From Anaerolineales bacterium (GTDB lineage Bacteria > Chloroflexota > Anaerolineae > Anaerolineales > E44-bin32): a stretch of DNA of 62,250 bases. Each line of letters begins with the position of its first letter. The first letter of the stretch is position 1. Position numbers and translations under genes: made by a program. A model generated the notes under the pieces. The model ran no database searches. It was not told the origin of the DNA and worked only from the letters and a program-made list of their open reading frames with translations. The stretch spans positions 1 through 62,250 of the forward strand of contig SOIH01000087.1 of assembly GCA_004376895.1 (NCBI GenBank), written 5' to 3'. Positions 1-62,250 of this stretch are shown here, in pieces.

Positions 1-533
1 CCCTTATGTGGAATCACCTCGAGCAGCTTCAGCCAGCGCGGTGGATTGAAGAAGTGCATCCCCAAGAAATGCCCCTGGAAACCTTCGCTGCGACCTTCCG
101 CCAATGCTTTTATCGGCAAGCCAGAGGTGTTGGTGGCGATGATCGCGTGGTCGGCTCGGATGGCATCGATTCGCTCGAAGAGATCTCGTTTGATGTCGAG
201 ATTCTCGATGATGACTTCGACGATTAGATCGACATCTGCCAGCTGGTCGAAGTCGTCATCTAGGTTCCCAAGTGAAATAAGCTGCTTGGAAGTTTCGCTC
301 AGAACGGCTGGTGGACGGCTTTTGGTAACCGCCTTCCACCCCGCATCGATGATTCGGTTGCGGACGGATGCATCTTCTAAAGTTTTTCCATCTGCTTCTT
401 CAGCAGCCGTGAGTTTAAAGGGTACGATATCGAGCAGGAGCGTTGGGATACCTAAGCCTGCGAATAGAGCGGCAATCCCGCCTCCCATCGTTCCCGATCC
501 AATAACGGCTGCTTTTCGAATATGGTATTTCAT
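1..533 (-). CDS. 3-hydroxyacyl-CoA dehydrogenase/enoyl-CoA hydratase (FadN-like), 5' part; runs off the left edge of the window
   Basis: Not in the ORF track. Manual minus-strand reading from ATG at 533 (RBS AGGAGG) gives MKYHIRKAAVIGSGTMGGGIAALFAGLGIPTLLLDIVP, the Rossmann GxGxMG start of 3-hydroxyacyl-CoA dehydrogenases. It lies downstream of two acyl-CoA dehydrogenases. Confidence 0.88.
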   Translation of the reverse strand, partial: MKYHIRKAAVIGSGTMGGGIAALFAGLGIPTLLLDIVPFKLTAAEEADGKTLEDASVRNRIIDAGWKAVTKSRPPAVLSETSKQLISLGNLDDDFDQLADVDLIVEVIIENLDIKRDLFERIDAIRADHAIIATNTSGLPIKALAEGRSEGFQGHFLGMHFFNPPRWLKLLEVIPHK

Positions 534-550
534 AGACTCTCCTCCTAAAC

Positions 551-574
551 GTGAGTCAAGCATTTATGACTCAC
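551..574. promoter_or_regulatory. Perfect inverted repeat GTGAGTCA-N8-TGACTCAC upstream of the FadN-like gene (candidate operator or RNA hairpin)
   Basis: Read directly from the sequence, just upstream of the RBS. Function is inferred. Confidence 0.4.
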
Positions 575-636
575 ATTAAGAGCTTCATTCATCAACGGCA
601 TGAACGACACCGAGCGTTGACCCGTTACCGAATCGA

Positions 637-1878
637 TCAGCTCAACTCGTGTCGTGAGTATTCCAAGATCCGCCGAGCGACGATCAAGCGGTTTATTTGT
701 CCCGTCCCCTCATAGAGATCGTTGATTTTCGCATCTCTAAACCACTTCTCCAACAGGTATTCGCGTGAATAACCAAGTGGTCCCATCAACTCGACAGCAC
801 GCTGCGTGATCTTGACGACCACATCCCCGGCTTTCACTTTGCACATCGATGCTTCGATCGTGTTGGATTTGCGCTCATCCGCCAGCCACATGGCCTTGAC
901 CGTGAGCAGCCACGTTGAACGCAGCAGCGTCTCCATATCCACGATCTCACGTTCGATGTTCGTCATCGTGCTGCGCGGCAGCCCATAGCGGATCTCTACA
1001 CCCTGTTCCAGGAGCATCTCCTTCAATAACTCGATCGTTGCACGCGCGATCCCGAGTGCTGATGCGGCCACAAGCGGGCGTGTGGCGTCGAACGTAGCCA
1101 TGGCGCCTTTGAAACCCTTCTTGGTCTTCTTCTTTTTAACCACCTCAGGACTGCCAAGTATGTTGTCAAAGGGGATGCGGCAATCTTGAAGCACGATCGA
1201 AACAGTATCGCTGGAGCGGATTCCAAGTTTATGCTCCATTTTTGTGACTGAGCAGCCGGGAGTTCCGGCTTCAACGACGAAGGGGCGCACACCCGCACGA
1301 CCGGCTTCGGGATCAATCGTCGCCCACATCACAACGAACCCATCTGAGTCTACGAGCGCCTTATTCCCCGCGGTGACGAAGATTTTCTCTCCATTCAAGA
1401 TCCATTCCTCGCCATCGCGAACCGCCGTCATGCGAACTTCAGCGGGCATCGCCGATCCTGCATGCGGCTCCGTGAGCGCCATCGCATCGAAGACCGGCTT
1501 TTCCCCGCGGTAGCTTGAGAGGAACCGCTTTTTCTGCTCGGGTGTCCCCGTCGCGTTTACGGCAGCCCCTCCCAACCCCCCGCCCGGGGTACAGAGCCAC
1601 ATCCCTACATCCCCCCAGGAGAGTATCTCGGATGTGAAAGCCAGGCGCTGGAAACTGATGCTTGGCCCTTCTTTCTTTTTCTTCTTTTCAGAATCGGTCA
1701 GGACTCCACCCCCACCCATCGCTTTCTGAGAGGTGTGCATGAACTCAATATAATCCCAGGGGATCTCGTGCTCATGCTCATCAAAGTAGCGTGAAACAGG
1801 CCGCATCATGTTTTCAGCTATGGTTTCCATAATGACAACGGACTGCTCGATCTTCTCCGGCATTTTGAAGCTAATCAT
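637..1878 (-). CDS. Acyl-CoA dehydrogenase (FadE23-like subunit)
   Basis: Motifs ALTEPHAGS, LNGEKIFVT, KLGIRSSDT and EKWFRDAKINDLYEGT (catalytic Glu). The N-terminus (MMRPVSRYFDEHEHEIP) resembles mycobacterial FadE23. Confidence 0.92.
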   Translation of the reverse strand: MISFKMPEKIEQSVVIMETIAENMMRPVSRYFDEHEHEIPWDYIEFMHTSQKAMGGGGVLTDSEKKKKKEGPSISFQRLAFTSEILSWGDVGMWLCTPGGGLGGAAVNATGTPEQKKRFLSSYRGEKPVFDAMALTEPHAGSAMPAEVRMTAVRDGEEWILNGEKIFVTAGNKALVDSDGFVVMWATIDPEAGRAGVRPFVVEAGTPGCSVTKMEHKLGIRSSDTVSIVLQDCRIPFDNILGSPEVVKKKKTKKGFKGAMATFDATRPLVAASALGIARATIELLKEMLLEQGVEIRYGLPRSTMTNIEREIVDMETLLRSTWLLTVKAMWLADERKSNTIEASMCKVKAGDVVVKITQRAVELMGPLGYSREYLLEKWFRDAKINDLYEGTGQINRLIVARRILEYSRHELS

Positions 1879-1910
1879 GGGCTTCTCTCCCTAAACATCT
1901 CTCGAATCTT

Positions 1911-3002
1911 CTAAACCATCGCCATCCCGGCGAAGGTTGAAATGCCCCGTCCGTTACGCATCCACAGTTCCACAGGATGTTCGCGGATATAGCCATGGCC
2001 TCCCAGCACCTGCACTGCCCTATCTGTTACAGACATTGCTGTGTCAGATGCACCTGTAAGCGCCAGGTAGGCAGCTTTCGAAGCATCTTGCTCCTCGTCG
2101 ATCATCCAGGCGGCTTCCCATGCCAGCAAGCGGTTCGATTCAACCTCAATTGCCATCTCAGCCAGCATGAATGCGATCGATTGCCTCTGGGCAATGGGTT
2201 TACCCCAGACTTCGCGCTCTTTCGCATAGGGCAATACATAATCAAGCGCGGCCTTGCTCATGCCTATCGCCATCGCGGCGATGGTGAATTGAGCGCTGGC
2301 GATGACTGACGCTGGATCAAACCCATCGTCGCCACCCAAACGAGCATCGGTCGGAACTTTTACGTCTTCCAGAGTTAAGCTGAATGTCGGCAGCGCTTGA
2401 ATACCAAGGAGTTTATCCCTCTCGCCGACGGTCAATCCCTTCACGTCAGGCGGTACGATAAACGCCTGCGTCTTCCCATCCAATGCGGCAAACACCAGGA
2501 ATGATATCGCCTGGTCGGCGAAGGGTACATATGCCTTCTCGCCGGTGAGTGAATATCCGCCTTTGGTCTTCTTTGCAATCGTTTTCATCTCACCAAGATG
2601 GAAATCGAAACGGGATTCGGTGATAGCTGCCACATATGGCTTCCATTCCGCTTCAATGACCGGTGGGATTAATTCTTCCTTTTGCGCCTCCGTCCCGCCA
2701 TACAGGATTGGCATAACGTAGGTAGAAGGAGCCATCACCGCCAGCGCGATCGCCAGATCACCACATGCCATCGCCTCGGCGGCAAGCACTCCTGTAACTG
2801 CAGAATGTTCACCAAAGCCACCGTACTGCTCAGGCACGCTGGCCTGGAGGACACCCATCTCCCAACCCTTCTCGATGAGTGCGGGTGGGATCTCGCCGGT
2901 TTCCTCTGCATCACGAGCTGCTTCACGCAAATCGTTTGCCGCGTATCGCTCGACGGCATCGATGAGCATACGCTGCTCCTCAGATGGTTCAAATGAATAC
3001 AT
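1911..3002 (-). CDS. Acyl-CoA dehydrogenase family protein (FadE24-like, probably non-catalytic partner subunit)
   Basis: ACAD fold motifs (LTGEKAYV, QSIAFMLAEM, VQVLGGHGYIREHPVE). The C-terminus is short and lacks the YEG catalytic motif. Confidence 0.9.
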   Translation of the reverse strand: MYSFEPSEEQRMLIDAVERYAANDLREAARDAEETGEIPPALIEKGWEMGVLQASVPEQYGGFGEHSAVTGVLAAEAMACGDLAIALAVMAPSTYVMPILYGGTEAQKEELIPPVIEAEWKPYVAAITESRFDFHLGEMKTIAKKTKGGYSLTGEKAYVPFADQAISFLVFAALDGKTQAFIVPPDVKGLTVGERDKLLGIQALPTFSLTLEDVKVPTDARLGGDDGFDPASVIASAQFTIAAMAIGMSKAALDYVLPYAKEREVWGKPIAQRQSIAFMLAEMAIEVESNRLLAWEAAWMIDEEQDASKAAYLALTGASDTAMSVTDRAVQVLGGHGYIREHPVELWMRNGRGISTFAGMAMV

Positions 3003-3090
3003 AGGTCACTCCTTTAGAAAGGAGACGCATCTTCCTTTCCATGTCTCTTCTCTTTATACGTACTCCTGAACTTCGCTATTATTCAAGCTG

Positions 3091-4149
3091 TTAGCCACTC
3101 CCTCCCTTCAAAGCAGGCATAACACTTTCTTCGATGTGCCTGCGAATATATTTACGAGGCGTATCCCCCCCAGCCTCGAAATCATCAAGGTTTGTCAATT
3201 CAACAAACCCACGCGAATAGAGGTATTCGAAGTGTGCAGCGGTCTCCTCAACCGCCAGGATTTTATGGTATGCCTCCGTCTCCGGGAAAAGTTCTTGGGA
3301 CACTTCGTAAATCGTTGCCGGAGTCTCCAGGAGATCCAATATCTGATTCAGTCGCTCCCGGTGAACAGTAATAATCGCTTCGATTCTAGCCTCGGGATCC
3401 TCGATGGGGCCTTCATGTCCTCCCAGCGCCAGCCGAACTTGTTTTGTAAGAGGAGCAACTTTCTGGAGCGAGGCCAGATAATGCTCAAGGCCGGTGTTCA
3501 AGCTGAGGCTCTCAGGCGCCATATGGGGCGAAGTTTGCTCTAATATGTGGTCAGCCGAGAGCAAGATATCACCAACGCGGGCAACGATCTGCCCGGAGCA
3601 ATGCCCGGGAACATGGACAAACTCCAAACCGTTCAATCGCATTCCGATAGCTTCATAGGAAAAATCTACTTCGATTGAGGAAAATAAATGTTTATGCAAG
3701 AGATAAAGCGTAACCAACTCCTCAGCCTTAGACTCAGAGACCCCAGATTCAACCAAGAAGGCGCGGAAGCGAGGTTCGATTACTTCCAATCGCTCCTCAT
3801 AGTTCGTCAGCACACGCCGATCGAGCTCGTGGATCCCAAACGGTGCACTTGTCCGCTCGCGGACATAATGCAAGCCACCGTAATGATCAATATGAGCGTG
3901 GGAGATGAGGATGTGAGTGATCCGATCCCACCCAGCCTTCTCCTTGAATTCCGCGCGAATGTGCTCGAGACTTGCTTCAAGTTGCGCGTTCGAATCTCCA
4001 AATCCGGACCCCACATCGAAGAGCACGACGAGGTCTTTCGTAATCACAAGATGTGCGTACCCATGCATTCCCGGGAAGATGTCCAGCGGGATACGGTAGA
4101 TGCGGTCGCCTCCCGAGGTCTCGAATCGAGAGATTTCACGATCCTTCAT
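3091..4149 (-). CDS. MBL-fold metallo-hydrolase with C-terminal helical/winged-helix-like extension
   Basis: Motifs SHAHIDHYG, PGH, ADH and GGHE. Start placed at MKDREI (4149), which forms an ATGA overlap with the TetR stop. Confidence 0.85.
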   Translation of the reverse strand: MKDREISRFETSGGDRIYRIPLDIFPGMHGYAHLVITKDLVVLFDVGSGFGDSNAQLEASLEHIRAEFKEKAGWDRITHILISHAHIDHYGGLHYVRERTSAPFGIHELDRRVLTNYEERLEVIEPRFRAFLVESGVSESKAEELVTLYLLHKHLFSSIEVDFSYEAIGMRLNGLEFVHVPGHCSGQIVARVGDILLSADHILEQTSPHMAPESLSLNTGLEHYLASLQKVAPLTKQVRLALGGHEGPIEDPEARIEAIITVHRERLNQILDLLETPATIYEVSQELFPETEAYHKILAVEETAAHFEYLYSRGFVELTNLDDFEAGGDTPRKYIRRHIEESVMPALKGGSG

Positions 4150-4724
4150 GAGTTCGATTCCCTTCCATTCCAGAGGCCTTTGAGGAAGATATCCCCGAAT
4201 TGGTTTGCGATTTCCTGGGCAGACAATCTGCCGCCTGGTTGATACCAGGTAATCATCCAATTCAAAACACCCAGTATTGCGAAGGTGGTAATTACTTCAT
4301 CCGTAGGACGGAAGTCTCCAGATTTAGTGCCCTCTTCAAGAATCTCGCGCCAGACGGATTCCAATCGGTCGCGGCGAGCGATATGCGCAGCTTGGAGATC
4401 ATCCTCAAGGCTTCGATGCTCCTGCAGCAGCACAGCGGCAAGGTCGATGTCCTCGGTTAGACGGCCGACGTATGCTTGCATCGCTTGGCGCACTTTTTCT
4501 TCTGGCTTGATTTCAGATTTCGCAACCGCTTCGATGTCCTTAATGAGAAGATCGAGGGCGCGGTCGAGGATGTCGACAAGGATTTCTTGCTTTCCGGAAA
4601 TGTGATGATAAAGGCTGGCTTTCTGGAGGTGAACGGCATCGGCGATATCCTGCATCGACGTGCCGTGATACCCTTTCTGGCGAAAGATTTGCGCAGCCGC
4701 CTGAATGATATCCGAGCGTTGCAT
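4146..4724 (-). CDS. TetR/AcrR family transcriptional regulator (KstR2/PaaR-like)
   Basis: N-terminal HTH (IIQAAAQIFRQKGYHGTSMQDIADAVHLQKASLYHH). The C-terminal NWMITWYQPGG is typical of acyl-CoA-sensing TetRs. Confidence 0.92.
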   Translation of the reverse strand: MQRSDIIQAAAQIFRQKGYHGTSMQDIADAVHLQKASLYHHISGKQEILVDILDRALDLLIKDIEAVAKSEIKPEEKVRQAMQAYVGRLTEDIDLAAVLLQEHRSLEDDLQAAHIARRDRLESVWREILEEGTKSGDFRPTDEVITTFAILGVLNWMITWYQPGGRLSAQEIANQFGDIFLKGLWNGRESNS

Positions 4725-4736
4725 CGATGCTTACCC

Positions 4737-4752
4737 TACCGACCGTTCGGTA
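4737..4752. promoter_or_regulatory. Candidate TetR operator TACCGACCGTTCGGTA
   Basis: Near-perfect palindrome 12 nt upstream of the TetR start. It lies just downstream of a minus-strand TTGACT-N18-TAGGAT promoter (4787-4758) and matches the palindrome at 36499. Confidence 0.7.
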
Positions 4753-4804
4753 GTTCTATCCTAGCATACCCGCGGTGCCGGAGTCAAGCAATAAGCAAGC
4801 GATC

Positions 4805-4833
4805 TTGAGTGAATTCTTTTATTGGGATAAAAT
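4805..4833 (+). promoter_or_regulatory. Sigma70-type promoter of tRNA-Arg
   Basis: TTGAGT-N17-TAAAAT, 12 nt before the tRNA. Confidence 0.6.
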
Positions 4834-4845
4834 CAAGGGAGTGAA

Positions 4846-4917
4846 GCCCCTGTAGCTCAGTGGATAGAGCGCTGCCCTCCGGAGGCAGATGCCGGCGTTC
4901 GAGTCGCCGCAGGGGTA
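4846..4917 (+). tRNA. tRNA-Arg(CCG), CCA not encoded
   Basis: Acceptor stem GCCCCTG/CAGGGGT, D-arm GCTCAGTGGATAGAGC, anticodon arm CTGCC-CT CCG GA-GGCAG, T-arm CGGCG-TTCGAGT-CGCCG. Confidence 0.95.
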
Positions 4918-5143
4918 CTTTTTCTTTAAGTTAAAAATATGCGAGCTTGTGATCGATGAATTTGAAGAATATTCATTGTGTGCTAATATGGTCGCTTCGT
5001 GAATGCGCTTATTCTAGAGAGAACACTACTGAATAAGCTGCTCAAAACTAGGATGAAACAAAGTTAGGGAACGATTGAATTTATAGGTTTTCTCAAGGAT
5101 GGCTTACTGAGAAAAAGAATTCGGAGTCACATAATAAGGGAGA

Positions 5144-6022
5144 ATGGTTGTGAGCATTATCGAGGTCAACAATCTAACAAAGTATTATGGAAAAGCCAGG
5201 GGAATCGTCGATGTTTCCTTTAACGTGGATGAAGGAGAAATTTTTGGCTTCATCGGTCCCAATGGGGCTGGGAAATCGACGACGATCCGGCTGTTTTGTT
5301 CTCTGATCTATCCCAGCTCAGGGGAAGCGAAAATCTTCGGCAAAGACGCCATTAAGTATGGCCCTGAGATCAGACAAGATATTGGATATCTGCCCTCCGA
5401 AGTCTTTTATTACGACCGGATGAAGGTTATCGACCTGCTTAAATATTCCGCGAGTTTTTACAAAAAAGACTGCACGAAGAGGATGTATGAGTTGTCCGAA
5501 ATCATGGAGCTTGATCTGCATCGCCGGATCGACGACCTCTCCTATGGCAACAAGAAGAAAGTAGGCATTGTCCAGGGCCTTTTGCATGAGCCGAAGCTTC
5601 TGTTGCTGGATGAGCCAACCAGCGGTCTCGACCCTCTTATGCAGAAGAAGTTTTACAAACTCATTCGCGAGGAAAACGAACGCGGCGTGACGGTTTTCCT
5701 CTCATCGCACATCCTTGGTGTTGTGCAGAAAATGTGCAGCCGAGTAGCAATCATCAAGGAAGGTAGCATCGTTGATATTCAAGACGTACGAACGTTGGAA
5801 CGCGATAATTATAAAAAGATCCACATTGTGGCCGACGAGATTGATGAAAAGCGCTTTGATATCGATGGCGTGATTAAACTGGAGAAGGAAAATGGCGCTG
5901 TCAGTTTCTTCTATAAGGGTGATATCAATCAGATCACGAGAGCAATCAGTGCGCAAGATGTATCTGATGTGACGATCGAAGAGCCTACATTAGAAGAAAT
6001 TTTCATGCACTATTACGAATAG
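5144..6022 (+). CDS. ABC-2 type exporter ATP-binding protein
   Basis: Walker A GPNGAGKST, signature LSYGNKKK, Walker B LLLLDEPT and H-loop SSH. Confidence 0.93.
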   Translation: MVVSIIEVNNLTKYYGKARGIVDVSFNVDEGEIFGFIGPNGAGKSTTIRLFCSLIYPSSGEAKIFGKDAIKYGPEIRQDIGYLPSEVFYYDRMKVIDLLKYSASFYKKDCTKRMYELSEIMELDLHRRIDDLSYGNKKKVGIVQGLLHEPKLLLLDEPTSGLDPLMQKKFYKLIREENERGVTVFLSSHILGVVQKMCSRVAIIKEGSIVDIQDVRTLERDNYKKIHIVADEIDEKRFDIDGVIKLEKENGAVSFFYKGDINQITRAISAQDVSDVTIEEPTLEEIFMHYYE

Positions 6023-6835
6023 GTGATGGCTATGAATATTTACAAGCATGAATTCAAGATGAAAATTAGATCTGTGATCGTCTGGTCCTTGGCCATCGGA
6101 TTATTGATTTTCATCTACTTATCCATTTTTTCTTCGATTGCAGTTGATGCAAAACTTCTCAGTGAAATGATGGCAAGTTTTCCGGAGGAGTTTTTAATCG
6201 CTTTTGGAATGACGGATATAGACATGTCTACTATCCTTGGTTTTTTCGGGCTCATTTTCCTCTTCATTCAGATCTGCCTGGCGATCCAGGCTGCCAACTA
6301 TGGGTTTTCATTGGTCTCTGTTGAGGAAACGGACCTGACGGCTGACTTCCTGCTGGCCAAGCCAGTAGGGCGCACAAAGATCATGACCAGCAAATTGCTC
6401 GCGGCCATAACGAGTCTGACCATCACGAATCTTGTCGTATGGATCAGCAGTTTTGTATTCTTGCGCATGTACAGTGATGGAGGGCAATTTGAAACAAAAC
6501 CCGTGCTAGTTCTGATGCTCAGCATCGCGGTGTTTCAATTGTTCTTCCTCACGGTTGGGATGCTCATATCATTGCTGGTGAAAAGGGTAAGAAGTGTGAC
6601 GCCATATTCGATGGCGCTGGTGTTTGGACTGTATGTGCTGAATGCTTTTGGGGGAATGATCGGGGAGGACAAGTTGGAAATCCTGTCGCCCTTTAAGCAT
6701 TTTGAGCCAAACTACATCCTTAAGCACGCAGCCTATGATTTGCCCCTGGCGTGGATAAGCGTTGCTGCAATCGTTATTTCTATCGTTGGCAGCTATGTGT
6801 TGTATTCAAGAAGAAACATCCGCTCGGCGGTGTAA
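6023..6835 (+). CDS. ABC-2 type transporter permease subunit
   Basis: About 6 hydrophobic segments, EETDLTADFLLAKPVGR motif and SPFKHF. Adjacent to the ATPase. The true start may be a few codons downstream (MNIYKHE). Confidence 0.88.
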   Translation: MMAMNIYKHEFKMKIRSVIVWSLAIGLLIFIYLSIFSSIAVDAKLLSEMMASFPEEFLIAFGMTDIDMSTILGFFGLIFLFIQICLAIQAANYGFSLVSVEETDLTADFLLAKPVGRTKIMTSKLLAAITSLTITNLVVWISSFVFLRMYSDGGQFETKPVLVLMLSIAVFQLFFLTVGMLISLLVKRVRSVTPYSMALVFGLYVLNAFGGMIGEDKLEILSPFKHFEPNYILKHAAYDLPLAWISVAAIVISIVGSYVLYSRRNIRSAV

Positions 6836-6844
6836 GGAGGAGAG

Positions 6845-7639
6845 GTGAATATCTTTTTTCGAGAACTAAAAGCGAATTTCAAATCTCTGCTCATATGGGG
6901 TGTGATCGTCATCTTGTTCAACACCATGGGCTTCGCGAAGTTCACTGCGTATTATGAAAATCCCGAGCTAATTGAGGTTTTAAATGGTATGCCGCCCGCT
7001 ATGCTGGCGGCATTTAATATGAATGCCTTCAATCTAACCACGATATCGGGTTTCTTTGGCGTGATGATCACGTTCTTTGGTCTCCTTTTATCCATTTCTG
7101 CTGTGATGTGGGGAAGCGATATTATTTCGAAAGAAGAGCGGGACAAAACCGTCGAGTTTTCTCTTACCTTACCGGTTCGACGGAGCAGCATCGTCACCGC
7201 AAAAACTCTGGCGGCGCTTGTTAATTCCATTGCTTTACTGGGCATCACCTGGGGCATCACGCTGGTCAGTGTGTCTAAATATCAGCCTGACGGGGATTTT
7301 TATAAATTTTTAACCCTGGGTATGCTGGCGCTGTTTATCGTCCAGATTGTCTTCCTGGCAGTTGGTATTTTCCTGGGGTGTGCGATGAAACAGCACAAGC
7401 GGGCCAGTTCTACGGCGGTATTCCTATTACTTGGAACCTATTTCCTCTCCATTATTTCTGGTATGAGCGAGAACCTGGAGTTTTTGAAATACTTTTCACC
7501 GTTCAAATATTTCGACCCTGCTTCGCTACTGCATGAGTCAAAAATCGACCTTCCCTTTGTGTGGCTGTCTGTCGGGATCATTGCTGTGAGCATGATTGGC
7601 GCGTATGTGACGTACTCAAAGAGAGATCTGTATATTTAA
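6845..7639 (+). CDS. ABC-2 type transporter permease subunit (paralog)
   Basis: EERDKTVEFSLTLPVRR, SPFKYF and C-terminal RDL. RBS AGGAGG. Confidence 0.88.
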   Translation: MNIFFRELKANFKSLLIWGVIVILFNTMGFAKFTAYYENPELIEVLNGMPPAMLAAFNMNAFNLTTISGFFGVMITFFGLLLSISAVMWGSDIISKEERDKTVEFSLTLPVRRSSIVTAKTLAALVNSIALLGITWGITLVSVSKYQPDGDFYKFLTLGMLALFIVQIVFLAVGIFLGCAMKQHKRASSTAVFLLLGTYFLSIISGMSENLEFLKYFSPFKYFDPASLLHESKIDLPFVWLSVGIIAVSMIGAYVTYSKRDLYI

Positions 7640-7694
7640 TTAACACCCAGTCATGGTGCGTGTCCGATTAAGCGCAACCAACAAATTTAGTGAT

Positions 7695-7729
7695 AAAAAA
7701 AGCTGCCTGAAATCATAAGGCAGCTTTTT
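7695..7729. terminator. Rho-independent terminator, likely bidirectional
   Basis: AAAAAAAGCTGCCT-loop-AGGCAGCTTTTT between convergent genes. Confidence 0.75.
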
Positions 7730-7895
7730 AGGATGAGGGAGTGTGCAGCATCCAGCGGGCAAACCCTTACTTTAGAAATGAAGATGCCTTAGAGTTCCAC
7801 CCCGAATGGGGTTCGACCCGCCTCCCTCCCACTGCAACTCCCTCCGGGATACCGGGGGGTCTGCAAATGCCATTTCCTGGATATGTGATCAAATA

Positions 7896-9446
7896 TCAGG
7901 CTTCAACAAGATAATTTCGCATCATACCCATGTCTTCGTGTTCCAGATTGTGACAATGATAAAGATACAACCCTGTGAAATCCTCGAACTTGAGCAATAC
8001 CTTAACACTCTCACCCGGCATAACCAGCACAGTATCATGCCAACCCTCGTCCACAAACCCATCGCTGAGCGTGTCCCAGGCAGCGCGTCCCGCCGCGCTG
8101 ATTTCCCGCTCGATGATCTGAAATTGCAGGCCGTGGATATGCATCGGGTGTGGCAAAGCCATCCCGCCACCCATCATCCCCCTCCCACCGCCACTCTGAT
8201 TGGCAAATTGCCAGACTTCGAGATCGCCCAGCTTGACCACTTCATCCTGAGCGACATTCGTCATCTCAAAAGTGCGTCCATTGATGGTCCAGCCCATACC
8301 CGCACCCATCGCTAGCGTGAAGTTGCGCGGCGAGAGGCGATTGATAGCATCTGCTTCGTTGTGCCAACGAATCATCGGAAGGCGTTCCGGCATCGTCGCG
8401 GATATATTTTCTGCATAGTCAATCTGGGTTGTCATGATCGGGAAGGCTGCTCCACCGCCGGGGGCAGCTGATGGCAAATTGATAAGACGCACCTGACTTC
8501 CCACCTCACGCCCGCTGAAGTCCATCCACAAATCGATGCGCTGGGCGGGTGCCAGAGTAATGGTCTCTTTTTGGATGGACTGCTCCAGCAAGCCGCCGTC
8601 GGTGGCAATCACTGTCATCGGCGTGCCATCTTCCCAGCCCAGCTTGTAGATGCGCGAGTTCGAGCCATTATGTAGGCGCAAACGATACGGGCGCGTCGCA
8701 ACCGGCAGGGTGACATCGGGCTGCCCGTTGACCAACACACGGTCTCCCAAAAAGCCCATCATCTGATCCATCATGCCGTTGCCGCCGTAAACCAGTTGGT
8801 TATCCTCGTTAAAAAGACGATCCTGGATCACAACAGGTACGTCGTAATCACCGGATGGCAGGTCCAGGCTGCTTTCCTCATCATCGCTGATCAGGAAAAG
8901 ACCGGCCAACCCATAGTACGCTTGCGGCCCAGTGCGTCCGTGCGGGTGTGGGTGATACCAATAAGTTCCAGCGCGGTCGAGAACGGTGAAGTCATAAACA
9001 TAGGTCTGACCAGGTTTGATCGCCAATCGGGGATGGCCATCCGCTTCTACAGGAACATGCAACCCGTGCCAGTGGACAATAGATTCCTCGGGTAGCTCAT
9101 TGGTGAAATGGACGCGGATCGCCTGCCCTTTTTTGACATTGAAAATCGGCCCTAGATAACTGTTTGGAATCGTGCGCAAAGCGTTGGCAGGGCCGCTCAG
9201 GACTTCACCCTGATACCTATAAACGCTTGTCGCTCTACCCGAGAGGATTTGCGCCTCGCTTTCGATGGCTTTCAACGCTACCTCAACATCTGGCACGCCT
9301 TTAGGGATTGTGTTTGTACCCGATACATTTATCGCGGGGAGAGAGGTCGACATGATGTCGCTCGCTGCGCAGGCGCTCAATAATGCTACCCCTGAATACC
9401 CCAACAGATGTAGAAAATGTCGCCGTGAAATTTGCATTGTAGTCAT
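7896..9446 (-). CDS. Multicopper oxidase (CueO/bilirubin oxidase-like), Tat-exported lipoprotein
   Basis: Copper motifs HWHG, WYHPH, HPMHIHG and HCHNLEHEDMGM. The signal SRRHFL...LLSAC follows a start at MTTMQ (9446) with RBS AGGAG. Confidence 0.92.
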   Translation of the reverse strand: MTTMQISRRHFLHLLGYSGVALLSACAASDIMSTSLPAINVSGTNTIPKGVPDVEVALKAIESEAQILSGRATSVYRYQGEVLSGPANALRTIPNSYLGPIFNVKKGQAIRVHFTNELPEESIVHWHGLHVPVEADGHPRLAIKPGQTYVYDFTVLDRAGTYWYHPHPHGRTGPQAYYGLAGLFLISDDEESSLDLPSGDYDVPVVIQDRLFNEDNQLVYGGNGMMDQMMGFLGDRVLVNGQPDVTLPVATRPYRLRLHNGSNSRIYKLGWEDGTPMTVIATDGGLLEQSIQKETITLAPAQRIDLWMDFSGREVGSQVRLINLPSAAPGGGAAFPIMTTQIDYAENISATMPERLPMIRWHNEADAINRLSPRNFTLAMGAGMGWTINGRTFEMTNVAQDEVVKLGDLEVWQFANQSGGGRGMMGGGMALPHPMHIHGLQFQIIEREISAAGRAAWDTLSDGFVDEGWHDTVLVMPGESVKVLLKFEDFTGLYLYHCHNLEHEDMGMMRNYLVEA

Positions 9447-9845
9447 TCGTGCTCCTGTATGATGTAAGCGTGTAACTATTCGGGTATTATAGGTGCTAAT
9501 TCTCCAATAAGGCAGGGCAATTCTGCGCATGGCCTTCTAAACAATTGGGCATCTACAGGCAATTACCACCTATACCAACCTAGCGCAAAGCGGATAAAAC
9601 CCCCACCAGGCTGCTGCCCTTCTACAGTAGCACTGCCCTTATTAGCTCCAACTTTCCGAATACCAACAGAGAGAAGATATAATCCGCAGATGCAAATAAA
9701 TTCACGGCATGAGTATAAGGCGACGATAACTTCACTGTATGAACGTACCCTCGGCAGCGAACTCGATCAAACCAACCACGCTGGGCGCCTTTAAGATACA
9801 ATCCTTGATCAAATTTATCACAAAGAAAAGGAAGACATATCTGTT

Positions 9846-10289
9846 ATGACAAAGAAATCCCGATCATCTCAATCTTCGAAGCGCACATTCATCATTACCT
9901 TCACGGTGCTTGCTCTCATCATTGGCGGTGCCGCCTGGATCTCCACCGCCAGTTCCGCCTCGACAACCGCACCTGTTATTGTCTCCCAACGCATCACTCC
10001 GCTCGAATATCAAAATGAGTTCGGCGATGGCACCCCTCACCTGCTCATCGATGTTCGGACACCGCAGGAATTTACCTCCGGTCACATCCAAAACGCCATC
10101 AATATCTCGGTTGAGACTTTACAAGCCCGACTGGATGAAGTGCCAGGGGGCTCTCCTGTCGTGGTCTACTGCCGAAGCGGCAACCGCAGCGCCTCTGCCG
10201 CGCAGATCCTGACTGAGAACGGCTATCAACAAGTTTACGATCTCGGTGGAATTCGAGATTGGGTGGCTCAGGGCCTGCCGATCCAATAG
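9846..10289 (+). CDS. Rhodanese-like sulfurtransferase with N-terminal membrane anchor
   Basis: LIDVRTPQEF..GHI, active-site loop CRSGNRS and LGGIRDW. Confidence 0.9.
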   Translation: MTKKSRSSQSSKRTFIITFTVLALIIGGAAWISTASSASTTAPVIVSQRITPLEYQNEFGDGTPHLLIDVRTPQEFTSGHIQNAINISVETLQARLDEVPGGSPVVVYCRSGNRSASAAQILTENGYQQVYDLGGIRDWVAQGLPIQ

Positions 10290-10319
10290 CAATATTCTTG
10301 ATCTCGCTCCTCAAAACGC

Positions 10320-10352
10320 AAAGCTGGTCTCTCATTCGGAGGCCAGCTTTTC
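10320..10352. terminator. Rho-independent terminator, likely bidirectional
   Basis: AAAGCTGGTCTC-loop-GAGGCCAGCTTTT between convergent genes. Confidence 0.7.
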
Positions 10353-10391
10353 AGTTTCACACAAGGGTTTGCACTTGGATAACAGCTTCGC

Positions 10392-11282
10392 TTACGAAAC
10401 GTAGATATAGCCCCAGGAGATAATCTGGACGAGAAGGAAGGCAACCATCGCAAACACGGAAGGCGCCGGATTGTGCTGTTTGGTAAAGCTGACAAACCCC
10501 CAGAGGCTCACTGGAACGACGATGAAGCTGCTTAGCTTAACCAGCGGCGGATATTGGGAACTCCAGTATACCCACATATATGCACCCAGCATCGTCAAGA
10601 GGTACAAGATTCGCAGTTGGGGAATGGAAAGTTTTGTCACCAGCGTAAATTTACCAACTGCGCGATCCGCCTCCCGGTCCGTCCAGTGAGTTGCCAGAAG
10701 GTTTACAAAAGCAAGCATCGCGAATGGAGCAGCTGCAGCCATGATAAAGGTGTCAACCCGGTGATGGATCACGGTATAACCGTACATCGGCAACAACCAT
10801 GCACCGAGCAACGCGTTGTCGATCTCCCCCCACCCTCGCCAGGCGAGCTTCAAGGGTTTGAGCGAATAGCCCCAACCAAAGAAGGCTGCCAATCCCAGGA
10901 TAGTCAGCACCTGCAAGGGAAGGTGCCCCATTAAGAAAGCAAAGATAGCAATCGTGAAACCAAGGATCACCGCCAGGATCGCGCCCCTGAGTGCAAAATT
11001 CTTATCGAGACCCGAATCCTGGAGAGCGCCACTCCCACCCGAGTAAGGTGTCCTCTTGGTCAACTTATCCGTTTCGTAATCTGCATACTCGTTCACGAAG
11101 TGAATGGAGACAGAAACCAGGATCGCAGCACCTAATCCAAGTAGGTATGAAAGGGAAGACCATGCTGATCCACGTACCAGAGCCATCAGAATCCCCCACG
11201 AGAAAACCAGGGCGATAAGCAGAATTTGATTAGGGCGAGCCATGCGAAAGAACAACTTCAAATACCGCATCATAGATTTCAA
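10392..11282 (-). CDS. UbiA/MenA family prenyltransferase
   Basis: ARP start, NEYADYETD first Asp-rich motif, YSGGSG, GYSLKPLKLAWRGWGE and DREADRAVGKFT. Confidence 0.88.
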   Translation of the reverse strand: MKSMMRYLKLFFRMARPNQILLIALVFSWGILMALVRGSAWSSLSYLLGLGAAILVSVSIHFVNEYADYETDKLTKRTPYSGGSGALQDSGLDKNFALRGAILAVILGFTIAIFAFLMGHLPLQVLTILGLAAFFGWGYSLKPLKLAWRGWGEIDNALLGAWLLPMYGYTVIHHRVDTFIMAAAAPFAMLAFVNLLATHWTDREADRAVGKFTLVTKLSIPQLRILYLLTMLGAYMWVYWSSQYPPLVKLSSFIVVPVSLWGFVSFTKQHNPAPSVFAMVAFLLVQIISWGYIYVS

Positions 11283-11364
11283 CCGATCACGATTTCATCA
11301 AAGATGGATATGTAAAAATGGAGGCCGGAACGTCCCAGATTGATTCACAAATGTAAGCCGTCAT

Positions 11365-11808
11365 CTATAAGCTTGATTCCCACCAAAGCTTGGTGGCCCC
11401 GTTCATCAGATCAGCCAGCAGACTTCGAAGCGGAGCCGGTTCAAGATTCGATCCCTTCAGTTCAGTAAGCTTGACCCAAAAGAATTCGAGATGTGGTTCG
11501 TGTGATTCTAAGGTGCTGTCAGCGTGAAGTCCCGGCAAATCAACCGAGAAGCAATGATTAATCTCATGGTGCACCCCAGCGTCATCTAACCATGTGTGCT
11601 CAACGGCCCCAAGGTACATATCAACTTCACCATGTACTCCGAGCTCTTCGTCCAATTCGCGCACTAGGGCAATTTTCATTGATTCGCCATGCTGAACGTG
11701 ACCGCCCGGCAAAAACGTATTGGACGCACCTATGGAGTGTGCAATAAGGATGCGATCGTTCTTTACGATGACAGCTCTAGCCAATAGTTCAATCTGCAAA
11801 GTTGTCAA
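11365..11808 (-). CDS. NUDIX hydrolase
   Basis: Nudix box LPGGHVQHGESMKIALVRELDEELG. Confidence 0.88.
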   Translation of the reverse strand: MTTLQIELLARAVIVKNDRILIAHSIGASNTFLPGGHVQHGESMKIALVRELDEELGVHGEVDMYLGAVEHTWLDDAGVHHEINHCFSVDLPGLHADSTLESHEPHLEFFWVKLTELKGSNLEPAPLRSLLADLMNGATKLWWESSL

Positions 11809-12027
11809 TCCACCTTTTTAGTCATTCTCTACCTGACATGTTGATATTTGCACCCATTTCAACTGAGAATACTTGAGAGCGTGTTCCCTGGCGGTAAGGA
11901 TGCCTACCAGCTATGTGGGTATTCAATTGATTGATCCTTTCGGATCTCTCGAGAGTACCTGCAGAAAGTTTATAGAGAGCACCGCAGTTCTCAATGCAAA
12001 GCCTGGATCCCCGGACCCGGGCTCTGC

Positions 12028-12522
12028 TTACACCTCAATCATCTGAACCAACTTGGTCTGGCTGTCATACAACGCCAGGGTGCTGCGCCCGTTCATCCCC
12101 ATAAGCTCACCCGGGTTCAGCAGTAGGCATGAACCCTCCATGCCTTCATAGGCACTATGATCGTGACCGAAGCAAACAAGATCGTAGGAACCGGAGCGAG
12201 CTAAATCACGTGCGATCTCGGGATAATGATTTACACCGATTCTCACACCATCGATCTCAATCCGGGCAACCTCCCCGTGAAGCTGAATATTGGGATAAGT
12301 CGCCGCCACCCGTGAGATCCTCCAGGGGTCTCCGTCATTGTTGCCCCAAACGATGTGAATAGGTATCCCGCTGAGCCCTTCGCCAAGACGCTTGACCACA
12401 AATGGCGCGCAAAGATCGCCGCAGTGGATGACCGCGTCCATTGCCCGCAGATGCGGCATCGCTGCATCCAATTTCCAGATGTTATCGTGTGAGTCACTCA
12501 GGACACCAATTTTCATGATCAC
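12028..12522 (-). CDS. YfcE/MJ0936-family metallophosphoesterase
   Basis: Motifs SDSHDN, HCGD, GNND, GHDH and LNPG. Confidence 0.9.
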   Translation of the reverse strand: MIMKIGVLSDSHDNIWKLDAAMPHLRAMDAVIHCGDLCAPFVVKRLGEGLSGIPIHIVWGNNDGDPWRISRVAATYPNIQLHGEVARIEIDGVRIGVNHYPEIARDLARSGSYDLVCFGHDHSAYEGMEGSCLLLNPGELMGMNGRSTLALYDSQTKLVQMIEV

Positions 12523-12587
12523 TCCCCAATTCAGATGATTTGTCCTACCATACCATTGAACGCGTCATCGCCCAAGAATTAACGACT

Positions 12588-12614
12588 GCAGGGGCGCATA
12601 AGCTGCGCCCCTGC
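12588..12614 (-). terminator. GC-rich hairpin downstream of etfA (probable terminator)
   Basis: GCAGGGGCGCA-TAAGC-TGCGCCCCTGC, an 11-bp perfect stem. Confidence 0.6.
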
Positions 12615-12643
12615 GAAATCACATTCATGTACTCGCGTCTATG

Positions 12644-13681
12644 TTATTTCCCGAGACGTTCCTTGAAGGCTGCTGTGAGTGCAGGGACCACATCAAACAG
12701 GTCTCCGACAACACCAAAACGCGCTAGCTTGAAGATCGGCGCTTCGGGGTCCTTATTGACGGCAACGATCGTTTTGGATGTTCGCATCCCGGCAAGGTGT
12801 TGAATGGCGCCAGAAATCCCATTAGCGATGTACAGATCGGGTGAGACGACTTTCCCGGTTTGCCCTACTTGATTAGCATAAGGGATATAGCCCGCATCAA
12901 CCGCTGCACGACTCGCCCCCAGAGCTGCGTTGAGAACGCTGGCCAGATCACCTACGAGCCCAAAACCCTGTTGAGCACGCCAGACTTCCTGTTCCTTTTC
13001 ATCAGTAATCTCGTCTGGGGGTGTCAAGCTGGGATTGTTTGAAACCCCGCGCCCCCCGGAGACAATAACTGCCGCATCCGTAAGACTCACTCCCCCATCC
13101 GCATCTGTGTAACCAAGAACCTCAGTGAGAACATCCCCGACCTCAAACTCGAGGCTTGTGACTTCCCCGCTGCGGCTTGCGTCCTGTTCTGGTTTCGGGA
13201 ATGCTCGGCTTCGCGTTGTGAGAATCTGCGGTTTGCGTTCTTTGTTAACCACTTTGGAGAGCAGCTTTCCAGCGTAAATCGGGCGAGTGGCGAGCACCAA
13301 TCCGCCATCGACTTCGATCTCGATCACATCTGGCGAAACCCCTGTCTCGAGGTCCACTGCGGTCATTGCCGCTAGCTCACGCGTCCGTCCCGAGGTGGGT
13401 AGGAGAAGCACATCCGCCTCTGCAGCTGCTTTTGAGAGCACATCTGCAAAGGGTTCCGGACGGAAATCCGCTAGCGCGGGGTTTTCAGCAACGACTGCGT
13501 CGTCTGCACCATACTCGATCGCCTGCTTGGCCAGTGACTGAACATCCTGGCCAACGATGACCGCGGTGACTCCCGTACCGAGGGAGCCGGCGATTTTTCG
13601 GGCTGCCCCAATTGCTTCCCAGGAGGCAGGTAAAGCCTCGCCTTTAAAGTGATCTACATAAACGAGAACTTTATTAGTCAT
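12644..13681 (-). CDS. etfA: Electron transfer flavoprotein alpha subunit
   Basis: VSGGRG, GASRAAVDAGY, QVGQTGK, GISGAIQHLAGM and AVNKDPEAPIF. Confidence 0.95.
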   Translation of the reverse strand: MTNKVLVYVDHFKGEALPASWEAIGAARKIAGSLGTGVTAVIVGQDVQSLAKQAIEYGADDAVVAENPALADFRPEPFADVLSKAAAEADVLLLPTSGRTRELAAMTAVDLETGVSPDVIEIEVDGGLVLATRPIYAGKLLSKVVNKERKPQILTTRSRAFPKPEQDASRSGEVTSLEFEVGDVLTEVLGYTDADGGVSLTDAAVIVSGGRGVSNNPSLTPPDEITDEKEQEVWRAQQGFGLVGDLASVLNAALGASRAAVDAGYIPYANQVGQTGKVVSPDLYIANGISGAIQHLAGMRTSKTIVAVNKDPEAPIFKLARFGVVGDLFDVVPALTAAFKERLGK

Positions 13682-14463
13682 CAGACCACCTTCTCTTCTA
13701 TTAGGCGATCAACTAACTTCACAGCGATCTCCTCAGGGGTTTCCCCCTCTACGAACTCACATTCAGTCTCGACTTTCGGTGGAGCCCAAACCTCAGGCCA
13801 GGTGACCGCCGACTCCAAATCCCCTTCGAGACCCAACTCTGCAGCGGACCAGATCGGAATTTCCGCTTTTGATGCTTTACGAATCCCCATGAAGGATGGA
13901 TATCGGGGTTCGTTGATCTCCTTTACGACGGAGATCACGGCGGGGAATGAAGCCGCGACTTGCTGCCGGCTTTCATCCAACATCCGCTCAACTTCCAGCC
14001 GCTTGCTTTCAGGATCCAGGGAATTTATCACCGCAACGAGCGATAACGCCGGCCAGCCCAATCGACGTGCGACCTGCGAACCTGTTATGCCCGTTTCGGT
14101 ATCTACCGAGGATCTGCCGAAGAAGACGAGGTCCACCTCGCCGACTTTCTCAATTGCTGCTGCAAGAATTTTGGAGACCTGCAGCGAATCGAGGCCGGCA
14201 AATGAAGGATCGCTCACGAGGATCGCGTTCTCACATCCCATCGCCAACGATAGTTTAAGAGCTTCCTTGGCATCTTCAGGGCCAAGGCTGATCGCCGTAA
14301 CTTCACCACCATGCGCCTCCTTCAAGCGCAGAGCCTCTTCGACGGCAAATTCATCCCAGGGATTCAACACCAAGGGCGCATCCCCCCAGGAGATTTTCCC
14401 GTCTTCAACGGTGACCGTTGCAGCTGTATCGGGAGTTTGTTTTACACAGACAACGATATTCAA
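13681..14463 (-). CDS. etfB: Electron transfer flavoprotein beta subunit
   Basis: IVVCVKQTPD, NPWDEFAVEEA and INEPRYPS. TTG start at 14463 preceded by AGGAGG. Confidence 0.93.
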   Translation of the reverse strand: MNIVVCVKQTPDTAATVTVEDGKISWGDAPLVLNPWDEFAVEEALRLKEAHGGEVTAISLGPEDAKEALKLSLAMGCENAILVSDPSFAGLDSLQVSKILAAAIEKVGEVDLVFFGRSSVDTETGITGSQVARRLGWPALSLVAVINSLDPESKRLEVERMLDESRQQVAASFPAVISVVKEINEPRYPSFMGIRKASKAEIPIWSAAELGLEGDLESAVTWPEVWAPPKVETECEFVEGETPEEIAVKLVDRLIEEKVV

Positions 14464-14527
14464 GGGTTCCTCCTTATCTAATAGGTTTTTCCACAATCCC
14501 ACGTCTTATAAGCAGCTTGTTGATTGC

Positions 14528-15736
14528 CTATGACTGCCACGCTTGCGAGTCATACGCCGGAAGCTCACATCGTACTGCTTTATCTTTACGGTACCCCAGC
14601 GCATAATCCGCTTGGATTAAAGACTGGATTTCACTGCTCCCCTCATAAATCATAGCCCCGCGCGCATTGCGCATGAATCGCTCCACATCGTATTCATCAC
14701 TGAATCCATAAGCCCCATGGATCTGAATGGCTTCAGATGCGGCATGAAAGGATGCATCTGTTGCGAATTGTTTTGCGATGGAGGTCTCAAAGGTATTGCG
14801 CTTCCCCTCGTTCTTCATCCAACCGGCTTTCAGATAGAGTAAACGCGCTATTTCGTAGTCACGCGCCATGCGTGCGATCTTCTCCTGGATGAGTTGATGG
14901 TGAGCGATCGGTTTCCCAAAGGATTCTCGCTCTTTCGCGTACGCCACGCTGGCTTCAAGTGAGGCACGAATTAACCCTGTCGCGCCTGCGGCGACCGTAT
15001 ACCGGCCATGGTCGAAAGCGTTCATCGTAACCTTGAAACCCTCACCCTCTTCCCCAATTCGATTCCCAAGCGGCACGCGCACATCCTGGAATAAAATCCA
15101 TCCTGTAGACCCGGCACGCACGCCTAGCTTCCCATGGATATCCCCGCGTGAAATTCCAGGTCGATCCATCTCAACAATAAATGTAGTAAGCCCCTGACTG
15201 AGCTTCGCCACATCGGAATTGGTCCTAACAGCTACAACTGCAAAATCCGCTTTGGTTGCGAGTGAGATCCACATCTTTTCGCCGTTAAGGATGTACTCAT
15301 CTCCGTCCCGCTTGCCCGTCATCAGTATATTCGCAAAATCCGAACCTGCGCCGGGCTCTGAGAATGCCCCTCAGCCAATCTTCTCCCCACGTGCCAAGGG
15401 GACAAGGTACTTCTCTTTTTGTTCCTCTGTTCCCCACTGGAAGAGAGTCATGCTTGCTAAACCATTGTGAACGGACATCACCACCCGCAAAGTGGTATCA
15501 ATCACTTCAAGTTCTTCGCTTGCCAAACCCAATGAGATGTAATCCATCCCTTGCCCGCCATAACGCCCCGGGATGCAAATGCCGAGGATCCCCAACTCCC
15601 CCATCTTGGGCAGGACATGAGGGGCCATCTCTTGTTCCCGATCGGCTTCTTTGATTGTGGGCGCGACCTCCTTACGGGCAAAATCGCGAACCATTTTCTG
15701 AACCACCTCATGTTCCGTTGTGAGACGAAAATCCAT
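14528..15736 (-). CDS. Acyl-CoA dehydrogenase with a single in-frame TGA at codon 122 (candidate selenocysteine; otherwise pseudogene or sequencing error)
   Basis: ORFs 15371..15736 and 14528..15322 are in the same frame (1209 nt = 403 codons). Read-through gives GEKIG*GAFSEPGAGSDFAN, restoring the FAD-binding motif. The C-terminal IYEGSSEIQ is intact. Confidence 0.85.
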
Positions 15737-15962
15737 CCACGCTACCTCAGGAAAAACGTGCCTCGATTATAGACGGTCAAACTGGGCGAGACAACCTATC
15801 TAGTGAATTCGAAGTGTTTTAGTGTCCATTATCACCCTACAACGGGAGGTTCATCCCGTTTGGGCTTCACTTCATTTGTATCGACCTCTGGCGATAAATA
15901 GAAGAAATATCCGCTCTCCCTATCTCGGTCTATAATTCACCTGTGGTTCACCGGAATTAATC

Positions 15963-17381
15963 ATGCTTGAAAAACTCCGCCGACACTGGCAAACACTGAC
16001 AATCACGATCCTTCTTCTCCTTGCGTTATCGCCGTCACCGATAGCGTTACCCTTTCTCCATCCCCTGCAAACGGCACAGGCATCCCTTAAGACAGGGTCC
16101 CAGGAGATCGCCATCGGGCAACTCGAAGATGCTATAGAGTTTGAGAGAGCACTTGCGGGATTGCACTTGGAAGTCGCCGAGTTGGCTTTCGATGTTGATG
16201 ATATGGATACAGCCAGCGCTCATTTAGACGCGCTAGATATTCAAAACTTGCCGAGCCACGAAGCCTATTGCCTCCGTCAGCGGTTAAGCATCCGCGTTGG
16301 AGAGTTCGCTGGATTAGACAATGCCTGGCAAAGTCTGATTATAAATTGCCCGGAATCAATCTCAGAGATCGAGCAGCTTGCACGAGAACGGCTTGCTTCA
16401 AACGATCTCGACGAGGCACTTCCAATCTTTGAGGCCCTGGCCAAAACGACATCGCTTAACGCTGAGACCGAGGAGGCTTACGCATATGCGAAAGCGGCTT
16501 TGGCACCTGTGGATTCGCTACCGCTCCTTCATACGCTCGCCCGGAGAGCAGATCAGACACCTCCACTTGCAATCGATCTCATTCTTGCGATCGAGAATTC
16601 TGCCGGCGGACCATCTCCCACTCACTCTCTGGCCCAGGTAGGGCTAACCTTCGCCCGTCATGGCCGATGGAAATTGGCGATACCCTCTCTTGAAAGGGTG
16701 CTGGAAATGGACCCCGATTTCCATGAGGCGCGTGCCTATTTGGGTTTATCAAAAGACCAAACAGGGCAGAACGGGTTGGATGATCTGCTAACCGCTACCG
16801 ACGCACTGCCTGACCAAGCCCTAGCGCATGTCTTTCTGGCCTTGCATTGGCTAAGAGCAGGTGAGGAAGAACAGGCGAGGGAAGCTTTGACCGTTGCCGC
16901 TCAACTCGATCCGCTCAACCCTGCGATTGCTGCACAATTAGGTGAGGTATATACAGGCCTTGGAGATCTCGCGACTGCATCCGCTGCCTACCGCCAGGCA
17001 ACTGCCCTCGATCAAAAGAATCCTGCCTTCTGGCTCTTGCTTGCGAGATTCTCCAATCAATATGAAGTAGATATCCGTTCTCTTGCGCTTCCTGCAGCTC
17101 GAAATGCAGTTGCATTAAGTACGAGGGAAGCGGCCCCTCTTGCCGAACTTGCCTTTACGCATTTTCTCTTGGGCAACAACATTCTTGCAGAACGCCTCCT
17201 CTGGCGGGCCGTTGCGTTGGATCCCTATAATGCACAAACGCAGTATTATCTTGGTTTGTTTTTCTACGCCCAAGGGGATCCAGGCGGAGCATGGGCTGCC
17301 ATGCAGCTGGCCTCATCTCTGAACGCACCTCAACGTTATCAAGCGCTCGCAAAACGCTGGCTTGAAGGGGCTGCTCGCTGA
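15963..17381 (+). CDS. Tetratricopeptide-repeat protein with N-terminal membrane segment
   Basis: Repeated 34-aa-like units ending in LDP.N / MDPD and an N-terminal hydrophobic stretch. Confidence 0.8.
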   Translation: MLEKLRRHWQTLTITILLLLALSPSPIALPFLHPLQTAQASLKTGSQEIAIGQLEDAIEFERALAGLHLEVAELAFDVDDMDTASAHLDALDIQNLPSHEAYCLRQRLSIRVGEFAGLDNAWQSLIINCPESISEIEQLARERLASNDLDEALPIFEALAKTTSLNAETEEAYAYAKAALAPVDSLPLLHTLARRADQTPPLAIDLILAIENSAGGPSPTHSLAQVGLTFARHGRWKLAIPSLERVLEMDPDFHEARAYLGLSKDQTGQNGLDDLLTATDALPDQALAHVFLALHWLRAGEEEQAREALTVAAQLDPLNPAIAAQLGEVYTGLGDLATASAAYRQATALDQKNPAFWLLLARFSNQYEVDIRSLALPAARNAVALSTREAAPLAELAFTHFLLGNNILAERLLWRAVALDPYNAQTQYYLGLFFYAQGDPGGAWAAMQLASSLNAPQRYQALAKRWLEGAAR

Positions 17382-17480
17382 AAACGCCGTTAGTTCATGG
17401 ATTCAAGTTCACAGAGATCATTAATCTAACCTCGTTGCGAATGAGAGGGCTGTGCTAGAATGCGGCTAGGTGAAAGAAAC

Positions 17481-18131
17481 GTGATGATAATGCGCAGAAT
17501 TTCCTTCACCGCGAGCATGGTCGCGGTTTTCTCACTCTACCTTGGAGGATGCAATTGGCTATATCCTCCAGCCGGTCCGGGCGAAGTTCTATTCCAGGAT
17601 GACTTCTCTCTTACTTCAAGCGGTTGGGATCGCTACCAGGATGATATTTATCGAGCAGATTACCAGGATGGCGAATACCGCATTGAGATTTTTTCCCCGG
17701 AGACTGTCGCTTGGAGCCTGCCCAAATTATCATTCCAAGATGTTTGGATAAGCGTTGAGGCCGTTAGAGTTAAGGGACCTGAAGATAATGCCTTCGGCGT
17801 GATTTGTAGATATGAGAATCCAAGCAATTTCATCTTCTTCCTCATCTCAAGCGATGGTTACGCCGGCATAGGACGCTACGTAGATGGCGAGAAAACACTA
17901 TTAAGCGATGAATCCTTGCTTCCGACAGATGCCGTACACAAGGGGGGTGAGGGGAATTTCATCCAGGCAGAGTGTATCGAGGATCGCCTGACTCTATTTG
18001 TGAACAACTCACGCGTGGCTGAGGCAGTCGTTGAAGACATTCGCTCGGGCGACGTGGGGTTGATCGCCGGCACTTACGCAGATCCCGACGTCGAGATTCG
18101 TTTCGATAATTTCTCTACTGTCCAGCCCTGA
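17481..18131 (+). CDS. Putative lipoprotein with concanavalin-like beta-sandwich (DUF1080/GH16-like) domain
   Basis: Lipobox LGGC, then LFQDDFS, G.VGL and IRFDNF motifs. GTG start after AGGTGA. Confidence 0.65.
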   Translation: MMIMRRISFTASMVAVFSLYLGGCNWLYPPAGPGEVLFQDDFSLTSSGWDRYQDDIYRADYQDGEYRIEIFSPETVAWSLPKLSFQDVWISVEAVRVKGPEDNAFGVICRYENPSNFIFFLISSDGYAGIGRYVDGEKTLLSDESLLPTDAVHKGGEGNFIQAECIEDRLTLFVNNSRVAEAVVEDIRSGDVGLIAGTYADPDVEIRFDNFSTVQP

Positions 18132-18149
18132 GGTTGCGAAAAACCACCG

Positions 18150-19439
18150 ATGAAAGTGTTTCTTGACAGCGTTGGTTGTCGTTTAAATCAAAGCGAGATA
18201 GAGCGTATCGGTCGCGATTTCCGTCTCGCAGGTTGTGAGCTCGTAGGCGATCCGGCTCAAGCCGATCTGGCCGTGATTAATACCTGTACGGTTACTCGGC
18301 GAGCAGACGCGGATTCACGACAAAAAACACGCCAGGCCGCGAGAGCGGGAGTCGATCAAATCATCCTCACAGGATGCTGGGCAACACTGGAAGAACAGAG
18401 CGCCCTCGGACTTCCAAAAGTCATCCGGGTTGTAAAAAATGACGATAAGAGCCGCCTCGTCCCAGATCTCCTTGGCCAGCCGCCCGATCTATTTAATCAA
18501 GAGCCGCTTCAACGCGAACCACTTCCCGGATCGAGAATGCGTACGCGGGCGTTCATTAAGGTCCAGGATGGTTGCAATAATCGTTGTGCGTTCTGCGTTA
18601 CGACTCTTGCGCGCGGTTCGGCTTTGAGCCTCCCAGCGGCATCTGTGTTAGATGAGGTCCGCGCCGCGCTCCGAGGTGGGAGCCAAGAGATTGTTCTCTG
18701 CGGTGTCCATCTTGGATCCTGGGGTAAAGACCTGAGCCGAGGCAGCAGTTTACGAGACCTCATCCAACTCATATTAGAAGAGACGGATATTCCTCGTTTG
18801 CGGTTGTCCTCTCTCGAGCCCTGGAATTTAGACGCAAACTTCTTCTCACTCTGGCAAGACCCCCGGCTTTGCAGTCACCTGCATCTTCCTCTGCAATCAG
18901 GTTCTAATGCCACGCTTCGTCGTATGGCACGGAAAACGTCGCAAGATGACTTCTCGAAACTAATCAAGGCAGCCCGGGCAGCAATCCCAGATGTTGCGAT
19001 CACAACAGATATCATCGTCGGCTTTCCTGGTGAAACGAAAGAGGAATTCGAGGAAAGTCTTACCTTCGTTGAAGCAATGGACTTTGCTGGCGGGCATGTG
19101 TTCACCTACTCCGAACGTGAGGGCACTCCAGCTGCTAGTTTCGATCATGCCATCCCAATATCTGTTCGACGTGAACGCAGCGCGGTGATGAGAGCGGCAT
19201 TCGCACGATCGGCAGAGCATTATCGCCACGCATTTATAGGGAAAATCTTACCCGTTCTCTGGGAGAGCACCACCGACCTTGGAGAGGCTGGCTGGCAGCT
19301 CTCAGGACTGACAGGCAATTACCTGCGAGTAAAAGTGAGCGGTGTCGAAAACCGCTGGAATCAGATATCAGATGTGGAAATTGTCCGTCCCGTAAAAGGA
19401 GTTCTACAGGGGCGGGTCATCACGAACCACAGTGTGTGA
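18150..19439 (+). CDS. mtaB: tRNA t6A37 methylthiotransferase (radical SAM)
   Basis: GCRLNQSE, INTCTVT, TGCWA, CNNRCAFC, LRLSSLEP, DIIVGFPGET and HVFTYSEREGT. Confidence 0.9.
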   Translation: MKVFLDSVGCRLNQSEIERIGRDFRLAGCELVGDPAQADLAVINTCTVTRRADADSRQKTRQAARAGVDQIILTGCWATLEEQSALGLPKVIRVVKNDDKSRLVPDLLGQPPDLFNQEPLQREPLPGSRMRTRAFIKVQDGCNNRCAFCVTTLARGSALSLPAASVLDEVRAALRGGSQEIVLCGVHLGSWGKDLSRGSSLRDLIQLILEETDIPRLRLSSLEPWNLDANFFSLWQDPRLCSHLHLPLQSGSNATLRRMARKTSQDDFSKLIKAARAAIPDVAITTDIIVGFPGETKEEFEESLTFVEAMDFAGGHVFTYSEREGTPAASFDHAIPISVRRERSAVMRAAFARSAEHYRHAFIGKILPVLWESTTDLGEAGWQLSGLTGNYLRVKVSGVENRWNQISDVEIVRPVKGVLQGRVITNHSV

Positions 19440-19684
19440 TCAATCTTCCGCTGAAGATTCCCAACTTGACTGAAGTCCTAATCCGGATTAATCTCCATTT
19501 TTCTGGCGGCCTACACGCTCTTGCTGAATCTTAAGCCTTGGTCGTCTCTATGATATCTTCTCCTTGAACTGTAATTCGTCAAACTCGCGATAATTGGCTG
19601 CGGACGAGCCTGCAAAACCCGCCCGGTAATCCTTAGAAACCCGTATATGGCTATGCGCAAACAAATAAGAAACCCGCAATAACC

Positions 19685-19714
19685 TTCACAGTGTTGAAAA
19701 ACCATAGGTATAAT
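19685..19714 (+). promoter_or_regulatory. Promoter immediately before yqeY (likely leaderless mRNA)
   Basis: TTCACA-N18-TATAAT with ATG 6 nt after the -10 box and no SD sequence. Confidence 0.55.
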
Positions 19715-19720
19715 GGACGC

Positions 19721-20179
19721 ATGATGAACAAAGAGACACTCCAAGCAGACCTCATGAAAGCGATACGCTCAAAGGATGATGTGCGGAAACGAGCTTTGCG
19801 TATGGTGCTTTCTGCTATTAAACTCGTCGAGATCGAACATCGTGACAGTCTCGATGAGCCGACCATCCTGGGGATCATCCAGCGGGAAGTTAAATCCCGT
19901 CAGGAGACAATTGAAGAAGCCAAGCAAGCAGGTCGAGATGAACTCCTCGCCTCCACGCTTGCCGAGATCGAAGTTTTACAGATTTATCTTCCCCAACCTC
20001 TCGGGGAAGATGAGCTCGCAGAGATCGTTGAACAAGCAATCGAGGAAGTTGGCGCATCCGGTTCTCAGGATATGGGCAAAGTCATGAAAGCCCTGATGCC
20101 TCAGATACAAGGACGGGCTGATGGAAAAACCGCCAGCGACCTCGTCCGAGGGCTTCTCTCATCTCCACAGAAGGATTAA
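19721..20179 (+). CDS. yqeY: GatB/YqeY domain protein
   Basis: LQADLMKAIRSKD, EIEVLQIYLPQPL and DMGKVMKALMPQIQGRADGK. Confidence 0.9.
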   Translation: MMNKETLQADLMKAIRSKDDVRKRALRMVLSAIKLVEIEHRDSLDEPTILGIIQREVKSRQETIEEAKQAGRDELLASTLAEIEVLQIYLPQPLGEDELAEIVEQAIEEVGASGSQDMGKVMKALMPQIQGRADGKTASDLVRGLLSSPQKD

Positions 20180-22317
20180 TGGACGAAAATACAAGCACGA
20201 ATCTAACCACCCTTGAACGCTTACGGAGTGCCTTATCGGCAGCCCGGCTTTGGTTCATTCTACTTTTTGCTGTTGCTGGGACAATCGCTGCGATCTCTAT
20301 TCCCGTTAACAACAGCGCTCAAACATACGGCTTGCAGATTAGCGACGTCGCCCCCCAAGATATTCATGCTCTGTATGATTTGTCATATGTCAGCGAGGTT
20401 TTAACTGAACGAGAACGAACCGTAGCGAGCGAAAACGTACCGCAGGTATATGACCAACCGGACATCAATGTCACGAGGCAACAATTAGAACGGCTCCAGG
20501 CTGCGCTCACATTCATAGATTCGGTCCGCAGCGATCCTTACTCCACAAATCAGGTAAAGCTATCCGACTTGAGCTCAATGTCCGATATCCGCCTGGATAC
20601 CGAGACGGCGCTTTTGATCTTAGAGTTGTCAGACTTACACTGGCAAACCGTAAAATCTGAAACGCTCACCATCGTTGAGCAAGTCATGCGGAATGAAATT
20701 CGCGAGGGTCGTGTCGAGGAAGCGCGAAGAACTATACCTGCGCTGGTGAGTATTTCCCTTCCAGAAAATCAGGCGACAACCGTCGAAACCCTCGCCCCCG
20801 CGTTCGTTACTCCTAACACTTTTCTTAACATTGCTGACACGGAAGCCGCCCGAACCGAAGCCAGAGAATCCGTCGAGCCAGTCATTAAATCATATGTAGA
20901 AGGGGAGACAATCGTCAGCCGGGGAGAAGTTGTCGGGGCGCTTGACATCGAAGCACTGATGGAATATGACCTTCTCAAGCCCCCCAACCCGTGGCTTGAA
21001 ATCGCTATTCGATCTCTGTTGGTCATCCTTCTGATCGGTATTTTCACAACCTTCGCCTACCGCATACATCCCAAGGAAATAACCAAGGCTAATCTCGCGT
21101 TTACGCTTAGCCTACTCTTCATTATCATTACCCTTAGCATGCAGGCTTTGATCCCCGACCGAACCGTTTTCCCCTATGTCTTCCCTTATGCTGCTCTTCC
21201 TATTCTGGTCACAGTCTTTTTCAGCCCCAGCTTAGGGGTGATGATCTCACTCCTCACCGGGACCCTGGCGGGGTTTCTAGCACCCCGTGGTCTCGAACTC
21301 GCGCTATATGCCATTATCAGCGGAATCCTTGCATCGTTGATGATCAAGCGAGCCGAGCGATTAAGTTCGTTCATCTCCGCCGGTTTAGCTGCAGCGTTGG
21401 GTTCTGCCCTGGTAATTGTTATCTTCCGCCTCCCAGATCCCGCCATGGACATCATTGGCAAGACTACTCTCTTAGGGGTTTCGATCGTCAGCGGTTTGCT
21501 TTCTACTAGCCTGGGCTTTGGTTTACTCCTTATCATTGGCAATCTTCTAGGTATAACAACGAATCTGCAGCTGCTTGAACTCTCTAGACCGGACCATCCT
21601 CTTCTCCAGAAAATCCTGCGCGAAGCTCCCGGCACGTATCAGCATAGTCTTCAAGTGGCAAACCTGGCGGAGCAAGCCGCACGCGAAATTGGGGCGAACG
21701 CCCTGCTCACCCGGGTTGGCGCTCAATATCATGACGTCGGGAAATCCCTTCATCCACAATTCTTCATTGAGAATCAGGTGCCCGGACAGAACGTCCACGA
21801 GCAACTAGACCCGAAAACAAGCGCCAATATCATCCTATCCCACGTTCCAGAAGGCTTGTCTCTGGCGCGTAAATACCGTATCCCGCAGAGCATCCGAGCC
21901 TTCATCCCTGAACACCATGGCACGCTGAAAGTCTCCTACCAGTATAGCGAAGCACTCGAAGCTGCCAATGGAGATACTGATCAAGTGGATAGACGGGATT
22001 ACACCTACAAAGGTCCTGTTCCGCTTTCTCGAGAGACTGCGCTGCTTATGCTCGCCGATGGCTCGGAAGCTGCCGTCCGAGCCAAGAGACCCCAAAGTAA
22101 AGAAGAGATCAACCAGATCGTCCGGCGGATAATCAGCGACCGCATGGAAAAAGGGCAATTCGACAAGACCGATCTCACATTACGGGATTTGAATACCATT
22201 CGGCGATCCTTTGTTAAGACACTGACAAACATCTATCATCCGCGAATCCAATACCCAAAATCACCATCGGAGGACGATCAAAGCCAGGAAGATACGCAAC
22301 CTGTGCAATCCACATAG
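20179..22317 (+). CDS. pgpH: 7TM-HDIG membrane phosphohydrolase (PgpH-like cyclic-di-AMP phosphodiesterase)
   Basis: Extracellular domain, about 7 TM helices, APGTYQHSLQVANLAE, YHDVGK, FFIENQ, EHHGT, MLADGSEA and YHPRIQYP. Conserved position before ybeY. Confidence 0.85.
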   Translation: MDENTSTNLTTLERLRSALSAARLWFILLFAVAGTIAAISIPVNNSAQTYGLQISDVAPQDIHALYDLSYVSEVLTERERTVASENVPQVYDQPDINVTRQQLERLQAALTFIDSVRSDPYSTNQVKLSDLSSMSDIRLDTETALLILELSDLHWQTVKSETLTIVEQVMRNEIREGRVEEARRTIPALVSISLPENQATTVETLAPAFVTPNTFLNIADTEAARTEARESVEPVIKSYVEGETIVSRGEVVGALDIEALMEYDLLKPPNPWLEIAIRSLLVILLIGIFTTFAYRIHPKEITKANLAFTLSLLFIIITLSMQALIPDRTVFPYVFPYAALPILVTVFFSPSLGVMISLLTGTLAGFLAPRGLELALYAIISGILASLMIKRAERLSSFISAGLAAALGSALVIVIFRLPDPAMDIIGKTTLLGVSIVSGLLSTSLGFGLLLIIGNLLGITTNLQLLELSRPDHPLLQKILREAPGTYQHSLQVANLAEQAAREIGANALLTRVGAQYHDVGKSLHPQFFIENQVPGQNVHEQLDPKTSANIILSHVPEGLSLARKYRIPQSIRAFIPEHHGTLKVSYQYSEALEAANGDTDQVDRRDYTYKGPVPLSRETALLMLADGSEAAVRAKRPQSKEEINQIVRRIISDRMEKGQFDKTDLTLRDLNTIRRSFVKTLTNIYHPRIQYPKSPSEDDQSQEDTQPVQST

Positions 22318-22328
22318 ATCGAACCCCC

Positions 22329-22781
22329 ATGACCCATCTGGCTCGTGTTGAGTCCAACAGCGAATACAGTGAATATGCCTCTGACGTAGAACGCGCTGCG
22401 CTGACAGCGCTGGATTCAGAGAACGCTGAAAGTGGCGCTCTCACAATCGTCCTTACCGATAGGGCGCAGGTGCAGGCGCTAAATCGAGAATTCTCAAGCA
22501 AAGACATTTCCACAGATGTACTCTCCTTCCCCGATGGCACCATTGACCCGGATCTTAACCTGATGTATTTCGGGGACATCATCATTGCCGTGTCAATCGC
22601 GCAAGAGCAAGCTAAGCGCGCAGGACACTCAACAAACGATGAATTGATGTTGCTGACCGTACATGGCACATTGCATTTGCTAGGATTTGACCACAATCTC
22701 CCGCAGGAAAAGGATCGGATGTGGGCTCATCAAGAACGCATCCTGAGCCAACTAGGAATCACGATCCAATCACCGGAATGA
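22329..22781 (+). CDS. ybeY: rRNA maturation endoribonuclease YbeY
   Basis: TDVLSF, GDIII and HGTLHLLGFDH. Confidence 0.95.
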   Translation: MTHLARVESNSEYSEYASDVERAALTALDSENAESGALTIVLTDRAQVQALNREFSSKDISTDVLSFPDGTIDPDLNLMYFGDIIIAVSIAQEQAKRAGHSTNDELMLLTVHGTLHLLGFDHNLPQEKDRMWAHQERILSQLGITIQSPE

Positions 22782-23173
22782 AACTGATGACATCTCCCAA
22801 AAGGGCTCAATCTCGTCTTGCCTCCTTCCGTCACGCATTTGCAGGTTGGCTGCATGTTCTTCGCACTCAACGAAATGCCTGGATTCACGCCATAGCGACA
22901 ATTATTGTGTTTGCAATCGCAATATGGGTAGGTATAGACAGACTCTCTGGGGCGATACTCCTTATTACAATTGGATTAGTCTGGGTCTCAGAATTTCTAA
23001 ATACAGCACTCGAGGCCATTGTCGACCTAGCAAGCCCTGAGGTCCACCCACTTGCTCGGGTTGGAAAAGATGTCGGTGCAGCAGCAGTCTTGATTTCCAC
23101 ACTTGTCGCCATTCTCGTTGGCCTTCTCATCCTTGGTCCTCCGTTATTAATTAAAATCACTTCACTCCTTTAG
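22778..23173 (+). CDS. dgkA: Diacylglycerol/undecaprenol kinase
   Basis: SFRHAFAG, EFLNTALEAIVDL and KDVGAAAV. ATGA overlap with ybeY. Confidence 0.9.
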   Translation: MKLMTSPKRAQSRLASFRHAFAGWLHVLRTQRNAWIHAIATIIVFAIAIWVGIDRLSGAILLITIGLVWVSEFLNTALEAIVDLASPEVHPLARVGKDVGAAAVLISTLVAILVGLLILGPPLLIKITSLL

Positions 23174-23308
23174 ACCGAACCCATCTCAGCTGTGATATGC
23201 TGCCATCCCGAATAGAACTTTGAGTTCATTGCAGGGCTTGTTAATCTATGCCATAATTTGTGACATCGAGTAAATCCAACCTTTATTTACTTCTCAGGAA
23301 GTCAACGC

Positions 23309-25864
23309 ATGGACACAACGGAACTGCGCGGAAAACTTTATCGAGCAGGTACAAGTTCTTTCGATATACATAACCCGATGCAGGCACTTACCAGCCTGAT
23401 ACTCCTTACGTGCGAATTGGTCTCTGCAGACCGCGCCGCACTTTTTGATGTCGATAAAACGGAAGGGGGATATACACCTCGCATCGCTCACGGTCTACCG
23501 TTGCGCGACCTCGGTCGGGTTGCACTCAGCTCCGACCACCCTCTCCTACTTGAAGTCTTCTCCTCGAAGCGCGCAATTTCCACGAATGGCGAGACGGGAT
23601 CGCTCGGCTTACCCCTTGCCCCCGGCACTGTCGCATGTGCGCCTTGCTTGAGCGACGACAAGATCATTGGTTTGCTTTTTACCGCAAAAGATCAACGCGA
23701 TCCGTATGATGAAATCGATTTAGAAACACTCGAAGTCCTTGCCTCGCGGGCGGCAGAGGTATTTATCTTAGCCCAACAAACTACCAGCCAGAGCTACCTG
23801 CTGCATAAGCTCTCTCTACTTTACCAGGCCAGTCATGCCATTACAGGCACACTGGATCGGCAAGAAGCAATCAAGCAGACTGCAGCACACTTGTTAAAAG
23901 CGACATCAGCCGACACTTGTGAAATATTAGCCTTCGATGAAGGCAAAGGCGAGACATCCCGTTTCCGGCAACAGCTAGGGAAATCAATGCAGCAAACGGT
24001 TGTTTCTCTTGTTGCTGACAAAATGCCGGATTACCCAGCTCACCAGAAGGTTCAAAAAAAACTTAAGCCCGAGATCATAAGCCTCACGCCACCTTCAGGA
24101 TCCGCGAAAGATATCGCAATGCTGGAAGCGGAGGGAATCTCCACCGCAGCAATTTTTCCGCTAGCCACGCGAAAAGAATCCCTCGGCCTAGTTCGCCTTC
24201 TCTACAACAAGGGAGGACACGATGTAGATGAGCAGGAACTGGAACTAGCTCAGGCGATTATCAATATCGGCACCGTCGGGATTCAGGACGCGATCCACTT
24301 TGAAACAGCGGAAGCCCGAGCCAGCCAGTTACAAGAATTAAGTTTAATCGGCAAGGAGATGACATCCACGCTTGACTTGGAAGTCGCCCTCCAAAAAGCG
24401 ATGGAGCAATCCCAAAATCTGTTGAAAGCAGAAGCGGTCGTTCTCTTCCTGCTCGACGATGACAGAGAGAAATTGATTTTAAAAGCCAGTGGTGGCGCGC
24501 GGATGAGAATTCGCGATTTGGCCATTCGACTGGAAGAGGGAATCGCCGGATGGGTCACTCGCAATAATAGCCCTCTGATTGTGAATGATGTTCGTACAAA
24601 CCCCCTATATCAAAGCGCGATCGACGGCCAAACTGGCCTCCTGACTACATCGGTACTTTGCGTTCCACTTCAACAGCGAGACGAGGTCATAGGTGCGATC
24701 CAGGCCATCAATCACCCTCGCGGCGCATTTACCGAAACAGATCAGCAACTGCTGACTTCGGTTGCTTCCTGGGCTGCTGTTTCCCTCGAGAACGCCAGCT
24801 TGTTCCAGAGTGTGGCGGATGAGCGATCACGTCTTGAAACCACATTGGTGGAAACGGCGGACGCGGTCGTTCTGACGGATATCAGCGGCCGCATCATCTT
24901 GGTAAATCAAACTGCGGGACAAGTCTTTCGGATTAACCCTGATCTGGCGAAAGATCGCTTCGCATCTGATATTTTCGTCGATCACACACTTGGTGAACTT
25001 CTGATGGACGATGAGATCACCCTTCCAACGAGTGTCGAGGTGACGACGCCCACAGAACGCGTTCTCTATGCGACCATCAGCGAGATCACAGACGTGGGAC
25101 GGGTTGCGGTTATGCAGGATATCACTGCACTTAAGCAGATCGATCGAATGCGCTCTCAACTTCTTGGCACCGCCGCCCATGACTTGAAAAATCCGCTCAA
25201 CGCAATCCGGCTGGGGGCAGATTTACTCAACGATGCCGAATTGAGCGACCAGCAGCGCAAGGCGCTTAACATGATGCAGCGCGCAACTGACAGCATGATA
25301 AACCTCATAAGCGGTTTGCTCGAAACGATCCGCGTGGAGTCAACCTCGAACATCGCTTATGAGCCTTTTCAGATTCACGATTTAATCCGGAGCACTATCG
25401 AGGATTTAAGACCTCTCTTCGATGCTAAGAAACAAACGGTAATTTACGAACCTCACGATGAATCGCTATTGATCGTGGGTCACGTTACCCGCTTGAGCTC
25501 AGTCATGTCGAATCTCTTGAGCAACGCGATAAAATTCTGTAAGGACGAAGCTCGGATCGAGATAAAGGTCCGCTTGGGTGATGATGAGATAATTATTAGC
25601 GTAATCGATGATGGACCCGGCATCCCCGAGGACGAAATACCTCGTGTATTCGATCACCTCTTCCGCGGTCGGGTTACGGTAATGGATCCGAACAACCCCA
25701 TCGATGGTACAGGTCTTGGACTGGCTCTCGCCAAAACAGTAGTCGAGCAGCATGGGGGTCGGATTTGGGTCACGAGCAAGGAGAATGAGGGGAGCACATT
25801 CAGTTTCTCCATACCACGCGAGCGTACTCCGAAAACTGGCTCGCTCCGAAAAGAAAAAGAGTAA
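23309..25864 (+). CDS. Cytoplasmic multi-GAF/PAS sensor histidine kinase
   Basis: Three GAF-like segments and a PAS-like segment, then H-box AHDLKNPL, N-box NLLSNAIKF and G boxes DDGPGIP and GTGLGLA. Confidence 0.9.
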   Translation: MDTTELRGKLYRAGTSSFDIHNPMQALTSLILLTCELVSADRAALFDVDKTEGGYTPRIAHGLPLRDLGRVALSSDHPLLLEVFSSKRAISTNGETGSLGLPLAPGTVACAPCLSDDKIIGLLFTAKDQRDPYDEIDLETLEVLASRAAEVFILAQQTTSQSYLLHKLSLLYQASHAITGTLDRQEAIKQTAAHLLKATSADTCEILAFDEGKGETSRFRQQLGKSMQQTVVSLVADKMPDYPAHQKVQKKLKPEIISLTPPSGSAKDIAMLEAEGISTAAIFPLATRKESLGLVRLLYNKGGHDVDEQELELAQAIINIGTVGIQDAIHFETAEARASQLQELSLIGKEMTSTLDLEVALQKAMEQSQNLLKAEAVVLFLLDDDREKLILKASGGARMRIRDLAIRLEEGIAGWVTRNNSPLIVNDVRTNPLYQSAIDGQTGLLTTSVLCVPLQQRDEVIGAIQAINHPRGAFTETDQQLLTSVASWAAVSLENASLFQSVADERSRLETTLVETADAVVLTDISGRIILVNQTAGQVFRINPDLAKDRFASDIFVDHTLGELLMDDEITLPTSVEVTTPTERVLYATISEITDVGRVAVMQDITALKQIDRMRSQLLGTAAHDLKNPLNAIRLGADLLNDAELSDQQRKALNMMQRATDSMINLISGLLETIRVESTSNIAYEPFQIHDLIRSTIEDLRPLFDAKKQTVIYEPHDESLLIVGHVTRLSSVMSNLLSNAIKFCKDEARIEIKVRLGDDEIIISVIDDGPGIPEDEIPRVFDHLFRGRVTVMDPNNPIDGTGLGLALAKTVVEQHGGRIWVTSKENEGSTFSFSIPRERTPKTGSLRKEKE

Positions 25865-25991
25865 TTAACCCCTCAAGCGGAAGAGCACACTTCCCTGAAA
25901 ATAAATCTTCTATGTATCCAAGCGTCCACGCGGATACCGTAGTCGTCCACCGTATACCAGTTCACCTAAGATCAATTGAGGATGGATAACC

Positions 25992-26876
25992 TTGGCATTT
26001 ACAGATTTTAGATTTGGAACCGTCGGAACACCCCGCTCAACCCCTAAGAAGCCTGGAGGGACCATCGGTACGATCCGGTACCTTTCTGAACTTAAACTCC
26101 ATGCATTCGAGATTGGCTGGGTCCGCTCTGTGAGAGTTTCTGAGAAGACTTGCGCGGCAATTAAGGAAAACGCAGACGAATCGGGAATGCACCTCAGCGT
26201 ACACGCGCCATACTACATCAACTTAAACGCCGATGATGATGAGTGGCCTAAGAGTCGGAAGCGCCTGATGGATGCCGCTTTCTATGGGAACCTCGCTGGA
26301 GCGACGGATATCGTTTTTCATCCCGGCTCCTACTTCGGGCAACCTCCCGAGGAAGTCTTGCCCTCTGCAATCCAAAGGCTGCAGGATTGCGTCGATGAAC
26401 TACGTAATCAGGGAAACCTAGTTGTACTGCGTCCTGAGACGATGGGTAAGGGCGCTCTGTTAGGATCACTCGATGACACGCTCGTATTGTCGAAAGAGAT
26501 CGAAGGTGTTGAGCCCTGTCTCGACTTTGCTCACCTTCATGCACGAGCAGGTGACGGCACAATCAATTCATACACTGAATGGGTAGAAATTCTTGAGCGA
26601 TACGAGTACTTCCTTGGAGGGAAGGCTCTCAAGTGCCTCCACTGCCATCTTTCTGGCATCGAGTATGGGAACAAGGGTGAGAGAAACCACCTGATGCTAA
26701 ACGATTCGGATTTTAATCTCGATGCTCTGCTCCGGGCGCTCAACGCACGTAATTGCGGAGGCCGGATTCTGTGCGAAAGCCCCCAAGACATGGATAAAGA
26801 CGCTCTGCAAATCATGGATGCCTGGAAGATAGTCTCAGGCGAAGCCCTTCAACCCGATCAGGGTTCTTCTTCGTGA
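25992..26876 (+). CDS. nfo: Endonuclease IV / AP endonuclease family 2 (TIM barrel)
   Basis: SVHAPYYINLN, VFHPG, RPETMGK, DFAHLHAR, HCHLSGIEY, GERNH and CESP. Confidence 0.85.
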   Translation: MAFTDFRFGTVGTPRSTPKKPGGTIGTIRYLSELKLHAFEIGWVRSVRVSEKTCAAIKENADESGMHLSVHAPYYINLNADDDEWPKSRKRLMDAAFYGNLAGATDIVFHPGSYFGQPPEEVLPSAIQRLQDCVDELRNQGNLVVLRPETMGKGALLGSLDDTLVLSKEIEGVEPCLDFAHLHARAGDGTINSYTEWVEILERYEYFLGGKALKCLHCHLSGIEYGNKGERNHLMLNDSDFNLDALLRALNARNCGGRILCESPQDMDKDALQIMDAWKIVSGEALQPDQGSSS

Positions 26877-27000
26877 TGTTCTAACCTGTTCTGGTTGGAA
26901 ACTTTTCGAGAAGCAGCTCAAGCAACCACCCCAAACGGTTCGCTTACCTCAATCCACGATTAATTATTTGGCAAGCTTACACAGCTTATCTAACCAACAA

Positions 27001-27032
27001 AAGATCCTGTGGGTGCAGATCCACAGGATCTT
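27001..27032. terminator. Hairpin terminator between convergent genes
   Basis: AAGATCCTGTGG-loop-CCACAGGATCTT. Confidence 0.65.
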
Positions 27033-27070
27033 CATAACGATAAACTGAGCGAAACTTGTTGATCTAGGTG

Positions 27071-28243
27071 CTAACTCGTCTGCGAGCCGGGAAGGCGATC
27101 CCGAAGCCCCTCTGGGCGAACGCCGTCCATCTGTTCAGCCCTCTCTGCCGGGATATGACCCGCACCCACGATCACAGCGAGCAATTCACCATTGCCGAGA
27201 TCCCTTCCCACGACGATTGAGATCATGCCCACCTCAAGATCACCGAAACCATTTACGCTTCCATCTCGAGATTTGTATTTGGTCGAACCATCCACGGAAA
27301 AAGTCTTCTGATCCCCGGAACGAGTCTCTACAGTAAGGGAATTGCTTCCCAGCGAGACGATCTTCCCGGCAGTATTAACGACTTTGGGGCGTTCAGGACG
27401 GTCTTCAGGACTTCCGGCCAGCACCACCAGAGCTTGATTGGTACCATCTTCCATCTTAATCGCGCCCACCATGGCGAACATCCCACGCTTAAGATCATGG
27501 ATTCCGGTTACCGATCCATCGCGGCTCCTGAATTTCGTCCGCTCCCCGGTGACGAAAGTAATACTGTCACCTTCTTTTGATTGAACGGTGAAAGTCTCCT
27601 GTCCAGGGACAACACTCGTAATCTCACCTGAGGTGCGGAAAACCCGGTCACGGATATCTCCGCCTGGAGTCCCTGCCGCCACAACAAGGGCGACGATTCC
27701 GTTATCTTCTGTGTCCGCTGCAGTTACGAGGGCGACCATACCAGGCTCGAGATCGCTCAGCTTGGTCACTTCCCCATTACGGCTGCGGAAGCGAGTGCGA
27801 TCGATGACATTGATTGTCAGACTGCGCCCATCCTCCGTGAGGAGCGTAAAGTAACGATCACCTACACCGCCAACCTCGCCCTTCAAGCGCATTAACTCGG
27901 GCACTTCCTCAGGAGTGGCAGCAAATACTACTGAGGCGTTTATCGTCCCATCGCCACGCTCCTGACCAACGACGATGATCCGCATGTCAACGACTAAATC
28001 CTCAAACTCTTGAACGGAGCCGTCGCGGCTGCGATACTCAGTATTGCCCGTGACATGTACATGAACGTCGGTGCCGCTGAGCGTACGGACAGCGAACGTA
28101 TTTCCGGGGAAATCCACGTTGAGAATAACCCCTGCAATCCGCAGCTGGTTGTCCGGCGCATCACCTTCGGCATAGGCAACTCCCACAAATCCCAGGGTAA
28201 GAGCAGCAGTCACCAGAATGATCCGTATCCATTTTGTAAACAT
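27071..28243 (-). CDS. Secreted protein with four tandem OB-fold-like (DUF5666-like) repeats
   Basis: Signal peptide ending AYA. Four ~85-aa repeats each contain T.(Y/F)(R/K)SR(D/N)G.V....DL..(G/D)M. Start MFTKW follows AGGAGG. Confidence 0.75.
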   Translation of the reverse strand: MFTKWIRIILVTAALTLGFVGVAYAEGDAPDNQLRIAGVILNVDFPGNTFAVRTLSGTDVHVHVTGNTEYRSRDGSVQEFEDLVVDMRIIVVGQERGDGTINASVVFAATPEEVPELMRLKGEVGGVGDRYFTLLTEDGRSLTINVIDRTRFRSRNGEVTKLSDLEPGMVALVTAADTEDNGIVALVVAAGTPGGDIRDRVFRTSGEITSVVPGQETFTVQSKEGDSITFVTGERTKFRSRDGSVTGIHDLKRGMFAMVGAIKMEDGTNQALVVLAGSPEDRPERPKVVNTAGKIVSLGSNSLTVETRSGDQKTFSVDGSTKYKSRDGSVNGFGDLEVGMISIVVGRDLGNGELLAVIVGAGHIPAERAEQMDGVRPEGLRDRLPGSQTS

Positions 28244-28384
28244 CGCAAACCTCCTTTGATTTGAATACACTTATAGCTTCAAGGAAGCGCGCGAAAAGAT
28301 CATGTCGCGTATGTAAAAACGCTGTAAAGCCGGGGGGGATTGTTGAGAGAGCTCTCCAGATCGAAATTCCAGAAAACTCGAGGA

Positions 28385-29035
28385 TCAATTATCGGGAAAC
28401 TGAAGTTCCTCTTTTCCAGTTAACTTGTCATGGATGCGGTCGATTACGATATCGAGGTGTCGGGGTTGGTGGACGAAATCGAGATCGTCCGTGCGGATTG
28501 TCAACACCGGGCAGATATCGAAACGGTTGATCCATTCCACATACAGGGAATCGAGCAACTCGAGGTATTCTTGGGTGATCCCCAATTCCATGTCTCTGGC
28601 ACGCTGCTGGATACGAACCATAAGAACAGGCACGGGCGCCTTTAGATGTATCAAGAGGTCCGGGGAAGGCAGCTTTCCTACGATGAGGTCGAAGACCTTG
28701 CGGTAGTTCTCATAATCTCGATCGGAAAGTGTCCCTAATCTTAGAGCTGCCCGGGCGAAGATCTCCGCGTCCTCGTAAATTGAGCGGTCGATAATCGTCG
28801 AAGCGGGAGAGTCGGCCAGGGCTAGATGCTGGTCTGCACGGTGGCCAAGGAAAAAGACATTAAGGTGAAAAGCCCAGACTGCCATATCGGCGTAGAAATC
28901 AGCGAGGTAGGGATTATCGACCACAGATTCGTACGCAGTATCCCAACCTAAACGCTCCCCCAGCCGCTCTGTGAGTGAAGTTTTCCCAGACCCGATGTTT
29001 CCGGCGACGAGCACGAAATGTTTTGCCATAGTCAA
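28385..29035 (-). CDS. Deoxynucleoside kinase (dNK family)
   Basis: P-loop GNIGSGKTS, YESVVDNPYL, DRSIYED and RIQQRARDME lid. Confidence 0.92.
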   Translation of the reverse strand: MTMAKHFVLVAGNIGSGKTSLTERLGERLGWDTAYESVVDNPYLADFYADMAVWAFHLNVFFLGHRADQHLALADSPASTIIDRSIYEDAEIFARAALRLGTLSDRDYENYRKVFDLIVGKLPSPDLLIHLKAPVPVLMVRIQQRARDMELGITQEYLELLDSLYVEWINRFDICPVLTIRTDDLDFVHQPRHLDIVIDRIHDKLTGKEELQFPDN

Positions 29036-29260
29036 CTACTCCTTGACAGTAAATATAATCGTGTTAATCCCATTATTAATTGTTACTCTAGAAACCATTA
29101 ACGCGGGTGGCCATTTTAGATTTTCAATTCAAGATGAGCAAACCAATGAAGGCAAGAGGTTTTTCACAAAAGGGATGTAGAAAGAGCGCGAGTGATTCGC
29201 AAAGAAGATTTCTCAATATAAATTCCTCGTTGAAGCTTGCTTTCCGGACCGGATGAAATT

Positions 29261-30109
29261 CTAGGAAGACTCACCTGCTTTCGTGAGCAGTGAACGAATC
29301 TCTTCTAGCTGCCCATCAGATACGTCGAGGCCTTCGAGCTTCCCTTCCGCACCGGAGACGATCCGTCGTCCAAGTTCCGTATGAGCCCAGACCTTAAGGT
29401 CTTCCTCGAGCGGCGATCCAACCACATCTTCACGAACGATCTTTCCATCCTCCATCACCAGGATGCGGCTCGTTTCACGCGCGACGGCAAGGTCGTGCGT
29501 GACGATAATAAAAGTTACTCCTTGGCTGAGATTCAATTCGCGAATTAACTCCATCAGGCTATGTCCTGCGGCGCTATCCAGGTTTCCCGTGGGTTCATCA
29601 GCGAGTACAAGCGGAGGGTTATTTGCCAGCGCTCGGGCTACAGCAACGCGCTGACGCTGACCTCCCGAAAGTTGATTGGGTAAGTGGCCTCGTCGATCCG
29701 ATAAGCCTACCAATTCCAGAAGTTCCTCTGCCCGCGCATTGCTCTCCGATGCGGTCAGACGCCCAACCATCGGCACTTCGAGGTTTTCAAGTGCCGTCAG
29801 CGTAGGAAGTAGGTTGTGCAGTTGAAAAATGAAACCAACGGTATTTGCTCGGAAAGCAGCTTTATTCTTGATCTTCGACACATCCTGTCCCCCAATGAAA
29901 ACCGAACCTTTCGTGGGCGTATCGAGCGCGCCGAGGATATTCAGGAGCGTACTTTTGCCGCTGCCGCTCGGCCCCATGATCGCAAGAAGTTCTCCTTGCT
30001 TGACCCGTAAATCGACCCCGTCGAGGGCACAGATCTCCTCGCCATCACCATAAACCCGCATTAAGTCGTTGGCTTCAATTATCCATTCTCGAGCGGCATC
30101 CATCATCAA
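29261..30109 (-). CDS. ABC transporter ATP-binding protein (LolD/MacB-type) with C-terminal extension
   Basis: GPSGSGKST, LSGGQRQRVAVARAL, LADEPTGNLD and VTHD. Confidence 0.92.
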   Translation of the reverse strand: MMMDAAREWIIEANDLMRVYGDGEEICALDGVDLRVKQGELLAIMGPSGSGKSTLLNILGALDTPTKGSVFIGGQDVSKIKNKAAFRANTVGFIFQLHNLLPTLTALENLEVPMVGRLTASESNARAEELLELVGLSDRRGHLPNQLSGGQRQRVAVARALANNPPLVLADEPTGNLDSAAGHSLMELIRELNLSQGVTFIIVTHDLAVARETSRILVMEDGKIVREDVVGSPLEEDLKVWAHTELGRRIVSGAEGKLEGLDVSDGQLEEIRSLLTKAGESS

Positions 30110-30155
30110 CTCTCATCCTAGGTATGAAACGAGGCGATAGCCCCCCCCAACGCTA

Positions 30156-31352
30156 TCAACTCCCAATTTCGATATCTACAAAAGCCGTCATCCCCCACCT
30201 AACTTTCTCTGGAACATCAGTCAGTTCAAGTATCACCTTGTAATTCACCCCCGAACCCTCAGTCGATTTGCTGGCGATGTAAACGACCTGACCCTCAACC
30301 TCAAGATCTGCTAACGCGTCAAAAGTGATGATTGCGAAGTCACCTATCTCGATTTGTGCAGCATCGATCTCGTTCAAGTCCGTCGTCTCCACCCTTAGAG
30401 TCTGTAAATCTGCGAACACAATCAGAGGCTGCCCAGGAGCGACCCACTCCTTCTCCTGTGTGTGTATCTCGCTGATCGTCCCGGCGAACGGCGCTTCTAA
30501 AATAAGCAGAGAGAGGGCGGTTTCAGCCGCTTTTACCTGAGCCTTCGCAGTGGCAACCCGCGCTTCCACTCGTTCGAGGGTTTCGGGATCCGGGCCATTT
30601 TTAACTCGTGTCCAATTCTGTTCAGCAATACCGAGTTCCGCCTCGGTTATTGAAAGTTTGGCATCGAGAATGGCTTGATCTGTCTCAGATGGATGGCCTA
30701 AATACCAGTTGAGATTCCTGAGCGCGGCATCGCGCGCACTGCGCGCAGAAGATAGTGCGATCAACGCCATCGCCCGTTGGGCATCGTCCTCGGATCGACC
30801 AGAGTAGCTGTCGTAATTGGATTTCGCTCGGTCGACCTCCTCCTCCGCAATCACGAGGCTGGCCTGCGTAGCGTCGATCGTGGATTGGCTGGCGCGATAA
30901 CCTTCCTGCTGAACACGCCAGTTGTACTCTGCGTCTTCAAACGCATCTTGGGCATTCGCTAAGGCAAGCTGCGTCTGCGCACTTACAAGCTCAGCAGTGC
31001 GGTGCACCTCATCCAGGTTTTGGTTTGCAAGGATGAGTTCTAAGCGAGTAGCGTCCAACGCAGCATGAGCCTGTTCTCTCCCCTCTAAAGCCATCAGGGT
31101 TTTTCCCTTCTCAACCATCTCCCCCTCTTCAACCATGATTGCATCCAGAATACCTGGAGTCGGGAAACTCAACACAACCCTTTTTGAAGGGAGCACAATA
31201 CCCGTGGCACTGACTACAGGCTGAAAGTCCTCCAGAATGGCACTGTTGGACTCCTCGGTTAAGTCGGGTGTGCCTTGGCTGCACGCAGGAAGAACGAGAA
31301 TCGCAGCAATCAAGAGAAGATATAAAGCTCGCAATGCTATTTTGTTATTCAT
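30156..31352 (-). CDS. HlyD/MacA-like periplasmic adaptor lipoprotein
   Basis: Lipobox LPAC, lipoyl halves (VEEGEMVEKG ... APFAGTI), long coiled coil and C-terminal RWGMTAFV. Confidence 0.88.
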   Translation of the reverse strand: MNNKIALRALYLLLIAAILVLPACSQGTPDLTEESNSAILEDFQPVVSATGIVLPSKRVVLSFPTPGILDAIMVEEGEMVEKGKTLMALEGREQAHAALDATRLELILANQNLDEVHRTAELVSAQTQLALANAQDAFEDAEYNWRVQQEGYRASQSTIDATQASLVIAEEEVDRAKSNYDSYSGRSEDDAQRAMALIALSSARSARDAALRNLNWYLGHPSETDQAILDAKLSITEAELGIAEQNWTRVKNGPDPETLERVEARVATAKAQVKAAETALSLLILEAPFAGTISEIHTQEKEWVAPGQPLIVFADLQTLRVETTDLNEIDAAQIEIGDFAIITFDALADLEVEGQVVYIASKSTEGSGVNYKVILELTDVPEKVRWGMTAFVDIEIGS

Positions 31353-31406
31353 TATCAGTCATCCTTTAATTCGATTTCCAATATAAATATTTCACAGATG
31401 CAATCC

Positions 31407-33656
31407 TTATTCATAACGCAACGCCTCTACCGGTTCAAGACGGGTTGCTCTGAGTGCGGGATATAAACCACCAATCAAGCCTAATAGTAGCGCCACCGTG
31501 AAGGCGCGGGCGAAGATCCCAATAGACCAAATCGGTTGAACAGCCTCACCGATCATCGGAATTAAGTTCAACAGAGCAATCAATCCAAAAGCAATCAAAA
31601 CACCCAGTACACCGCCGATAAGCCCCAAGAGCAGCGCCTCGCGGAAAATCAAGCCCAGAACCCGGAAACGGGACCATCCAACGGCACGAAGCACACCGAT
31701 TTCACGTGTGCGCTCAAGCACAGCCATAAGCATGGAATTCATCACCCCAACGCCCCCGACCATGATCGCCAGAGCGGAAATCCCATCCATCATCCCGGAG
31801 GCAGCCTCCATATCTGGCATCTGCTCGGCGAACTCACCCGCCAGCGCCGCATGAGTTCCATCAATGGTTGCGTTGATCTTATCGACGACTGCCGGTGCAT
31901 CATCTGGATTATGAACCTTCACCGCATACATCGTCACCTTCCTGGGACGACCGATAAAGGCTTGGGCATCGCGCAGTGTCATGACGCCCCCTAATTCCTC
32001 CCACCCAATCTCGCTCTCATAAATCCCAACTATGCGGAATCGCTGACGGTTCAATTCGATGGTATCGCCAACTGCTTTGTTTAGCGCCTCAGCGACCATC
32101 CTCCCCAACATGATTTGATGATTTCCCTCGATACGCCGGCCCTGATCAATCACGAAGCGGCGAATGGCGTATTCATTGGGAGAATACCCTAGCAAGACGA
32201 AGAAACCGCCTGTCTCCGGCAGCATTATGGCCGAGAAAACCATCCCGCTCACATTCTCCACTTCGGGAAAAGCGGCAATCCTCGCTCCTATACGTTGATC
32301 TAGAGCACTCAAACTCGTATCGGCGATATCAGACTGACGCACCATGATCTCCGTGCCTGCACCAATTGCCATCGAGTTGAGTGACTCCCCGGCTCCTGCG
32401 ATCATTCCATCTATCGCCATAATACTGCCAGTTGTAAGACCGATCGCGGCGAGGGTTAAAAATGTTCGAGTTGTCCGCTGCCATAAGCTCTGTACAGCCA
32501 TCCCGCCGATCGGGAAACGGCGCACATGCTTACTAGCGGTTCCGCCCTCATAGCGAATCGCTTCGACGGGATCCAACAGTGAAGCTCGCCAGGCAGGATA
32601 CAGCCCTGCAACTACGCCCAATATGAAAACAACTGCACACGCCTGGAGGATGAGACCAGAAGAGATCGTAGCGGTAGATGCACCAAAGAGTTGCGCTGAG
32701 TCGGAGAAGGCGATCAACGCCAGATAGCCAAGCCCTACACCAAGAAGTCCGCCAGCCATGCAAACAATGAGCGATTCGCCCAAAATCATCCAAAGGATAC
32801 GTTTGTTTGGCCAACCAAGCGCTTTGAGCACACCGATCTCACGAGTCCGCTCGTAGACCGACATCAACTGCGCGTTCATCATCCCCACGCCGCCGATCAC
32901 AATCGCAAGCCCGGCGATACCCCAAACGGTTCCTTTCAAGGCATCGCCCATAATCTGTTTGTCAGCGAAATTAGCTGTCCCACTTAGATCCAGATCGGGC
33001 ATAACCTTCTCGACACGCTTAGAGAATCGTTCCTCCAGCTGGGGATCTTTCAATTGAATATAAAAGAGGCTGACTTGTCGGGGCTTCCCAAGCAGCTCCT
33101 GCGCTTCATTCAACGGCAGCACTGCGCCGCTATCCTCAAAAGCATCTCCTGTTTGGAATACCCCGATGATGCGATAGACAGTATCACTCAGGCGAATGGT
33201 ATCGCCCACCGATTTCCCCAGAGCTTCAGCGGCGGCTAAGCCCAGAAGAATTGGATTCCCGGATGTCCGCAAATGACTGCTCGTGTTGAGCCCTTCCCCT
33301 TCAATAACCTGGAATCGCTCCAAGACAAAGCTATCCTGCGGATATCCAAAAATGAAGAAATAGGGGAACTCCTCTGCAGGGACGAATCCTTGCATCATCC
33401 CACTTACCGCTAACACTTCCGGCATTGCGCGCAATTTGGGTCCAATAGTTTCTTCCACCGAGCTGAGGCTGATATCAAAGGAGTTCGGCTGGCTGATGAC
33501 GAGATCTGCCTGGCTGCCCGAAAGCATCGAACTGTACCCCGCCTCCATACCTTCGGCGAGGGCGCCCAGACCAACAATAGCAGCCACCCCGAGGGCGATG
33601 CCAAGCACGGTGAGAAAAGTTCGACCTTTGCGTCTAGTGATGTTTTTCCAGATCAC
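31407..33656 (-). CDS. Tandem double FtsX/MacB-type ABC permease
   Basis: Two homologous halves, each with RTFLT..., GGVG.MN..LM.V.ERTREIGVL.A.GW and YPA.RA..L.PVEA.RYE. Confidence 0.9.
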   Translation of the reverse strand: MIWKNITRRKGRTFLTVLGIALGVAAIVGLGALAEGMEAGYSSMLSGSQADLVISQPNSFDISLSSVEETIGPKLRAMPEVLAVSGMMQGFVPAEEFPYFFIFGYPQDSFVLERFQVIEGEGLNTSSHLRTSGNPILLGLAAAEALGKSVGDTIRLSDTVYRIIGVFQTGDAFEDSGAVLPLNEAQELLGKPRQVSLFYIQLKDPQLEERFSKRVEKVMPDLDLSGTANFADKQIMGDALKGTVWGIAGLAIVIGGVGMMNAQLMSVYERTREIGVLKALGWPNKRILWMILGESLIVCMAGGLLGVGLGYLALIAFSDSAQLFGASTATISSGLILQACAVVFILGVVAGLYPAWRASLLDPVEAIRYEGGTASKHVRRFPIGGMAVQSLWQRTTRTFLTLAAIGLTTGSIMAIDGMIAGAGESLNSMAIGAGTEIMVRQSDIADTSLSALDQRIGARIAAFPEVENVSGMVFSAIMLPETGGFFVLLGYSPNEYAIRRFVIDQGRRIEGNHQIMLGRMVAEALNKAVGDTIELNRQRFRIVGIYESEIGWEELGGVMTLRDAQAFIGRPRKVTMYAVKVHNPDDAPAVVDKINATIDGTHAALAGEFAEQMPDMEAASGMMDGISALAIMVGGVGVMNSMLMAVLERTREIGVLRAVGWSRFRVLGLIFREALLLGLIGGVLGVLIAFGLIALLNLIPMIGEAVQPIWSIGIFARAFTVALLLGLIGGLYPALRATRLEPVEALRYE

Positions 33657-33665
33657 GCTACAACC

Positions 33666-33944
33666 TTATGATGAAGACTTACCTTCATTTGCCAATACAC
33701 CCATTACGCTTGGGTTTTCCATTCTCCGTCTTTCGCGTAGGAATGAAGGTTTGGATAAGGGGATCGAACCCCAGCTTTCCAACATGAATAGTATGGTTCT
33801 CTCCTGATACAGTAAGTATACCGACGGATCAGGATTTCTTCGTTCTTTGGGGGGAATCGTCTGTGTTTTATCAGAGATATGTCCGGCTTTAATCAGATAA
33901 CGTCTTGCCGCGAAGTGAATGAACCCCTTCATTTTATCGGACAT
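33666..33944 (-). CDS. Small hypothetical protein (92 aa) in the export operon
   Basis: Strong SD GGAGGAG before the ATG. The stop lies 9 nt before the permease start. No recognisable motif. Confidence 0.5.
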   Translation of the reverse strand: MSDKMKGFIHFAARRYLIKAGHISDKTQTIPPKERRNPDPSVYLLYQERTILFMLESWGSIPLSKPSFLRERRRMENPSVMGVLANEGKSSS

Positions 33945-34113
33945 CTCTGCTCCTCCCATATAGAACTTATCTCCTTGCGTACCTTTCTGACTTCTCGCAT
34001 TCAAGATGGAGATCGTAACCCTACCCAGGGGGGATCTATTGGCATAACCGATTCCCGCGCCGACACTCCGGGCAATTCATTCTGCCCTGGCCATTCGTGA
34101 TAAATGGATATGT

Positions 34114-34917
34114 TCAAAATCGAGAGGAGCGCAGCATACGTGGTCCAAGACGATCGATAAGCCATCCGAAATACATTTCAATCCATGGGACCACCCATAA
34201 CAACCGTGGAACGTAAATCGCCCGCCTGGGTTTCTTCAAAAGCTCCAAAATTCGCCGTGCGACAGTCTCTGGCCGAACTGCAAGACCCTGCAGCGGGATA
34301 ACACCACTCTCGGGTTGTAAAGCCACCTTATTGAAGAAAAGTGTCCTGACTGCTCCTGTTCGGACCACACTTACATTAACTCCAGTACTCACAAGTTCTC
34401 GATAAAGTGAGGTTGTGAAGCCATCGAGAAATGCTTTGGTTGCACCGTAGAGTGCGACTCCTTGGCTGGGAATACTGGCGACAATCGAGCCGACATTGAT
34501 GATATGCCCGCGATTATTTCTTTTCATCTCTGGCAGAAACTGAAGCGTAAGGCTCGTCACTGCTTGAACATTAACCGCGAGCATGTCTTTTGCCACACTC
34601 CACGGCATCTCGTCCCCAAACCCATACCAGCCAAATCCAGCATTATTGAGCAAAACCTCGATCGGAGATCCAATATTCTTCACCTTATCAGCAATGGCGG
34701 AAAAAGATTCTTCCTGGCTCAGATCTGAGCAGATGATATCCGCTGGTCCACCAGATTTCCGGAGTTTTGACTGAAGCTTCTCCAGGCGGTCTCGGCGACG
34801 AGCGATCAAGACCAGGTGGAAACCCGCAGCGGAGAGTTGCAGTGCAGCCGCTTCACCTATCCCGCTTGAGGCGCCTGTTACAACTGCGATTCCTTCAGAT
34901 GCTCTCGGTTCAATCAT
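34114..34917 (-). CDS. Short-chain dehydrogenase/reductase (DltE/HetN-like classical SDR)
   Basis: TGASSGIG, ARR, NNAGFG and YGATK. Confidence 0.92.
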   Translation of the reverse strand: MIEPRASEGIAVVTGASSGIGEAAALQLSAAGFHLVLIARRRDRLEKLQSKLRKSGGPADIICSDLSQEESFSAIADKVKNIGSPIEVLLNNAGFGWYGFGDEMPWSVAKDMLAVNVQAVTSLTLQFLPEMKRNNRGHIINVGSIVASIPSQGVALYGATKAFLDGFTTSLYRELVSTGVNVSVVRTGAVRTLFFNKVALQPESGVIPLQGLAVRPETVARRILELLKKPRRAIYVPRLLWVVPWIEMYFGWLIDRLGPRMLRSSRF

Positions 34918-34926
34918 TTGGCTACT

Positions 34927-35883
34927 TCAGACTTGCACACGTGATTTTCTCAAAATCCATGCGCGGATTAACGGTCGGAAGAGGCGAATGAAGAAGCGAC
35001 GAAAACCAACTCTTTTCTTTACATCCTCGATGTAATCCGACAATGTCCGCCGTTGAAAATTCAATACCCTCTGACTTTCCTCGGTCTCTAACCAATCTGT
35101 GGGATATGGTTCATTAGTGAAGGCGTCTTCTGGCAGCATTCCAACCCCGACTGCCTCCAGCACCCCTTCCACGAGCTCCCGTTGATAGAGCTGACAGTCA
35201 GGTCCACCGCCGATGTGCCAGACCTTTCCCCAGATTTCATCTGTCTCCAGACCATTCGCAATCGCTAACCCCACATCCCTTCTATGGACGAATTCGATGC
35301 GGTTGTTCAACGGGACATCAAACATTGCTGGGTCCATCAAAAGGCGTATTGGAAGGGACGCTCCCAATCGAAAGATTGTCCATGTTAATCCCGAGCGTTG
35401 GATCATCTCCTCACATTCGACCTTGTGCTTTGCATAGTGCTCGATGGGATGTGGAGTATCGAATACTGTCCGCGGCGGCGGTAAATGCTGGGTCTTTCCA
35501 TAGATATGGAGCGAGGAAGAGAATAGGATTTTAGGGGGCTGTGGCTGTTGTTTCATTGCATCAAGCAAGTTCTTCATACCCCCAACATTAATCTCCCGTG
35601 CCCATTCCGGGTCTGTCTCGCTACTGACTCCAGTCGCGGAAAGTGAGGGAATCACGAATGCCAAATGGACAACAATTTGGATATCTCGCAGAGCCCCCTT
35701 TAAATCCTCGGGTCGGCGTAAATCCCCCCAGATGATTTGCGCTCTCTGCACATATGATCTAGCGGCTCTCTCGTTCGCTTTCGTTTTAAGATCAAAGCAG
35801 CGAACCTGATGCCCGCGCTTGAGGAGCGCATCCAACGCGCTTTGGCCGATATTTCCAAAAGCTCCGGTAAGGAGTACGTTCAT
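34927..35883 (-). CDS. Extended SDR, NAD-dependent epimerase/dehydratase (3-beta-HSD-like)
   Basis: TGAFGNIG, VVHLA, SSSLHIYG and YAKHK. Confidence 0.88.
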   Translation of the reverse strand: MNVLLTGAFGNIGQSALDALLKRGHQVRCFDLKTKANERAARSYVQRAQIIWGDLRRPEDLKGALRDIQIVVHLAFVIPSLSATGVSSETDPEWAREINVGGMKNLLDAMKQQPQPPKILFSSSLHIYGKTQHLPPPRTVFDTPHPIEHYAKHKVECEEMIQRSGLTWTIFRLGASLPIRLLMDPAMFDVPLNNRIEFVHRRDVGLAIANGLETDEIWGKVWHIGGGPDCQLYQRELVEGVLEAVGVGMLPEDAFTNEPYPTDWLETEESQRVLNFQRRTLSDYIEDVKKRVGFRRFFIRLFRPLIRAWILRKSRVQV

Positions 35884-35887
35884 TTTC

Positions 35888-36487
35888 CTACCTCGCAACT
35901 ATTCCATGAAGCAGGAGTTGCAGCGCTTCCTGGGTTACGTCCCGCCAGTCCTCTCCACCTGGGTCCAGAAGACCCTGAACGAGCATTCCAACCGCCAGAG
36001 CAATTATGACGCGGGCTACATGGTGAGGGGCAATCTCTCTTAGACTCTCCTCGTCTATCCCCCGCTGGATCAGGACAGCGAAGAAATCACGATAACGTTG
36101 AAACGGCTCGACCGTAGCATCCCAAACAGCCGGATCTCGAATAGCTCTGCTCAAAAATTCAAGAAAGATCGGGAGCTGTGGGCCGCCAACATCGAGTACC
36201 TGCCCTACGATCTCACCCATGGAGAGCAACCTTTCTTTGACATCATTGGTTGACTCATTTATAAGAACGAGCTGCTCATCCAAGCCCTTAAGCCAGCGCT
36301 GCATAAGCTCTAAAAATACTGACTGTTTGGTTTTATAATGATGATAGAAAGCCCCTTTGCTCACACCCACGGCGTCGCAGATCATTGAAACACTCGTCGC
36401 CTCGTAACCCTGCACGGCGAACAAATGCTCAGCCGCCTCAAGGATGCTTTCTTTCGTTTGGGTTGCCCGATCTTGCTGTTTCATCAT
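35888..36487 (-). CDS. TetR/AcrR family transcriptional regulator
   Basis: ILEAAEHLFAVQGYEATSVSMICDAVGVSKGAFYHHY HTH. Confidence 0.92.
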   Translation of the reverse strand: MMKQQDRATQTKESILEAAEHLFAVQGYEATSVSMICDAVGVSKGAFYHHYKTKQSVFLELMQRWLKGLDEQLVLINESTNDVKERLLSMGEIVGQVLDVGGPQLPIFLEFLSRAIRDPAVWDATVEPFQRYRDFFAVLIQRGIDEESLREIAPHHVARVIIALAVGMLVQGLLDPGGEDWRDVTQEALQLLLHGIVAR

Positions 36488-36498
36488 CCCCTCACAAT

Positions 36499-36518
36499 CA
36501 TACCGACCGGTCGGTATG
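36499..36518. promoter_or_regulatory. Perfect 20-bp palindrome CATACCGACCGGTCGGTATG, candidate TetR operator
   Basis: Directly upstream of the TetR start. The core is almost identical to the site at 4737. Confidence 0.75.
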
Positions 36519-36649
36519 TTAATTTAATCGAAATAACCCCTTTAAGCAAGGGGTAGAAACTCCTACTTCCCATAGATTGTGTTTGAGCTCAGGAAGAACT
36601 GCTTATCTACACAGACATCGGCGCTGCGATCTAGTAGAAACATCCTAAG

Positions 36650-36926
36650 GATTTCTCACTTTGCTCTGTATGAAAGATCCCCTGGCCAATGTCATTCTTG
36701 AGGAGTGTAACAACAAAGAATCTCGTTCGCGGCAAGGAGCACAATTAAATTCAATGAACGAGATTCTTCGCTCCGCTCAGCATGACTTTAATGGGCTGCA
36801 TTCGAGTTTAGAAATGGAACCCGCACTAGCAACTTCCTAGGGATTTCTCGCTTCGCTCGAATTGACATTTTTTCAAAGCCCTTCCCGCGCTTGTCATTGC
36901 GAGGAACGGAGTGACGAAGCAATCTC
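36650..36926. repeat. Cluster of GTC-tagged REP-like palindromic repeats (one full element 36691-36786 plus half elements)
   Basis: GTCATTCTTGAG...AAGAATCTCGTTC / GAACGAGATTCTTCGCTCCGCTCAGCATGAC. Half units GGATTTCTCGCTTCGCTCGAATTGACA (36841) and TGTCATTGCGAGGAACGGAGTGACGAAGCAATCTC (36892). Related to 61969-62078. Confidence 0.75.
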
Positions 36927-37005
36927 CTCCTTAAGCTGCGGAAGTTGGACGTGTGCGGGCAGCGGGCCGATGCTCGGTCATCCACACAATAGTGACCTCC
37001 CACCC

Positions 37006-37425
37006 TCATTCTCCGATGATTTTTACCAGCACCCTTTTCTTTCTGCCCCCATCAAATTCGCCATAGAAGATCTGTTCCCAGGGTCCGAAATCGAGCTGTC
37101 CACTGGTCACGGCGACGACTACTTCCCTGCCCATGATCTGCCGCTTCATGTGTGCATCCGCGTTGTCCTCACCCGTTCGATTGTGGAGATATTGACTGGT
37201 TGGCGCATGCGGTGCAAGGTTCTCAAGCCACACCTCGTAGTCCTCGTGCAGACCGGACTCATCATCGTTAATAAAGACAGACGCCGTGATGTGCATCGCG
37301 TTGATGAGCACGAGCCCTTCCTGGATCCCACTCTCACGCAGGCAGCTATCAACCTCCGGGGTTATGTTAATCAACGCTCGTCGGCTCTGGATGTTAAACC
37401 ACAGCTCTTTTCGATAGGCTTGCAT
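37006..37425 (-). CDS. yjbQ: YjbQ (UPF0047) family protein
   Basis: [15 protein letters not shown] and [13 protein letters not shown]. Confidence 0.92.
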
Positions 37426-37628
37426 CTCGATTCCTCCTTTCCCGAAGACAGGGTAATAACTCGTATTCCTTATTCCTCGATCACCTAGCGCCTGATCCTA
37501 TTAACTTCGACCATGACTCCATCTGGTCGAACCTAAGAAGACTAACTGTGCATGATAAGACAGGCGACGACTCTATTCTACGTTGTGTTAGGGGAAGGTC
37601 ATACCGAGGGCGGATTGTTATCGGACAA

Positions 37629-37662
37629 AATCCAGCGTCAGACCAATCATTGCGCTGGATTT
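37629..37662 (-). terminator. Probable terminator downstream of nrdJ
   Basis: Inverted repeat AAATCCAGCG...CGCTGGATTT, followed by a T-run on the minus strand. Confidence 0.55.
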
Positions 37663-37703
37663 CTATGTTGGGTTAGCCTTATTTGCAAAGAGTAAAACTA
37701 CTC

Positions 37704-40250
37704 TCAGCACTCACTGAAACCGCACGCGTAGCACTTCCGGCATCCCTCTTCATTAACCAGTGCTGCTGCACCGCACTCAGGGCAGAGATCTCCAATCCGC
37801 ATCGTCAATTGACTCTCTGGGGAAGCTTCTTGGATGAGATTGCCCGGAATAATTTCCGGTGTCTCTTCTAGATACGCGGCGAGAGCACGCGCCAAACCAT
37901 CGGGCAGCGAAAGGACTCGGTTGGGGCCAAAGCCCGTTGGTCGTCCGCCTCCGATCCCGGCAAGTTGTCTTACCACCTCTCCAAGTCGATCTCGTGGTGG
38001 AACCGGCGAGGCAATACGCAATAAGTAGGAGATTAATCGCCCGATTGCTTCAGACACTGCAGCGGTCTCAGATCCAGCTTTTGCAGTGGTAATAAAAATC
38101 TCAAACGGCTGTCCGGCTCCGCCCCCGTTTTCATTGATCGTTACAAATGCTTTACCAAGAGGAGTTGTTATTTGATAGGTACAGCCGTCAAGGCGCTGTT
38201 CACGCGGCTTCTTCCCTTCCAGCCAGAGATGGATTTGCCGCGGCGCACCTTCCTTCGGCGATTTCGCATCTGCTGTCCCCTTTGTTTCGAGCACAACTTT
38301 CTGACGTGAGCCCGTAACATAAACCGTCAAGCCTTTACAGCCGAGTTCCCAGGCCAGTATGTAGGCTTGGGCAACGTCTTCCACAGTGGCTTCCGCAGAG
38401 AAGTTGCACGTCTTACTCATACTGTTGTCGACGAACACCTGCATGGCAGCCTGCATCCGCACGTGCTCATCGGCTGAGATATCCTGCGAGACGACTAACA
38501 CATCGCGGATCTCCTCTGGCACGGCTTCAATTCCCTGGCATGAGCCGTGTTTCATCACCGCTTCAATGATCATCTCTCGCGTTAAATCATCAACCCCGTC
38601 TTCAATGAGCGCTTGATCAAACATCGGACTTGTATACGTGAGCCGCAGATCATCGCCTCCATCGTCGACATGGCGGTAATACGCGAGGGCAAAGACCGGT
38701 TCGCAGCCATACCCCTCACATCCAGCGACTGTAGCAATTGTCCCCGTCGGGGCGACAGTTGTCTGTGCGGCGTTTCGTATTCCCGTTTGTTGGATCCCTT
38801 CGAGAACGTCCTGCCAGTCAACCTCCGGCCGCCCATAATCACGCGAGTAGGGACGCAGAGGCTTGGGCGGCTCCCATGTGATTCGGTCTGGATCATAGAT
38901 GCTGCCTTCGATTACCGAGAATGGGCCGCGCTCTCGCGCCAATTCGACGCTCGTTGACATGCAGTGGAAGCGGATGAACTCCATCACCTGACTGGAAAAT
39001 TCTTGGGCTTCCTCCGAACCGTAGCGAATCCCAACGTGATACAGTAAATCGCCAAGCCCCATAATGCCCAAACCGATACGCCGTGCCCGCAAAGCCGCTT
39101 CTTTAAGCTGTGGAACCGCTGGAACGTAGGCATTTGCGCTCACAACATCATCAAGGAAGCGGGTTGCTAGCTGGACGCTTTCGCGCAATCTTGACCAATC
39201 GATAGATCGATTAGGTCCGAAATGTTCTGCGAGGTTGATCGAACCCAGGCAACAGTTTTCATAAGGACCTAACCATTGTTCCCCGCAAGGGTTTGTAGCT
39301 TCCAGATCATACAAATGCGGAACCGGGTTGCTCCGATTTGCGGCATCAAGGAAAAGGACGCCTGGCTCTCCGTTGTGATGAGCTTGCTGAACGATTTTAT
39401 TAAAGAGCTCGCGTGCGCGAACCCGTTTATAGACTATGAACTCGACATTCGATTCGAGGAGCTCGCGATGTGTTCTGTTGGCCTCGCTATACTCCGGTGA
39501 AGATACGTCCGGGAAGCGCAGCTCCCACCAATCGTCGTTTTTAACGGCCTCCATGAAGGCGTCGGTAACACCGATCGAGATGTTGAAATTCGTAATCGCA
39601 TTCTCGTCCGTCTTGCAATGGATAAAGGACTCGATATCGGGATGGTCAACTCTCAAGACTGCCATGTTGGCCCCGCGTCGGGTGCCTCCCTGGGCAATAA
39701 CATCGAAGGCGCGGTCGTATACCCTCAAAAAACCAACCGGACCCGTCGCCTCACCTCTCGAAGAGTTGACCAGGTCACCGTTTGGCCGCAATCTTGAGAA
39801 TGAGAAACCATTGCCTCCACCGGTCTGCTGAATTAAGGCAGCATCACGCAGAGTCTGGAAGATGCCTTCCGAATCACGTCCCATGTCATCAGCAATTGGC
39901 AGGACGAAGCAAGCTGCGAGCTGGCCAAGAGGTGTACCCGCTCCGGTAAAGGTCGGTGAATTCGGAAAAAAACGCTTGCTGGTGATGAGCTCATAGAAAT
40001 CACGTGCGACCGATTCAACTTCAACGTCCCATTCCTCTTCGACTAGCGCAACGTTGTAGGCAACCCGCCAGAACATCTCCTCCACCGTCTCGCTCGGTTG
40101 ACCATCTTCCCCACGTCGAATATAACGCTTGACTAAGACAGTGTGGGCGTTATCGGATAACTCAACAGCACGCAAGTCTTCTGGGAGCGAGGGAATTCTT
40201 TTTACCTCATTATCTAACTCTACGCCCACTCCTTTTTGATCCGTTTCCAA
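37704..40250 (-). CDS. nrdJ: Adenosylcobalamin-dependent class II ribonucleotide reductase with fused C-terminal TSCPD-like and zinc-ribbon domain
   Basis: [38 protein letters not shown] and C-terminal CPECG...CYACGFSEC. No intein visible. Confidence 0.93.
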
Positions 40251-40326
40251 CGTCCTCTCCCTCCGATAAAACCAACCCCATCAAACCCGCCACTTTAAAC
40301 CTCAAGGCAGGTCACTCACGAAACAA

Positions 40327-40776
40327 TCACATTTCGAGCAGAAAATCTATTTCATCGCGAACGGCTTGAAGATCGTCAAGACCGAGGTAAACGATCGCGT
40401 AACGAATGTAGGCAACATGATCGAGGTCTTTTAATCCCGCGATGACCATGTCACCAACGACTCTAGAGGAGACTTCCGCTTTTCCCATCGCCTGGAGCGT
40501 CGATTCAACCTCACCTACAAGTCGTTCAATATCTGCTGCCGATACCGGCCGCTTTGCACAAGCGATCCAGATCCCTTGGTGAAGCTTCTCACGGTCGAAC
40601 TCTTCCCGGGTTCCATCCTGTTTGGCAACTAGTGGGGACGCAAGAACAGCCCGCTCATACGTACTGAAGCGCTGACTGCACCCTATGCACTCCCGGCGAC
40701 GCCGGACTCCACCCCGCGAGTCATGCGTTGTATCGATCACGCGGGTTCGTTCTCCCTCACAGTACGGGCAGCGCAT
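40327..40776 (-). CDS. nrdR: Transcriptional repressor NrdR
   Basis: CPYC, RRRREC..C..RFSTYE, ATP-cone and VAYIRYA. Confidence 0.95.
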   Translation of the reverse strand: MRCPYCEGERTRVIDTTHDSRGGVRRRRECIGCSQRFSTYERAVLASPLVAKQDGTREEFDREKLHQGIWIACAKRPVSAADIERLVGEVESTLQAMGKAEVSSRVVGDMVIAGLKDLDHVAYIRYAIVYLGLDDLQAVRDEIDFLLEM

Positions 40777-40805
40777 TTACGCCTCGCTTATGGCACAGTT
40801 GTTCC

Positions 40806-40852
40806 ACGCCACATCTAGGTGTATCGAAGTTAGCATCCCCAACCGATTGGGG
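40806..40852. promoter_or_regulatory. Tandem NrdR boxes
   Basis: ACGCCACATCTAGGTG (40806) and CCCCAACCGATTGGGG (40837) fit the acaCwAtATaTwGtg-type consensus and are 31 bp apart, upstream of nrdR-nrdJ. Confidence 0.7.
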
Positions 40853-40947
40853 TTAGAGCGGTAAATTTTAGCATATTGAGGAACACTACAACAAGGTAAT
40901 AAGCACTCTCTGAACCTTAAAATAATTGGTACTCTGGTCCCCCCCTT

Positions 40948-41004
40948 AAAAAGAAACACAACAGACCGTTTCCGGGAGGAGGATACCGGCGACGGTCTGT
41001 GTGT
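40948..41004 (-). terminator. Terminator of ftsZ/dcw transcript
   Basis: Minus strand ACACACAGACCGT-CG-CCGG-[TATCCTCCTC]-CCGG-AA-ACGGTCTGTTGTGT followed by TTCTTTTT. Confidence 0.65.
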
Positions 41005-41095
41005 ATGGATGCCCTTAGAAGAAACCGTGCGGCAAACGGTTCTCAAGGGCGTTTAGGGGTAGGAGTCGACTGGCCGGGCCGAGAGCCCACCCACC

Positions 41096-42196
41096 TTAAC
41101 GTCTACGTAAAAAAGCCGGGATGTCCAGATCGTTCATATCAAACGCTTGCGGTTGGAATTCCTCGGCGGCGGTAGCTGCCCGCCCTTCTTGCGCACGTGC
41201 TTCCGTTCGACTGCGCGGCCTGCGCATCGCATGGTGAAGTCCACCAGCACGCTCAAAACCAGTTGCGATTACGGTCACTCGCAGTTCCTCGCCCATACTC
41301 GGGTCGATGACTGCGCCGAAGATCAAGTTGACATCTGGGTGAGCCGTTTCCTTGATGATCGCCGCGGCTTGATTGACCTCGTACAGGCTCAAATCATGCC
41401 CGCCCGTAACATTGAAAAGGATGCCGCGCGCGCCATCGATTGTGATATCCAGAAGATGACTTGAAATTGCCTGCTCGGCAGCTACGCGGGAACGATCCTC
41501 GCCCGAAGCCCTGCCGACAGCCATCAAAGCTGCGCCTCCTTCGGACATGATCGTGCGCACATCCGCGAAGTCGAGATTGATAAGGCCGGGGACGGTGATC
41601 AGTTCACTGATGCCCTGAATACCCTGGTGGAGCACATCGTCGGCAATCTTGAACGCGTCATGCAAGCTGGCTTTCTTATCCGCGATCTGCAGCAAACGAT
41701 CGTTCGGAATAACGATTAAGGTATCGACTTTTTCCTTCAATTCCCCGATGCCAGACTCAGCAACCTGCGCCCGCTTCGCCCCCTCAAAGGTGAAAGGTCT
41801 CGTGACCACGCCGATGGTCAACGCTCCAATCTCCCTTGCGATCTGGGCGATGATCGGTGCAGCGCCAGTTCCTGTCCCGCCTCCGATCCCCGCGGCGATA
41901 AAGACCATGTCACTGCCTTTGAGGACTTCGTAAAGATCCTCTGCAGACTCTTCGGCAGCTTTCTGACCCACCTCAGGGTTGCCCCCTGCGCCGAGTCCGC
42001 GAGTCAGTTTATCGCCAATGCGAACTCTGGTAATTGCATTCGAAAGAAGGAGTGCCTGGGCGTCGGTGTTTACGGCAATGAACTCAATGCCGGCCAAGCC
42101 CTCTTCAATCATGCGGTTGACGGCGTTGCTTCCGCCGCCGCCAATTCCAACGACTTTTATCCTGGCAAATGACTCCGTCTGTGGTATTGGTTTCAT
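41096..42196 (-). CDS. ftsZ: Cell division protein FtsZ
   Basis: [18 protein letters not shown] tubulin signature, INLDFADV and C-terminal DIPAFLRRR. Start MKPIPQ after GGAGG. Confidence 0.97.
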
Positions 42197-42273
42197 CTTC
42201 TTCCTCCTCCAACAATGGTTCGTTGTCTTATCCACCCCAGTCCTGTCTAGAGTTTCAGGCTGGAGCAAGGGAT

Positions 42274-43530
42274 TTATCCGGGTAGTAACCGTTTGAAAAA
42301 ATCTACTGTTTTTTCCAAATTAAATCTTGGCAGCGTGAAACCAGCATAAGTAAAACCATCAACCCCGGTCTGCTCTCCCAGCACCTGTGCCCAATAAAGT
42401 AATCCCAGGCTGGCTGCGTAAGCTGGTGAACGCAAACGATCGACTAAACCGAGCATACGCTCCGGCTCCGCGGTTCGAACGGGTAAACGAAGTATTTCAT
42501 TGGCGACATCACGAATGCCTGGCAGCTGGCTTGTCCCTCCCGCCAATACAATTCCTGCCGGCAATAACCCATCATATCCACTGCGTTTTACTTCCTGTCG
42601 TACTAAACTAAATAATTCCTCGATCCGCGGCTCGATGATCACCGCCATGTCCTTACATTTGATTCGGATCGACTGCTCCTCACCAAAGGGGCGAACAGCG
42701 AACGCTTGATTGGGATCAAAGCCTGAAGGTCGGGCATAACCATGCCGCCTTTTCGCAGACTCGGCAGTCTCCTGGGGTAGATGCAGAACTTGGGCAATAT
42801 CATTTGAAAGATGCTCACCGCCCACGGGGATGACCGCGGTATGCCAGACGGCCCCCTCAATGTATATTGCGATGTCTGTCGTTCCCGCACCTATGTCGCA
42901 GAGCATCACTCCCATTTCTTGTTCGGTCTCGCTCAGAGTAACACCGGCCGATGCGAGTGACCCGAGCACCCAGCCATCAACATCGATCCCGGCTGCTTCA
43001 ATGCATTTTTCTAGATTGCGCAGCGCAGTGCTACTAGCTGTCACAATATGGGCTTCCACTTCAAGACGGTAGCCATGCATACCTATAGCGGACTTAATCC
43101 CATCTTGTCCATCGACAACGAAGGCTCGCGGGATGACGTGTACGATAGCCCGATCGTATGGGATCACAATCGAACGGGCGGCCTCGATCGCCCTGCTTAC
43201 ATCATCGCCGCTAATCGTCCGGCCCGTCACACCCGTCATACCCTTACTGTTGAGCGAGGAGACATGAGACCCGGAGAGACTGACCATTGCGGAGGTGATC
43301 TCGTAACCCGAAGTTCGCTCGGCTTTATCCTTTGAAATCCGGATCGCCCGAGCTAAAGCCTCCAGGTTAACGACGCCCCCTTTGCGCATACCTTTCGATG
43401 GCGCTTCGCCGATACCGATCACCCGCAACTTTCCATCAGGCGTGGAATGTCCCACGAGCATACAGATTTTGCTCGTGCCGATATCCAGCCCGACGAAGAT
43501 CGTCTCATCCAAACCGAGAATCGTTGCCAC
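42274..43530 (-). CDS. ftsA: Cell division protein FtsA
   Basis: [18 protein letters not shown] and [11 protein letters not shown]. Confidence 0.95.
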
Positions 43531-43538
43531 TTAATTTC

Positions 43539-44444
43539 TCACTCCATTGCGTAAAACGGTGCGTGTTGATCCTCAACGCTCACCATGGTTACCGGGATGT
43601 TATCCGCAAATAACTTATCAGCTATGGTGTTATAGATTCGCACCTTCATGCGCATATCACCCTCTTCCCCGAAGTATGCCTGCCATCCGCGCACATCCAT
43701 GAAACTTAGACCATGGTCGGGGTCAAACTGCCAAGAACTGACCTCTGGCAGATGTTTGGACAAAACATCCACGGCACTCAGCAAGCCTGGGTCGATGACC
43801 GGATCGTTCGCACTGCCCTCGAGGTTCAAGACCGGTTCCACACTCGTGACCTGCGCCAGATCTGACCGGATGCCGTGTTGTATGTACGCGGTGCCATCGG
43901 CACTCAGCCACCATATCCGACCACCATCATTCCACTCTACGGATGGCTGACGTTCCTCAAGCAAGATCTCAACCTGATTTGGCCATTTCAACGTAACGGT
44001 TGCTTCATTCACCTCTGCTGCCTCCTTTAGTCTGGCTTCAACGACCTCTGGGTCGACGAGAAAGACAGACTGCCCTTCAACTCCTGCCAACGATCGGACT
44101 TGCGCTAAACTGAGCATCTGCTGGCCATCGATCATAGGCATGCCGGTTTTATAGGTTGGTGCTTGTACAAACCTGGTAATAATCCAAAGACTGACACCCA
44201 ACAGCACAATCGAGAACAACCTCGAGCCAAAATGTGCTCCTGAAATCCCTGTTAGTTGAATCTCCGCCCCGACATCTGCACTTATGGGTATGTCATAACG
44301 ACGCCTTGCCCGTGTTTTCCTGCGCGGTTTTGTCTTCTTAAAATGACCCGCCCGTTCAACTTTCCGGACTTTCCGCACCCGCCGTGCGCGCACCCGGTCC
44401 GCCCTGCTTTCAGGAACACCGAATGCCCTCTCACTGACGCTCAT
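43539..44444 (-). CDS. ftsQ: FtsQ/DivIB-like cell division protein
   Basis: Basic N-terminal tail, one TM and a POTRA-like segment (KWPNQVEILLEERQP). Sits between ddl and ftsA. Confidence 0.75.
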   Translation of the reverse strand: MSVSERAFGVPESRADRVRARRVRKVRKVERAGHFKKTKPRRKTRARRRYDIPISADVGAEIQLTGISGAHFGSRLFSIVLLGVSLWIITRFVQAPTYKTGMPMIDGQQMLSLAQVRSLAGVEGQSVFLVDPEVVEARLKEAAEVNEATVTLKWPNQVEILLEERQPSVEWNDGGRIWWLSADGTAYIQHGIRSDLAQVTSVEPVLNLEGSANDPVIDPGLLSAVDVLSKHLPEVSSWQFDPDHGLSFMDVRGWQAYFGEEGDMRMKVRIYNTIADKLFADNIPVTMVSVEDQHAPFYAME

Positions 44445-45556
44445 AGCGTTCCCTCTCCCTTATAACTGCGAAGAAGTCCGCTCTTCTGTTCGTGGCGCAA
44501 CAATCCCAATTCAATCAGCCGATCAAGAAGCTCCTTATATGGCAACGCGCTCGCCTCCCACAGCTTCGGATACATACTGATTTGTGTGAAGCCGGGGATG
44601 GTGTTGATTTCATTCAGGTACAGATCTCCCGTTACCTTATCGAGGAGGAAGTCGACGCGTGCCAAACCCGCACCATCGATTGCTCGGTATGCCTGTATTG
44701 CCAGTTGCTGCGCTTTCTTCGCTGTCTCCTCGCCTATCTCAGCCGGGATTATCAATTCAGAAGCATCATCGATGTACTTTGCCTTGTAAGAATAAAAATC
44801 ATCACTGGGGATAATCTCACCCGGAACCGAGGCTTTAACTTCCTCGTTTCCGAGCACACTTACTTCGATCTCTCGAGCATCCAGCCCCCATTCCACAAGG
44901 ATCCTTCGATCGTACTGCGCTGCCTCCATGAGTCCCTCAAGCAGCGTTGAGCGCTCCATGCAGCGCGTAATTCCCACGGAAGATCCCATGTTGGCGGGTT
45001 TTGTAAAGAGCGGATAGTCTCCCAGACGCTCTGCTTTTTCAAGCGCCCCATCTGGGTCCGCTTGTAGTTCTGAAGCCTCAAGCACAATCCAATCTACTAC
45101 CGGTATTGCCTGAGCCCTCATGATGTCCTTGAACAACCCTTTATCCATCGCCACCGAGGATGCGAGTACCCCCGCACCGACATATGGAAGCTCTGCAAGC
45201 TCAAATAGACCCTGCATCGTCCCGTCCTCGCCGAAAGTGCCGTGCAATACGGGAAAAACGACGTCTAGCTCCTTCAATATTTCGAGGGATTCGCCAATTT
45301 CCTGGCGGAAAAGCGCGGCCCTCTCGGGTTCTGGGATCAACATTACTGGATGTAAGGATTCATGCTCTCCGGCCTCAAAGGCTCGGAGTGCACCGTCTCC
45401 ATACAACCAGTGTCCCTCTTTCGAGATTCCGATCTCTACCACCTCGTACTTTGCCCTATCCAGAGCGTCAACCACCGAACGCGCCGACATGAGGGACACC
45501 TCATGCTCCCCGGATCGACCTCCAAAGAGAACGCCCAAGCGCAGCTTTTTACTCAT
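44441..45556 (-). CDS. ddl: D-alanine--D-alanine ligase
   Basis: GGRSGEHEVS, LHGTFGEDG, GSSVG, FYSYKAKY and EINTIPGFT. Confidence 0.95.
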   Translation of the reverse strand: MSKKLRLGVLFGGRSGEHEVSLMSARSVVDALDRAKYEVVEIGISKEGHWLYGDGALRAFEAGEHESLHPVMLIPEPERAALFRQEIGESLEILKELDVVFPVLHGTFGEDGTMQGLFELAELPYVGAGVLASSVAMDKGLFKDIMRAQAIPVVDWIVLEASELQADPDGALEKAERLGDYPLFTKPANMGSSVGITRCMERSTLLEGLMEAAQYDRRILVEWGLDAREIEVSVLGNEEVKASVPGEIIPSDDFYSYKAKYIDDASELIIPAEIGEETAKKAQQLAIQAYRAIDGAGLARVDFLLDKVTGDLYLNEINTIPGFTQISMYPKLWEASALPYKELLDRLIELGLLRHEQKSGLLRSYKGEGTL

Positions 45557-46527
45557 GAAGACCCTTTCCCTCGTCTGGAAAGAGCGGCTTCATTCTCCGG
45601 CCACTCGCCAATGAGCTCAATCTCGAGTTCAAGTGAAACCCCGAACTTTTCCATGACTTTCTCATGTGCGGTTTGGATCAACGTCCATACCTGATCTGCA
45701 GTTCCCTCGCCTTCATTCATGAAGAAATTGGCATGTTTTTGACTAATCGAAACCGCTCCCTGCTTGAAACCTTTCAATCCAACAGCATCGATCAATCGAC
45801 CGGCGAAGTCATCAGGAGGGTTTCTAAACATCGAACCCATACTCGCACCTGACGGCTGCGATTGCCCGCGCCGTTCCGAATACTCGCTCATCTTTGCTTT
45901 ACACGCATCCTCGGTGGAGGCAGACAGCTCCAGGATCGTCGACAGAACGACAGAGCCTGGATTGCGCTTCAAAACACTGTTGCGATAGCCGTATTCCAGA
46001 CGTTCCAACGGCCATTCCTCCACACATCCATCTTGTTGCAAGATTTCGGCCATTTTCAACACGCTGGCCATGTCTCCATCAAATGCACCTGCATTTCCAA
46101 CAACTGCTCCCCCAACCGTTCCAGGCACGGTTGCCCCCCATTCCAGCCCGGACCAACCACGATCTCCTGCCAGCCTTGCTATCGTCCCCAACACAGCGCC
46201 CGACTCGGCTTTTACGAACCGCGCCTCCTCTTCCTGGAAGAAGTGGATCTTGCGTGCACGATTCAGGACCACCAACTCGCGCACCCCTCGGTCGGAGACC
46301 AGAATGTTTGAGCCGCCCCCCAGGATGATGAATTGAACGTTCTCATTCCATAACTGGCGCGTAACATCTGCCAAATCCTCCGCCGAGCGAACCTCCAACA
46401 GGAAGTCCGCCAGACCTCCAATGCGTGCTGAGGTATATGGAGCCATCGGCACGGATTCGCCCAGCCGATCACCAAAAAGCTCTCGCAGCCTGAGTACAGT
46501 CTCAGGTGAGATGACAATGTCCATCAC
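45553..46527 (-). CDS. murB: UDP-N-acetylmuramate dehydrogenase
   Basis: GGGSNIL, PGTVGGAVVGNAGA, GSMFRNP, KHANF and LELEI. Confidence 0.95.
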   Translation of the reverse strand: MMDIVISPETVLRLRELFGDRLGESVPMAPYTSARIGGLADFLLEVRSAEDLADVTRQLWNENVQFIILGGGSNILVSDRGVRELVVLNRARKIHFFQEEEARFVKAESGAVLGTIARLAGDRGWSGLEWGATVPGTVGGAVVGNAGAFDGDMASVLKMAEILQQDGCVEEWPLERLEYGYRNSVLKRNPGSVVLSTILELSASTEDACKAKMSEYSERRGQSQPSGASMGSMFRNPPDDFAGRLIDAVGLKGFKQGAVSISQKHANFFMNEGEGTADQVWTLIQTAHEKVMEKFGVSLELEIELIGEWPENEAALSRRGKGSS

Positions 46528-46709
46528 AAATGTCGCACCTTATCAATGATCCGATTCAAGAGCTCTAGCTCCGGAACCTCTAGCGGAAGGTTCTCTTGTG
46601 GTCCAGCAAATGCGAGTTGTGCAGCTTTTTTCGCGGCCAAACGCATGCGGAGCTCCATCCTTCTATCGGCTTCAAAGACGCCCTTTTTCTTCTTAGCCAT
46701 GCTATTCAT
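46524..46709 (-). CDS. Small hypothetical protein (61 aa) between murC and murB
   Basis: Fills the gap exactly, overlapping the murC stop and the murB start. SD GAGGGAG. Confidence 0.55.
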   Translation of the reverse strand: MNSMAKKKKGVFEADRRMELRMRLAAKKAAQLAFAGPQENLPLEVPELELLNRIIDKVRHL

Positions 46710-48066
46710 CTCCCTCGCTTGCCTTTAGTTTTTCCAACAGCAATCTGCCGACCTGATTCCCATCTCCTGCGCTAAGGGTAATCACAACGGATTTTTCTCG
46801 AAGCTCATCGAAAAGCACCTGCGCCGCTTTAGCCAGCTCCGGGATAAAGCGGACATCCCCATGATCAATACTTTCAGCGATGACCTTCCCGGAGAGAGTG
46901 GGATCCTCTACTTCTCGGGCGGCGAAGACATCCAAGACAAGCACTCGATCCGCATCAGCAAAAGCCTGGGCGAATTCATCCAGCAAGGTCCGAATGCGGG
47001 AATAGGTGTGAGGTTGAAAAACCGCCCACAGTTCTTGCTTCGGAAAACGCTCACGGGCTGCCTGCAACGTGGCGCGTATTTCAGTCGGGTGATGAGCATA
47101 ATCGTCGACAACCATTACGCCTTTCGCCTCGCCCAGAATTTCGAAGCGTCGCTCTACCCCATGAAATTCCGTTAACGCTTCATTCGCCCGTTTGAAGGCC
47201 ACACCAAGATGATCTACGACTGCCAAGGCAGCCAGGGTGTTCTTCACATTGTGCTCGCCAGGTAGGCGCGTCCGGGTTAAACCCAATGTCTCCCCATTTT
47301 TAACAACGAGGAAGTCAGAGCCGCCAGCGGGATTCGAACGAATCTCCTCTGCCCGCCAATCAACTTCCTTGGAAAGACCGTAGGTTACTTTTCGAGCAGA
47401 TCCTGACTTTAAGCTCGTGGCGCCTTCATCATCCCCACAAATAATTAGGCAATCCTCAACCTGGTCCACGAAGGATTGAAATGCGGCGTGAAAGTCTGCT
47501 GCGGTGGGATAACAATCCGGATGATCGTGCTCCACGTTCGTTACCACAGCCACTTTGGGCTGCAAACCCAAGAAGGCCCGATCATATTCATCCGCTTCAA
47601 TCACAAAGTGCGGTCCCTGACCGACACGTGCGTTTGATTTGAAATCAGTCACCATTCCACCCACCATGAAAGTAGGATCCTGACCTGTCTGGACCAGAAG
47701 CCAGGCGATCAAAGCCGTCGTCGTTGTTTTTCCGTGTGTCCCGGCTACGGCAATGGTCTCGCTCTCGGCGGTTAATTCCCGGAGGAAGGCATCACGCCGG
47801 AGAACCGGAATGCCTAGTTCCAAAGCGTGAACGAGTTCGACGTTACCTTCCGGAATGGCGGATGAGGCGACAACCTGCGACGCCCCGACTACGTTCTCGG
47901 CGCTGTGGCCGTACGCGATCCTTATGCCTTCTTTTTCAAGCGCATCGGAAAATATGGATCGAGCTCGGTCTGAACCCGTCACATCAACTCCTCGTCCATG
48001 AAGCACCTTTGCCACGGCCGATATCCCTGCGCCGCCAATCCCAACCAAATGCACCTTTCGACTCAT
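46702..48066 (-). CDS. murC: UDP-N-acetylmuramate--L-alanine ligase
   Basis: GIGGAGIS, AGTHGKTTT, EADEYD, DDYAHHPTE and FQPHTYSR. Confidence 0.96.
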   Translation of the reverse strand: MSRKVHLVGIGGAGISAVAKVLHGRGVDVTGSDRARSIFSDALEKEGIRIAYGHSAENVVGASQVVASSAIPEGNVELVHALELGIPVLRRDAFLRELTAESETIAVAGTHGKTTTTALIAWLLVQTGQDPTFMVGGMVTDFKSNARVGQGPHFVIEADEYDRAFLGLQPKVAVVTNVEHDHPDCYPTAADFHAAFQSFVDQVEDCLIICGDDEGATSLKSGSARKVTYGLSKEVDWRAEEIRSNPAGGSDFLVVKNGETLGLTRTRLPGEHNVKNTLAALAVVDHLGVAFKRANEALTEFHGVERRFEILGEAKGVMVVDDYAHHPTEIRATLQAARERFPKQELWAVFQPHTYSRIRTLLDEFAQAFADADRVLVLDVFAAREVEDPTLSGKVIAESIDHGDVRFIPELAKAAQVLFDELREKSVVITLSAGDGNQVGRLLLEKLKASEGDE

Positions 48067-48596
48067 ACGAACACCACGATGATGAAGACGAACACAACCC
48101 CCACTGCGAAGTAGAGCTGCGGAATTGGCAAGATCGCCGGAGGCAGGTAAGCGACGATATTGAATATCTGCTCAAATAGTTCTGATCCTTCTGGAGGCAT
48201 CTGAATCCATGCCGTCGGGTAATTTAAATCGTGCAGGAAGAACCAGATCGATCCAAAGAGCAGATACCCGTTTAATGCACCTAGTGCAATCCCTAGAAGG
48301 ACATCCTGGAGCCGCTCGCGCACTAGCTTTGACTGCAGGGCACGAATATGCGGTGTCTGATAACCAAAGAATGCCAACAGCCCCAGGAAACCGGCCCGAA
48401 TGATGAATTGCGTTCCCGGCGGCTGCATCACCAATGCCGTGTAATAGGGTCGAATATGTGTTTCCAGAATCTGGATGATGAAGAGCGCAAGGATGATGGC
48501 GCTTGTTACGAGCAGCTCCTTTGCCCAGCCGCGAACTGCGCCAATAATGGCGAAGAGAGAGATCAAAATACCGAATAGGACGACAATGCTTATCAT
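48063..48596 (-). CDS. CvpA-like membrane protein
   Basis: IGAVRGWAKELL start and LLGIALGALNG motif, highly hydrophobic. Coupled to murG and murC. Confidence 0.65.
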   Translation of the reverse strand: MISIVVLFGILISLFAIIGAVRGWAKELLVTSAIILALFIIQILETHIRPYYTALVMQPPGTQFIIRAGFLGLLAFFGYQTPHIRALQSKLVRERLQDVLLGIALGALNGYLLFGSIWFFLHDLNYPTAWIQMPPEGSELFEQIFNIVAYLPPAILPIPQLYFAVGVVFVFIIVVFV

Positions 48597-49693
48597 GCGC
48601 CCCGCCCCCTCTTCATCGTTAGACGTTCAATCTCGCCCGCGATCTGCTTCGCTGCGCCCGGCTTTGATATTCTTCGCATTGCGGTCCCCATCTCTTTAAG
48701 CCGAGAGTGATCATGCATGAGTTCGCTGACTGTCGGCAGCAAAGTCCTGCGGAGATCTTCATCTCGAAGCACGATTGCCCCGCCGTTATCCTCGAGGTAA
48801 GCCGCATTCACTTCTTGATATCGCCAAGCATGTGGATAAGGAACAAGCACCGCCGGTAGCCCGAAGAGTGGATATTCCCCGATCGTGGCCGCGCCCGCGC
48901 GTGAGACAACCAAATCCGCTGCTCCTAGCGCTTGATCCATCCCCTCATGCAAATATGAATGCGGATAATACCGGTCCGCATACGTCATGTTAAGCTTCTC
49001 GATCACAGCCGGTACTCGCGGCCAGTCGAGGTCCCCTGTGATATGTACCACCTGTGCGATCTTGAGTAATTCAGGCAGAATCTCCCATACTGCCATATTG
49101 ATAGAGCGCGCCCCCCGACTGCCACCAAAGACCAATAAGGTCCGTGTACCCTCATCCAGACCAAAGATCCGCCTCGCTTCGGCTTTGCCCCTCACAACAA
49201 AGTCTGTCTGTGTCGGGTAGCCCGTCACGACGACCCGTTTTCGCCCGGAATAGAAACGTTCCGAGGCCGCCGTGGAGACGTTGATCACTCTGGCAAAGCG
49301 GCTGATCAGCCTCAAAGCCAGTGCCGGTTCGATATCCGGGACAAACACCGCCTGGGGCAGGCGCTGACTCGCAAGCGCCACAGGCACTCCCACATAACCC
49401 CCGGTAAAAAAGAGCACATCGGGCTGGAAGCGGCGGATGATCCGTTTCGCCGCGGGGATACCCTGGAGCAACCGGGATGCATTAAGTGGCAGGCTGCGTA
49501 TACCTACCCCATGCAGCCCTGCTGCTGGGATCGATTCGAACGGGACGCCCGCCCGTTTAACGAGCGCTGATTCCATGCCTCCCTGCCCTCCAACCCAGAG
49601 CACTTCAGCTTTCTCGCTGAGCTCGGCGATCACGGCCAAGGCGGGATACACGCCGCCCCCCGTCCCTCCGGCTGACACTAAAAGTCGCAACAT
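48593..49693 (-). CDS. murG: Undecaprenyldiphospho-muramoylpentapeptide N-acetylglucosaminyltransferase
   Basis: AGGTGGGVYPALA, TGGYV, FGGSRGARSIN, SRAGAAT and QEVNA. Confidence 0.93.
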   Translation of the reverse strand: MLRLLVSAGGTGGGVYPALAVIAELSEKAEVLWVGGQGGMESALVKRAGVPFESIPAAGLHGVGIRSLPLNASRLLQGIPAAKRIIRRFQPDVLFFTGGYVGVPVALASQRLPQAVFVPDIEPALALRLISRFARVINVSTAASERFYSGRKRVVVTGYPTQTDFVVRGKAEARRIFGLDEGTRTLLVFGGSRGARSINMAVWEILPELLKIAQVVHITGDLDWPRVPAVIEKLNMTYADRYYPHSYLHEGMDQALGAADLVVSRAGAATIGEYPLFGLPAVLVPYPHAWRYQEVNAAYLEDNGGAIVLRDEDLRRTLLPTVSELMHDHSRLKEMGTAMRRISKPGAAKQIAGEIERLTMKRGRGA

Positions 49694-50831
49694 AGCCTCG
49701 CTTCTTGGTTTCAGCTCTCTCCATCCGGGATACATTCAGAAGAAAGCCCACTCCGGTTAATATCGTGACCAGGCTGGAGCCGCCGTAGCTGAAGAATGGT
49801 AGAGCGTTGCCCGCAAACGGCAGCAGACCTAGAAGAACCGACATGTTAATTAGAGCTTCCGCTCCAATCCAAAAAGTGATCCCGCTGGCGAGGAGCAAGC
49901 CCAGCCGATCCTGCGTGCCGACTGCGACCCGGAAGCCTCGCCACATGAAAACGCAAAAAAGCGCCAAAATCAACAACGCGCCTATCAAACCAAGTTCCTC
50001 GCCAATGACAGCGTAAACACTGTCGGTATGCGGCGCCGGTAGAAAACCGAACTTTCCGCGACTTGCTCCTAATCCTCGACCGAGTATGCCGCCAGAGTAG
50101 AACGATTGCAGGGATTGCTGGACGTGATAATGTGCTTTTTCAATGTCCACTAACCCTTCTTTGAACTGTAACCAGCGCTGTGCGCCAGTCGAGTGAAGTC
50201 GAACAAGCAAATAACCAACCGACCCGCCGCCCAGAGCAAGCCCTAAAGTCTGTAAAGTCCGTGCTCCAGCCAGATAGAACATCGTCAGAGCAACCAATCC
50301 GATCGTCAGCCCTGCGCTCAAATCGGGCTGCGCGACGATAAAACCGCCGACTATGCCGACGATGATGATCATGGGCCAAAAGCCATAGCCCATTTCGCTT
50401 AGACGGTCCCCTTTTGATTCCATCCAGACCGCCAGGTAGATAACGAGCGCCAGCTTCGCCATCTCAGACGGCTGGACCGAGGCACCAAGAAAAGCGCGTT
50501 TATACTCCCCGCCGTAGTTGATGACCAACACAGCAAAAAGGATCAAAATCGTTGCGGCGATCAGAGGCAGCGCAATTCTTCGCAGCCAATCCAATGGAAA
50601 CCAGGCCGCCACAGCCATCGCGCCCAAACCGGCTAGCAAGTGCAGGACTTGACGGTTGAATATGTAATTGTTGTCCCCATAAAGTCGCCACGACACATCC
50701 CAGCTCGCGGAGTACACCATCACAAGACCCAGCGCGATCATGATGCCGGTGATGATTAAGAGCCACGGATCAACGTTAAGGTGAAAACGCCGCTGGCTGA
50801 ATTTAGACTCTGTAGATGGTGCTTGGATCAC
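49605..50831 (-). CDS. ftsW: Peptidoglycan glycosyltransferase FtsW (SEDS)
   Basis: MVYSAS, QPSEMAK, QPDLS, LPAPHTDSV, IGEELG and LPFFSYGGSS. Confidence 0.93.
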   Translation of the reverse strand: MIQAPSTESKFSQRRFHLNVDPWLLIITGIMIALGLVMVYSASWDVSWRLYGDNNYIFNRQVLHLLAGLGAMAVAAWFPLDWLRRIALPLIAATILILFAVLVINYGGEYKRAFLGASVQPSEMAKLALVIYLAVWMESKGDRLSEMGYGFWPMIIIVGIVGGFIVAQPDLSAGLTIGLVALTMFYLAGARTLQTLGLALGGGSVGYLLVRLHSTGAQRWLQFKEGLVDIEKAHYHVQQSLQSFYSGGILGRGLGASRGKFGFLPAPHTDSVYAVIGEELGLIGALLILALFCVFMWRGFRVAVGTQDRLGLLLASGITFWIGAEALINMSVLLGLLPFAGNALPFFSYGGSSLVTILTGVGFLLNVSRMERAETKKRGYVATFSVSRRDGGRRVSRLGRDRRAQRES

Positions 50832-52237
50832 AATTCCTCCACCAAGACGCGGAATCTCTCTCCGCGCACTTCGTAATTAGAGAACTCGTCAAAACTCGTC
50901 CCCCCAGGTGAAAGCACAACCACATCCCCTTCTTCAGCAACCTCTGCAGCCTCCTGAACAGCATCCGCCAGACTCTCGCAAATAACCATGGTCGGCTTGA
51001 CACCATCCTCGGCCGCCTCTTGGATATGACGTTCAATCTTTTGTGCTGCTTCTCCAAATAGGATCAGATGGTCCACTCGGCGGACAACCTCGTGAGCGAA
51101 TGTCTCCCAGGGGAGATCTTTATCCTGTCCACCTGCCAGCAGAACCTTTGGTTCTTCAAATGCCCGCACGGCTGCCAATGCGCGATCAGGAGTCGTAGCA
51201 ATCGAATCGTTGTACCATTCGACACCTCGCACCCGTCTTACAAACTCCAATCGATGTGGTATCCCCTGAAAATTGCGAGCCGTTTCGGTCATCGCCTCGA
51301 TAGGTAGCCCAGCTGCCGAAGCGAGTGCGCTTGCAGCGAGAAGATTCATAAGATTGTGCTTGCCCCGCAAGGAAACCTCTTCCACGCTACAGATCTCATG
51401 CTCCACATCTCCGGACTTCAAGCGAAGAATCCCATCTCGTACAAATGCAGATTCTTCCTCTTCGGTGGGCTGTTCCCAGTCAAATGCAATCAGCTTGCCC
51501 TGAACCAGGCTGCGCATCTCCCAAGTGAGCGGATCATCATGACGGACTACTGCGATGTCCTCTTCTGATTGATTGGCGAGAATGCGCTTCTTCGCTGCGG
51601 CATATACATCCATGGATCCATGGCGATCGAGATGATCGGGTGTCAGATTAAGAACCGCGGCGATGTGTGGACTCAGAGTCATAAGTTCCAGTTGGAACGA
51701 GGAAAGTTCCATGATAACGAGATCATTAGATTTGATCTCATCCAAGTCATTCAGCAACGGGCGACCGATGTTGCCGCCAACCCACACACGCCTCTCCGAG
51801 CCTTTGAATGCGATTTCTGCCATGCGGCCAACCAATGATGTAGTCGTCGTCTTTCCTGCAGAACCAGTAATGCCGATCACCGGCGCACAGCATGCCTCCA
51901 GGAATAGTTGTGTGTCGTTTGCCAATTCGATCCCTCGCTCACGAGCTTCAATTGCAATTGGCAAATCGATGGGCACACCACCTGACAGGAAAAGAACATC
52001 CGTCCCCTCGAGCAGGGAATTTGGATGACCGCCAAGCTGGTATGTCAGCTCATATGCCGCCAGCTCTTCGATTGCCGGTCCAAGCTGCTCAGCGCTCTTC
52101 TGGTCACTCACGACGACTTCAGCGCCTTTCTCCGACAGGAATTGCGCTAAGGCTTTTCCCTGTCGGGCAAGTCCGATGATGACGACACGCTTCCCTTTCC
52201 AATCTCTCACAACGGTCTTCCCGGAATGTATTCCCAC
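50828..52237 (-). CDS. murD: UDP-N-acetylmuramoyl-L-alanine--D-glutamate ligase
   Basis: ITGSAGKTTT, GGNIG, ELSSFQL, DHLDRH, HRLE, NDSIAT and SPGGTSFD. Confidence 0.95.
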   Translation of the reverse strand: MGIHSGKTVVRDWKGKRVVIIGLARQGKALAQFLSEKGAEVVVSDQKSAEQLGPAIEELAAYELTYQLGGHPNSLLEGTDVLFLSGGVPIDLPIAIEARERGIELANDTQLFLEACCAPVIGITGSAGKTTTTSLVGRMAEIAFKGSERRVWVGGNIGRPLLNDLDEIKSNDLVIMELSSFQLELMTLSPHIAAVLNLTPDHLDRHGSMDVYAAAKKRILANQSEEDIAVVRHDDPLTWEMRSLVQGKLIAFDWEQPTEEEESAFVRDGILRLKSGDVEHEICSVEEVSLRGKHNLMNLLAASALASAAGLPIEAMTETARNFQGIPHRLEFVRRVRGVEWYNDSIATTPDRALAAVRAFEEPKVLLAGGQDKDLPWETFAHEVVRRVDHLILFGEAAQKIERHIQEAAEDGVKPTMVICESLADAVQEAAEVAEEGDVVVLSPGGTSFDEFSNYEVRGERFRVLVEEL

Positions 52238-52240
52238 ACG

Positions 52241-52534
52241 TCAGGCAGCGATTTCCTGAATCGCCGGTTTGCTCTGCTTCCTCTTTTTCTTCGTGCGCGA
52301 TTTCTTGGAGGTCTCCTCTACGCCTATCCAATAGTGGTTTGGCATGACATTACGAGCCTTCCGTATCTTTACACCGGAGACCAGCCCTTCCTGGTTTCCA
52401 TCTAATGTGGAAGGGTGTACCAGGCAATGTGTAGGAGTTTCGCCGAACTTACCCTGGTAGAAGGTGACCGCCTGGCTCACCTTATCCTGCATCGAACTCT
52501 TACCATCGTCGAACCACAGCATTCCGATTTCCAT
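52241..52534 (-). CDS. Hypothetical protein (97 aa) between mraY and murD
   Basis: SD AAGGAGG. Protein-like sequence MEIGMLWFDD...YQGKFGETPTHCLVHP...PNHYWIG with a Lys-rich tail. Confidence 0.75.
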   Translation of the reverse strand: MEIGMLWFDDGKSSMQDKVSQAVTFYQGKFGETPTHCLVHPSTLDGNQEGLVSGVKIRKARNVMPNHYWIGVEETSKKSRTKKKRKQSKPAIQEIAA

Positions 52535-52554
52535 AGCAACACCCTCCTTAGCTG

Positions 52555-53550
52555 TTAGATGAGTGCCAAAGCCACTCCGAACATGCCGGCGAGCAGCGCG
52601 ACCAACCAGAAGCGCTGCACAATCTGAGTTTCGCTCCAGCCACTCAATTCAAAGTGGTAGTGCAAAGGAGCCATCTTGAAAAAACGACGACCTTTTGTGA
52701 TCTTGAAATACGCCACCTGGATGATCACGCTCAAGGTCACGCTGAACGGGATAATTGCAATGACCGGCAATAGAGCCCAATGACCCGTCATGAGAGCGAC
52801 GATTGCGAGCGAGGCACCGAGGGCCAATGATCCTGTATCACCCATGAAAAGTTCCGCGGGGTAGGCGTTGTACCAAAGGAAGGCGAAAATGGCGCCTACC
52901 ATCGTGAAGCAGAAGCGCACTAGGAATATTTGTCCTTGGAGTGCAGCAACCGCGCCATAAGCAGCAAATGCCATCGCCGCGATCAAACCCGCTAATCCAT
53001 CTAATCCATCGGTTAAATTAACAGCATTGCTTGTACCGATGATGATGAACATCGCAAGGGGAACGTACCAGATACCCAGCTCGATAACTTCCGGGTAATT
53101 TGGCAGAATCATCTCCGGCGGCTTCAACCCATACTTCAAGATCAAAGAGGCCCCGAGTGCGATAACGCCTTGCAGTAAGAACTTCCAGCGCGCCCGCATC
53201 CCTCCGACACCTCGGGGCCTCCTGATCCCAAGCCAATCATCCCAGGCGCCCACCAACGCGAAGAGCAGGAGCGTTATCATCGGCAAAAGTATCGAGTTGC
53301 CGAAGACATTTAGCTCACTCACAATGGACACCAGGTTTAGAACACCGGTGATCAAGAGCACCGGGATAATGAACAACCACCCACCCATAGTCGGGGTACC
53401 GAGCTTCATGGTGTGCCGCCGGGGACCCTCAATCGAGATTTGCTCTCCAATCTTTAGCGAACGCATAATACGAATCAGTGGACCACCCCAAATCACCGTT
53501 AGAAGGAACGTAATTCCTCCTAGCGCCAAAGCGCTGGCTGCTTGTGTCAT
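52555..53550 (-). CDS. mraY: Phospho-N-acetylmuramoyl-pentapeptide transferase
   Basis: GTPTMGG, NAVNLTDGLDGL, FMGDTGS and APLHYHFE. Confidence 0.96.
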   Translation of the reverse strand: MTQAASALALGGITFLLTVIWGGPLIRIMRSLKIGEQISIEGPRRHTMKLGTPTMGGWLFIIPVLLITGVLNLVSIVSELNVFGNSILLPMITLLLFALVGAWDDWLGIRRPRGVGGMRARWKFLLQGVIALGASLILKYGLKPPEMILPNYPEVIELGIWYVPLAMFIIIGTSNAVNLTDGLDGLAGLIAAMAFAAYGAVAALQGQIFLVRFCFTMVGAIFAFLWYNAYPAELFMGDTGSLALGASLAIVALMTGHWALLPVIAIIPFSVTLSVIIQVAYFKITKGRRFFKMAPLHYHFELSGWSETQIVQRFWLVALLAGMFGVALALI

Positions 53551-54968
53551 TCGATTTCCTCCAGCGCAGTTACGATTCGATCCAGGCGCATCCCATGAGA
53601 GCCCTTCACCAGCACGACATCTCCTTCTCCGACTTTCTCATCCAGATACTCAATGACATCGTCCCCATCTCCAAGCATGACCACCTGGCTTTCGCTAAGC
53701 CGAGCTGCGCGCGCCTCTTTTGCAATCCACTGTGCCCGCTCACCCACAGTGATCAACAAATCCACCACCTGGGCTGCACGAGCTCCGACCATGCGATGAC
53801 CGCGTTCCTCAAACTCACCTAATTCGAGCATGTCGCCCAAGACAGCTATCTTCCGGCCATCTAGATCGTCAAGCAGATTAAGCGCAGCGATTACAGAGGT
53901 TGGAGCGGCGTTGTAAGTGTCGTCCAGCAGCAGCGCTCCGCTGGTGGAGTGCACGGCTACCAAGCGCAGTTGGCTGTGCGTATCCTGCAGACCACCTATA
54001 ATTTCACTCCAACTCAATCCTTCGACAATCCCAACCGATGCAGCCCGCAAAATGGTATGAACCGAGTGGCGTCCGAGCAGCGGTACTCGGCAATGAATGG
54101 CTTCTTCGCCGTGGTGGACTACGCAGCGCAACCCTTCCAATCCCAGACCTTCAACATCGCTTGCCCACAGGTCAGCCTCAGGGGAAATACCGTAATAAAA
54201 GACCCGTGCCTGAGTGCGCTCAGCCAATTCTCGCACGAGGGGATCGTCATAATTTAGGATGGCAACACCCTCCGGCGCCGGCGGCAGCGCTTCGACCAGT
54301 TCACCTTTCCCGCGCACAATTGCATCCATGCTCCCTGCTCGCTCAAGATGCACTTGGCTTATGTTGGTCACCACCCCAATCTGCGGTTTTGCGATGTCGC
54401 ACAGAAGTGCAATCTCGCCCGGGATGTAGAAGCCCATCTCCAAGACCGCGCGTTCATGCGCTTCCGTAAGGCGCAATATACTCAACGGCAACCCAATCTC
54501 ATTATTGAGGTTTCCAGGACTGCGCACCGTCTTATAGCGGCGGCTCAGCACATCCGCAACGAGTTCTTTCGTCGTTGATTTCCCCACACTTCCCGTGATC
54601 CCGATCACTCGTACTTCGGACTGAGCTCGCCAGGTCATCGCCGCCGTCTGTAAGGCTTCGAGTGTGTTGGCTACCCTCAGGATGATGGGTGGTTCTAAAT
54701 CCTGCTTAAGCTGCGCCGCTAGCGGTTTCCGCAAGTCGAGGCTGCTGGCTTCCAGCGGAACGTCACGCTCCACCAGCGCGGCCACCGCCCCGCGCTCAAA
54801 AGCATCGGCCACATAATCATGACCGTCTGCCGATTCCCCATCCATAGCAACGAAGAGCCCACCAGACGTCGCCTGGCGCGAATCGACGACCGCGTCAGTA
54901 ATCACTTCACCCAACCCGGTGATTTTCTCTTCAGTAATCGCTTCAACGAGATAATGTATTGTCAGCAT
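53547..54968 (-). CDS. murF: UDP-N-acetylmuramoyl-tripeptide--D-alanyl-D-alanine ligase
   Basis: ITGSVGKSTTKE, NNEIGLP, DDTYNA, GDMLELG and LVKGSHG. Confidence 0.95.
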   Translation of the reverse strand: MLTIHYLVEAITEEKITGLGEVITDAVVDSRQATSGGLFVAMDGESADGHDYVADAFERGAVAALVERDVPLEASSLDLRKPLAAQLKQDLEPPIILRVANTLEALQTAAMTWRAQSEVRVIGITGSVGKSTTKELVADVLSRRYKTVRSPGNLNNEIGLPLSILRLTEAHERAVLEMGFYIPGEIALLCDIAKPQIGVVTNISQVHLERAGSMDAIVRGKGELVEALPPAPEGVAILNYDDPLVRELAERTQARVFYYGISPEADLWASDVEGLGLEGLRCVVHHGEEAIHCRVPLLGRHSVHTILRAASVGIVEGLSWSEIIGGLQDTHSQLRLVAVHSTSGALLLDDTYNAAPTSVIAALNLLDDLDGRKIAVLGDMLELGEFEERGHRMVGARAAQVVDLLITVGERAQWIAKEARAARLSESQVVMLGDGDDVIEYLDEKVGEGDVVLVKGSHGMRLDRIVTALEEIE

Positions 54969-54985
54969 TGAAAATTAAATCCGTC

Positions 54986-56797
54986 CTAATTTCCTGCTGT
55001 TATCTGCTCCCGCACGCTATCGGGCGGGATCTCCAACATGGCAACGAGACGCTCAACAACATCACGAAAAACAGGGGCGGCGACGACAGAACCCCAAGGT
55101 GAGGATTCCGGCTTGTCCAACCGCACCAGGACCACGAACCTCGGATCGGATACCGGACCCCAACCAATAAATGAAGCAATTGTCCAGCGGTCGTCGTAGC
55201 CGCTTTCTGTGGGGATCTGGGCTGTACCGGTCTTCCCCGCAATCACATAGCCGTTCACATGTGCGTGCCTCGCCTCACCCTCGACCGATTGGACCAACAT
55301 CTCCGTTAAGGTCCTGGCACTTTCGGCCGAAATCGGCTTTCCGAGCGTTGTAGGTTTCGGCCAATACGCACCCTCCGGACCCACAACGGCTCTAACGATA
55401 TGGGGCTGAACCATGACACCATCATTCGCAACAGCTCCAACCGCTGCGATCAACTGCACCGGCGTCACGGAAATCCCTTGGCCGAATGAATTCGTGCCCA
55501 GATCCGCCATTGTCCACTCAGGATGACGTGGTGTGCGCATCTGCCCAGAGACCTCGCCGGAGAGATCAATTCCTGTAACTCTCCCCATCCCGAAAGCTGT
55601 TAGATACTCATAGAAAGGGGCTGCGCCGAGTTTCTCAGAGGCCACATAGGCGAGACAGACATTCAGGGAATGCTGAATACAACCCACCATCGTCTGCGGT
55701 CCCCAGGCACCCCCGTTCCAGTTGCGGATCTTCACGCCGCCAACCTCAATTACGCCTCTATCGATAAATTGGTCCTCGGGCTCAATCACGCCGGCGTCGA
55801 TCGCCGCAGCCATCGTCAGGATCTTGAATGTTGATCCTGGCTCAAACTGCCCGCCAACAGCCGGGTTAATGACGAGTTCATCTTCCTCGGTCTCCAAATC
55901 CTCCGCTTCGACGCCCAGCTCTGCGAGCCACGGCTCATAGTTATTTGGATCCAGTGAGGGCAAGATCGCCATCGCCAGGATCTCACCATTTCGCGGATCC
56001 ATGACGATGATCTGTCCCGATTCAGAACCCGAATCTTCTATCGCCTTTCGCAAGATGTCATCAGTCATTTGTTGAATATCCAGGTCAATGGTCAATACGA
56101 GATTGACCCCCGTCGGCGTATCCGGTTGAATCCGCGCTTCTGGAGGGATATAACCGCGCTCGACTGTGATCGCCTTGCCTCCCAGCCAGTTGTCGTAGAA
56201 CCCCTCGATGCCGAAGTAGCCTTTACCTTCCTGATTTACGAACCCAAGGACATGACCCGCGAGCTCACTGGCTGGATACTCGCGCTTGGGCGCAGGAACT
56301 GGCTTCAACCCGCTGAGATCTGGAGCTTCTGGATCCAACAGGAAGCTCTTCAACACATCCGCGGCGACCTGGTCTATCGTGATTGGCCAACGGTCTCCGC
56401 CGTCCACCTCGCGCGTCAAGCGAATACGATATAGACCGAGAGAACCCCAATCTGCATTCAACTGGTTGTAAAGGTCCTCATAGGGGAGCACCAAGGTTCG
56501 AGCAAGCACCGCTGCGATCTGTTTCCGGCTCGCCTGCGTGAGCTGGAAAACCTCGACTTCCAAGTAGTACATGGGCACATTCGTGGCGAGCAGGTCGCCA
56601 TCGCGATCGTAGATCAAGCCCCGCACTGGATCGATCTCGGCTTCAGTATCCTCTGCTGCTTCAATCCATGTAGAGAAAACTGGGGCATAGGGTCCAAACT
56701 GGACCCGGATGAGCTGGATGAACATCGCCAAAGCGCTCATCCCCATGATCACGAGCAACACGCTTACCCTACGATAGGGAAGACTGGTTGGGATCAT
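54986..56797 (-). CDS. ftsI: Class B penicillin-binding protein (FtsI/PBP2-like)
   Basis: RGLIYDRDG, SxxK (GSTFK), SxN (SLN) and KTG. The start at 56797 overlaps the ftsL-like stop (ATGA). Confidence 0.92.
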   Translation of the reverse strand: MIPTSLPYRRVSVLLVIMGMSALAMFIQLIRVQFGPYAPVFSTWIEAAEDTEAEIDPVRGLIYDRDGDLLATNVPMYYLEVEVFQLTQASRKQIAAVLARTLVLPYEDLYNQLNADWGSLGLYRIRLTREVDGGDRWPITIDQVAADVLKSFLLDPEAPDLSGLKPVPAPKREYPASELAGHVLGFVNQEGKGYFGIEGFYDNWLGGKAITVERGYIPPEARIQPDTPTGVNLVLTIDLDIQQMTDDILRKAIEDSGSESGQIIVMDPRNGEILAMAILPSLDPNNYEPWLAELGVEAEDLETEEDELVINPAVGGQFEPGSTFKILTMAAAIDAGVIEPEDQFIDRGVIEVGGVKIRNWNGGAWGPQTMVGCIQHSLNVCLAYVASEKLGAAPFYEYLTAFGMGRVTGIDLSGEVSGQMRTPRHPEWTMADLGTNSFGQGISVTPVQLIAAVGAVANDGVMVQPHIVRAVVGPEGAYWPKPTTLGKPISAESARTLTEMLVQSVEGEARHAHVNGYVIAGKTGTAQIPTESGYDDRWTIASFIGWGPVSDPRFVVLVRLDKPESSPWGSVVAAPVFRDVVERLVAMLEIPPDSVREQITAGN

Positions 56798-57303
56798 TGC
56801 CGTCCATTTCTCCCTGGTGACACTAATCGAGATATCCAATCGCCGAGTGTTTCTGTGTATGCGGGCGATAACCCGCCCTCGCGTTCTGTTGTGGAATTTG
56901 GCGGCGTTGGAGCAACGAAGGGATCTGGTGGAACATACCCAGCGACAACGATATATTCGATGTCTCCAAGTTCAGCCGGGCGAAAACCCAACGTTAAGGC
57001 CCGCTCTAACATTCGCTCCGGCGTGGTCAATTCTGCAAACGTAGCCGTCAACTCGGCGATCTGCCGCTGCAATTCGGCTCGCTCCGATTGCAGGATCAGC
57101 ACATTTCGACCAGATCGGGCAACGCGTGCATTTACCGCAAGGTAGAGACCACCGATGATGAGGAGCACTATAGCGGTCAGCACCGTTCGACTGGTGATCC
57201 GAAGTTGGGAACGCCAGGGTGTGAGTTTAAATGCTTGTTTTCGACGTTTTTTCACGTTTTCACCTGCGCCGGCATTGCTCGAATCAGTGCCTGCAAGGAT
57301 CAT
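56794..57303 (-). CDS. FtsL-like cell division protein
   Basis: Basic N-terminus, one TM and a coiled coil ending RALTLGF. Canonical position between rsmH and ftsI. Confidence 0.7.
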   Translation of the reverse strand: MILAGTDSSNAGAGENVKKRRKQAFKLTPWRSQLRITSRTVLTAIVLLIIGGLYLAVNARVARSGRNVLILQSERAELQRQIAELTATFAELTTPERMLERALTLGFRPAELGDIEYIVVAGYVPPDPFVAPTPPNSTTEREGGLSPAYTETLGDWISRLVSPGRNGRQ

Positions 57304-58253
57304 GCCGTTGTCAGACGCTCCGCGACCCGCAAACGAGCACTTCGAGCTCGAGGGTTGTGCGAAATCTCATCGCTTTCCGGTCTGATAGGCTTCTTTGTTA
57401 GAACTCGTAGAGTCGCTGCGTGTTCACAGCAACAGATCAATTGCTCCGGCGGGCAAATGCAGTCTCGACTCTCCCGGCGGAAGAACCGCTTGACGATACG
57501 ATCCTCCAGCGAGTGGAATGAGATCACAGCTAACCTTCCCCCTGGAGAAAGCAACCTTACTGCGGTTTCTAGACCTGCCTTCAACGTTTCGAGTTCATCG
57601 TTGACGACAATACGCAGCGCCTGAAAAGTTCGCGTCGCGGGGTGGATTCCCTTTCGTTTCGTCGCCGCTTTACTGGCGATAACTTCAGCTAACTGGGAAG
57701 TGGTTTTCAGTGGACGGGCCTGCACAATCGCCTCCGCAATTGCCCGGGCACGAGGATCCTCTCCATAGCGCTTGATCACATCTGCTAATTCCTCTAGCGG
57801 CATATGGTTTACGAGTTCATCCGCCATGAAATCCCCATCTGGATCGAAGCGCATGTCCAGGGGACCATCGAAGCGGAACGAGAACCCCCGTTTAGGATCC
57901 TCGAGCTGCATTGATGAAAGTCCCAGATCGAGCAAGATTGCGTCCACCCGATCCCACCCTAGAGCAGATGCTTCATCATGCATCGCTGTGTAAGATGCAT
58001 GGCGCAAGCTCACCCGATCACCAAAAGGCTCCAAGCGGAATTCCGCGAGTTCCAGCGCATTCGGGTCACGGTCTAGTCCGAGCAGTCTGCCATCCGGAGA
58101 AGAGCATTCGAGGATGCCCGCTGCATGTCCGCCTGCGCCTACCGTGCCATCTATGTAGTGCCCGCCCGCGTGCAAATTCAGCGCAGTGAGCACATTCTGG
58201 TAAAGTACCGGGGTATGTCCACTGGCAGAAACTGCGCCGGAGGACGCGTTCAT
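57300..58253 (-). CDS. rsmH: 16S rRNA C1402 N4-methyltransferase
   Basis: HTPVL, DGTVGAGGHA, DLGLSSMQL, FQALRI, ISFHSLEDR and NPRARSARLR. Confidence 0.96.
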   Translation of the reverse strand: MNASSGAVSASGHTPVLYQNVLTALNLHAGGHYIDGTVGAGGHAAGILECSSPDGRLLGLDRDPNALELAEFRLEPFGDRVSLRHASYTAMHDEASALGWDRVDAILLDLGLSSMQLEDPKRGFSFRFDGPLDMRFDPDGDFMADELVNHMPLEELADVIKRYGEDPRARAIAEAIVQARPLKTTSQLAEVIASKAATKRKGIHPATRTFQALRIVVNDELETLKAGLETAVRLLSPGGRLAVISFHSLEDRIVKRFFRRESRDCICPPEQLICCCEHAATLRVLTKKPIRPESDEISHNPRARSARLRVAERLTTA

Positions 58254-58256
58254 CGC

Positions 58257-58694
58257 CTACCCCGCGGAGAGATCAAATTGAGTAAAGCGACGGGCATTGA
58301 TGTCTGGATCCATTACGTCGTTGAGTTCCTCTAACCACGCGCCTGAATTCCAGAGCTCAAAATACTCACCCGTGCCGACGATCGTCGTCTCGCCATCTAG
58401 TTTTGCGTATTCCCGTAGGAATGGTGGAATCAAAATACGGCCCGAGGTGTCGAGTTGGACTTCCGTCGCGCCGCCGAAGATTAACCTGCGCACCGCACGC
58501 GCCTCTGGATCTGTCGTGGTTAGAATTGTTGTGCTCTCTGCTAACTTTTGGAATCTTTCCATGGTATAAACGAACAGGTTGCGATCGAAACCTTGCGTGA
58601 CAAACGCTCCCGAGGCGAGAGCCGCCCGGTAGCGAACCGGTATAGTCAATCGGCCCTTAGCGTCTATACTATGAGTGTATTGTCCTAAGAACAT
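58257..58694 (-). CDS. mraZ: dcw cluster transcriptional repressor MraZ
   Basis: MFLGQYTHSIDAKGRLTIP, LDTSGRILIP and FELWN. Confidence 0.96.
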   Translation of the reverse strand: MFLGQYTHSIDAKGRLTIPVRYRAALASGAFVTQGFDRNLFVYTMERFQKLAESTTILTTTDPEARAVRRLIFGGATEVQLDTSGRILIPPFLREYAKLDGETTIVGTGEYFELWNSGAWLEELNDVMDPDINARRFTQFDLSAG

Positions 58695-58742
58695 GTGTTC
58701 TAACCGTTCCTATAATATCGAAACGCCGGCATTCACCGGCGT

Positions 58743-58777
58743 CCCACTTTCTCCCACATTTCCCCACCAACGCCCAC
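58743..58777 (-). promoter_or_regulatory. MraZ-binding direct repeats (4 x GTGGG at 10-bp period)
   Basis: CCCAC at 58743, 58753, 58763 and 58773 on the plus strand. Directly downstream of a minus-strand TTGCAT-N18-TATACT promoter (58807-58778). Confidence 0.85.
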
Positions 58778-59055
58778 AGTATATAACAATTCACCCCACC
58801 GATGCAAGCAAAATGGGAACAGATCTCTGTCAGTACTTTTGTCCTATATCTATGCGAAATCCTGAGTTTCGATGCACCAGTTTGGGAAAGGGGTCTTCAG
58901 GCCTGCTGGCTTCGATTTCCGAAGGCGGACACCGGTCCAGCCCTCACTACTAACAATTTACACCTTCATAGCTTTAGTTCGTTTGCACCCTCTGAAATGG
59001 CATTTTTTTTAAAGAGGAGAAGTCGATCCCGTACTCAAGCCTTAGGGAAGAAAAA

Positions 59056-59088
59056 AGCACCTCTGAAGCTTGCGCTTCGGAAGTGCTT
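59056..59088 (-). terminator. Terminator of rnpB
   Basis: AAGCAC...GAAGC / GCTTC...GTGCTT hairpin followed by a T-run on the minus strand. Confidence 0.65.
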
Positions 59089-59096
59089 CATGACGA

Positions 59097-59502
59097 TTGG
59101 CTCAACCTATAAGCCGCGTTCTGTCCGATCCTGGTTCGACGAAGCGTCGAAGGCCATCATCGGGGCAATCATCCATCTGGACCCAACGTCACCGTGGGGT
59201 TCAAGCAGCCTACCCGAGGCTCAAGAGGAACGAGCAGCCCCTCGCCCATATAAATGGGCTTTGCCTCTGCTTGGCCTTGCTCCTGGTGGGGGTTACCTGG
59301 CCGCCGACATTGCTGCCGGCGCCGGTGGTCTCTTACACCACCTTTTCACCCTTGCCTCAAAAAGGCTTGCGCCCTGAGGCGGTCGTTTTCTGTGGCCCTG
59401 TCCCCGGGTTGCCCCGACCGGGTGTTACCCGGCACCATGCTTTATAGAGCGCGGACTTTCCTCAAGCGGCGTAACCGCCCGCGATTGCCCGGTTGACCCA
59501 AC
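59097..59502 (-). ncRNA. rnpB: RNase P RNA
   Basis: Minus strand contains GAGGAAAGTCCG (plus CGGACTTTCCTC) and ACAGAACGCGGCTTAT (plus ATAAGCCGCGTTCTGT). P1 ends TTGGGTCAACC/GGTTGAGCCAA pair. Confidence 0.95.
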
Positions 59503-59512
59503 TGTCAGTCTG

Positions 59513-59541
59513 ATCATACTCTTCGCTTTCCACGCCGTCAA
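59513..59541 (-). promoter_or_regulatory. Sigma70 promoter of rnpB
   Basis: TTGACG-N17-TATGAT on the minus strand. Confidence 0.7.
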
Positions 59542-59670
59542 CCTGCTCTTTGGATGCCGAGCGCAACGAGTGCTGTCGTTAACGGAATATTAACAGGGTT
59601 CTTACTTGCTTCCTCTTGAAAGCACTAGGATGCAGTACTATAATGCGGGTTAATTAAAGGAAAGAGAACG

Positions 59671-59961
59671 ATGCCTATCTATACTTATCGATGCGAGAAC
59701 TGTGGCGTTCAGTTTGACCGGCAGCAGCATTTTGATGATCCGGTTCTGAAGAAGTGTCCTGAATGCAGGAAACACACTCTTCGCAAGGTATTCCTGCCGG
59801 TCGGTATCGTTTTTAAAGGATCCGGCTTTTACGCAACAGATCATCGGTCACCCTCCGGGCAGACCTCACGTAAAGACGATTCGAAATCTGAAACCAAATC
59901 CAAAGAAAGCGTCAAGAGTGAAAAGAAGAGCGAGAAGAAGAACACCAAAAACGATGATTGA
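59671..59961 (+). CDS. FmdB family zinc-ribbon protein
   Basis: MPIYTYRCENCG...CPEC...GIVFKGSGFYATD and a low-complexity K/S tail. Confidence 0.9.
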   Translation: MPIYTYRCENCGVQFDRQQHFDDPVLKKCPECRKHTLRKVFLPVGIVFKGSGFYATDHRSPSGQTSRKDDSKSETKSKESVKSEKKSEKKNTKNDD

Positions 59962-59978
59962 CAGCCTGTAATAACCAA

Positions 59979-60008
59979 GAGAGCCATGGGCACATTCCAT
60001 GGCTCTTT
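59979..60008. terminator. Hairpin terminator between convergent genes
   Basis: GAGAGCCATGG-loop-CCATGGCTCTTT. Confidence 0.65.
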
Positions 60009-60037
60009 CTCATTTAATGATCATCCTGATGAATAGG

Positions 60038-60340
60038 CTATAGCTGGAATCCCCCCGTCGCTTTAACAACCTTCGAGCTAAAGTTGGTCACGTAATCAAA
60101 CAGCTTATTTCTCAACTCGGCCCAGTCCCCTGTTGCAAGTGCTTGCTGCATGACCTCATGATTCTCAGCGACGAATCCCGCCAGCATCTGGGGGCCCTCA
60201 CCATAGGTTGTATACCAAGCTTCCGTTGGTTGGACACCTAGCCGCTGCAGACCAGGGACAAATTCGCGAACAAGGAATTCAAAATATTCCTGCTCTCGGC
60301 CAGGGATCATATCCCATGTCATTAATAACTTCAAAGCCAT
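60038..60340 (-). CDS. Hypothetical protein, dimeric alpha+beta barrel-like
   Basis: 100-aa ORF (KLLMTWDMIPGREQEYFEF...EAWYTTYG) with a ferredoxin-like pattern. Co-oriented with the upstream MBL gene. Confidence 0.7.
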   Translation of the reverse strand: MALKLLMTWDMIPGREQEYFEFLVREFVPGLQRLGVQPTEAWYTTYGEGPQMLAGFVAENHEVMQQALATGDWAELRNKLFDYVTNFSSKVVKATGGFQL

Positions 60341-60398
60341 CGACCATCCCTCAGTCTTTCGAAGGGAAACCTAGGAACAATTTACTCAACGAAGATTG

Positions 60399-61040
60399 TT
60401 AACTCGGCGGCTTTAGCACGACCACCTGAGTCTCTTCCGTCAATGAACTCTTCGTAATGCTCAAGGAAGGAAGTGGGTCTTGATCGCTGATCCCCATCTC
60501 TTTTAAGAACCCCTCAACTGTGCTGAGCTCTGGACCATTCTCCTCGGTTCTGTAATGCATTGGAATCACAATGGATGGTTCGATCAAACTGATCACCTCG
60601 GCTGCCATAGAGGGATTGAGCGCCCCGCCTCCACCCACGGGAACCAGCGCAATATTAACAGCTCCTAACTCTTCGACTTGAGCCTGAGATGGCACAGTCG
60701 CCATGTTTCCAAGATGGGCAATGGTGAGACCATCGAAGTTGAAGACATAGTGCGTCTTCTGAACTGCGCCGTTTTCCTTCTCTTTCTTCGACACTCTGCG
60801 AACACCCGTGACAAATACTCCGCCAATCTCAAATTCGCCGGGACCATCAATTACCCTTCGCCCCACTTTAACAGCCTTGACGAAATTGTGTCCAGGCGCG
60901 TCATGGCTGATCGTCACGACGTCTGCCTTGAGGTTGCGCTTCGGAAGCCCGATTGCAGGGTCATACGGGTCTGTTACGATGCTGATTTTGCCGCGCTCCG
61001 TGATCCGGAAACACGACAATCCATACCAGGTAATCTCCAT
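60399..61040 (-). CDS. MBL-fold metallo-hydrolase (lactamase_B_3-like) with degenerate metal motif
   Basis: MEITWYGLSCF, TDPY, TISHDAPGHN, AHLGN, VPVGG and IPMHY. The HxHxDH motif is reduced. Confidence 0.85.
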   Translation of the reverse strand: MEITWYGLSCFRITERGKISIVTDPYDPAIGLPKRNLKADVVTISHDAPGHNFVKAVKVGRRVIDGPGEFEIGGVFVTGVRRVSKKEKENGAVQKTHYVFNFDGLTIAHLGNMATVPSQAQVEELGAVNIALVPVGGGGALNPSMAAEVISLIEPSIVIPMHYRTEENGPELSTVEGFLKEMGISDQDPLPSLSITKSSLTEETQVVVLKPPS

Positions 61041-61111
61041 TCCACCTCCCCAGCAATAGTTGAGGGATTATACACGATTGCCTGAGTGCAGATCAAAATC
61101 TATAATCGCCA

Positions 61112-61888
61112 GTGATGAAAGATCTACCCCGTTGGGAACCGGTTGAGATTGGAGGCGGTCGAGTCCGCAGTCTGAACGCGGATCATGTGCTCTTTACGCT
61201 GCCAGCCCGCAGCGGAGGTTACTCGGACGCGCAAATTGATGATTACCGGCGTCTCTCTCGCCACAGCTTCCCCTGGATCCCGCCGATCCAAATGCGCCTC
61301 GAGGCTCGCGCCTCTGCTCCCCACCCTCAAGGGACGCTTGGTTTCGGATTCTGGAACGACCCCTTCAGCCTGTCGCTTGGTCAAGGAGGCGCGGCGCGAC
61401 GGCTGCCATCTTCTCCGCAAGCCATCTGGTTTTTCTACGGCTCACCCCCCCATGACCTCGCATTGGTTCCGGGCGTGCCCAGTTCTGGATGGAAAGCAGC
61501 TGTTTTACGAACCCCGCGATTACCATCGCTCGCCTTAGCCCCGCTCGCACTGGGCGCGATAGCCCTTGCGCAAATTCCGGGGCTGAAGCGGCCAGTCATC
61601 CGCACCGCCCTACAATTTGCACAAGCGGAAGAGAGTCTCATTTCAAAATCCCTTGATGAATGGCATCGCTACGAACTTGAATGGCTTGAGAGAGGAGCGC
61701 GCTTCTCGGTAGATGGACAGATGGTTCTGCAAACTACTGTATCGCCCCCTGCCCCATTGGGCTTTGTGGCATGGATCGACAACCAATATGCGGTCGCTTC
61801 CCCCGAAGGCGGGTTTCGTTTTGGCGTCCTTCCTCTTGCCGAAGAACAGTGGCTCGAGATACGGGGTTTGGAGGTGATCGATCTCTAG
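61112..61888 (+). CDS. Hypothetical protein with concanavalin/GH16-like beta-sandwich
   Basis: GTLGFGFWN, WHRYELEW...FSVDG and VAWIDNQY. Preceded directly by TATAAT. Confidence 0.65.
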   Translation: MMKDLPRWEPVEIGGGRVRSLNADHVLFTLPARSGGYSDAQIDDYRRLSRHSFPWIPPIQMRLEARASAPHPQGTLGFGFWNDPFSLSLGQGGAARRLPSSPQAIWFFYGSPPHDLALVPGVPSSGWKAAVLRTPRLPSLALAPLALGAIALAQIPGLKRPVIRTALQFAQAEESLISKSLDEWHRYELEWLERGARFSVDGQMVLQTTVSPPAPLGFVAWIDNQYAVASPEGGFRFGVLPLAEEQWLEIRGLEVIDL

Positions 61889-61968
61889 TTACTCATTGAG
61901 AGCCAAGTCCTTTGATTATTGATTGCAAGCCCCTTGTTTTTTTTACCAATCCTGAACAAGATGGATGA

Positions 61969-62078
61969 TGTCATTCTGAGGAGCAGAGCGACGAAGAATC
62001 TCGTTCTTCACCCGTGATAGCTCCTATTCAGGAACAACGAGATTTTTCGCCTCCGCTGCGCTTTTGCTCAGAATGACA
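61969..62078. repeat. GTC-tagged REP-like palindromic element
   Basis: TGTCATTCTGAG...CGAAGAATCTCGTT / AACGAGATTTTTCG...CTCAGAATGACA. Same family as 36691-36786. Confidence 0.8.
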
Positions 62079-62156
62079 ACCCATAATAATCGCCGTGAAA
62101 CAGCAGTATTATGGGAGTCCAGTTCCCAATTTTATATGACAAATGAACATGTTCGC

Positions 62157-62185
62157 TTGACACGCCTTATCGGCGGAAGTACAAT
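62157..62185 (+). promoter_or_regulatory. Near-consensus sigma70 promoter of tRNA-Phe
   Basis: TTGACA-N17-TACAAT. Confidence 0.8.
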
Positions 62186-62195
62186 CCCTGACCGT

Positions 62196-62250
62196 GCCGA
62201 GGTAGCTCAGTTGGTAGAGCACTTGACTGAAAATCAAGGTGTCACCAGTT
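62196..62250 (+). tRNA. tRNA-Phe(GAA), truncated by the window end
   Basis: GCCGAGGTAGCTCAGTTGGTAGAGC and anticodon arm CTTGA-CT GAA AA-TCAAG. Confidence 0.93.

Follow-up and report, generated by a model that had tools for sequence, protein, structure and literature searches.

The 62,250-nucleotide stretch of Anaerolineales DNA analysed here (contig SOIH01000087.1, hereafter the window, from genome G000) carries on its minus strand an acyl-CoA dehydrogenase (ACAD) gene of the short-chain/butyryl-CoA dehydrogenase type (14528..15736). Sequence, translation, Pfam and ortholog alignment all place an in-frame TGA at codon 122 of this gene (15371..15373, minus strand). The locus thus raises the question of whether the UGA is decoded as selenocysteine (Sec), is read through at a low rate, or ends translation. 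A preliminary description had proposed a Sec-containing ACAD. Our analysis favors a young nonsense allele, the earliest step in the loss of a dispensable ACAD gene, to which we assign a probability of roughly 0.6.

Around the stop, the minus strand reads GAG AAG ATT GGC TGA GGG GCA TTC TCA GAG CCC. Translation table 11 splits the frame into a 121-aa ORF (15371..15736) and a 264-aa ORF (14528..15322). When the TGA was read through, translation ran for 402 codons to the gene's own TAG (14528-14530) with no further stop, confirming the earlier claim of one frame broken solely by this TGA. Pfam analysis of the read-through product recovered all three domains of the family: the N-terminal alpha domain (Acyl-CoA_dh_N, PF02771, residues 6-118, 5.2e-36), the middle beta domain (Acyl-CoA_dh_M, PF02770, 122-219, 4e-23) and the C-terminal alpha domain (Acyl-CoA_dh_1, PF00441, 231-376, 1e-46). 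Codon 122 is the opening residue of the middle domain. The protein aligned end to end with solved butyryl-CoA and short-chain ACADs that work with EtfAB (4l1f, 5ol2 chain C, 1ukw and 1jqi; E values of 3.8e-89 to 3.3e-85), the best of which was 4l1f (3.8e-89). Its FSEPGAGSD segment aligns with LTEPSAGTD or LSEPGNGSD of solved relatives, keeping the S/T-E-P-x-x-G-S-D pattern, and the YEG motif of 4l1f, 1ukw and 5ol2 has its counterpart in IYEGSSEIQ, the Glu of which we take to be the catalytic base. These three solved enzymes have Ala at the aligned position, whereas the window frame is interrupted there by TGA. The gene is therefore a member of the family by descent that is broken under table 11.

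Directly downstream, as the preliminary description had noted, Pfam identified etfB followed by etfA. The etfB gene (13681..14463, minus strand, 260 aa, Pfam ETF) starts with TTG after AAGGAGG and stops at TGA, and the exact 260-aa protein is already on record. The etfA gene (12644..13681, minus strand, 345 aa, Pfam ETF and ETF_alpha) stops at TAA. In its three domains, its two motifs and this etfB-etfA pair the locus resembles those of other butyryl-CoA and short-chain ACADs. The same genome holds two further ACAD paralogs, on contigs C293 and C61. Where the ortholog comparison showed a single TGA for an ACAD paralog, it was the natural stop codon in 3 of 3 cases checked. The premature TGA precedes the middle and C-terminal domains, and the earliest start codon past it is the ATG of codon 139 (15320..15322, minus strand). 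An ORF restarted there lacks GAFSEPGAGSDFANIL (codons 123-138) and with it the SEPGAGSD segment, as had been predicted for a split product, so a split gene encoding two assembling polypeptides is unlikely.

We compared codon 122 across 30 orthologs from 40 relatives (62-96% identity). It encodes Cys (TGT or TGC) in 27, Met in two and Ala in one. The earlier statement that the position is often Cys in ACADs holds for these orthologs. The residue had also been described as distinct from the catalytic base; the Ala of the three solved ACADs upholds this, the site being non-catalytic, and with Ala or Met also in 3/30 orthologs no redox role is expected there. All seven nearest orthologs read TGT, so one T-to-A change separates the window from its relatives.

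The preliminary description had proposed looking for TGA at this codon in other orthologs, and here the result went against it at the species level. A stop at codon 122 was found in 0/30 orthologs among the 40 relatives. Across 97 other genomes of the family, none of 55 orthologs, additional to these 30 or overlapping with them, had a stop, nor did any ortholog in an order-level sample. A search of 185,579 species genomes with the TGA motif pattern gave 0 matches, with a single control match in the window. In metagenome contigs the pattern matched once, in a FadE-type fragment that is broken twice, its frame being interrupted by a TAG as well, 12 codons upstream. The alternation of Sec and Cys across species that would be expected of a selenoprotein was thus absent from these samples, the UGA being confined to strains of one species.

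The favored explanation runs as follows. A single T-to-A change would have turned the TGT codon of Cys122 into TGA in the lineage of one Anaerolineales species of marine sediments and cold seeps. Translation would probably end at codon 122 on most ribosomes, and the enzyme would be lost or made in traces alone, while etfB and etfA, with their own ribosome-binding sites, would keep serving other dehydrogenases. Three observations given above argue for the young nonsense allele, namely the restriction of the TGA to one species, the two ACAD paralogs and the non-catalytic position of residue 122. If this explanation is correct, the locus is a case of ordinary gene loss, and it cautions that a TGA in frame at a Cys codon, even where the genome uses Sec, is insufficient to call a selenoprotein.

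Independent loss of the same gene in a second species of the genus, G020, points in the same direction. At G020:C330 (approximately 13232-13708) the ortholog is a remnant in which residues 1-117 are fused to approximately 358-402, and an in-frame TAA lies at codon 77. With about 240 codons deleted in addition to the TAA, this copy is beyond repair. The operon context is that of the window, with the TPR gene and mtaB upstream and etfB-etfA downstream, and the neighbors are intact in G020 (etfB 95.8%, etfA 90.7%, the TPR gene and mtaB). Unlike the G020 remnant, the window gene has a single TGA in an otherwise intact frame. Because a pseudogene remnant stands beside intact etfBA, the ACAD is dispensable in the genus. 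At E<=1e-170 no ACAD ortholog was found in 4 of 27 genomes of the genus and 42 of 97 of the family, all of them incomplete metagenome-assembled genomes (MAGs). Three genomes, G004, G005 and G014, have neither the ACAD nor etfB; since etfB is missing too, they are uninformative on the loss of the ACAD alone.

The pattern of substitution counts, at low power, against a nonsense allele. On the terminal branch of the window, the part of the gene 3' of the TGA has 11 synonymous and 5 non-synonymous private changes, compared with 45:25 for five sisters pooled (Fisher p = 1.0). Two contigs from other TGA-bearing strains show 2/385 and 5/385 residue differences from the window in the ACAD, compared with 2/472 and 4/472 in the intact neighboring TPR gene and 4/429 and 7/429 in MtaB, likewise intact. 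There is no excess of non-synonymous change in the ACAD by these comparisons, which have low power if the strains are very close; dN/dS is inflated between very close strains, and run X3 shows no synonymous difference from the window over about 790 coding bases. No second lesion was present in the ACAD gene of any TGA haplotype examined. At least four N-fragment and at least five C-fragment haplotypes share the TGA, and inside this TGA clade one or more substitutions, T239N among them, came later. Since relaxed constraint is not yet detectable, insertion of Sec or read-through retains some probability. Two further points speak against chance nonsense. Only 3 of 150 single-base nonsense paths strike a Cys codon, and this MAG has few other mid-gene stops: among 250 full-length ortholog pairs with G024, the ACAD was the sole convincing case. 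The coincidence of a stop with a Cys codon is partly a selection effect, because the locus was picked for exactly that feature.

The strongest alternative is that of a nascent selenoprotein, in which SelB and tRNA-Sec read the UGA by means of a pre-existing hairpin acting as a weak, non-canonical SECIS, and full-length ACAD with Sec in place of a non-catalytic Cys stays functional. We consider it unlikely. The machinery for it is there. As the preliminary description had suggested checking, we searched the genome for Sec genes and found SelA (390 bits), SelB (370 bits), two SelD, one of which itself holds a TGA, and one tRNA-Sec with anticodon UCA (72.9 bits); the MAG is 87.5% complete with 6.1% contamination, so the common origin of these genes is not certain. 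The UGA lies at a position that is Cys in homologs, as in bacterial selenoprotein genes, and the shared haplotypes, the later T239N change, the substitution data and the small share of nonsense paths that strike a Cys codon, all described above, count in its favor.

Selenoprotein genes of the same genome provided an internal standard for SECIS structure. Five were verified: SelD (C130), FdhA (C18), two FlpD/MvhD-like genes (C62 and C286) and a UxxC thioredoxin-like gene (C214). Bacterial SECIS elements are loosely defined by spacing, loop size and a G in the loop, and SelB recognises a G-U in the loop. In four of the five (SelD, both FlpD/MvhD-like genes and the UxxC thioredoxin-like gene) the SECIS has a perfect 7-8 bp stem and a G-first triloop located 21-33 nt after the UGA; that of FdhA has a 6 bp stem and the loop CGUGA. 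A strict scan for a stem of at least 7 bp with a G[GU]N triloop matched 14 of 7989 eligible TGA codons and 8 of 9400 TAA plus TAG codons, and by peptide context 4 of the 14 TGA matches were clear selenoprotein genes. Looser whole-genome scans (ORF pairs split by one stop; a stop plus a stem of at least 6 bp) were too noisy. No SECIS family of Rfam matched the ACAD locus or four true selenoprotein loci, and this search is uninformative because these controls also failed to match.

Downstream of the ACAD UGA, the fold contains an imperfect 43-nt hairpin (15314..15356, minus strand), which may be a non-canonical SECIS or simply arise from the coding sequence. It starts 14 nt after the UGA with a predicted energy of -15.8 kcal/mol, within the -9.8 to -19.3 kcal/mol of the true SECIS hairpins of this genome and thus equally stable, and in this energy and placement it resembles bacterial selenoprotein genes. 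Its stability is a point against the nonsense allele. Its apical loop, GAUUUUG (15334-15340), opens 30 nt after the UGA and has G as its first base, and the example of FdhA, with its imperfect hairpin and 5-nt loop, shows what SelB of this genome tolerates. However, the apical stem has just 5 bp (GUUCG/CGAAU), one of them G-U and two A-U, and the 7-nt loop lacks GU, unlike the perfect 7-8 bp stem and G-first triloop of four of the five true cases. The SECIS type usual for this genome is absent downstream of the ACAD UGA. A 63-nt segment at this site ranked in the best 11% for stability among 1500 random coding segments, and an 86-nt fold around the UGA was not more stable than its shuffles (z -0.61). 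The 11-mer GGCGCAGGUUC (15342..15352, minus strand) recurs letter for letter in the SelD SECIS hairpin of the same genome, where it makes up the 5' arm and the loop; by inspection, the 3' arm matching that SECIS is absent beside it.

Sisters with TGT at codon 122 allowed the hairpin to be dated. Among eight that were folded, L023 gives nearly the same hairpin and the other seven have different minimum-energy structures. Over the folded 75 nt from codon 122, the window and the TGT gene of G024 differ at only two positions besides the codon itself and the last base of that 75-nt segment. Because the TGT sister L023 has it, the hairpin is older than the TGA, and this result, the missing SECIS of the usual type and the 86-nt fold all favor the nonsense allele over Sec.

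Several other points weigh against Sec. In the true selenoproteins of this genome Sec sits in known redox or catalytic motifs, whereas the position taken by the ACAD UGA is non-catalytic. No other species examined shares this UGA. The gene is dispensable in G020, and the stop-on-Cys coincidence is discounted as above. No report of a Sec-containing ACAD was found in our literature search, although lists of predicted selenoprotein families, often placed in supplements, may hold a mention. The premises of the earlier proposal have thus held (a real TGA, the Sec machinery and Cys in orthologs) but its conclusion was not borne out by our tests and is improbable. Were the UGA decoded as Sec, this would be the first Sec-containing ACAD, a selenoprotein at birth, which we think doubtful; equally doubtful is the course of events that it implies, in which a near-neutral swap of Cys for Sec was fixed in one species before a dedicated SECIS evolved. 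If Sec is inserted, a flavoenzyme family would be added to the selenoproteome, and the locus would illustrate how a selenoprotein can arise by a single base change given a suitable hairpin in the coding sequence.

A still less probable alternative is a leaky stop, in which a near-cognate tRNA (Trp or Cys) reads the UGA at a low rate without SelB and the little full-length ACAD made would be enough for purifying selection to maintain the frame. In many bacteria no stop codon leaks more than UGA, orthologs accept Ala or Met at position 122, and the lack of detectable relaxation and of second lesions fits this mechanism as well as it fits Sec. However, of the 31 tRNAs found in this MAG, which is 87.5% complete, only tRNA-Sec has a UCA anticodon. 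The genome encodes release factor RF2 (prfB) and uses TGA more than any other stop, and if the enzyme dropped by a factor of 20 or more, its function would be all but lost. A genome-wide code change with TGA as a sense codon is ruled out, as the preliminary description had argued, by prfB and by the TGA that ends 447 of 1137 long ORFs and etfB itself.

The TGA itself is a genuine allele carried by several strains of one species. Exact look-up recovered both the 121-aa N-fragment and the 264-aa C-fragment, with few residue differences, from other assemblies. N-fragments ending in GEKIG (P0002, P0003, P0006 and P0008) lie on 2, 1, 8 and 1 contigs, and C-fragments (P0011, P0012, P0015, P0017 and P0018) on 2, 1, 1, 8 and 1 contigs. 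We also compared, at the contig level, four runs from four studies (X1, which may be the source sample, X2, X3 and X4). In Logan contigs of X3 and X4 the sequence around the TGA matches the window exactly or almost exactly, and about 12 of the 34 depth units in X2 support TGA. The TGT form does occur in the same samples: X2 at 15371 has TGT for 21.8 of 34.1 depth units. At 15397, where the window differs from 5/5 close full-length sisters, only 2.72 of 38.9 depth units of X2 are non-window; since this position is nearly all window-type, X2 contains TGT in sequence that locally resembles the window. Four sister full-length proteins looked up for a same-species TGT form were each a cluster of one and are uninformative. 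That the cells carry TGT and the TGA reflects a mistake in assembly or sequencing, or a consensus mixed from several strains, is nevertheless highly improbable: JGI/IMG, NCBI, ENA and Logan assembled the TGA form independently on 12-13 contigs with differing haplotypes, it appears in contigs of runs from three studies beyond the possible source, and no TGT contig was found at the site in X1 or X3. The earlier caveat of a one-base change or sequencing error therefore stands for the change, T to A from TGT, and falls for the error given these recurrent assemblies.

Two N-fragments from more distant sequences end at the same residue as the 121-aa fragment of the window: P0174 (121 aa, 69% identity, on a 583-nt contig) and P0103 (122 aa, 74%). 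They come from 15 examined of at least 120 matches listed, out of 396 at E<=1e-20, and because the ends of these 15 spread over 117-126, both may equally well end where their contig does as at a stop. The four other mid-gene-stop candidates in the comparison with G024 comprised two 165-aa ORFs, one low-complexity ORF that looks non-coding, and a single case of TAA, which falls at codon 50 of the called ORF and may lie upstream of the true start.

The acyl-CoA dehydrogenase (ACAD) gene occupies a single 402-codon frame on the minus strand (14528–15736) with one interruption only, a TGA at 15373–15371 (codon 122) that separates ...ARGEKIG from GAFSEPGAGSD.... Sequence and translation agree in this with the preliminary description, which had also placed etfB and etfA beside the gene; both (260 and 345 aa) follow it directly. 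Under table 11 ACAD is split into two ORFs of 121 and 264 aa. The read-through protein contains the three ACAD domains, the middle one beginning at codon 122, and its best solved matches are butyryl/short/medium-chain acyl-CoA dehydrogenases (4l1f, 3.8e-89, then 1ukw and 5ol2), in alignment with which it retains the YEG motif and the SEPGAGSD segment.

A search of 40 relatives yielded 30 ACAD orthologs (62–96% identity), none with a stop. At codon 122, 27 of them have TGT or TGC, as anticipated from the frequent Cys in homologs, one has GCG and two have ATG. All of the seven nearest, of which six are full-length and one is partial, have TGT, so a single T-to-A change gave TGA. The earlier suggestion to look for TGA in independent orthologs produced no case: in a further family survey an ortholog was found in 55 of 97 other genomes (E≤1e-170), again none with a stop, and a degenerate DNA pattern (TGA, then [GF][GA][FL][ST]-E-P-G-x-G-S-D; one match in the window as control) had zero matches across one genome per species for 185,579 species. 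The '1 TGA' entries for ACAD paralogs were natural stop codons. The only metagenome match, in a 1144-base contig (283–318, minus strand), was a FadE-type ACAD fragment that is itself a broken gene or a poor contig, because an in-frame TAG lies 12 codons upstream. The TAG derives from a Tyr codon and the TGA from a Cys codon, each by a change at the third position. With no TGA in the orthologs, the family or the species-genome scan, the codon is confined to one species-level lineage. Two N-terminal ACAD fragments from more distant lineages, P0174 (121 aa, 69% identity) and P0103 (122 aa, 74%), end exactly one residue before the Cys position, where a stop codon and a contig end are both possible. 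Two JGI proteins come from a TGT-bearing sister lineage: P0004 (144 aa) passes Cys122 and shifts frame after ...SEPGAG, and P0013 (263 aa) starts at Met139, as in the window. Possibly from different contigs, they may represent a further independent disruption near the same site, or sequencing error.

The most likely explanation, with a probability of about 0.6, is a young nonsense allele shared by strains, at an early stage of ACAD loss that would have started with the change of TGT to TGA. In another species of the same genus (G020, contig C330, ~13232–13708; 4233–4709 of stretch L146) the orthologous ACAD is evidently a pseudogene. Residues 1–117 are joined to ~358–402 (junction ...LARG/AMIYEG...) by an in-frame deletion of ~240 codons that starts 4–5 codons short of where the window has its TGA, and the remnant has a further in-frame TAA at codon 77. 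Its neighbours are intact (etfB, 95.8% identity; etfA, 90.7%; the TPR gene; mtaB). ACAD loss with etfBA kept has thus happened independently in the genus, so the window is most simply read as carrying a nonsense allele that is tolerated. Two further ACAD paralogs are present in the window's genome (G000). When 787,038 bases of the closest sister (G024) were compared with G000, 277 of 533 G024 ORFs of at least 150 aa had a match at ≥80% identity and 250 were covered end to end. Nineteen stops lay at ORF ends as start or stop shifts, and five lay mid-gene. ACAD was the sole convincing case among the five, the others being two 165-aa ORFs (80–85% identity), a low-complexity, non-coding-looking ORF and an 845-aa ORF interrupted by TAA at codon 50. 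One convincing case in 250 end-to-end ORFs means that mid-gene nonsense is rare in this MAG.

Insertion of selenocysteine (Sec) at the UGA via a pre-existing hairpin is, in our judgement, unlikely. The observation in the preliminary description was confirmed, while its candidate reading as a Sec-containing ACAD feeding EtfAB gives way to the young nonsense allele as the more probable explanation. The strongest point for Sec is that only 3 of the 150 single-base paths to a stop in ACAD are at a Cys codon; this coincidence is weakened, however, because exactly that feature led to the gene's selection in a very large scan. The portions of the literature accessible to a search yielded no description of an ACAD containing Sec. 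All three of the closest solved ACADs have Ala at the residue aligned to codon 122, and 3/30 orthologs have Ala or Met there. This residue is not the catalytic base, nor would a redox role be expected of it, unlike the position of Sec in the genome's true selenoproteins. The search for sel genes proposed earlier was positive in this MAG (87.5% complete, 6.1% contamination): SelA scored 390 bits and SelB 370, SelD matched twice, with an in-frame TGA in one of the copies, and a single tRNA-Sec (72.9 bits) was the sole anticodon-UCA tRNA among 31 tRNAs found. The SelD match without TGA (G000:C147:10565–11488, plus strand) lies within an 820-aa open frame, far longer than SelD alone, which suggests a fusion protein. 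A genome-wide code change, already excluded in the preliminary description, is ruled out by TGA ending 447 of 1137 long ORFs and etfB itself, and by the presence of prfB.

By context, G000 has five clear selenoprotein genes: SelD (C130:12851, minus), two FlpD/MvhD-like genes (C62:21063, plus; C286:14133, minus), a thioredoxin-like UxxC gene (...GUPPC..., C214:3740, minus) and FdhA (C18:11287, plus). Four have a true SECIS with a perfect 7–8 bp stem and G-first triloop (GUU, GGA, GUU, GUC) 21–33 nt after the UGA; that of FdhA has a 6-bp stem, loop CGUGA and an imperfect lower stem. ACAD, in contrast, is without such a stem and triloop. The best fold is a 43-nt imperfect hairpin (15314–15356) whose apical stem of 5 bp closes the loop GAUUUUG; its energy, −15.8 kcal/mol, is in the range of the true hairpins (−9.8 to −19.3). 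A 63-nt segment ranked in the top 11% when compared with 1500 coding windows drawn at random from the genome, and an 86-nt fold was no better than shuffles (z −0.61). Nearly the same hairpin forms in the close TGT-bearing sister sequence L023, and over the folded 75 nt the window and TGT-bearing G024 differ at two positions besides codon 122 and the last base of the stretch; the hairpin thus predates the TGA and is part of the coding sequence. Rfam matched no SECIS family at the ACAD locus, nor at four true selenoprotein loci used as controls, and so does not discriminate. The evidence on a SECIS is ambiguous; the hairpin may act as a weak non-canonical one, but nothing in it appears to have evolved for that role. 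The 11-mer GGCGCAGGUUC after the TGA (15342–15352, minus) matches the SelD SECIS (C130) exactly over its 5′ arm and loop. It is in different reading frames in the two genes and the 3′ arm is missing in ACAD, and the match may be coincidental.

Low-level SelB-independent read-through of the UGA is improbable; the selection tests bear on it as on any decoding of the codon. Compared with five full-length sisters, the window's terminal branch has, besides the stop, 12 synonymous and 7 non-synonymous private changes (pooled sisters 76:30, Fisher p = 0.59), and downstream of the TGA 11:5 (sisters 45:25, p = 1.0). Pairwise dN/dS was 0.06–0.09 for all pairs. Two TGA-clade strains, on 30088- and 18143-base contigs, differ from the window at 2/385 and 5/385 ACAD residues, and in the intact neighbours at 2/472 and 4/472 (TPR) and 4/429 and 7/429 (MtaB). 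Relaxed constraint in ACAD was thus not seen on the terminal branch or among these very close strains, nor was a second lesion among TGA-bearing haplotypes. At least one substitution, T239N, separates TGA-bearing strains from one another and so postdates the TGA. One metagenome run (X3) has zero synonymous differences from the window over ~790 coding bases, and at such closeness slightly deleterious variants or assembly noise may account for most of the residue differences in every gene. Since the strains are so close and the other strains were compared at the protein level, these tests do not tell a young pseudogene apart from a UGA that is decoded. In the TPR protein (15963–17381, plus), residue 435 is a hypervariable site, being Y, D or G among otherwise nearly identical strains.

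An artefact is very improbable: the TGA is real, because an exact look-up found the same two ACAD fragments in JGI/IMG, NCBI, ENA and Logan assemblies. N-fragments ending ...GEKIG occur in 2+1+8+1 contigs and 264-aa C-fragments in 2+1+1+8+1, with V11M, M37I, L179P, N239T, S354P and R389Q (full-length numbering; R251Q in the 264-aa fragment) relative to the window. The window stretch, whole or in part, is present in 20 public runs from 12 studies of marine sediment, cold seep, subsurface and seawater metagenomes. Codon 122 was inspected in four runs (X1–X4; X1 is a possible source) at the level of contigs rather than reads. The X1 and X3 contigs have TGA only, a 971-base X3 contig being one letter off the window over 711 bases. 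The X4 contigs include one with TGA that is identical to the window and one with TGT that differs at 10 positions in 178 bases and belongs to a sister species. In X2, TGT accounts for 21.8 of 34.1 depth units at 15371, and a change at 15397 carried by all five close full-length sisters for 2.72 of 38.9. The near absence of this sister change indicates that a TGT form on a locally window-like background is also present in X2, a very close TGT-bearing relative or strain alongside the TGA form.
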